Of a DNA stretch of 36,733 nucleotides, positions 1 to 36,733 are shown in pieces. The notes under the pieces are model-generated. The model worked only from the letters and a program-made list of their open reading frames with translations, did no database searches and had not been told where the DNA came from. The translations under genes were made by a program, and so were the position numbers. Position 1 is the first letter of the stretch, and every line of letters starts with the position of its first letter. The DNA comes from Candidatus Heimdallarchaeota archaeon (GTDB lineage: Archaea > Asgardarchaeota > Heimdallarchaeia > Heimdallarchaeales > Heimdallarchaeaceae): the NCBI GenBank assembly GCA_019057375.1, contig DXJF01000099.1, positions 1 to 36,733 on the forward strand, read 5' to 3'.

Positions 1-1
1 A

Positions 2-1135
2 GCAGAAGATTTCTCCAAAGTTACTTCTAACAAACACATTCTTTACTACTTCTCAATGCAATTCTTATTCGGTGAACTCGATTTATCATTTAAGAAATAT
101 AAACAAACAACAAGTTTTGATTATCAAGATATTTTCATTTCTATGGCAAATATCTATGCATCAATGCCTTTCTTCACAAACTTCAATCCTTTATTCTCAA
201 TGATAGCAGGAGGTTTAATTGAATGGATAGATCAAGGATTAAGCTTCCAAGCAATGCGTGGAAATTCTCAAATGGATCCATACAACATTATACCAAATTC
301 TCTTTCTTTTCTACTAGCAATTATAAGCTCTAAAGTGAAAAAGCTCAAGGATAAGAAATATCTTCTTGCCAAAGCTTTAGAGAAGATGTTAACACCAGAA
401 ATTCTTAAAGAAGGATTATCTTGGGTTAAACAATCTCAATTGTTAATGCAAGGGGGAAATCCAACTCAAGACCCTCCTGAAGTCACAGATAAAGATGTTG
501 AAGAAAAACAAAAAGCAATTGAGGCAAAACTAAAAGCTTACATTAAAGAATTAAAGGTTGCTCCAGTAAAGAAGAAAGAATACAATCTTGTAATTGAAGA
601 ACTTGGAATCGTTGATGTGAATTTTGAAGAAATGAAAGGAGCTAGAGACAAATACCTAAAAATTGATGTTAAACACAAGAAACTTCTCAGTGATTTTCAA
701 AAAGATTTTCTACTATCTGTTCAACTGTTTGAAAAGGATCCAGAAATACTGAATTCTCTAGCTAGATTGTTTGATTTCATAAATAAGTACATTATACTTG
801 GTAATAGTTCTGCGTTGTTTGGGTTTTCCTTACTACTCTGGATGACATCAATCAGCAAAGCTGGTTCTCTCAAATGGTTAAATCTTACTGAACCTATAAC
901 AATGAATCCACAAGAAGAATGTGATAATTTAGTTAAAATCTGTGTGAGATACAACACAGTCTTGACAGGTTTCAATGTAAAGGGCTATCCATTAATAGAA
1001 ACAACAGCTCCAACTTTAATTGCACAAACTAGTCAGAATTTGAGTGAGTTACTAATTGCTAAAGATATTTCCGAAGAGAAAAAATATCCTCTTTACAAAT
1101 CGATTCTTAAGAATATGAAGCTAGTGTTTAACTAG
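2..1135 (+). CDS. Hypothetical protein, probably 5'-truncated by the window edge; predicted mostly helical
   Basis: ORF track 56..1135. The frame is open from position 2 (AEDFSKVTSNKHILYYFS-M), so the true start is likely upstream. No family motif recognised. Confidence 0.7.
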   Translation, partial: AEDFSKVTSNKHILYYFSMQFLFGELDLSFKKYKQTTSFDYQDIFISMANIYASMPFFTNFNPLFSMIAGGLIEWIDQGLSFQAMRGNSQMDPYNIIPNSLSFLLAIISSKVKKLKDKKYLLAKALEKMLTPEILKEGLSWVKQSQLLMQGGNPTQDPPEVTDKDVEEKQKAIEAKLKAYIKELKVAPVKKKEYNLVIEELGIVDVNFEEMKGARDKYLKIDVKHKKLLSDFQKDFLLSVQLFEKDPEILNSLARLFDFINKYIILGNSSALFGFSLLLWMTSISKAGSLKWLNLTEPITMNPQEECDNLVKICVRYNTVLTGFNVKGYPLIETTAPTLIAQTSQNLSELLIAKDISEEKKYPLYKSILKNMKLVFN

Positions 1136-1208
1136 CTTCTTTCTTATTATTCTTTTAATTTCCGTACAAATAAAAGGTTTATTAACCAGATTCAGTTTCT
1201 TCGTCTCA

Positions 1209-2255
1209 ATGCCAATTCACTATCTAGGAGAACTTTCCATAAGAGTAGGAATAATCTATGCTGGTATAGCTGGAGGTTTTTTTCTCCAAAGGTTATCAAA
1301 AGCCGAGAAAATAGGCAAATGGCTTCTTTTTGTAGGTATTAACATTCTTTCTCCAGTTCTTCTAATTACAGTTTTTCTAGATATGGATACAGGTTCTTTA
1401 ACTAGTCTTAACTGGTGGTTTATAGCTCTTGTTACAACTCTTGGTATGGCTTTTTCAATGATTATAGATTGGTTGATGATAAGAAGAAAAGATCTTTCGA
1501 ATCAAACAAAAGGTGCAGAAATTAATACAACAGGTTTCATGAATGCACTTTTCTTTCCATTCCCAATAATCATAGGCATCTTATCAGGAGATATGAAAGC
1601 AGAGGGCTTACTAGCTGCTTCCATATATCTAATTGTACAAACTTTCTATCGTAATACCTTAGGTGTTTATTTGGGCCTACATTATGGCTCTACAGAAGAA
1701 AAATCTGTCTGGAGGATTGTCAAAGGATTGCTTCTATTTCCACCAACTATCGGAATGGTCATCGGGTTAATTCTCCGATTCTCAATAGGTCAAATAACAC
1801 TTGGGCATCATCTTGTAGATTTCATACATTACAGCATCTCAACTCCTAATCTGATAAGTAAAGTCTCAGCAGGACAAGTTTCCATAGGTGACCATATAGC
1901 TGTAACGGTTTTTCAGGATGTGACAATGGTGATAATGTTAGCTCTAGTAGGTTTGAGCTTTAAATTGCCAAAGAAAAATGAATGGAAAGAGGTTGCTCTC
2001 TTTAGAAATAGTTTTGCTCGTTTTGGTGGAGGATTACTAGTCGTTTTGATAATTTTCTTCTTACCTGTTCCCCTAGGAATGAAAATCGCTATGGTTATTC
2101 AAAGTATGGCCCCTCCAGCAGTTGCAAATACTGCTTATTCAAAGTACTTCAAACTTGATGAAGTTTTAACAAGTCGATCAATAGCTTTGCTAACCCTTAT
2201 AGCATTGGTATTTTTACCTGGCGAAATAGCTTTACTCGTTTGGTGGATGGCTTAA
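1209..2255 (+). CDS. AEC (auxin efflux carrier / malate permease-like) family transporter
   Basis: 348 aa with about 10 hydrophobic segments; N-x-x-F-F-x-F-P motif (NALFFPFP) and C-terminal-half MAPPAVAN motif typical of AEC permeases. Confidence 0.75.
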   Translation: MPIHYLGELSIRVGIIYAGIAGGFFLQRLSKAEKIGKWLLFVGINILSPVLLITVFLDMDTGSLTSLNWWFIALVTTLGMAFSMIIDWLMIRRKDLSNQTKGAEINTTGFMNALFFPFPIIIGILSGDMKAEGLLAASIYLIVQTFYRNTLGVYLGLHYGSTEEKSVWRIVKGLLLFPPTIGMVIGLILRFSIGQITLGHHLVDFIHYSISTPNLISKVSAGQVSIGDHIAVTVFQDVTMVIMLALVGLSFKLPKKNEWKEVALFRNSFARFGGGLLVVLIIFFLPVPLGMKIAMVIQSMAPPAVANTAYSKYFKLDEVLTSRSIALLTLIALVFLPGEIALLVWWMA

Positions 2256-2274
2256 AATATGGTCATTCAAAACA

Positions 2275-2296
2275 TTTTATAAGCACATTAGTGCTT
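2275..2296 (+). promoter_or_regulatory. TATA-like box followed by a 6-bp inverted repeat upstream of the OFOR operon
   Basis: TTTTATAA at 2275-2282 overlapping AAGCAC-atta-GTGCTT (2281-2296), about 50 nt before the ATG at 2332. Confidence 0.45.
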
Positions 2297-2331
2297 GAAC
2301 TGATAGCGTCTAAACTCATGAGGAATCATTA

Positions 2332-4080
2332 ATGAAAAAGGATGTTATAATTCGGTTTGTTGGTAGTGCTGGAGATGGTCTAGTATCAATAGGGATACTT
2401 TTCAGTAAGATTCTCAAGAAGCACAATTTCAATATTCTAGGTTTTAGAAGTTATCAATCCGTAATCAGAGGTGGATACAATACATATCAAATCAGAGTTT
2501 GCAATAACAAAGTTCTCTCTGTAGGAGAAGAAGCTGATATAATCTTTCTACTTAACAAAAATGTAGCTGAGCTTCACAAACCAACTGAAGGGTCTAAAGC
2601 TATGGTAATCTATGATAATGATTCTTTCGATTTAGAGGATCTGGATTATCCTGAAGATATTAAGAAACTCCCGATTCCTTTAGCTAGTATAACTAAGGAA
2701 ATATCAAAGCTAAGAATTTTGAAAAACATTGTAGGATTTGGAGCAATTAGTCAAATTTTGGGTTTAGATGAAACTTTGATTAAAGAAGTAATTTTTGAGC
2801 AGTTTGGTTCAAAGGGAGAGGAAGTAATTTTCACAAATAATGAAGCCTTAGAAAAAGGAATCAAATATGCAGAGGAACACAACTGGCCAGAGCTTTGGGA
2901 AAAGCACAAATATGAAAAAGCCCAACAAATGCTTATTTCCGGAAATGAAGCTCTTGCTTTGGGAATGCTTTCTGCGGGTTTAAAATTTTACTCTGGATAC
3001 CCAATGACACCAGCAACATCAATTGTACATTATCTTACTAAGCATCTCCCAAAACTTGGTATAATTGTTAAACAAACAGAAGATGAGATTGCAGCTATTG
3101 GTATGGCTGTTGGAGCTTCATATTGTGGTGCAAGAGCTGCAACTGGAACTTCAGGTGGTGGTTTCAGTCTTATGACAGAAATAATAGGTATGGCTGGTAT
3201 TGAAGAGATTCCTTTAGTAGTTATTAGTTCTCAAAGAGCTGGGCCTTCCACAGGAATGGCTACAAAAACTGAACAAGCTGATCTGTTTCAAGCCTATGGT
3301 GCTAGTCAAGGTGAATTTCCTAAAGTTATCATTGCTCCATATGATGTTGAAGATGCTTTCAATGTAGGGATTGAAGCATTAGAAATAGCTGAGAAATACC
3401 AAGTTGTAGTTATTGTATTAATGGATTTATACTTATCTGAATCAAATTCAACTGTTAGAAAACTTGATTTGCGAAGAAAAAATAAAAGATTCGAAATTCT
3501 AGATAATCCTCCTGAAGATTTTAGAAGATATCAGTTTTCAGAAAATGGCATATCACCTAGAACTATTCCTGGAACAAAAAATGGTATGTTTTTCACGGGT
3601 TCAAGTGAAAGAAATGAAGCAGGAACGTCGCTTGCTTCCACATTAGCTGGATTACCTGATACTCTGCCAATAAGGGTTAAAATGGTCGAGAAGAGAATGA
3701 AAAAACTAGATACTTTAGTTAAAGAGCTAGAAAACCCCCAGTTGGAAGGAACCGAAAATGCTGAGATTACAATTGTTTCTTGGGGGTCAACAATTAATAT
3801 AGTTCGAGAAGCAGTTTTACATCTCAAAGAAGAAGGAATTACCGCAAATCATCTCCATTTAAAATATCTTAATCCATTTCATGAAGAAGTTGTAACAAAG
3901 ATTCTTCAAAAAGCAAAAACAACCTTATGTGTTGAACAGAACTATACAGGACAGCTGAGAGACTATATTAGAATGAAAACAGGAGTAAATATAGAGCATA
4001 AGCTGCTCCGGTGGGATGGCGAACCAATCGTAACGTCACAAATAGTTGCGAAAGTCAAAGAGGTGGTTAAGAATGAATAA
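2332..4080 (+). CDS. korA: 2-oxoacid:ferredoxin oxidoreductase alpha subunit (gamma-alpha fusion, KorA/PorA type)
   Basis: N-terminal G-S-A-G-D-G gamma domain, SGNEALALG, YPMTP, EDEIAA, ATGTSGGGFSLM, QRAGPSTG motifs. Substrate specificity cannot be determined. Confidence 0.92.
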   Translation: MKKDVIIRFVGSAGDGLVSIGILFSKILKKHNFNILGFRSYQSVIRGGYNTYQIRVCNNKVLSVGEEADIIFLLNKNVAELHKPTEGSKAMVIYDNDSFDLEDLDYPEDIKKLPIPLASITKEISKLRILKNIVGFGAISQILGLDETLIKEVIFEQFGSKGEEVIFTNNEALEKGIKYAEEHNWPELWEKHKYEKAQQMLISGNEALALGMLSAGLKFYSGYPMTPATSIVHYLTKHLPKLGIIVKQTEDEIAAIGMAVGASYCGARAATGTSGGGFSLMTEIIGMAGIEEIPLVVISSQRAGPSTGMATKTEQADLFQAYGASQGEFPKVIIAPYDVEDAFNVGIEALEIAEKYQVVVIVLMDLYLSESNSTVRKLDLRRKNKRFEILDNPPEDFRRYQFSENGISPRTIPGTKNGMFFTGSSERNEAGTSLASTLAGLPDTLPIRVKMVEKRMKKLDTLVKELENPQLEGTENAEITIVSWGSTINIVREAVLHLKEEGITANHLHLKYLNPFHEEVVTKILQKAKTTLCVEQNYTGQLRDYIRMKTGVNIEHKLLRWDGEPIVTSQIVAKVKEVVKNE

Positions 4081-4963
4081 AGAATTCAATTTAACGATTA
4101 AAGATTATGAGAGTGGATTTTTCCCAACGTGGTGCCCCGGTTGTGGAAATTTCTCCCAATGGAGAGCAATAAGACAAGCATTAGTTGAGCTTGAAATTCC
4201 CAAAGAGGAAGTAGTACTTGTAAGTGGAATTGGTTGTTCTTCTCACATGCCCAATTTCTTGGATGTGTATGGTCTCCAAACAGTACATGGAAGAGGGATC
4301 CCAGTAGCGACTGGGATTCGTCTGGCTAATCCTGAATTAACCGTTTTAGTTTATGCTGGAGACGGCGATATTTATGGAATAGGCGGGAATCATTTTCTTC
4401 ACAGTTGTCGCCGTAACGTCGATATTATTACTATTGTTTCAAACAACTTTGTTTATGGTTTAACTACTGGACAGGCTAGTGCTACAACGCCTGTAGGCAC
4501 GTTTACTAGAACAACTCCTCGAGGGTCTATTGAAAATCCCCTTAATCCTTCAACTATAGCTATTTCAGCTGGAGCTACTTTCGTAGCTAGAGCTTTTTCT
4601 GGTGATTTGAAACATTTAGCTTATGTTCTCAAAGAAGCTATTGATCACAGAGGTTTTGCCTATGTGGATGTTTTTAGTCCTTGCATAACTTTTAATAAAA
4701 ATCAAACTTTCGATTATTTTCGTGAAAGAGTTTACAAATTAGAAGAAACAGAGCATGATAAAGAAGATTATTTTTCAGCTTTAGATCTATCTAATCAGAG
4801 ATTTGTTAAAGATAAGTTGCCCATAGGGATATTCTACCAGATAGAACATAAAACCACATATGAAGAAAGAGATTTCTCATTGAATCAAGGGATTATTCCA
4901 GCTCATGCTCCTCTGGATTTGACTGAAGAGCAAATTGAAACAATAACAGCGGAATTCTACTAA
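4073..4963 (+). CDS. korB: 2-oxoacid:ferredoxin oxidoreductase beta subunit (TPP-binding)
   Basis: WCPGCG, SGIGCSS, HGRG, GDGD...N TPP motif, YGLTTGQAS, SPCITFN. ATG at 4073 overlaps the alpha stop and follows GAGGTGGT (SD-like). Confidence 0.93.
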   Translation: MNKEFNLTIKDYESGFFPTWCPGCGNFSQWRAIRQALVELEIPKEEVVLVSGIGCSSHMPNFLDVYGLQTVHGRGIPVATGIRLANPELTVLVYAGDGDIYGIGGNHFLHSCRRNVDIITIVSNNFVYGLTTGQASATTPVGTFTRTTPRGSIENPLNPSTIAISAGATFVARAFSGDLKHLAYVLKEAIDHRGFAYVDVFSPCITFNKNQTFDYFRERVYKLEETEHDKEDYFSALDLSNQRFVKDKLPIGIFYQIEHKTTYEERDFSLNQGIIPAHAPLDLTEEQIETITAEFY

Positions 4964-4978
4964 AATTGAGGTAATATA

Positions 4979-6829
4979 ATGCAAATAAGTAAACAAGAAA
5001 AGATTAAAATTGGTGTTACTGTTGCATTACTAGTTACTGCGATAGCAATAACTATGAGTTCTGTTCGTGGGACAGTTGCAGGAGGAGATGAAGAAGCACT
5101 ACATAATGCGACACTACACTGTTTCTATGATAATGGTACAAACCAGTACAGTATGAATGTGAATTTTACCTTTTATCTACATAATAGTACTACTTTTCCA
5201 GAAATAACTGAATCATATGATTTAGGTGATAATCTTACTCTGTGGGTAACTTATTCGCCGAAAATTCAAATTGGTTATAACAAGCAACTAATAATTAGAG
5301 CAACGGTAGCAGACTCTCTCAATAATACTGTAACTCCTTTACCTACAATTGGAAATTTCAGTGTTGATATCTCAAGTACTGTAGAAGATGGTCTTTCTCT
5401 AACTTTGCCTGCTTCTTCACTAGAAGAAGATTATAGAGATCAAAATTGGATAATCTTCAAATTAAGATTACCTTATAGATCTAATGTTGTTTTAACATTA
5501 CTTTTCATGGTAGGTATTCTTTGGGTTATGGAAACAATTCCTCTTGTAGCTACAAGTTTAATGATACCAATATTTGGTGTTTTGGCTTTGGATTTAGGCG
5601 CAAAAGGATTACTAGCTCCCTTTTCAGAACCTGTCATTTTTCTATTTCTAGGTGGTTTTATCATTTCAAAAGCGATGAACAAAACTGGCTTGGATAAATG
5701 GATATCGCTTAATATAGTTAGAATAAGCCCTAATAATCCTAAGATTTTAATGCTACTAATGATGAGTGTTACGGCTTTCTTATCAATGTTTATGAGCAAT
5801 ACAGCAACTGCAGCAACAATGATACCCATAGCAGTAGCTGTTACTGATAAGCTAAAAGTCAACAAAGAAGTAGATGAGGAATGTATAGATAGATACGGTA
5901 AAGCACTAATTTTAGGTATAGCTTATAGTGCCTCAATTGGAGGGATAGGATCAGCAATTGGTACACCTGCAAACCCTATAGCAATTGCACTGTTAAGTGA
6001 ATATGCCGGTGTTCATATTACTTTCACTAAATGGTTTGCTTTTGGATTACCTATTGTCTTACTCATGCTACCTTTAGTTTGGCTTTACCTTTGGATGGTT
6101 TACAAGCCTAAAGTTCCAAAAAATAGTATTGCTAATGCGAAAACAGCTGTTAAGAAAGAGTTGGATAATCTTGGTCATCTTAATAAGAAACAGATATATG
6201 TGCTCTCAGTTTTTCTACTTGCTTTAGTACTCTGGTTCTTGGAAGGTACAATTAAGAAATTCCTCTTTCCTCAATTTTCATCTTCAATTGTTGCAGTTAT
6301 CGCTGCATTTATGTTATTTTTACCTTCTATATTCGAGAAGAGTAAGGTTCTCATAGGTAGAGATGTTAATGACTTAAACTGGAATGCAATATTAGTCTTT
6401 GGCGGTGGTTTAGTTTTAGGAGTCATCTTAACTGAATCAGGAGCTGGGGATCTGATTGCATATTCGTTAGAAAATCTAAATATTTCAAGCAATATTCTCT
6501 TTATAGCACTCATTGCGTTAGTTGGCATCATATTAACCTTTATTGCATCTAATACGGGATCAGCAGCAATACTTATACCTCTCGTTATTCCTCTCGGGTT
6601 ACTATTTCATATTGATCCAGTCTTACTAGCAGTTGTTGCTGCAATAGGTTCAAGTATAGATTTCATGCTTCCACAAGGCACTCCTCCCTCAATGATTGCA
6701 TATAGTACGGGTAAATATCAAATAAGAGAAATGGTAAAAGTAGGCTCATTAGTTGATTTATTTGGTCTGTTGCTTATAGCCTTCGTTCTACCCTTTTTCT
6801 GGAAATTAATAGGATTAGTATATTTCTAA
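4979..6829 (+). CDS. SLC13/DASS family di-/tricarboxylate or anion:Na+ symporter with an extra N-terminal ectodomain
   Basis: ETIPLVATSL, FLFLGGF, SNTAT, IGTPAN, second-repeat SNT and GTPP motifs. About 150 extra N-terminal residues precede the transporter core. Confidence 0.85.
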   Translation: MQISKQEKIKIGVTVALLVTAIAITMSSVRGTVAGGDEEALHNATLHCFYDNGTNQYSMNVNFTFYLHNSTTFPEITESYDLGDNLTLWVTYSPKIQIGYNKQLIIRATVADSLNNTVTPLPTIGNFSVDISSTVEDGLSLTLPASSLEEDYRDQNWIIFKLRLPYRSNVVLTLLFMVGILWVMETIPLVATSLMIPIFGVLALDLGAKGLLAPFSEPVIFLFLGGFIISKAMNKTGLDKWISLNIVRISPNNPKILMLLMMSVTAFLSMFMSNTATAATMIPIAVAVTDKLKVNKEVDEECIDRYGKALILGIAYSASIGGIGSAIGTPANPIAIALLSEYAGVHITFTKWFAFGLPIVLLMLPLVWLYLWMVYKPKVPKNSIANAKTAVKKELDNLGHLNKKQIYVLSVFLLALVLWFLEGTIKKFLFPQFSSSIVAVIAAFMLFLPSIFEKSKVLIGRDVNDLNWNAILVFGGGLVLGVILTESGAGDLIAYSLENLNISSNILFIALIALVGIILTFIASNTGSAAILIPLVIPLGLLFHIDPVLLAVVAAIGSSIDFMLPQGTPPSMIAYSTGKYQIREMVKVGSLVDLFGLLLIAFVLPFFWKLIGLVYF

Positions 6830-6854
6830 TCCTTCAATATTTTCATTCCTAGTT

Positions 6855-9230
6855 TTATTCTATATCCAAATCCGTTTTAGTTGGTTCAGGAACTTTCTTT
6901 GGCCACCAATTCCATTTAGAAGCTAAACTCATAATTGCTGGAACAAGTATAGTTCTTATAATGAAAGTGTCTATCAAAACAGCTATGCACAACATGAAAC
7001 CAAATTGATTTAGTACCATTTCTCTCGAAAATAGTAATCCACTAAAAGCAATAGCCATGATAATTCCAGCAAATGATATTATATTACCAGTTTTGAATAA
7101 ACCTTTGTGTATTGATGCTTTTTCAGTAAAACCCATATCCCGAAATTCAGAAATTCTAGAGAGTAGGAATATATCATAATCTAGACCAATTCCTATTAGA
7201 ATTGAAAAAGCCATGATGGGAACTAACCAATAGAAGGAATTTACTCCTTGTAAAGCTGGAATAACCGTCTTGAATACTTGCGTCTTAAAAACAAAAATCC
7301 CTAAACCATATATCCACGATAAGGTTAATCCAATCGTAATTATAAGCCTTAATGGTATAAAGATAGATTTGAACATTATTGCTATTAGGATATAAACTAC
7401 TAATATTGTAACTATTATCATTATCGGGAAAAGTTTGTAGACTTGATCTATTGCATCCACCATTACTGTTGATCCTTCTGCTAGATGCATTTCGTATCCA
7501 TATTCTGCTTGTGAATCTTCGAGAATGACTCTTGTCTCTTTGATCCATACCTCTGCTTCATCAGCCCAAGGATCAAATGGGGTTTGTATTTCTATAAGTA
7601 TTGTAGAATTTTCCTGATTTGTATATCTATTGAAAATTGTTCTATATACCATCCCATCTGAACTGTTGTACTCAAGTGTTGCTGGAGTGAGAAATGCCAT
7701 TGCTACTAAAAATGGAATATAATTACCTCCTGCACTCACAATAGACGTGAAACTATCATTATTTACCATTGTTTCAGTTGCTAGTCTAATCGCAATATCC
7801 TTTGCATCTTGGAAAAATGTTGGAACCATTATTCCGTTTGTTTGATTGGTTTTAATAATTACATAAAATGGAAGAATTTGTCCAGGGGAAAAATCTTCAC
7901 TTAATGCTTGGTACGCTAGATCTGAATCCGAACCTCTCGGTAATATTTGTAGAAAATCCATTGATCTATCAAATTTGAAAACTTGAATTGAAACTGGAAT
8001 TGCAACTATTATAATGATTATGATTACAAATGGTGCATATTTAGTGGACAATTTTCCTATTTTATACCATATACTTTTCATTTGAGCTGCTATTTCTTTC
8101 TTTTTTAACTGGTCTTCAGTTTCAGGTTGTTTCTTTGTTAACTTTTTGTATAAAGTAAATTTCTTGAAGAACTCCTCAAAAGTAAGAAGGGCAGCTGGAG
8201 TAAACGAAAGATTAACTCCAAGTGTAATAACTATGGTTATAGCAGCTCCTAACCCTATTGTTGATAGTAACTGTAATGGAAAGAAAACTAACCCTAAGAA
8301 AGTAACAGTAAGTGTCAACCCTGAAACTGTAATAGTGTGTCCTGCATGTTTACTCATCTGAAGAACTGATTCTGAGACTGATTTATTTTTCATTATTTCT
8401 TCTCTATACCTTGATAATAGAAACAGCGAATAATCTATAGACAATGCTATTACCAAACTCATCATTATGCTAGGAACAAATGAGAATATATCCCAAATTA
8501 AAGCCACTGGATACATGATTAGAAAAGATGCAAAAATGCTGATTCCCATACTAACTATAGGTAAAATCATCAATTTCAAACTTCTAAGCACAAAAGCTAA
8601 AACTAATAGTGCTATTGGAATTACAATCAAGTCCATTCTAAGAAGATCTTCTTCTGTTGCTTCTTGCATATCAAGATACATAACTAGATAACCTGTAAGA
8701 TAGACATTGAAATCTTCAGATGTATTTATTTTTTGAACTTCTTCTCTTAAATATTCAACAAATGCACTTATTGAGCTGTTTTCTTCATTGTAGATTAAAT
8801 CAATAGTTAGAAGCATTGATCTTTCTTCAGAAGATATAAATTCATCAGCAACTTGACTAAATCCCGCATCCGATAGTACATAGTAACTTAAAACTGATAT
8901 AATAATGTGGTCAAAGGATGAGTTTAAGATACTATCTATAACTTGAGAACAAAATGATTCTGTTTCATTATTCACAACACTTTCAGAATCATTTACCATA
9001 CGAATTACCATGATCATACTTGTTTCATTTTCGTAACCTGGAAATTCTGCAGCGAGAACTTCCTCTGCTATTACACTTGGAGAGTTTGGGGGTGCTTCAA
9101 AATTTGAAGAGGTTTCGTTAAGAAACTTTGGTCCCAACCAGATTCCAAATGCAAAAATAATGACCCAGATAACAAGTACAGCAACTTTATATTTCTTAAG
9201 AAATTCGTGGTATTTATCGATAAAAGCCAT
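6855..9230 (-). CDS. MMPL/RND family membrane transporter
   Basis: 791 aa with two repeats of 1+5 TM helices; conserved SIDYSLFLLSRYREE and GLDYDIFLLSRISE motifs. Confidence 0.88.
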   Translation of the reverse strand: MAFIDKYHEFLKKYKVAVLVIWVIIFAFGIWLGPKFLNETSSNFEAPPNSPSVIAEEVLAAEFPGYENETSMIMVIRMVNDSESVVNNETESFCSQVIDSILNSSFDHIIISVLSYYVLSDAGFSQVADEFISSEERSMLLTIDLIYNEENSSISAFVEYLREEVQKINTSEDFNVYLTGYLVMYLDMQEATEEDLLRMDLIVIPIALLVLAFVLRSLKLMILPIVSMGISIFASFLIMYPVALIWDIFSFVPSIMMSLVIALSIDYSLFLLSRYREEIMKNKSVSESVLQMSKHAGHTITVSGLTLTVTFLGLVFFPLQLLSTIGLGAAITIVITLGVNLSFTPAALLTFEEFFKKFTLYKKLTKKQPETEDQLKKKEIAAQMKSIWYKIGKLSTKYAPFVIIIIIIVAIPVSIQVFKFDRSMDFLQILPRGSDSDLAYQALSEDFSPGQILPFYVIIKTNQTNGIMVPTFFQDAKDIAIRLATETMVNNDSFTSIVSAGGNYIPFLVAMAFLTPATLEYNSSDGMVYRTIFNRYTNQENSTILIEIQTPFDPWADEAEVWIKETRVILEDSQAEYGYEMHLAEGSTVMVDAIDQVYKLFPIMIIVTILVVYILIAIMFKSIFIPLRLIITIGLTLSWIYGLGIFVFKTQVFKTVIPALQGVNSFYWLVPIMAFSILIGIGLDYDIFLLSRISEFRDMGFTEKASIHKGLFKTGNIISFAGIIMAIAFSGLLFSREMVLNQFGFMLCIAVLIDTFIIRTILVPAIMSLASKWNWWPKKVPEPTKTDLDIE

Positions 9231-9379
9231 CAGTTCTTCAAGGCAAATTTAATCTTCTTTCTATATTTAAAGTTGGTGTCAAAATTTGTGCAAATACTCT
9301 TAATGGTATTTTTTAGTGAGGCAAAAGTTATTAAACAAATCTTCAACGTTCAGATATCAAGCTTAACGTGAAAACAACA

Positions 9380-11386
9380 ATGAGTAAAAAGAATTTATCA
9401 ATAGATGATTTATTATTATTGAAACAAATTACAACAGCAAAAATTTTACCAAACAAGAATTTTTTGTTTGAAGAACTATCGATGAATGAGAAAGAGAACA
9501 AATACAATTCTGCTGTATATTTAATTTCTGAAGGCCAAAGTCCAAAACAATTTACCAGCGGATTAACTCAAGATAAATCCATGAAACCTTCCCCCAACAA
9601 AAATCAATTGGCTTTTTTAAGTGCTAGAGGTGAAGAAAAAGCAAAAACACAGATTTTTATCATGGATGTTAATGGAGGAGAATCTGTTCAATACTCCAAA
9701 ACTTCAAATGGCGTTTCTGAATTTGAGTGGTCTTTAGATGGTCAAAAGATGGCTTACATACACAGAGTAAATCTTGAGGAACAATCTTTAGAAGATGAGA
9801 AAAAAGATGAAGTTAAAAAAAGTCTTCTAGATTACAAGATAGAAACTCTTGAAAAAGAAGAGAAGGATAAGAAAAAGATTGATCCAAGGGTTGTAAAAGA
9901 TATTGTGTACAGAAGAGGAACAGTCTTTTTGGATGATAAGTATTCTCATGTTTATTTCTTCGATTTAGAAACTAAAACATCAACAAGAGTTACTAAAGGA
10001 GAATTCAATTATTTCTCTCCAGTACTGAGTGAAGATAATAAAACCATTTATGCAGTAAAACATAATGTAGAAGGTTTCATGAATGATACCTATGAATTTG
10101 TTATTGTAGAAATTGACATAGAGACAAAAGAAGAAAAAGTTATCAAAACAATGTATGGTTTTGGGTCAGCTCTTGGTATCTCACCTGATGGAAAATGGTT
10201 AGTATTTAGCGGTAACAGCTCTCCAGAAATAGTTTCTACACAAAATAATGAGCTATATTTATTAAATCCAAAAACAGGAGAAGAGAAATGGGTCTCAGAG
10301 AAAATAGATAATCATGCAGTATTACCGGTTTTTGATAGTGAAACAACCTACCTTTATTTCTTAGTTGATAATTGGGAACGTATTGCTGTACATCGTTTCA
10401 ATATAGACAGAGAAACTGTTGAAGAAATCTATTCAGGAGATTCAATGATCTATTCTTTTGATGTTGATAGTGATCAAGGATTGATTCTCATTAACGCTTC
10501 ACAAAAAGAAGAATTCTCTGTTTTAATGCTCTACGACTTTGTTTACAAAGAACTAAAAACATTATGGAAAACAAATGAAAAAGTGCTTACTGAAAGGAAA
10601 CTTGCAGAAACAGAAGAAATAAAATATTCTGGTTTTGAAGGAAAAGAAATCCAAGGATGGATTATAAAACCACCTAACTTCGATGAAAGCAAAAAATATC
10701 CAACAATTGTTGAAATCCATGGTGGACCCCATGCGACATGGAGCCCCTTTGGAAGATCTATGTGGTTTGAATTTCAGTATTTTGCCTCCCAAGGATATGT
10801 GGTTTTTTATTGCAATCCACGAGGATCAAGTGGAAGAGGATATGATTTCCGCAACATCTACCAACAATGGGGTACAGAACCAGCCAATGACATACTAATT
10901 GGCCTTGATAAAGTAGTTGAAAAAGGGTACGTAGATGAAGATAACTTGTTCATTACAGGAGGATCATATGGCGGATATATGACCGCTTGGATTATAGGTC
11001 ATGATCAGAGATTCAAAGCAGCTGTTCCTCTAAGAGGTGTATATAATCTAGTTAGTTTCTGGAGCACAACGGATGTAACTAAACTCATTAAGGATGAAAT
11101 AGGAACCTTCCCATGGGAAGATCTAGATAAAAATTGGGAGTTTTCTCCAATAGCTTATGTTAATAAAACCAAAACCCCAACAAGAATTATTCATTCTGAA
11201 AAAGATTTTAGGGTTTCCATCTCTCAAGCTGAAGAATATTTTGCTTCTCTCCTTAAACTAGGTACTACAGCTGAACTCATAAGATATCCCGAAGAAGGGC
11301 ATGAACTCAGTCGTTCTGGTAAACCTCTCCATATGAAAGATAGACTAGAGAAAATAATTGAATGGTTTGAAAAATATAAGTCATGA
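9380..11386 (+). CDS. S9 family peptidase (acylaminoacyl/dipeptidyl peptidase-like; beta-propeller plus hydrolase domain)
   Basis: IHGGPH, NPRGSSG, nucleophile GGSYGG, HSEKDFRV (Asp), EGHELS (His). ATG at 9380; alternative GTG at 9368. Confidence 0.92.
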   Translation: MSKKNLSIDDLLLLKQITTAKILPNKNFLFEELSMNEKENKYNSAVYLISEGQSPKQFTSGLTQDKSMKPSPNKNQLAFLSARGEEKAKTQIFIMDVNGGESVQYSKTSNGVSEFEWSLDGQKMAYIHRVNLEEQSLEDEKKDEVKKSLLDYKIETLEKEEKDKKKIDPRVVKDIVYRRGTVFLDDKYSHVYFFDLETKTSTRVTKGEFNYFSPVLSEDNKTIYAVKHNVEGFMNDTYEFVIVEIDIETKEEKVIKTMYGFGSALGISPDGKWLVFSGNSSPEIVSTQNNELYLLNPKTGEEKWVSEKIDNHAVLPVFDSETTYLYFLVDNWERIAVHRFNIDRETVEEIYSGDSMIYSFDVDSDQGLILINASQKEEFSVLMLYDFVYKELKTLWKTNEKVLTERKLAETEEIKYSGFEGKEIQGWIIKPPNFDESKKYPTIVEIHGGPHATWSPFGRSMWFEFQYFASQGYVVFYCNPRGSSGRGYDFRNIYQQWGTEPANDILIGLDKVVEKGYVDEDNLFITGGSYGGYMTAWIIGHDQRFKAAVPLRGVYNLVSFWSTTDVTKLIKDEIGTFPWEDLDKNWEFSPIAYVNKTKTPTRIIHSEKDFRVSISQAEEYFASLLKLGTTAELIRYPEEGHELSRSGKPLHMKDRLEKIIEWFEKYKS

Positions 11387-12253
11387 AATATTTTTTCTTA
11401 TTTTTTCTTTTTCAAAATTAATATGCAACTTTTCTGAGAATCTTCTTTGAATCCCCTTGATATATTTCTCTTCCTTCTCAATCATTATGAATTTTCTATT
11501 TAATGCATTAGCAACATATCCTGTTGTTCCCAAACCTGCCATGGGGTCAAGAACTACATCTCCCTCTTTAGACGTTGTTAGGATGATTCGTTTTAATAGT
11601 TCAATAGGTTTCTGAGTGGAATGAAGTTTTTTCCCCTCTTCATCTTTCATTCTCTCTTTTCCTGTACAAAGAGGTATAACCCAAACATTAGCTCCTACTT
11701 TGCCAAGACCATATTTCTTAGCCACGTTTTTATCAAAGGTGTATTTTTTCACATCTTTATCTTTAACGGCCCAAATCAACGTTTCAGTTGCGTTAGTGAA
11801 TCTAACTCCTAACCAGTTAGGCATTGGGTTTGTTTTTAACCAAAGTACATCTGATAACAGCCAATATCCTAAATCTTGCATAATTTTCCCTATACGATGA
11901 ATGCTGTGGTAAGTAGAGATTATCCATAAAGCAGCTTTCTCTTTCATTATCCTTTGCGTTTCTTCTAAAATACTTTGAATAAAAGTATCGTACTCTTCAA
12001 ATGATTCAAATTTATCCCATTCATCATTTACTGCATCAACTGAAGTTTTCACATTCCATCGTTTTAATTGCCTTTTAGGTAGTTGAAGGTAATAGGGTGG
12101 ATCCAGAAAAACAAGATCAGCAGAATCTGAAGGAATTTTCTTGAGAATGGCTAATGCATCTCCAAATAATGTCTTATTAAGAATATCCTCTAAAGGGTAA
12201 TCTAATACCGATTTTTTATCCTTTACAATAAGATTCTTTGAAGATAGATCCAT
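11381..12253 (-). CDS. Beta-class DNA adenine/cytosine methyltransferase, CcrM/M.HinfI-like, orphan
   Basis: DPPY catalytic motif before HSTQKP and DPMAGLGTT (SAM-binding). NPMPNWLGVRF and PLCTGKER closely match CcrM segments as I recall them. Start placed at M26 of the ORF-track protein. Confidence 0.88.
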   Translation of the reverse strand: MDLSSKNLIVKDKKSVLDYPLEDILNKTLFGDALAILKKIPSDSADLVFLDPPYYLQLPKRQLKRWNVKTSVDAVNDEWDKFESFEEYDTFIQSILEETQRIMKEKAALWIISTYHSIHRIGKIMQDLGYWLLSDVLWLKTNPMPNWLGVRFTNATETLIWAVKDKDVKKYTFDKNVAKKYGLGKVGANVWVIPLCTGKERMKDEEGKKLHSTQKPIELLKRIILTTSKEGDVVLDPMAGLGTTGYVANALNRKFIMIEKEEKYIKGIQRRFSEKLHINFEKEKIRKNIS

Positions 12254-12347
12254 TAGTATGAATAATGCAAGATAACCTAATTTATATCTTTTTACTTTTG
12301 GTTTTTCGAGGATTAATTTAAAATACAAGCACTCCTAAACGGTTCTC

Positions 12348-12803
12348 ATGAAACAAGTTTATGTTGGGATGGCCGCTGTTATTGAAAAAGAAGGCAAGAT
12401 ACTAATAATGAAAAGATCAAAAGAGAGAGACTTTCAACCTGAAACCTGGGAAGTAGTAACTGGAAGATTAGAAGCGGAAGAATCTCCCGTAGATGGAGTC
12501 TTGAGAGAAGTTGTTGAAGAGACTGGATTGAAAGTTGAAGTCATTTTACCCTTAGATACAGGTTTCTTTTATAGAGGAGGAAAAGAGTTTCCAGTGGTTT
12601 TCATTTCCTATTACTGTAAGTATCTAGAAGGTGAAGTAAAACTAACGTGGGAACATTCAGAATCCAAATGGATAAAGTTGGATGAAGCAGTGAATTTACC
12701 TGATTTAAAGCATTTTCACGCTATGTTTAATAACTTGAAGAAACTGAAAGAATACTTACCTGAAAACTTCAAGTATTCTTTTACACCTGCAGTTAGATCT
12801 TGA
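12348..12803 (+). CDS. NUDIX hydrolase
   Basis: Nudix box GRLEAEESPVDGVLREVVEETGL. Confidence 0.88.
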   Translation: MKQVYVGMAAVIEKEGKILIMKRSKERDFQPETWEVVTGRLEAEESPVDGVLREVVEETGLKVEVILPLDTGFFYRGGKEFPVVFISYYCKYLEGEVKLTWEHSESKWIKLDEAVNLPDLKHFHAMFNNLKKLKEYLPENFKYSFTPAVRS

Positions 12804-13014
12804 GTTGATTACCACAATCTTCTCCTACTTGTTTAGAAGGACAATCGTCTTCAGCATAACTACAGAAAACACAACAATCTCCCTCTTTGGGATGAAACAC
12901 TTTTTCACATGAAGGGCACTTGTAAACTCTTATGCAGACATAATCAGGCATCTCAACCTGCTCTAAATTGCCACAATTTGGACATGTGATTTTAGTCTCT
13001 ATTACAGTACTCAT
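12793..13014 (-). CDS. GDCCVxC domain-containing small Cys-rich protein
   Basis: ITCPNCG...MP...C...YKCPSC...GDCCVFCSY...CP signature. Likely ATG at 13014. Confidence 0.85.
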   Translation of the reverse strand: MSTVIETKITCPNCGNLEQVEMPDYVCIRVYKCPSCEKVFHPKEGDCCVFCSYAEDDCPSKQVGEDCGNQLKI

Positions 13015-13062
13015 AGTATGACATTTTTTAATATATGTAAAAACATTTTCCTTAAACAATTT

Positions 13063-14289
13063 TTAATGTAGAACATAATCAAATATTTTCTTTGCAATAG
13101 CTATTTTTGTTCCTTCAACCCTTTCTAATTTACTGCTTAATCCTATCATAGCAACTTTGTTGAAATCACTCTCAAAACCTGTTTTCTCTTCTGAAACGTC
13201 ATTTGCGATCACAAAATCTGCTTGAGCATTTTCCATTCTATCTTTTGCTCTTTCTACAAGTTCTGGATCAGTTTTCTTATACTCAGCTTTGAATAAAACT
13301 AGTTTTGACTGAGGGGAGTTCTTTTTTATTTCATCTGCTAATTTCTGAGCTGGTAATAGAGTTAATTCCCATTTTTCTTTCGATGAAATCTTCTCATCTA
13401 AGTTTTCTTCTGGTACAAAATCATTCATTGCTGCTGCCAGAATTATATAGTCATATTGATTTTTGCTGACTAAATCAAGAGCTTCTTCGAACATATCTTT
13501 TGGTGTCTCTACTTTGATAGAATCTCCAATGACTTTCGATGGATTCAATTGAGATGGTCCGTAAATTAGTTTAACCTCTGCTCCTCTTCTCCAAGCTTCT
13601 AATGCAACTGAGTAACCCATCTTTCCTGAGGAAGGATTACTAATGAATCTTATTCCGTCAATATAAGCTCTAGTAGGCCCAGCAGTGACAAGCACTTTCT
13701 TTCCATCTAAAGATTGATCACTAAGCTTTCTTAAACAGAATTCGACTATCTCATCTGTTTCGGGTATTTTGGCTTTTTCCTCATCAATTCGAGGATATAG
13801 AATTTCTACATCCATTCCTTTAAGTTTTTCAAGATTTTCCTTAATAGCTGGATTAAGCATCATAACTTCATGCATTGTGGGAACAATTATAATAGGGATC
13901 TTACTTCCCAAAGCAGTACCAGAGATAAGTGTAACAGGAGTATCCATAATCCCAGTAGCTATTTTTGAAATTGAATTAGCTGTGATTGGTGCAACAAGAA
14001 TTAAATCAGCTTTTTCTTTGGATGATCCAGCATATTTTACATGTTCTACTTCGCCTTCGATTACAATAATTGCTTTCTCTCCAGTTGCCCATTCAAAAAT
14101 CAAAGGATTAATGAATTTTGCAGCTTCAGGCGATAGAACGGGGATTACTTTTGCTCCATGTCTCATTAGTTTTCTGGAAATTTGTGGAGCAAGATAACAT
14201 GAGATTGAACTTGTGATACAATGAATTATTGTTTTGCCATCTAATTCATTACTTAACGTGCTTGTAATATCTTTTGAAATATGAGACAT
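13063..14289 (-). CDS. coaBC: Bifunctional phosphopantothenoylcysteine decarboxylase / phosphopantothenate-cysteine ligase
   Basis: APITANSISKIA, PTMH..M, TAGPT..ID.IRFISNPSSGKMG, AAAMNDF and ANDV motifs. Confidence 0.95.
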   Translation of the reverse strand: MSHISKDITSTLSNELDGKTIIHCITSSISCYLAPQISRKLMRHGAKVIPVLSPEAAKFINPLIFEWATGEKAIIVIEGEVEHVKYAGSSKEKADLILVAPITANSISKIATGIMDTPVTLISGTALGSKIPIIIVPTMHEVMMLNPAIKENLEKLKGMDVEILYPRIDEEKAKIPETDEIVEFCLRKLSDQSLDGKKVLVTAGPTRAYIDGIRFISNPSSGKMGYSVALEAWRRGAEVKLIYGPSQLNPSKVIGDSIKVETPKDMFEEALDLVSKNQYDYIILAAAMNDFVPEENLDEKISSKEKWELTLLPAQKLADEIKKNSPQSKLVLFKAEYKKTDPELVERAKDRMENAQADFVIANDVSEEKTGFESDFNKVAMIGLSSKLERVEGTKIAIAKKIFDYVLH

Positions 14290-14363
14290 GAATAGAGCTT
14301 ATTATTTCTAAAAATAAATTTTTGGCTAGGTGTGAAAATCTATCTGTGCGAAAATAATGAATG

Positions 14364-14396
14364 AACCTAATAATTTATAAGGTGTGCTTATAAATT
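14364..14396. promoter_or_regulatory. Divergent coaBC/ferritin promoter with mirror TATA boxes forming a perfect 10-bp inverted repeat
   Basis: AATTTATAAG-gtgtg-CTTATAAATT (14372-14396), plus an overlapping imperfect 19-bp palindrome ACCTAATAATTTATAAGGT (14365-14383). Confidence 0.55.
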
Positions 14397-14425
14397 GCAC
14401 ATAGCAAATTTACAAGGTTAACAGA

Positions 14426-14908
14426 ATGGCAAACATTAGTGAAAAATTAAATGAAGCGTTTAATATTCAAATAAAAGAAGAATTAGAATCAGCCTATCTC
14501 TATTTAGGAATGGCTGCATGGTTTGAAGAGAGAACTCTCAATAATCTCGCTGACTGGTTTAAAATGCAAGCTGAGGAAGAGTTTGAACATACTATGAAAT
14601 TCAAATCTCACATTATTGAAAGAGGTGGTTCTGTTCATTACCCAGCCCTAGCAGAACAAAAACAAGATTGGACAAACATAATGGAAATTCTTGAAGCTGC
14701 TTATGAACATGAAAGATACATCACAAGTAAGATTATTGGACTTCATGACGCAATTAAAGAACTTAAAGAATACAGCTCTGTTCATCTTATTCTATGGTTC
14801 TTAGAAGAGCAAGTCGAAGAAGAAGATAATATCTCAAGTCTTATTGATAAATATAAAGGCTACAAGAACGACTTCAACTTTGATCATCATGTAAAAAGAA
14901 CTGTGTAA
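14426..14908 (+). CDS. ftnA: Non-heme ferritin
   Basis: QIKEELESAYLY, EEFEH and EQVEEE ferroxidase motifs; 160 aa. Confidence 0.92.
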   Translation: MANISEKLNEAFNIQIKEELESAYLYLGMAAWFEERTLNNLADWFKMQAEEEFEHTMKFKSHIIERGGSVHYPALAEQKQDWTNIMEILEAAYEHERYITSKIIGLHDAIKELKEYSSVHLILWFLEEQVEEEDNISSLIDKYKGYKNDFNFDHHVKRTV

Positions 14909-14979
14909 ACTAGTTTCCTTTTTCTTACTTTTCCTTTTTCTCTGAAAAACCTTTTAATTTAGAATATATTTTTTTAATT

Positions 14980-15948
14980 GTGAAACAAGAAAAATCTATT
15001 CTTCTAATTGGTTTAGGTGCAATAGGTTCGGTTTTATTTTCTAGATTAGTTAGAAACGATTACAAGGTTGTTTGCGTTACATCTTTAAAGAGTTCAAAAT
15101 TGATTAGAAAAAAAGGAATTAGAGTCCAACTTACAACTGATGTTTCACCTCTGTTGCATAATTGTGAAGTATATGCAAAACTACCAGAGGATTATATTTT
15201 TGATAATTGCATCATTTCTACCAAATCTTGGTTAAATGAAATTCTTATTGAGGATTTAGAAAAATGGTTAACTTCTGAAGCTTCAATTCTCCTATTCCAG
15301 AATGGTTTGAATGTAGAAAGACCATTTCTTGTTTCCCCAAAAAAATGGAAAATCACTAGAGCAATCACTTCTCTAGCTGCTTTGAGGAAAGAGAAAAATC
15401 ATTCTGTTGAAGCTAGTATAGGTGATACATTTATTGGAAGCATTAATCATGAAGATCAAGAAGAACTTAAAAGAGTCAAAGAACTACTGACTGAAATTGG
15501 ACTTACAGTTGAAATATCTGAAGATATTCAGAGAGATATCTGGATGAAAACAGTAACAAATAGCACAATTGGTCCGTTAAGTGCAATTACTGGTCTTACC
15601 AATGGAGATGTATTAGAAGATAGTTTTCTTAATAAAATAATTAGCTCAGTTATAGATGAAATCATACTCGTAGCTCCTGAAGAAATAGCCTTGAATTATG
15701 AAGAAGCCTATAACATGATAAAGAAGATAGCAAGTCAAACAGCAAATCATAAATCATCCATGCTTCAAGATATAGAAAGCAAAACAAAGACAGAAATTAG
15801 CACACTTAATGGTGAGATAATCTATTTAGCTGAACAAAAGGGGATAGATGTTCCAATCAATAAGAAATTAGTTGAACTAGTAAATAAATCAACAGATGAT
15901 AATTTTCCCAAAGAGTTAGCAATTCTTGAACTAAGATCTATATATTGA
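14980..15948 (+). CDS. panE: 2-dehydropantoate 2-reductase (ketopantoate reductase)
   Basis: GLGAIG Rossmann motif, FQNG, IWMK, SSMLQD...TEI..LNG. Confidence 0.92.
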   Translation: MKQEKSILLIGLGAIGSVLFSRLVRNDYKVVCVTSLKSSKLIRKKGIRVQLTTDVSPLLHNCEVYAKLPEDYIFDNCIISTKSWLNEILIEDLEKWLTSEASILLFQNGLNVERPFLVSPKKWKITRAITSLAALRKEKNHSVEASIGDTFIGSINHEDQEELKRVKELLTEIGLTVEISEDIQRDIWMKTVTNSTIGPLSAITGLTNGDVLEDSFLNKIISSVIDEIILVAPEEIALNYEEAYNMIKKIASQTANHKSSMLQDIESKTKTEISTLNGEIIYLAEQKGIDVPINKKLVELVNKSTDDNFPKELAILELRSIY

Positions 15949-16841
15949 GTGATATTATGTCAAAATTCTGGGTAGCATCACACATTAGTGGAATATTTAC
16001 AATACATGATGAAGCAGAGGACACTATTTACAAGGGGTCAAAAGGAGCTGGTTTTTCAATAAATCGTGGAACCACTACATGGCTAGAAGAATCAGATGAT
16101 TCGGAGAATCATATTTTCTTCAATGGTAAAGAAGTTCAAAAATCTGTAGCAAAAATATCTGATTATATAATGTCATATTGTCAAATTGCAGCAGATAAGA
16201 AAGTAGATAGAACTCATGGAGTTTCTCTATTTCATGAATTTGAGGTTCCATTGGCTTGTGGTTTTGGAGCTAGTGCCTCGGGAGCTCTTGGAAGTTGTTT
16301 AGCTTTTAATGAATTTTATGATTTACAATTCACCGAAAATTTCCTTCAATGTCTTGCTCATTCTGCAGAAGTTAATTATAGTGGTGGTTTAGGTGATATT
16401 TCTGGTCTTCTTCAAGGAGGATGGGAATTTCGCTTACAACCTGGTGCTCCTGGAGTAGGAGAAGTTAGAAGTATTTTAGAAAATAGCTACAGAGTTGCTA
16501 CAATTACTTTTGGAGAGATTCCAACTAAATCAATTATTACCAGCGCTAGTTGGAAGGAACAAATTAACAAAGTTGGAGAGTTATTTTTAGCAGATTTAAA
16601 TAATGAACCTACGATAAGAAACTTTGCTACTGTATCAAAACAGTTCTCCATAACTTCTCTTCTTGCTACTCCCCAAGTAAATGAGATTATGCATGATTTA
16701 GAGAGTAGCGAAATCCTTGTTGGTCAGATTATGCTAGGCAATGGCGTTTTCTTGATCTATAAAAATAGGTCAGTTTTATCTAGTCTAGATGATTATATTG
16801 AAGAAGAAATTTGCTACAATACTGTAAAGAAATATGGCTGA
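15945..16841 (+). CDS. Pantoate kinase (archaeal GHMP kinase, PoK)
   Basis: HISGIF, SKGAGF, VPLACGFGASASG GHMP motif, HSAEV..GGLGD, G.E.R..PGAPG; adjacent to panE, panB and PPS. Confidence 0.9.
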   Translation: MSDIMSKFWVASHISGIFTIHDEAEDTIYKGSKGAGFSINRGTTTWLEESDDSENHIFFNGKEVQKSVAKISDYIMSYCQIAADKKVDRTHGVSLFHEFEVPLACGFGASASGALGSCLAFNEFYDLQFTENFLQCLAHSAEVNYSGGLGDISGLLQGGWEFRLQPGAPGVGEVRSILENSYRVATITFGEIPTKSIITSASWKEQINKVGELFLADLNNEPTIRNFATVSKQFSITSLLATPQVNEIMHDLESSEILVGQIMLGNGVFLIYKNRSVLSSLDDYIEEEICYNTVKKYG

Positions 16842-17657
16842 TTAATCATATCGATGTTCCTGAGAAGGAAATTTACCTGATTTAACTTCCTCTGCAAATT
16901 CTATCACAGCATTTTTGATGATAGAGTTAACATCTGCATACTTTTTAACAAACTTAGGTTTCAAGTCGAAAGTGAGCCCAATTAGATCATCTATAACAAG
17001 AACTTGACCATCACAGTATTCCCCAGCTCCTATACCTATAGTTGGAATAGATAATTCTTCTGTAATCTTCTTAGCAAGTTTCCAAGGAACAGATTCAACA
17101 ATTAAAGCGTAGATTCCAGCTTCCTCCAGCATTTTTGCATGTTTAATTAATCTCTCTTCATCCTTTGACTCTTTACCTTGAACTTTGAAACCTCCAAATT
17201 CATTAATATATGTTGGAGTGAGACCTATGTGACCTAATACTGGTATACCAATTGCTTTTATCTTTTTGATTTCCTCAGCTCTTTCCTCTCCTCCTTCAAG
17301 TTTGACAGATTCACATTTTCCCTCTTTAACAAGTCTTCCAGCGTTTCTGACAGTTTCTTCAACATTAACTCCATATGTTAAGAAAGGCATGTCACCTATG
17401 ATGTGTGCACGTTTTGTTCCTCTTGCAACTGCTTGACTATGTCGAATAGAATCTTCAATTGTAACTTCTAGTGTATTCTCATAGCCAAGAACAGTCATCC
17501 CTAGAGAATCTCCGATTAGAATAGAATCAATCCCTATTTCATCAATGATCCTTGCTAAAGGATAAGTATATGCAGAAATCATTGTGATTTTGGTTCCATC
17601 ATCTTTCATTTTTTGAAAATCTTTGATTGTTATTTTCTCCATTGTAGACATTTTCAA
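16842..17657 (-). CDS. panB: 3-methyl-2-oxobutanoate hydroxymethyltransferase
   Basis: LIGDSLGM, GDMPF, VKLEGG, GHIGLTP, IGIGAG, DGQVLV motifs. TTG at 17657 or ATG at 17651. Confidence 0.96.
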   Translation of the reverse strand: MKMSTMEKITIKDFQKMKDDGTKITMISAYTYPLARIIDEIGIDSILIGDSLGMTVLGYENTLEVTIEDSIRHSQAVARGTKRAHIIGDMPFLTYGVNVEETVRNAGRLVKEGKCESVKLEGGEERAEEIKKIKAIGIPVLGHIGLTPTYINEFGGFKVQGKESKDEERLIKHAKMLEEAGIYALIVESVPWKLAKKITEELSIPTIGIGAGEYCDGQVLVIDDLIGLTFDLKPKFVKKYADVNSIIKNAVIEFAEEVKSGKFPSQEHRYD

Positions 17658-17665
17658 ACAACTTC

Positions 17666-18448
17666 CTATTCAACTTTTGGTTTTACAAGTTCTCCTTCTG
17701 CTAAATTATTAAGCCGCTGTGATATGTATAGCAAGCTATCCTGTAAAGATTTGTGATTATCGAAATTTTTAACAATTTCTAAAAGATCTTCCTTACTTTT
17801 GTTTTTTAGTTTCTCAGCAATACTTACCATTTCAGGGATTGCTCTTATTACATTATTAACTATTGTAATGTTTGACCAGATTGAAGTTCTAGAAAGTGGA
17901 TTTAAATCTATGGTGATTACTTTCTTCCCCATTTTTCTTAAAGCCATTGTCCTATCACCGTCCTCTAAAGGAACTAGTATTACATCAGCAGAAAAAATTC
18001 CTCTTTTGTCTACTACTCTTCTAGAGTGAGATAATTCTTCAATGGTTGTATAAAACTCAAGATTGTTTCCCAGAATATTTTTAGCTCCTGCTTCTTCAAG
18101 TTTTTTTGTTACTACTGCTGATCTTTCTTCCCTTCGATAAAAGAGATTAACTTCAAGGTTTACAGAAAGAATATCTGCCAATTTAATTAAATCTTCTGAA
18201 CACAATGATGCAACGTTACCATTTACAGAAATTATTGCTTTTTTTGCTAAAAGTATCATGGCAACTGCTGCGGTTTGTTGCTGAATTGCAAACGAAGGTG
18301 TTTTTTCACCAATTAAGTAATCGAAGGCTTCCCCTCGTCCATGAGCTATTAAGCCAGCTTCTGCTACAACATTTTGATGCATTCCTTCTATGATCAACTC
18401 TCTAACACGTAAAGATTCTGCTCTTGGATGATTTTTAGGAATTTTCAA
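17666..18448 (-). CDS. Phosphopantothenate synthetase (4-phosphopantoate--beta-alanine ligase, archaeal PPS)
   Basis: IP..HPR..SL, HGRGEAFDYLIGE, SVNGN, VNLFYR, VPLEDGDR, IDLNPLSRT hallmarks. Confidence 0.95.
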   Translation of the reverse strand: MKIPKNHPRAESLRVRELIIEGMHQNVVAEAGLIAHGRGEAFDYLIGEKTPSFAIQQQTAAVAMILLAKKAIISVNGNVASLCSEDLIKLADILSVNLEVNLFYRREERSAVVTKKLEEAGAKNILGNNLEFYTTIEELSHSRRVVDKRGIFSADVILVPLEDGDRTMALRKMGKKVITIDLNPLSRTSIWSNITIVNNVIRAIPEMVSIAEKLKNKSKEDLLEIVKNFDNHKSLQDSLLYISQRLNNLAEGELVKPKVE

Positions 18449-18558
18449 CTTTATTCAACCTAATAATTCCTAAAGGCTAAATAAATATCTTCATAAAAGA
18501 GATTCATAAGGTCTTTCCTAACATTTTTTATATAACTAAGTTGAAGATAGTTCCATCC

Positions 18559-19434
18559 ATGAATTCCAAAAAGAAGAAAGAAAAGGAAGTAGAGCATCAA
18601 AAAGCTCTTTTCTACAAAGAAGCAGAAAGAGTTTATGTTCCTATGTCTGATGGAGCAGAACTCCTATGTTATTTTACTAAAAAGGGTAAAAATCCTTCAG
18701 GAATCACTATTCTATTCATACCTGGTTATGCATCTGTACCTATGTCTTGGAACGATTTGTGGGATTGTCTTTATGAAGAATTTAATCTTTATGTGTTAGA
18801 AACTAGAGAAAAAATCACATCCAAAGTGAAATGGAGTCATAAGGGTGATATGAATCGTTCAGGAATGGATATAGGTGATGCTCTTAGAGGACTGAAACTA
18901 GATCCTAAAAAAACAGTAATTTTCTGTGCAAGCGCCTCTGCTCTTTATGCAATGAGAGGTTTAGCTGAAAAATGGCTAGATGAACCTCTAGGTTTAATAA
19001 TGATTGGTCCAGTTAGAACACCAAAACTCCCTTCAAAACTTATCTATATAACTAAATTCACACCTAGTTTTCTCATAGATGGAATAATAAGTAGTATAGG
19101 AAAACTTTGGATAGGTACTGTAGTTCCAAAGGGAATTCAAAGAGACCGATATAGGCAGTATGTTGGGACAGCAAGTGCAATGAGATGGAAGAAAACTAAG
19201 TCAGTAACTTTTTGGGATGGCACTGAGGATTTCAAGAAGCTCAAAGTTTCCTCTCTTATGGTAGGAGCTATTCAAGAAGAGCTTCATGTTGATAATGAGA
19301 CCAAGATTTGCGTAGATTTGGTTGAAACAAGTGAATATCTACAAGTTCCGAGTTTTATGTACATGCATCATCTTCCCGGAGCAGCTGAATTCACCAAGCA
19401 ATTAACTGAATATATAGAAAAGATTGCTAAGTGA
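18559..19434 (+). CDS. Alpha/beta-fold hydrolase, paralogue 1 (atypical nucleophile elbow)
   Basis: ILFIPGY, WNDLW, strand-FCASAS-helix at the nucleophile position; clear paralogue of the next ORF. ATG at 18559. Confidence 0.75.
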   Translation: MNSKKKKEKEVEHQKALFYKEAERVYVPMSDGAELLCYFTKKGKNPSGITILFIPGYASVPMSWNDLWDCLYEEFNLYVLETREKITSKVKWSHKGDMNRSGMDIGDALRGLKLDPKKTVIFCASASALYAMRGLAEKWLDEPLGLIMIGPVRTPKLPSKLIYITKFTPSFLIDGIISSIGKLWIGTVVPKGIQRDRYRQYVGTASAMRWKKTKSVTFWDGTEDFKKLKVSSLMVGAIQEELHVDNETKICVDLVETSEYLQVPSFMYMHHLPGAAEFTKQLTEYIEKIAK

Positions 19435-19490
19435 TTATCTTTTCTACACCAATATCCTTAAAATATCCTCTTATTTTGAAATTCTATCAA

Positions 19491-20354
19491 ATGTCTGAAG
19501 AAGAAATCGATATGGAAAACTATTCCCAAGATGAGTTATTTTGGAAAGAATCTACAAAAGAATATGTTCAAATGTCAGATGGTGCTGAATCATTAGTTTA
19601 TTACACAAAGAAAGGTGGCAAGGATAAAAAAACCATTCTATTTCTTCCAGGTTATGCTACAGGTGTGTTTAGCTGGTCAGATTTATGGGATGAGCTTTAT
19701 ACAGAATATGATTTGTATGTCTTTGAATCAAGAGAGAAAAACAGTTCTAAAGTGAAATGGAGGCACAAAGCTGACATGAACAGATTAGGTCTAGATGTGA
19801 AAGAAACTATAGAACATTTCAAATTCGATCAAAATAACTTGTTCATATTTGGTTCCAGTTTTGGCTGCAGTATGAGTGCAAGAGCGATGGCAGAAAAGTG
19901 GTTTAAACCTGCTGGAATTCTCTATAATGGTCCTTCTGTAAAGTTCATTCTCCCTCGAAAAATCTTATGGCTTGCATATATTATTCCTGCATTTGTCTTA
20001 CAAGTGATAGGAATACCTATCATCAGATTGTGGATTTCAATTATGTTTCCTAAAGGATTCCAGAAGAAACATTATAATGATTTCATAGGTAACGCTAATG
20101 CTATGAGATGGAAAAAGACTCTAAGTACTTCTCGATGGAATGCATTAGAAGACTATGCTAAAGTTCCTAGTAAGACATGGGTAACTCTTGATCCAGATGA
20201 TTCATTGCATACAGTGGAATTTGTTGAAACCATATTGAGTACAATTCCTAGTTCAACTCTAGTTGAAGTACCAAGCTATAACTGCATGCATCACAATCCT
20301 GGCGCCAGAAAATTTGCTAAACAAATCAAGGAACTAATTGAATCTCTTGAATAA
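19491..20354 (+). CDS. Alpha/beta-fold hydrolase, paralogue 2
   Basis: ILFLPGY, canonical GSSFG elbow, C-terminal D..H and HH residues. Start placed at ATG 19491 (or 19512). Confidence 0.78.
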   Translation: MSEEEIDMENYSQDELFWKESTKEYVQMSDGAESLVYYTKKGGKDKKTILFLPGYATGVFSWSDLWDELYTEYDLYVFESREKNSSKVKWRHKADMNRLGLDVKETIEHFKFDQNNLFIFGSSFGCSMSARAMAEKWFKPAGILYNGPSVKFILPRKILWLAYIIPAFVLQVIGIPIIRLWISIMFPKGFQKKHYNDFIGNANAMRWKKTLSTSRWNALEDYAKVPSKTWVTLDPDDSLHTVEFVETILSTIPSSTLVEVPSYNCMHHNPGARKFAKQIKELIESLE

Positions 20355-20622
20355 ATTTGCTTTATACTAAATTCTGAAAAATCATTTTAAATTAAAAGAG
20401 TCTCTAAATAGCATTGATATGAGTATTGTAGAGCTGAATATGGTATAAGAATATCTTGAAGATGGTATGATTGATGCAAACGGAAAAGGAAAAAGCTGCT
20501 AAACACGCTGTTGAAAGTGAATCATAGCGTTTTTCACTCTTTTTTTCTAATTTCTCTATTTTTTTCTCTCTCATGTATTAAAAGGAAGTTTTTTTATCTC
20601 ACAATGATTAATTAGTCTTACC

Positions 20623-21669
20623 TTGAAATCACAAAAGCAAAAAACTATTGGAACTTTGTTACTTTTCTTCACAATTTTAATACTGATTTCTTCTAGTAAC
20701 TATGTCAAAACATACACAATTGAAGAATTTTCACATCCGACATTCTTAGCTGATGAGATGTTAATAAGATCTCATCACACTACTGTAGACATTTATCAAA
20801 CAGATTCAATATCTGTTAGTGAATCTTTTGTGGTTGAAAACACAGAAAATACAACTCAGACTTACATTGATCTTTGGTTTAATACATCATTAAATACACT
20901 CATTGTAGAAGATGGAGAAGGTTCTTTGATATTCAATTGGGATGTTGTTTCCAACAGTAGTAATAAAGTAAGAGTAAACTTTAGAACCGAACTTAACGAG
21001 AGTCAAACAGCAACATTTGCAGTAAAATATGATCTTAATACCATTCTAAATCCCATTGGTTCAAAACCAATTTATTATTCATTTGAATTCTCTTCAACAA
21101 TCAGTCATCAAACAACATCATACGGAATGATTGTTCTTTTACCCGAAAGAAGTTTTATCCATGAGTTTGAAGATAGCACTCCTTCAATATATCCAATTAA
21201 TGCAACTCAAATCCTTGAGAAAAATCGAATCAAAATAACTTGGAATTTAGACAATTTAGCTGTTGAATCCAATCCCCTTTTCTTAATTCGATTTGATGAA
21301 CCTCTTGTTCCTGAAGAAGAACTTACTTTCTGGGAATCTAAAGCTGCCATGTTTCTAATAGGTTTTATCGTTGGTGTGCTTATTGGAATAAGTGGTATAT
21401 CTTGGTTAATTAGATACAGAGAAAAGAAAGCTATGAAGAAAATAGGAATGACACTGTTGACTGATAATCAGAAGTCATTAATCAAAATAATATACGATAA
21501 AAAGGGTAAAGTAAGTCAGAAAGATCTTTGTGACATAACTGGTTATTCAAAATCCAAGATTTCTAGAAACCTAGTTCCATTAGAGCTACGCGGACTCATA
21601 AAACGTGAAAAATGGGGAAGAACTTACGTTATTTATCTGACAGACGATGGTAGAACTGTTATAGAATAA
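20623..21669 (+). CDS. Membrane-anchored winged-HTH protein (signal peptide, ectodomain, TM helix, cytoplasmic wHTH; COG2512-like)
   Basis: Hydrophobic N-terminus; beta-rich ectodomain; TM AAMFLIGFIVGVLIGISGISWLI; C-terminal LTDNQK..I......G.VSQKDL...TGYSKSKISRNL..LE.RGLI.R.K.GR wHTH. Confidence 0.82.
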   Translation: MKSQKQKTIGTLLLFFTILILISSSNYVKTYTIEEFSHPTFLADEMLIRSHHTTVDIYQTDSISVSESFVVENTENTTQTYIDLWFNTSLNTLIVEDGEGSLIFNWDVVSNSSNKVRVNFRTELNESQTATFAVKYDLNTILNPIGSKPIYYSFEFSSTISHQTTSYGMIVLLPERSFIHEFEDSTPSIYPINATQILEKNRIKITWNLDNLAVESNPLFLIRFDEPLVPEEELTFWESKAAMFLIGFIVGVLIGISGISWLIRYREKKAMKKIGMTLLTDNQKSLIKIIYDKKGKVSQKDLCDITGYSKSKISRNLVPLELRGLIKREKWGRTYVIYLTDDGRTVIE

Positions 21670-21681
21670 TGGTTGGCAACG

Positions 21682-21740
21682 GTTTCATATCGGTGTGAAA
21701 CAGGTGTTAAACCTAGGTATATCCGATATTTCATATATAG
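21682..21740. promoter_or_regulatory. Candidate operator/promoter upstream of the surface-protein gene
   Basis: GTTTCA-N8-TGAAAC (21682-21701), ATATCGG/CCGATAT inverted pair (21687-21693, 21723-21729), TTTCATAT direct repeat, and ATATATA TATA-like element. Confidence 0.4.
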
Positions 21741-21768
21741 CGGAAATCAATGTTCTATTGGTGTTAAA

Positions 21769-22821
21769 TTGAAAACAATTCACAAAATAATGATTGCCGG
21801 ACTAATAACAATGTTCGTGTTTTCATCTGTTTCCTCAGCAGTTGCTAATCCAGCTGCAGGAAGTATTGAGAATAGAGAAGGATCGGTTTTTATCGAGACT
21901 CCTTATATTACTGTAAAATTGAATGAAGGAAAACCTGATTTTGTCATTTGGGAAACTAATTCTACAGATAATAACAGAAAACTAGCGATGTTTCACATAA
22001 GCTTCACAAGTATTGCTGAATTATTTGGAGACGATCTTATTGTTGATGACAGAACTGAATTTTTAGGCGGGAAGATCTATAATTTAGCTTCGTCTACAAT
22101 AACATGGGATTTAGTAACTGAGGATTTTACTAACGAAATAAGAGGTACTCAAACTTCATCAATATTGGATAATGGTGCAACAATAGCCTTTGTATACCAC
22201 GTTTATCTAGAGGATGTAGTTATTACTCAAGATTTAGACGGAACTCCTGTAACATATACAGTACAAGGACTCAAAGAAATAAAATTCGATATAATTATTA
22301 ACAATTGGAATTTTACTCCAGGTGCTGCTGGATTAGTCTTTAATCTAAAGGTTCATGAGTCACAATACAGGCATAGAGTTAGAGTTGGAGAAAGAGTTAA
22401 TCAACCAGAATATGGAACAATAATAAATGAAGACCATGAATTAACTCCTAACAGAACTCAATTACATGAAGAAAATGGTATTGCTTTCACTGATGACAGA
22501 GACAGATTAGAAGCATATTTTGCATGGGCTCCTGTAGCTGATGTCTTTTATGAAGATGGTACTTATATTGAAACTGTCCCTGTAACTGCATCTGCAACAA
22601 CTTTTGGCTATGATCAGCAATTTGGAAAAGGATACGCATTTGGTAAAGAATTCATCAACTTGAATCTGGTTTATCCAAATTATGGAGATGGTCTTAAACT
22701 TGTTCATGATCCAATTATTGGTATGCCTGAAACAAGTGGTGTTAGTTTTGGAACAATTGCATTAATAGCAATTCCAACTATAGCTGTTACAGCATTAATA
22801 ATACGTAGAAAGAAGGCATAA
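21769..22821 (+). CDS. Secreted/surface protein with C-terminal membrane anchor, function unknown
   Basis: Signal peptide (KTIHKIMIAGLITMFVFSSVSSAVA), beta-rich body, TM helix plus RRKKA tail. TTG start at 21769 after GGTG; the ORF track extends to 21673. Confidence 0.75.
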   Translation: MKTIHKIMIAGLITMFVFSSVSSAVANPAAGSIENREGSVFIETPYITVKLNEGKPDFVIWETNSTDNNRKLAMFHISFTSIAELFGDDLIVDDRTEFLGGKIYNLASSTITWDLVTEDFTNEIRGTQTSSILDNGATIAFVYHVYLEDVVITQDLDGTPVTYTVQGLKEIKFDIIINNWNFTPGAAGLVFNLKVHESQYRHRVRVGERVNQPEYGTIINEDHELTPNRTQLHEENGIAFTDDRDRLEAYFAWAPVADVFYEDGTYIETVPVTASATTFGYDQQFGKGYAFGKEFINLNLVYPNYGDGLKLVHDPIIGMPETSGVSFGTIALIAIPTIAVTALIIRRKKA

Positions 22822-23149
22822 ACCTTCTAACTCTCTTTTTTTTTCGTAAGATAAATTTATTAGAAATTCATTATACTGTTTCACTATAAATTAAGTGAGT
22901 ATACTCATAGTGTTGGTCGATATCCCTTGAGTACTAATCCACTTGATTGATTCTTTTCTTATTTCTCTGAGGTCTCTAAGTTGTTGCAATCTTGTTGCAG
23001 AAAAAAAAGGTGAGATATTTTGCCTCTCAGTGCTGATTCTTTAAGTTAAATCAGATTTTCCTCTTTTGTTTTAATAAAAACTATTTATATAACCTCTTTT
23101 CTTACTGATTAAACTCTTTCAAACTAATAATTTCAAAAGCTGATTTCAT

Positions 23150-24277
23150 ATGGGAAATGATAAAACTTGGTTAGTAGTTAAGGAAGAACCTCTGGCGGGA
23201 TATTCTCTTCCTACAATTGTAAAAGTGCTTTTGGATAATAAATTTGAAGTTGATCTCAAATATTTTCATCGCTTTTTGTATGCAATGGGATTGAGTGTAA
23301 TTACAAGCCCTCTAAAAGTGATTCAGAAACTAAGGTTCCATAGAAAAATTAAGAATACTGAAATCAAGGAAGATCCGATTTTCATTATAGGTCACTATAG
23401 AACAGGAACAACATATCTAATGACTTTAATGGCTTGTGATAAATCAAAAGGATATGTTTCAAATACAGAAGCTTATGCAACTTTGCTTTACTTAGGTTTT
23501 CCTAAAATGACTAAGTGGATTATCGATGCTTCTTTACCTGATGTTAGACCGATGGATAATGTAATTATGGGAGCTGAAGAACCAACAGAAGAAGAATATT
23601 GTATAGGCACTTTCTCAAAATATGGCTATTATACTGGTTTTATCTTTCCTCGTAATTTTGATCTTTATACAAAATATTTGACATTTGAGGGAATGCCTAA
23701 ACATCTGAAACGATGGAAAAAGAAATACTATTATCTTGTTCAGATGCTGACTTTAGGTCATAAAGGTAAACAGCTTTTCTTGAAAAATCCATCTAATAGT
23801 TATCGTATTAAAGATATACTTGAGATGTTTCCAAACGCTAAATTCATTCACACTTATAGAGATCCTTACAAGGTTTATTCTAGTACAGTTAAATTCTTTG
23901 ATGAAGTTTTTGGAATTTATACACTTCAGAAATGGGATGAAGAAAAGATGAAAACAGACATTTTAGCAAATTACAAACTTCTCTATGAATGTCAAGATCG
24001 CGATTTACATCTGATTCCTGAAGATAGAATTTACCATATGAAATATGAAGATTTCATTAAGAATCCCTCCGAAAAAATGGAAGCGATGTATAGATATTTG
24101 AAACTAGATGGCTGGGATCTGTATAAAGATGACATAATGGCATATGCTGAATCTCAGAGAAAAGATTATGTACCAAATACTCATAATACTGATGATGATA
24201 TCATTAGAAGAGTAAATGAACACTGGGATGAATATAGAGAAAAATATGGGTATGAAAAAATTCTCCCAAAAAACTAA
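23150..24277 (+). CDS. PAPS-dependent sulfotransferase (Sulfotransfer_3 / Stf3-like)
   Basis: 5'-PSB loop IIGHYRTGTTYL, RPMDN, EEE, LKNP, 3'-PB HTYRDP...SS, KYEDF. Confidence 0.85.
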   Translation: MGNDKTWLVVKEEPLAGYSLPTIVKVLLDNKFEVDLKYFHRFLYAMGLSVITSPLKVIQKLRFHRKIKNTEIKEDPIFIIGHYRTGTTYLMTLMACDKSKGYVSNTEAYATLLYLGFPKMTKWIIDASLPDVRPMDNVIMGAEEPTEEEYCIGTFSKYGYYTGFIFPRNFDLYTKYLTFEGMPKHLKRWKKKYYYLVQMLTLGHKGKQLFLKNPSNSYRIKDILEMFPNAKFIHTYRDPYKVYSSTVKFFDEVFGIYTLQKWDEEKMKTDILANYKLLYECQDRDLHLIPEDRIYHMKYEDFIKNPSEKMEAMYRYLKLDGWDLYKDDIMAYAESQRKDYVPNTHNTDDDIIRRVNEHWDEYREKYGYEKILPKN

Positions 24278-24394
24278 GTTCTACACAGCCTTAGTTGTTT
24301 CATTCTATTGTTATTTAGTCACATTTTAATATAGACCAATTTTTCTAATATCTGAACTAGTTATAATATCTGTAAGAAAAAAGGAGAAATAGAA

Positions 24395-25441
24395 ATGAAA
24401 AGAAAACTTATACCTCTCTCAATTTTTGGTTTAATTATTATATCATCATTATCTATGAATACCCAAAGTAATCTCTTGAATGGTTCAGCGGAAACGACAT
24501 ATGATCCTTGGCATTTCATCGCTTTAGGTGATACAAGAAATTGGGAAGAAAATGAAACTAATGTTTTCAGACAAACAATTTATGAGGATGTTATGTTAAG
24601 TAATCCCAATCTGGAGTTCATACTTCATACAGGAGACATAGTTAATTCTGGTGGAGAGCAAGACGATTGGGATAGATATTATGAAGATATAGATTTACTT
24701 GTTCAAAATAATGTTACGTTTTATTATGCTGTTGGAAATCACGAAACATATACCTATAAATTACCAGATGGCTCTTATGGTCCTCAAGAGCTAAATCTCT
24801 CAACTTATATGAGTAATGTGGAAATGCCTGGAAATGAGAGATTTTATAGTTTTGATAATAAAGGAATACATTTCATAATTATTAATACAAATGAAAACTG
24901 GACACATGAATTTGAAATTACAACAGTACAAGAAGAATGGATAATTGATGACTTACAAAGCAATACAATGAACTTCACAATTGCAATGATACATCGTCCC
25001 ATGTATTCTATTAAAGATGCATCTAGGGCTTATGAAGCTGGGATTATCAGAGCTGTTCTTGAACCAATATTTATAGAGTACGGGGTTGATCTAGTCTTTT
25101 CAGGTCATGATCATAACTATTACAATACAATAAGAGAAGGAATTCAACATATTGGGACATCAGGCGGAGGAGCTCCTCTATACTTTCCTCAAGCAACAGA
25201 TCAAGCTATAGATGGTGATGTTTACATTTCAGAATATCATTATTGTAATATTTCAATAACTGAAGATACTCTAACAATTGAAGCTCTTGTTTATGATGCT
25301 AATCTGGAAACCACAACTATTGAAGATACAGTAATAATGTATCTGAAAGAAACACCAACAACTGAAACATCATTCTATTTTGGTTTTATAATTCTCTTAA
25401 TTTGGGTTATTCCTCTTTTTAGAAGAAAGAATAATCACTAA
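24395..25441 (+). CDS. Secreted, membrane-anchored calcineurin-like metallophosphoesterase (purple acid phosphatase-like)
   Basis: GDTR, HTGDIV, GNHE, IHRP and GHDH metal motifs; signal peptide and C-terminal TM plus RRK. Confidence 0.88.
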   Translation: MKRKLIPLSIFGLIIISSLSMNTQSNLLNGSAETTYDPWHFIALGDTRNWEENETNVFRQTIYEDVMLSNPNLEFILHTGDIVNSGGEQDDWDRYYEDIDLLVQNNVTFYYAVGNHETYTYKLPDGSYGPQELNLSTYMSNVEMPGNERFYSFDNKGIHFIIINTNENWTHEFEITTVQEEWIIDDLQSNTMNFTIAMIHRPMYSIKDASRAYEAGIIRAVLEPIFIEYGVDLVFSGHDHNYYNTIREGIQHIGTSGGGAPLYFPQATDQAIDGDVYISEYHYCNISITEDTLTIEALVYDANLETTTIEDTVIMYLKETPTTETSFYFGFIILLIWVIPLFRRKNNH

Positions 25442-25684
25442 TTTTTCTCTTTTAATTCCTGATTCTTTTTTGATACAGCTGGAAATATTGATGTATGGAC
25501 TCAAAATTCATCGCTTGTAAATGTTTTTTAAATATTTCCATGAAACCATGAGAATATTTTTCTTAATTACTGTTAAATTCTCAATGAAATTAAGGATAAT
25601 TCCCATTTTATGTAATTGGTCGTAGACAAATTTTATAAGATATACATTATTTCATGGAATAATCTCAACTATTCAATCATTAGG

Positions 25685-28600
25685 GTGTTTAGCATTAGTA
25701 AGTATGTGGGTGTAAATATTGGTTCTGTATCAGTTAATGTAGTTTCTGTAGACGAGAATATGAATGTCCAAACATACAAACAACCACATTTAGGAAAACC
25801 TAAAGAAGTTCTTGATCAAATTATTGAAAAGAACATTAATGGGAATAACTGCTACTACAATGTTAGTGGTTCTTTTGGGGAAATTTCTGAAATAGTAGCT
25901 GTTGAAAGAGCAATAAATTCGTATGATGAGAAATTTGATGTTGTTGTATCTCTTGGAGGGGAAGCGTTTGTTCTGTATGTTCTGAGCAAGGAAGGTCATA
26001 TTCTTAATGTTCTATCCCATGACAAATGTGCAGCGGGGAGCGGCGAATTTTTTGTACAGCAGATTGACCGTTTAGATGTTACTCTTCCAGATGCTATTGA
26101 ATTAGCAAAGAAAGGAAAGAAAATAGAATTAGCATCAAGATGTTCTGTTCACTGTAAATCAGATGTCACTCACAAATTAAATCGAGGTGAAGCTTCATTA
26201 GAAGACATCCTTACATCAGTTCTAGCAAGTATGGCTAATAAAGTAATGGGATTGATAATTCAATCAAGAGTTGATGTTAAGCAATTGTTGCTAGTTGGAG
26301 GGGTTTCTCTTAATGATGCATTTGTACAAATCTTAAGAGGGCAAATTGCAGATGTAGACGTAGTTGTCAAACCAGAAAGTTCAGTTTTTGTAGCTTATGG
26401 AACTGCTCTATTAGTAAAAGAGAAACCAGAGTATACTGACATAAATCTCAAAACAAGTAAAAGTTTTACTACTTTCCCCTCACTTAAAGATTTTCGTAGT
26501 CAAGTTACTATTATCGATCCAGTTGGTAACAAAACTGATTTCGATAAAGACTCAGCTTATCTCCTTGGTGTTGATGTTGGATCTACAACCACAAAAGCTG
26601 TTCTCATCGATCCTGAAGACAAATCCGTTTTAGCTTCCTATTATGGTAGAACAAGTGGTAACCCAATTCAAGCTACAAGAATATGTATTGAAGAAATTAT
26701 TTCTCAAGTAGGGAATCTTAAAGTGAATTTGGTTGGAGTTACAGGTTCTGGAAGACAATTAGCTGGTGCTTATCTAGGTACACCAGCTGTACATAATGAG
26801 ATTTCAGCTCATTCTGAGGGAGCAGTATATTACGATTCAGAAGTTGATACAATTTTCGAAATTGGAGGACAAGATTCAAAATATATGTACCTGCAAAATG
26901 GTGTACCTGTAGATTATGCTATGAATGCATCTTGTTCAGCAGGAACAGGTTCTTTTCTAGAAGAGAGTTCTAAAGGTGATATGGGTGTTCATGTATTTGA
27001 TATTTCAAATATTGCTATGACAGCAAAAGATCCAGTCAGATTCAAAGCTGACTGTGCTGCTTTCATTAATACAGATGTTAGAACAGCTATGCAAGAAGGA
27101 TATGGAAGAGAAAATATCGTAGGTGGTTTGGTTTATTCAATTGCTGAAAACTATCTCAATAAAGTTAAAGGTTCAAGACAGGTTGGTAGGAAGATTTTCT
27201 TCCAAGGAGGAGTTGCTAAGAATAATTCTGTAGGGTATGCTTTTGCTCAAACTACTGGAAAACAGATTATTATTCCACCCAATCCTGAACTGATTGGTGC
27301 TTTTGGTATAGCACTTATTGCACAATCAAAATATGAAAAACATGAAATTGATGTAATGCCTGAAGAAACAAATCTTGAATCCTTAATCAAGGAAGAATTG
27401 AAGCATTTGGGGAGTTTCACTTGCAAAGCTTGCAAGAATTATTGTCAAATTGAAAGTTATGAAGTGGGAGGAAGGAAGTTTCCTTTTGGTGGAAGATGCA
27501 GCCGTTATGAACACCAATGGAGAGGTTCAGATAAAATTGATGAAAAAGAAAACTTAGTAGATTTGAGAAATGAGCTGGTATTTGCTTATAATTCAGAGAA
27601 GAAATCTAAAAAGACACGTTCAAAAGGAATTATAGGGATACCTAGAGCTTTGCTGACTCACACCCTCTATCCTATGTTTTCAACTTTCTTTGATGAATTA
27701 GGTTATGAGGTTGTCTTATCTGATATCGATGAAGAAAGAGAACTTCAAACAAATGCTCCATTCTGTTTCCCAATTCAAATTTTACATGGAGCTGTTTTAG
27801 ATTTAATAAAGAAAGAAGTGGACATGATTTTTCTTCCACACATGCACGGTTTACCAACTGAGGGAAAATGGATGGATGCAACATTTTGCCCTGTTACTCA
27901 AGGGAGTCCATATTTCATAAAACAAGCTTTCAAAGAAGCGAAATTTTTGAATCCTCTACTAAGTTTTGGACACGGGTATGAAACAAGTAAATCTTTAGTC
28001 AAAATGGCAACAAAAGAACTCAATCAGCCAAAGAGTCTAGCTGAAAAAGCGTTTAAGAAAGCAGTTTCAAAACAGAAAGCTGTTGAAGAACAATTTTTAG
28101 ATTGGGGTAAAGAGTATCTAGAAAAATTAAAAGAAAATGATGAAATCGGAATTCTACTTCTCGGCAGAAGCTATAATGCTTTTCCACCTGAGACATCTCA
28201 ATTAATACCTAAGAAGCTCTCAAGTATGGGCGTAACGGTAATTCCCTTTGATTTCCTTGAGAAACAGCATGTTCATGACATTCCATGGTATTTCTCAAAT
28301 TATGTAAAAATAGCAATAGACATGGCAGCAAAAAATGATAATCTGTTCTTATTATACATTAACAGCTTCAGCTGTACAATTGATGCTTTTGTTCAGAATT
28401 ATGTTAGAAGTGAAATGAGAAACAAACCATATTTATTCTTAGAACTTGACGCTCATACAGCTGATGCAGGGACACAAACAAGATTAGAAGCGTATTTAGA
28501 AATCATAAAGAACTTCCAAGCAAGTAAGAAAACTGAGGAAGAGAAACCATTCAAGGTAACACAAGTCAAAATTAGGGATGGAAAAGTTGTTGTTTTAACA

Positions 28601-29866
28601 TCTGATGACAAAAAACTAGGAATAAAGGATCCTAGAGTTAAGTTATTTTTTCCAAGTTTCTCTAAAATCCATACAGATTCATTTGAACAAATGTTCAAAC
28701 TTCTAGGGTATAACGTTGGAAAAACAACTGAAATTAAACTTGATTATCCTGTTAAAGGATTAAGACATTGCTCAGGGAAGGAATGCATTCCTTTACCTAT
28801 TGTTCTAGGTCAAATTATGCATTTATTAGAAAACAGAAAACCTGGTGAAGTAATAGGTCTGTACATGATTCGAGGAGGAAGTCCTTGTGCTGTACATAGC
28901 TATTTCCATTATCTAGAACAATTTATAGAAGATAATAAGTTGGAAAATTTCTTCATATACCGATTTGATCAACTAACTGGTTTCTTGGGAACAGGTAGAT
29001 TAACTATTGCAAAATACGGAACTAGAGCTGTTCTAATAGGGGATTTAATGGCAGAAATTGAGAGCGCTTTGCATGTAGTTGAAGAGGAAGGCAGCTTGGA
29101 CTTGTTTTACAAATATTACTCTGATTTCTTGAATAGCGTAAATAGATTAGAGGATTATGAGAAGAACATTGACAAACTAATTGATAATTTAGCTAGTATT
29201 CCAAGAAAAGGTTCACCAATGGATTATCCTAAAGTTATTGTGAGTGGAGATTTCTTTGTACGTTTTAGCCCATTCTTTTTGAAGGAAATGAAAGAAATTT
29301 ATGCTGAACATGATATTCTGGTAAAATCAGCAGATGTTTATGAGTTGATTCTATATAGTAACTTTAACCTAAAACACATAATAGCTCAACTTTGGAAAAT
29401 ACAACCTTATTCGAAATCACTTGCTTTAAAAGCTTATACAAGACCATGGTTAGAGTATTCCAAATTCTATTTTATTAGTAAAATAGCTCCTATGGTTATG
29501 CAAAGAGTAGAAAAGAAGATGCGAAAGAAATTCGAGAAAACAAATCTCTTATTTGCTACACAAAATGATTTGAAAGAAATATTTACCAAATCAAATGGGT
29601 TAATAAGTCCTTTAATCTTCGGAGAAGCAATCCCAACTATTGGAAAAGGCATGGAAACATTAGAAGACTCCCACTTTGATTCGTTAGTATTAACTGGACC
29701 AATGCAATGCTTACCACATAAAATAGCTCAAGCAGTCTTGAAACCAATATATTTAGAACATGGTATGCCTTTCTTAGTTTTCGATGTGGATATCTCAGCA
29801 ATTTCACCAAACATGAAAAGGTTGATTCACGCAAACATAGAGCAGATAAAAAGGAGAATTAAGTGA
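25685..29866 (+). CDS. Multidomain acyl-CoA dehydratase activase-related protein (two ASKHA/BadF-type ATPase domains, Cys-rich linker, DUF2229-like and dehydratase-like regions)
   Basis: GVNIGS...KCAAGSG..SRCSVHC (domain 1); GVDVGSTTTK..EIGGQDSK..NASCSAGTGSF..CAAF (domain 2); CKACKNYC...GGRC; GIPRAL; CFP; ELDAHTADAGTQTRLEA; C-terminal GPMQCLP. Start placed at GTG 25685 (ORF track 25616). Confidence 0.85.
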   Translation: MFSISKYVGVNIGSVSVNVVSVDENMNVQTYKQPHLGKPKEVLDQIIEKNINGNNCYYNVSGSFGEISEIVAVERAINSYDEKFDVVVSLGGEAFVLYVLSKEGHILNVLSHDKCAAGSGEFFVQQIDRLDVTLPDAIELAKKGKKIELASRCSVHCKSDVTHKLNRGEASLEDILTSVLASMANKVMGLIIQSRVDVKQLLLVGGVSLNDAFVQILRGQIADVDVVVKPESSVFVAYGTALLVKEKPEYTDINLKTSKSFTTFPSLKDFRSQVTIIDPVGNKTDFDKDSAYLLGVDVGSTTTKAVLIDPEDKSVLASYYGRTSGNPIQATRICIEEIISQVGNLKVNLVGVTGSGRQLAGAYLGTPAVHNEISAHSEGAVYYDSEVDTIFEIGGQDSKYMYLQNGVPVDYAMNASCSAGTGSFLEESSKGDMGVHVFDISNIAMTAKDPVRFKADCAAFINTDVRTAMQEGYGRENIVGGLVYSIAENYLNKVKGSRQVGRKIFFQGGVAKNNSVGYAFAQTTGKQIIIPPNPELIGAFGIALIAQSKYEKHEIDVMPEETNLESLIKEELKHLGSFTCKACKNYCQIESYEVGGRKFPFGGRCSRYEHQWRGSDKIDEKENLVDLRNELVFAYNSEKKSKKTRSKGIIGIPRALLTHTLYPMFSTFFDELGYEVVLSDIDEERELQTNAPFCFPIQILHGAVLDLIKKEVDMIFLPHMHGLPTEGKWMDATFCPVTQGSPYFIKQAFKEAKFLNPLLSFGHGYETSKSLVKMATKELNQPKSLAEKAFKKAVSKQKAVEEQFLDWGKEYLEKLKENDEIGILLLGRSYNAFPPETSQLIPKKLSSMGVTVIPFDFLEKQHVHDIPWYFSNYVKIAIDMAAKNDNLFLLYINSFSCTIDAFVQNYVRSEMRNKPYLFLELDAHTADAGTQTRLEAYLEIIKNFQASKKTEEEKPFKVTQVKIRDGKVVVLTSDDKKLGIKDPRVKLFFPSFSKIHTDSFEQMFKLLGYNVGKTTEIKLDYPVKGLRHCSGKECIPLPIVLGQIMHLLENRKPGEVIGLYMIRGGSPCAVHSYFHYLEQFIEDNKLENFFIYRFDQLTGFLGTGRLTIAKYGTRAVLIGDLMAEIESALHVVEEEGSLDLFYKYYSDFLNSVNRLEDYEKNIDKLIDNLASIPRKGSPMDYPKVIVSGDFFVRFSPFFLKEMKEIYAEHDILVKSADVYELILYSNFNLKHIIAQLWKIQPYSKSLALKAYTRPWLEYSKFYFISKIAPMVMQRVEKKMRKKFEKTNLLFATQNDLKEIFTKSNGLISPLIFGEAIPTIGKGMETLEDSHFDSLVLTGPMQCLPHKIAQAVLKPIYLEHGMPFLVFDVDISAISPNMKRLIHANIEQIKRRIK

Positions 29867-29923
29867 GTTAAACTAGAATTAGCTAACTTTATTAGTGTTG
29901 AAGAAAAACCATATTTGATTGCT

Positions 29924-30192
29924 TTGAAAAAGATATTAGTTTTTCTTTTACTTTGCATTTTAATTGTCAGTAGCAATTATTTTAGGAGCTACTAATACTC
30001 CACATAGTAGTAATGTCACCTGTATTAACATATGCTAGAGATACTCGGATTTTTACTTACGATGAAAGCTATGATTGCTTCCCAACATCACCAACTACAA
30101 AAACTGATTTCATCAATTTAATAACTCTATCTTCCTCATTATTTCTGTTTGGATCTATAATTCTAATTGTTAGAAAAAGAAAAATATTATAA
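29924..30192 (+). pseudogene. Relic of a secreted, C-terminally anchored protein (signal peptide and anchor only), or a 59-aa microprotein at 30013..30192
   Basis: TTG-KKILVFLLLCILIVSS stops at 29993-29995. Another frame gives MSPVLTY...PTSPTTKTDFINLITLSSSLFLFGSIILIVRKRKIL* ending at 30192. Confidence 0.55.
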
Positions 30193-30333
30193 TACTAACA
30201 CTTTTTCTCTTTTTCCTTTTATTCAGGTTTTTGAGAGAAAAACTCGCGTTTTCACGAGTTTATACAATGAAAAGAATCATGAGTTTTGAACATCTTTATA
30301 GGTGTTTATAGCTCAGTCAAAGTGTGTGAAATT

Positions 30334-31332
30334 ATGTATATATTAGAATTGAAAGGAACTCATTATGAAATAGGGAGACAGATAGGGGAAGCCCTTGAAA
30401 AAGTTAAGAGTTATCCTCCAAAATACTCTAAAGAAGTCTTGGAGAAATCTTATGCTTATGAAGAAGTAGCAAAGAAATATACACCAGATCTACTAGAAGA
30501 ATTTAGAGGGTTAGCTGATCAACTGGATATAGATTATTATGTTCCAATAACTCTTGAGTTAACTCCATATAGATTTCAAATGACTTCATGCTTGGTTTTT
30601 GCAGTTTCAGGTGAGCATACAAAAAGTGGTTTACCTGTCATTGCACGAAGTCATGAATGGAAAGAGGAAGAAAGCGAAAATTTAACAGTATGTCATACAG
30701 CACCTAAAGGCAAGCTAAAAAGTCTAGGATTTACTTTCCATTGGCCTCTTGTTTCCAGATATGGAGGGGTGAATGAAGCAAGTTTAGCACTTTCATCAGC
30801 ATCAGCAACTTTTGAGAATTCAGGACCTGGTATTATGTTAAACATTGCAACAAGATGGATACTAGATAACTGCAGAACTACTAAAGAAGCTGTTGAGTTT
30901 TTAGAAAAGATGCCTAAAGTATGGGGAGAATCGTACATGATTATCGATAAGGAGAATACTATAGCTAAAGTGCAGACTAATGGAAAGAAGACTATAACTA
31001 AATATTCTGACATAGGATTTGAAAGTGTTACAATGCAATATGATTCACCTGAATTACTATCATATGTAAACGATAGCTGGGAAGGTCAAGACAAGATCCA
31101 TTCAACAAGACAAGAATTTTTGATTAATTGGTTTGATAAGAATAAAAGTAAAATAGATGAAGAAATGATCAAAGATACTCTCAAGAATCACGAACATCAG
31201 ATGTGTTCTCATGAGGTAGATGGATTAGAGATATGTTGGTCATACATCCTAACTTTAGGGAAGAAAGAATCTTTGTTGTGTGCAGGGAGACCTTGTAAGA
31301 ATGAGTTTAAGAATATAAAAACTCACTTCTAA
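30334..31332 (+). CDS. C45 family peptidase / acyl-CoA:6-APA acyltransferase-like Ntn hydrolase
   Basis: LKGTHYEIGRQIG, EEFRGLAD, internal SC-LVFAV...ARSHEW nucleophile, GGVNEASLA. ATG at 30334. Confidence 0.82.
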   Translation: MYILELKGTHYEIGRQIGEALEKVKSYPPKYSKEVLEKSYAYEEVAKKYTPDLLEEFRGLADQLDIDYYVPITLELTPYRFQMTSCLVFAVSGEHTKSGLPVIARSHEWKEEESENLTVCHTAPKGKLKSLGFTFHWPLVSRYGGVNEASLALSSASATFENSGPGIMLNIATRWILDNCRTTKEAVEFLEKMPKVWGESYMIIDKENTIAKVQTNGKKTITKYSDIGFESVTMQYDSPELLSYVNDSWEGQDKIHSTRQEFLINWFDKNKSKIDEEMIKDTLKNHEHQMCSHEVDGLEICWSYILTLGKKESLLCAGRPCKNEFKNIKTHF

Positions 31333-31340
31333 TCTTTTTT

Positions 31341-31793
31341 CTAATAATCTCTTATTTCCTGTATTCGAACTCCTTCCCTAGCTTTCCTCTCTTCCTCTTC
31401 AAGGAATCTCTCAAAACCTTCTTTCTTTATGAATTTAATGTGTTCAAATAGATAGGAGTATCTTTTCCTCTGATAATCTGTGAGTGGGCAACTTTCAAAC
31501 TCCTCACAAACTAGACAATTATCTACTTCATTCTGCTGAATTTTTTCACATTTCTTAACATCACACCAACCCTCTGTTGCATTTCGACATCCTGGGCAAG
31601 TTGATTTGGTAAACCATTCAAGTCCCTCTAGAAAATTATCATAATCAAAGGTACTATCCGCTTCTTTTAGCCAAGAATAATCCTGAATAACCCATTTTTT
31701 AAATTTTGTAGCAATATCTAACACATCAGCTGTAAATGCTCTACATTGACCACAATATACTCCACAGCGACCTAGTTTTTGATTAAGAGACAT
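31341..31793 (-). CDS. DUF3795 domain Cys-rich protein
   Basis: GRCGVYCGQC...CPGCR....CDVKKC......NCLVCEEFESCP pattern. ATG at 31793. Confidence 0.8.
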   Translation of the reverse strand: MSLNQKLGRCGVYCGQCRAFTADVLDIATKFKKWVIQDYSWLKEADSTFDYDNFLEGLEWFTKSTCPGCRNATEGWCDVKKCEKIQQNEVDNCLVCEEFESCPLTDYQRKRYSYLFEHIKFIKKEGFERFLEEEERKAREGVRIQEIRDY

Positions 31794-31961
31794 AATTAAT
31801 CGAATAGAATTTCTTATATAAACTAGCTCCCATAAATCCATTTTAGTTAATGATTTCTAATATGTGAACAAGGAAACAACTGTATCTTCAAATCTAAACA
31901 TATCACTGTGACAATTTTGTTGTCTGATGACCTGATTCATTAAGCATCAAAGGTGAAAACT

Positions 31962-32082
31962 ATGAGTGATACAATAAAGAACTTGAAACTAGAAGGATAT
32001 CAAAATGTTTAAAGCATTAAACAAGAAAAAAAGAAGGATAATCGCGCGCCCGAAATCGATTGTTTCTCTTAATAATTCGTGA
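31962..32082 (+). pseudogene. Frameshifted, truncated ArsR/SmtB-like HTH gene fragment
   Basis: AGGTGA SD then ATG 31962 (stop at 32010-32012). The +1 frame reads MFKALNKKKRRII (resembles the ArsR FKAL..x.R..I helix) and stops at 32080-32082. Confidence 0.45.
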
Positions 32083-32179
32083 GATATCACCTCAATCGAT
32101 ACATTATGACTCCAAAAAGACATCTGAAAATATTACGCGAACTCTAAAGATTTAAAAATCTAGCAAGTAAAGCTAGTTA

Positions 32180-33115
32180 TTGGGATACAGTGAAATTATG
32201 AAGAAATCAAAACTTAGAAAAAAAGGGTGGTTGTTGGGATACAGTGATTTTACAGAATATTCAAAAAATAGAAGAGACGAAGACAGTTTGGATCTTGAAA
32301 TTTATGTAAAAGGACTTGGTTTAAAATCTCTTCATCAAGGTCTTTGGCAAAAGGGGCAACCTGTGACTCTTGATGAGCTGCCAAAAGCCCAAAAGAACTA
32401 CACCATAAAGTTAATTGACATGTTTCCAGAAGAAGTTGAAACTGTTCTAGATGTCGGGGCAGGTGTTGGAGATAATGCTATTTATATGGCAGATAAAGGT
32501 ATGAAAGTTACATGTATATCCCCTTCTCCGAGCCAAGAGAATTACTTTGCAGAGAATATTCTACCAGAATACGAAAATGTATCTTTTATCCGATGTAAAT
32601 ATGAGGATCTTGAGATCAACGAGAAATTTGATGTAGTATTACTGAGTGAATCAAGCAACTACTTCCCCATAGAGAATGGTCTTGGCCAAACAATTAGGTA
32701 TTTGAAAAGAGGTGGTTACTTAGTCATGGGATCTCATTTTCGAAAGGATAGTCGAAGAGATTTCAAGGAAATGCATGTTCATGAATCTTACTTAGATAGT
32801 GCAAAAAAAAGAGGTTTGATTCTAGTGGAAGACATTGATGTAACCAGTCAAGTGATTCAAACAATGGAATTGTATCATAATATTTACAAATATATCCCAC
32901 CAATTACAGAGGTACTAATTGATTTTTACAAAAAATCTTTTAGGAAAAAGTATTGGATTATTTCCAAAATAGTTTCAGCTTTTTTCAACCAGGAGTTTGA
33001 GATGGCAAAAGAAATGTTGTTTGAAGTTGGACCACGTAGAACTGATCCAAAGCTGTTCCATGAATACCTTACATACAGATTTATAGCTTTTAAGAAAGGA
33101 ATGGATTCCCAGTAG
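32180..33115 (+). CDS. Class I SAM-dependent methyltransferase
   Basis: LHQGLW, VLDVGAGVG (motif I), FDVVLLSES, LKRGGYLV. Start uncertain (TTG 32180, ATG 32198 or TTG 32234). Confidence 0.85.
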   Translation: MGYSEIMKKSKLRKKGWLLGYSDFTEYSKNRRDEDSLDLEIYVKGLGLKSLHQGLWQKGQPVTLDELPKAQKNYTIKLIDMFPEEVETVLDVGAGVGDNAIYMADKGMKVTCISPSPSQENYFAENILPEYENVSFIRCKYEDLEINEKFDVVLLSESSNYFPIENGLGQTIRYLKRGGYLVMGSHFRKDSRRDFKEMHVHESYLDSAKKRGLILVEDIDVTSQVIQTMELYHNIYKYIPPITEVLIDFYKKSFRKKYWIISKIVSAFFNQEFEMAKEMLFEVGPRRTDPKLFHEYLTYRFIAFKKGMDSQ

Positions 33116-33287
33116 AAAAAGAAATAGGTGATTTGAGAGAGATTTTAACGAATTAATTTTCCCATTTCTTCCAATTTTGGATCGTCATATCCTGCTGGTT
33201 CATTGGACCTTTATCTTTTACTAACTAATCCGCTTTAAGCATTCAATTCTCCTAAACCTTTTTATTTTTTGGATTAGACTAATAACT

Positions 33288-34826
33288 ATGAAGAAATCTC
33301 TCTCTTTTCTTCCTGTTTTTATGTTGTTAGTGTTTCCTTTTATCCTTCCTGCAATTTCTCAAGCTGATGCTAGTCCCACTCTTGTTGACTATATCTTCTG
33401 TAACGGAAATATAATCACCATTGATGAAAGCAACCCTGTAATTCAAGCAATAGCAATTAAAGATGGTAATATTGTGGGTTTAGGAAGTACTGAAACAATT
33501 CTACAGAATTTCGCTACAGAAAATGACACTACCTATGATTTAGATGGTCGAACTATCATGCCTGGTATAGTTGATGGTCATTCTCACTACATGGCTTCCT
33601 TATTCTGGATTGGTGAAACTGAAACAATCTATGATTCACAAAACATTGCTTTAGCTTCTGGCTATACTACATTGAATGAGAAAAGTGTAGATCATGGTGA
33701 ATTAGCATGGTTTCAATCTGCTGAACAAAATGGTACCCTCCGTCTCAGAGTCAATGCTTTCCTTATCTATAACTTCGCTTGGTTAGAAAATAATGAAACA
33801 GTACTTGTTGGAGGTTGGGAAGGGAAGGTTGACCAACCAGTTCTAGATCCTAGCAGAAAACTTCGAATACCTGGTTTCAAAATCTATTTAGATGGTGCAT
33901 CTGGAAACAGAGGTTTTCCAGCAATGAGTGATCCATATACTCAGGAGATGATTGATTTATGGGGAATTATTAATCCCTATGGAGATCTTTACTTTAATCA
34001 ATCTGAATTGAATTCAGTTGTAGATTCTTATCATGATAAAGGATTTAGTATAGCTGTTCATGCTATGGGTGATAGAGCTACTGAGACTATCCTAAATGCA
34101 ATAGAATATGCTTTGAATGGGACAGATAACGATAATGCTAGACATCAGATTGAGCATAATAGTTTCATCAGAGAAGATCAAATCACTAAAGCTTTAACAC
34201 TTAACACCATTCATTCAGTTAGAGGTTACTTCCCAACTTATTGGCAGCAAGATTACGCGGATCTTTACGGTCCTGTATGGATGGAAAGGACAGTAAATAG
34301 ATATTCTCTACCGGGTGAAGGCCTTCATTCTTATCTAGAAACTGATTTTGGTTTTCTTTATGGTTATGATGAGGATGACTGGAGTAGATCAACAAATATT
34401 AGACCTTTCCTGCACATGTGGGGATTAGTTACAAGAAAAGCAGTTGATGAAAATGGAACAATACACTCTCTTGATCCTTGGTTAGCAGAACATCAAATTA
34501 CTGTTGAGCAAGCTCTACGAATGATGACTATTGAAGGAGCTTATGCAGTTAAACAAGAGGATTATATTGGTTCTTTAGAAGTAGGAAAGTATGCTGATTT
34601 GATAGTGATTGATGATGATCCTCTAACAATGAATCCTGATAATCTTAAGGATATTAACGTTCTATTAACAATGATTGATGGTAAGATAGAATTCTTATGG
34701 TCCAGTCATACCTTTCCTACACCTTATACTAATGGAACCTCCAGAACAAGCTCAGTTCTCTGGATATCTCTGTTTACCTTATTTACTTCAATGACTGTTA
34801 TACAAAGAAGAAGAAAGAAGAAGTAA
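33288..34826 (+). CDS. Secreted, membrane-anchored amidohydrolase (Amidohydro_3 / YtcJ-like)
   Basis: NGNIIT.D, DL.GRTIMPGIVDGHSH, KIYLDG, HAMGD, QIEH, GSLEVGKYADLIV; signal peptide and C-terminal TM plus RRRKKK. Confidence 0.87.
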   Translation: MKKSLSFLPVFMLLVFPFILPAISQADASPTLVDYIFCNGNIITIDESNPVIQAIAIKDGNIVGLGSTETILQNFATENDTTYDLDGRTIMPGIVDGHSHYMASLFWIGETETIYDSQNIALASGYTTLNEKSVDHGELAWFQSAEQNGTLRLRVNAFLIYNFAWLENNETVLVGGWEGKVDQPVLDPSRKLRIPGFKIYLDGASGNRGFPAMSDPYTQEMIDLWGIINPYGDLYFNQSELNSVVDSYHDKGFSIAVHAMGDRATETILNAIEYALNGTDNDNARHQIEHNSFIREDQITKALTLNTIHSVRGYFPTYWQQDYADLYGPVWMERTVNRYSLPGEGLHSYLETDFGFLYGYDEDDWSRSTNIRPFLHMWGLVTRKAVDENGTIHSLDPWLAEHQITVEQALRMMTIEGAYAVKQEDYIGSLEVGKYADLIVIDDDPLTMNPDNLKDINVLLTMIDGKIEFLWSSHTFPTPYTNGTSRTSSVLWISLFTLFTSMTVIQRRRKKK

Positions 34827-34830
34827 TAGA

Positions 34831-35736
34831 TTAAGTGGTTATCTTCTTTTTTACTTTTTTTTCACTTAGAGTAAACACTTTTCTTGCTGTGTTAATTTCA
34901 GTTCTAGTCAAAGAGCTTTCATAGTAAACTCGTATCCATGGTTCTCCAAATAAGTACGCAACACTGCTTGGTATTGGTTCTGAGAGATTATACAAAGTAG
35001 GATGATTCAAATTAAATTCTGTTACATTGTTATCTAAAGATGGAAAACTAATATCCTCAATTCCAGCAATTTTTCCTTCGAGAGAGATTATCTCAATGAG
35101 TAATGTTTGATAATAAACCTCATTAAATGTCCAATTTCCATTATCAGGAATCCACAACGAAGCTACTATCGTTTCATTTCTTAGGAGAGTTACATTTTCA
35201 CTAATGATATGCAATGGTTCATAAGAAGACAAACCCAAGTAATCACTATTTCCACAGAATGGGTAAGGATAAGCTTCCTCTATTGTTTCTCCTTCTTTCA
35301 AAATAGGTGTAAAGATAAACTCTTCTACATACCACCATTTTTCTTGATCAGAATCAATAACTGTGTTAATCTCTTTTAGAAATCTCCTTTCTTGAAACTG
35401 AACATTTTCAAGATACATATTAAACCGACCTGGTAATGGATTATAGGAATAATTGTAAATCGTAATTCTTTCTAAGTCTTGAATTTGATGTGAGAGTGTA
35501 CTCAGATTATCTTCTATTAGAGTAATAAGTTCTTTATTTTCCTCAAACTCTAGGGTTGTGAGATTTTCAATTAAGATTTGCGCTTGAATGTCCCCTTTAG
35601 TCTCTCCATTAAGATTGAAAGAAACAAGAGAAGCGATGATTTTAGGTTTTCTAGGGGGACTAAGTAATATTGTAGGAACAAGAATGCAGCTCATTAGAAT
35701 AACAATCTCAGTTATCACTAACCATTTGTTTTTCAA
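34831..35736 (-). CDS. Hypothetical N-terminally anchored protein
   Basis: Long ORF (track 34831..35850). Likely TTG start at 35736 gives K-N-K-W then a hydrophobic helix; several N-x-S/T sequons. Confidence 0.6.
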   Translation of the reverse strand: MKNKWLVITEIVILMSCILVPTILLSPPRKPKIIASLVSFNLNGETKGDIQAQILIENLTTLEFEENKELITLIEDNLSTLSHQIQDLERITIYNYSYNPLPGRFNMYLENVQFQERRFLKEINTVIDSDQEKWWYVEEFIFTPILKEGETIEEAYPYPFCGNSDYLGLSSYEPLHIISENVTLLRNETIVASLWIPDNGNWTFNEVYYQTLLIEIISLEGKIAGIEDISFPSLDNNVTEFNLNHPTLYNLSEPIPSSVAYLFGEPWIRVYYESSLTRTEINTARKVFTLSEKKVKKKITT

Positions 35737-35986
35737 ACTTTTTACAAAACTTATTATTCCACTCAAGTTTTCACAACAAATCAATTTTAATGAAAGAATT
35801 TTTTTAAATGTTTTCCAAAACTCTTCTTTTTCTCCACTCGAAGTAAACACTACTCCACTGGAAGCAAAGGTAAGCTCTTACAATATTGTCTCATATCTAA
35901 TAAGGTAGGTTATTAGACTCATAGTTTGCACTATAATGAAAAGTGATGCAAAAAAGTATTAATTAGTATTAGATATCTAGATTCTT

Positions 35987-36457
35987 ATGCAATGGTATTA
36001 TATTTTGATTATTGTGATAGGTACATTATTGTTTGCAATCATATCTCTGGTAGTTTGGTATATGTCTTACATTACACCTTACCCAACAGGGAAAGTTTCA
36101 GATAATATCTCTGTTATTAAAACTGGAATTGTAAATTGCTATGTATACAGTAAAGGTTCTAAACGGATTCTGATAGATACAGGAACATCAACTAAGAAAC
36201 TGATAAAGGGATTGACAACTGTTGGAATAGAACCAGAATCAATTAGTAATGTATTTCTGACACATAGTGATCCAGATCATATTGGTGGAATTTCCCTTTT
36301 TAGTCATGCAAAAATAAATTTTGGAGAAAAATCTAAAATCAAAAATCCTGAGAAATATCTATTTCTTGATGATGGAGAAATAATTGATGTTAATGGAATT
36401 AAAGTACATGCAATTAGCACACCTGGTCACCGTCGTCCACTGAGTGAAGAAAGTTGA
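35987..36457 (+). pseudogene. MBL-fold metallo-hydrolase interrupted immediately after TPGH
   Basis: N-terminal TM, LIDTG, THSDPDHIGG, ISTPGH; then unrelated RRPLSEES* from 36431. The C-terminal metal ligands are missing. Confidence 0.75.
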
Positions 36458-36471
36458 CTAATCTTGCCATA

Positions 36472-36528
36472 CGCGCTCTACCTAGTTAAGGGGAATGGTA
36501 GGAGCGAGAAAGCTTGAGCGTTTTTTTT
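36472..36528 (+). terminator. Hairpin plus T8 tract, terminator-like
   Basis: CGCT-CTACC (36474-36482) pairs with GGTAG-g-AGCG (36497-36506); T8 at 36521-36528. Confidence 0.45.
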
Positions 36529-36561
36529 CTCCCAGGTTTATATATGAAAGTAAACATAGAA

Positions 36562-36733
36562 AGCTAGATGGTGTGCTCTTCAGCACTTGCCTGTTTCGCA
36601 ACTACACAAGTGGTTGTCCCTCAGTAAACTTTCCATGAAACGGGGAGCCTAGCTAGCTCTGTGCTGATAGCCCACTAACTAACACTGTCTTCATGACTTC
36701 CCCTCAACGCACGTGAGGGGATCCACTTAAACG
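36562..36733 (+). ncRNA. Candidate structured ncRNA downstream of an internal TATA box
   Basis: TTTATATAT at 36537-36545. AGCTAG (36562-67) can pair with CTAGCT (36649-54), enclosing GTGCT/AGCAC, CAACTAC/GTGGTTG and TCCC/GGGA stems; a further TCCCCTCA/TGAGGGGA hairpin follows. Confidence 0.4.

Follow-up and report, generated by a model that had tools for sequence, protein, structure and literature searches.

Protein-less, PATE-like elements of the IS605 family, whose omega RNAs are used in trans, are known from Geobacillus stearothermophilus (10.1101/2023.03.14.532601). The mini-element that we describe here resembles them in having transposon ends, no ORF and a guide-RNA scaffold at the right end, and it would likewise depend on transposase and TnpB supplied by other copies; it differs in that its ends are those of a serine-recombinase (IS607) element rather than of a Y1/HUH element, in its archaeal host, and in carrying what appears to be a TATA promoter of its own together with an extra 5' domain from the middle of tnpB. 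The second point of comparison is the IS607 family itself (PMC13565253): relatives of the mini-element encode a MerR-HTH serine recombinase TnpA and a TnpB, lack inverted repeats and target duplication, and share with that family a right-end guide scaffold, scarless excision and a conserved 5' target motif. GG termini and insertion at GG, with an AGGAG/GAGGG TAM, are typical of IS607 (PMC13565253), whereas all copies of the present element end in CGT (...GTGCGT) and follow ACCGT or, as detailed below, a near variant of it; in further contrast to the family, the TnpB of the relatives is about 645 aa long with His at the RuvC-III Asp position, and the copy analysed here is gene-less. IS607 reRNAs are derived from RAGATH-18 (PMC11061315), whereas the Rfam RAGATH-18 model has no match here. 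As in the omega/reRNA of ISDra2 TnpB (PMC8612924), the scaffold lies on the sense strand and ends at the transposon boundary, with a pseudoknot near the guide and a guide taken from flanking DNA; unlike ISDra2, it is accompanied by a conserved RNA module about 1.1 kb upstream, inside the ORF, and the two share no sequence or Rfam similarity. The element is therefore of a known kind, and what is new is that its 5' domain is, by its sequence, not foreign but copied from mid-tnpB; to this we add exact boundaries with empty sites, a direct test of the IS607 assignment and a corrected RNA structure. Our preferred interpretation, which we consider likely, is that an IS607-family derivative of 348 bp without protein genes has its RNA cassette here and provides RNA to TnpB in trans.

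The window, that is, the whole stretch of 36,733 nucleotides that was analysed, is contig C49 of a 3.47-Mb, 159-contig, 89%-complete Heimdallarchaeota assembly. The start of a second contig, C40, is identical (100%) to the last 96 nt of the window, so that C40 continues it. The mini-element, which has no ORF of its own, runs on the forward strand from window position 36434 to C40:144; its first 300 bp are 36434..36733 and the remaining 48 bp are C40:97-144. It splits an MBL-fold hydrolase gene (Pfam Lactamase_B, E = 6e-14) whose 5' part occupies 35987..36433 on the same strand and whose remainder begins at C40:145. The hydrolase ORF, 35987-36457, enters foreign sequence past ...STPGH-R, and the frame is picked up at C40:145 as LGHTAYIVDEE.... 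In five sister genomes the hydrolase is uninterrupted, with the two flanks contiguous and encoding ...STPGHRLGHTAY..., and the empty site in each of them reads ...GGTCACCGT|TTAGGACAT.... Comparison of the filled site with these five empty sites reveals an exact insertion without target-site duplication or terminal inverted repeats, the empty site being scarless; the sole feature common to the target and the right terminus of the element is CGT. Directly 5' of the element, at 36429..36433 on the forward strand, lies ACCGT, the presumed TAM. In the empty sites ACCGT is part of the host gene. The conserved target motif is external to the element and confined to its 5' side: it is ACCGT in 16 of 17 copies of subfamily A and ATCGT in the remaining one, while the 3' flanks are unrelated; in subfamily B and in the protein-coding copies the flank is ACCGT or differs from it by one base. 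A 597-aa ORF 3' of the split gene on C40 (L011:594-2387), itself followed by a gene for a PadR-family regulator, has no Pfam match; lying outside the element and lacking a Pfam domain, it was rejected as the basis of a group II intron reading.

The boundaries were set from 17 aligned complete copies of subfamily A, drawn from this and related genomes, all of which have them in common, together with the empty sites; eight subfamily-B copies were also aligned. Within 36434-36733 no ORF reaches 60 aa, and the sole listed frame is one of 47 aa (36495-36638); since the element codes for neither TnpA nor TnpB, it is non-autonomous. This genome holds three copies, the present one and two at 86-94% identity, one between genes (C81) and one inside an SDR gene (C65). 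The order of parts is a left end, a variable hairpin region that is deleted in the C81 copy, a T8 run, a TATA box, a folded domain, a short variable linker and a right end. The left end, 36434..36473 on the forward strand, is homologous to that of tnpA-tnpB elements, with mini-element positions 1-40 matching loci L099, L095 and L096 upstream of tnpA (nhmmer, E = 4e-7 to 2e-4). The T8 run (36522-36529) and the TATA box TTTATATA (36537-36544), together 36522..36544 on the forward strand, are conserved in the aligned A and B copies with at most one base changed; the TATA box stands about 25 nt 5' of the folded region, and the T8/TATA region is weakly similar to the tnpA-tnpB intergenic region, i.e. 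the tnpB promoter region, of the parental elements. We presume this to be the promoter of the mini-element RNA. Part of the left end (window 36450-36473) and the reverse complement of part of the right end (C40:100-130) have a CTTGCCAGAG-type motif in common, and model positions 16-54 give weak nhmmer matches on the minus strand of every right end; these motifs are probably binding sites for TnpA.

A covariance model of the 5' domain, R1, has 66 matches in 18 of the 83 genomes of the class, confined to two genera; in this genome it matches only the three mini-element copies. The model matches both subfamilies, and a single sister genome has up to 12 such places. Subfamily B, which is absent from this genome, comprises minis of about 390 bp in sister genomes (L035, L039, L101, L102, L108, L110 and L114), with the ends and promoter seen in A and the same P3/P4/CCCUCAGU module, although the helix sequences and linker hairpins differ from those of A.

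The family assignment follows from what lies between the same ends elsewhere. The right end begins in the window at 36697..36733 (forward strand) and measures 85-90 nt; it is common to all tnpB copies, and the last 90 nt of the mini-element match every right end (nhmmer, E down to 1e-29). Full elements consist of ACCGT followed by the left end, an ORF of 210-220 aa with MerR HTH and Resolvase domains, a tnpB of about 645 aa and the right end; in sister genomes, resolvase matches lie about 2 kb upstream of right-end matches on the same strand, and the ORFs between the shared ends (L094, L096) score E = 1e-9 to 1e-11 for MerR and E = 1e-21 to 1e-23 for Resolvase. The TnpB of these relatives has a Cas12f1-like TNB domain (Pfam), matches the NCBIfam models guided_TnpB and IS607_TnpB weakly, and aligns with the solved TnpB-like chains 8hr5_A and 9nzp_A. 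We assign the mini-element, on sequence grounds, to the IS607 family as a protein-less, non-autonomous derivative, and not to IS110 or IscB, because the elements that it matches at its left end and over its last 90 nt have genes for a TnpA of the MerR-HTH serine-recombinase type and for this TnpB of about 645 aa. An IS200/IS605 element with a Y1 (HUH) transposase was rejected in view of the same MerR-resolvase tnpA and because no Y1 transposase (PF01797) was found in this genome or the other 24 of the genus, the control genomes having given matches.

Within this genome, the last 85-90 nt of the mini-element recur at nine further loci. Seven of these lie 3' of complete 2.1-kb copies that contain tnpB only, with open frames of 640-670 residues; the frame of the tnpB-only copy on C102 is broken by a TGA. 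An eighth adjoins a tnpB copy cut by a contig end (C7). The ninth, on C124 (G000:C124:13357-13446; L005:1506-1590), is a solo 90-nt right end with neither left end nor 5' domain, situated directly 3' of the stop codon of an unrelated membrane-protein gene, and its pseudoknot partners no longer match. A cognate IS607 TnpA was not found in this 89%-complete assembly. Four serine-recombinase ORFs of the genome (G000:C56:5306-6061, C127:13421-14179, C16 and C118; 252-262 aa, with an N-terminal catalytic domain and homologues across the family) were considered for this role and rejected, as they have no MerR HTH and are linked neither to tnpB nor to the element ends.

The RNA fold was assessed by thermodynamic prediction and by pair counts over copies. 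That the region is free of ORFs and folds strongly, as the original prediction had held, is borne out: positions 36562-36733 fold at -57.9 kcal/mol (MFE), whereas 200 dinucleotide shuffles give -42.8 +/- 3.8 (z = -4.0) and none of them folds as well; a complete copy from a sister genome has z = -4.9. The broader proposal of a structured non-coding RNA of a mobile element inserted in a gene is likewise supported. The RNA had, however, been placed at an element end, whereas 36434 is the first position of the element, and its right end, on C40, lies 48 nt beyond the end of the window. Among the proposed helices (23 copies from the two subfamilies, alignment A2), the CAACTAC/GTGGTTG hairpin holds, with 97% pairing and four pairs that change on both sides, its place in subfamily B being taken by ACAGGTG/CACCTGT. 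The TTTC-cat-GAAA hairpin and the TCCC/GGGA stem fall away at 53% and 79% pairing, both being displaced by the helix CCTGTTTC/GAAACGGG (36590-36597 with 36637-36644), which is 98% paired with three compensatory pairs; here GAAAC pairs with an upstream GUUUC, giving CCUGUUUC/GAAACGGG, and some copies have GGUUC/GAACC or UAUGGUUC/GAACCAUA instead. The AGCTAG/CTAGCT closure of the proposed multibranch does not survive comparison either, being 58% paired overall and broken, as read row by row, in about 10 of the 17 copies of the subfamily. As for GTGCT/AGCAC, it can form and has one C-G to A-U covariation, but it competes with a long imperfect helix, 36565-36586/36661-36681, which has four covarying pairs and is preferred by both RNAalifold and the MFE fold; this long helix is the better closing helix in subfamily A.

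The resulting 5' domain spans 36565..36681 on the forward strand, as delimited by the MFE fold, RNAalifold on 17 copies and the covariance model R1, and is 84% paired overall across the 23 copies. Its closing helix, 36565-36586/36661-36681, encloses a P3/P4 arm (36590..36644, forward strand) and a small hairpin (36645-36659). In the arm, P3 (36590-36597/36637-36644), which is 98% paired, encloses both P4 (36598-36605/36610-36617), which is 97% paired, and the conserved loop CCCUCAGUAA (36618-36627); there are compensatory changes between subfamilies A and B, and the G.U pairs are compatible with the sense strand alone. When A and B are aligned jointly, P1 and P2 are 58% and 72% paired, figures that understate pairing within each subfamily because the two are out of register there.

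The right end has a conserved structure of its own, evaluated on 54 distinct copies. Hairpin R1 is formed by 36700-36704 and 36716-36720, and its loop ACGCACGU (36707-36714) pairs with the last 8 nt of the element (C40:137-144) in a 7-8 bp pseudoknot that abuts the boundary. Over the 54 copies 95% of cells are paired, with six pairs changed on both sides against 2.0 expected from shuffles; pairing reaches 98-100% in hairpins R1 and R2 and in a flanking helix, and 93% in the pseudoknot, which has two compensatory pairs (C-G to U-A and G-C to A-U). Here too the G.U pairs fit only the sense strand, and the right end abuts variable flanks in all copies. By analogy, it looks like a TnpB omega/reRNA-type scaffold with a pseudoknot at the boundary and a guide that would be read from the flank. 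Rfam 15 was searched with the whole window at gathering score, with the region at E up to 10, with the contig that continues it and, at E up to 1, with two complete copies, and nothing relevant came back, the sole matches being chance snoRNA and sRNA fragments; RAGATH-18, HEARO and other curated RNA families are unmatched in the searches of the region and of the complete copies. In minis from the second genus (L027, L029, L046, L048 and L053-L055), a 12-13-nt insertion that folds into an additional hairpin, GGGUGAAACCC, separates R1 from the remainder of the right-end scaffold.

A striking relation links the 5' domain to the coding sequence of the parental elements. The motif GU(C/U)CCUCAGUUA occurs mid-tnpB, about 1.1 kb upstream of the right end, in all 14 parents, and in all 14 the parental motif GUCCCUCAGUUA is directly preceded by a 7-bp hairpin (ACACUCU...AGAGUGU) and by GUUUUC, the same arrangement as P4 plus loop in the minis. 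Searched with nhmmer, a profile built on this segment of the parents matches minis of subfamily B over 85-108 nt, with E = 0.001-0.003, and the reverse search, from mini to parents, gives E = 0.07. In a codon alignment of the 14 tnpB genes, synonymous codon identity peaks at 0.92 at residues FTLFDQYMQSVPQL, against an ORF mean of 0.57 (window SD 0.11), and is raised over about 90 codons around this peak; where the ORF overlaps the right end it is lower, at 0.84. The mini-derived covariance model R1 is not significant on the parents, giving weak local matches at the homologous mid-ORF site (the best 13 bits, E = 0.18, others down to E = 10), and since this is so, the homology claim rests on the motif with its hairpin, the nhmmer values of about 1e-3 and the synonymous peak. 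These indicate that the 5' domain is homologous to the mid-tnpB segment with the strongest synonymous-site conservation in the ORF. Given that the peak falls on the homologous segment, the parents must carry a constrained nucleic-acid element within their coding sequence, and the two mini lineages have retained only this element, the promoter and both ends. The suggestion of a new RNA class finds no support, the last 90 nt being the shared right-end scaffold and the 5' domain deriving from the parent tnpB. Candidate hairpins of other sequence occur at the same place in the ORFs of paralogous large TnpB proteins of 38-47% identity (G000:C47:49689-51530, C12:71616-73481 and C117:13535-15289; L146-L148), though the encoded residues vary, which hints that the ORF-internal RNA element may be older than the present tnpB family.

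From these features we infer how the mini-element might work, including its transcription, TnpB loading and cleavage, and the part played by the 5' domain. It keeps the left end, the T run with a tnpB-type TATA promoter, a folded 5' domain of about 120 nt and a 90-nt right end that would encode the TnpB omega/reRNA scaffold. A TATA-driven transcript, to which the conserved TATA box points, would begin near 36566-36570, extend past the right end and enter the hydrolase gene in the flank; the RNA would comprise about 215 nt and, beyond them, a guide transcribed from the 3' flank (CUAGGACAUACUGCUU...). This RNA would be loaded in trans onto TnpB made from other loci of the genome, the 2.1-kb tnpB copies, and the loaded protein would recognise, in the manner of restorative homing, the vacated site (ACCGT and its flank). 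For movement the mini-element would need TnpA, the MerR-HTH serine recombinase whose gene is present in full-length relatives in sister genomes. The guide of a TnpB is taken from the 3' flank; the element itself does not store it. The original prediction had reported no convincing guide match to the flank, and given this source of the guide, the lack of a match within the element is expected.

One feature of the parental TnpB bears on what a loaded complex might do. In all 14 aligned proteins (from contigs C21, C65, C92, C102, C144 and C145, the last with two copies, and from loci L094-L100) the RuvC-III position has His instead of the canonical Asp, i.e. NTH-x-NAA vs NAD-x-NAA in 8hr5_A and 9nzp_A, and the residue after this His is Asp in only five of the 14. 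With His in place of the RuvC-III Asp in every copy, DNA cleavage by this TnpB is not assured: judged by sequence, the protein is either a D-E-H variant or nuclease-inactive. The elements that encode it nevertheless look recently mobile.

The 5' domain admits more than one interpretation. We favour, as a guess, an accessory part of the scaffold that in the parents would be supplied by the tnpB mRNA itself; it is a guess because no omega RNA described so far extends anywhere near the parental segment, which is some 1.1 kb away from the right end. Taken to its limit, this would mean a guide RNA assembled from two separate pieces, one the scaffold of the right end and the other a folded module that the tnpB frame encodes about 1.1 kb further upstream, with the minis representing both fused behind one promoter; we regard this stronger form as rather unlikely. 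Were it true, then in combination with the His-for-Asp RuvC-III this would be a TnpB system of unusual RNA architecture, with possibly non-canonical or absent nuclease activity. The main rival, to which we assign a similarly small share of the probability, is that the domain is not part of the guide RNA and acts in cis at another step in parents and minis alike, for instance in the control of tnpB translation or mRNA stability, in nucleating the assembly of TnpB on its own mRNA, or as a conformational switch. The position of the homologous segment in mid-ORF, about 1.1 kb from the right end and with the highest synonymous conservation in the gene, would suit such a role, and to our knowledge the omega RNAs described for ISDra2 and in related work do not need a distant, ORF-internal part. 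The switch in particular is suggested by the loop GUCCCUCA, which resembles the R1 5' strand UCCCCUCA: as a near duplicate of that strand, the loop CCCUCA could compete for UGAGGG. Against a purely cis-acting element stands the observation that two independent mini lineages kept exactly the mid-tnpB segment fused to the right end, behind a promoter, and because both lineages did so, one RNA carrying both parts is the simplest reading.

A self-splicing or spliced intron (group I/II, IStron-like or bulge-helix-bulge), under which the hydrolase gene would stay functional, is far less probable. Two copies in this genome lie sense in genes, where exact removal restores the frame, and the 5' exon would end in U, as an intron would have it. 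Yet among the 17 copies the larger junction-spanning ORFs are sense in five and antisense in three, the other junctions having no ORF or frames of at most 85 aa on either strand; complete copies match no Rfam intron family even at E = 1; the T8 run and the element's own TATA box argue for a separate transcript; and both ends are common to tnpA-tnpB transposons. An IS110/IS1111 bridge RNA or an IscB omega RNA (HEARO) would agree with a mobile element that inserts site-specifically and carries structured non-coding sequence. This reading can nevertheless safely be set aside: between these ends the 14 protein-coding relatives examined have a MerR-HTH serine recombinase and TnpB, and in no case a DEDD recombinase or IscB; neither HEARO nor any other Rfam family matches; and the conserved target motif is confined to the 5' side, outside the element. 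Of the three analogies first offered for the RNA, the omega/reRNA one has thus proved the closest, while the IS110 bridge and IscB ones find no support.

Read as the trans-acting RNA cassette that we prefer, the minis are protein-less, guide-only transposons, in which guide and nuclease could be inherited separately, and such a separation is one of the steps that lead from TnpB towards CRISPR-type systems. This Asgard lineage holds dozens of them, each with a presumed promoter and a richly structured RNA, and the tnpB genes of their parents conceal within the ORF an RNA element whose synonymous sites are more constrained than those of the known guide region. Should this module within the ORF belong to the functional RNA, the scaffolds of large archaeal TnpB proteins would have been mis-delimited, and the minis would give the minimal functional RNA directly. 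For annotation, the minis account for several 'orphan structured RNAs' of these genomes as well as for split genes, here the hydrolase gene and, on C65, an SDR gene.
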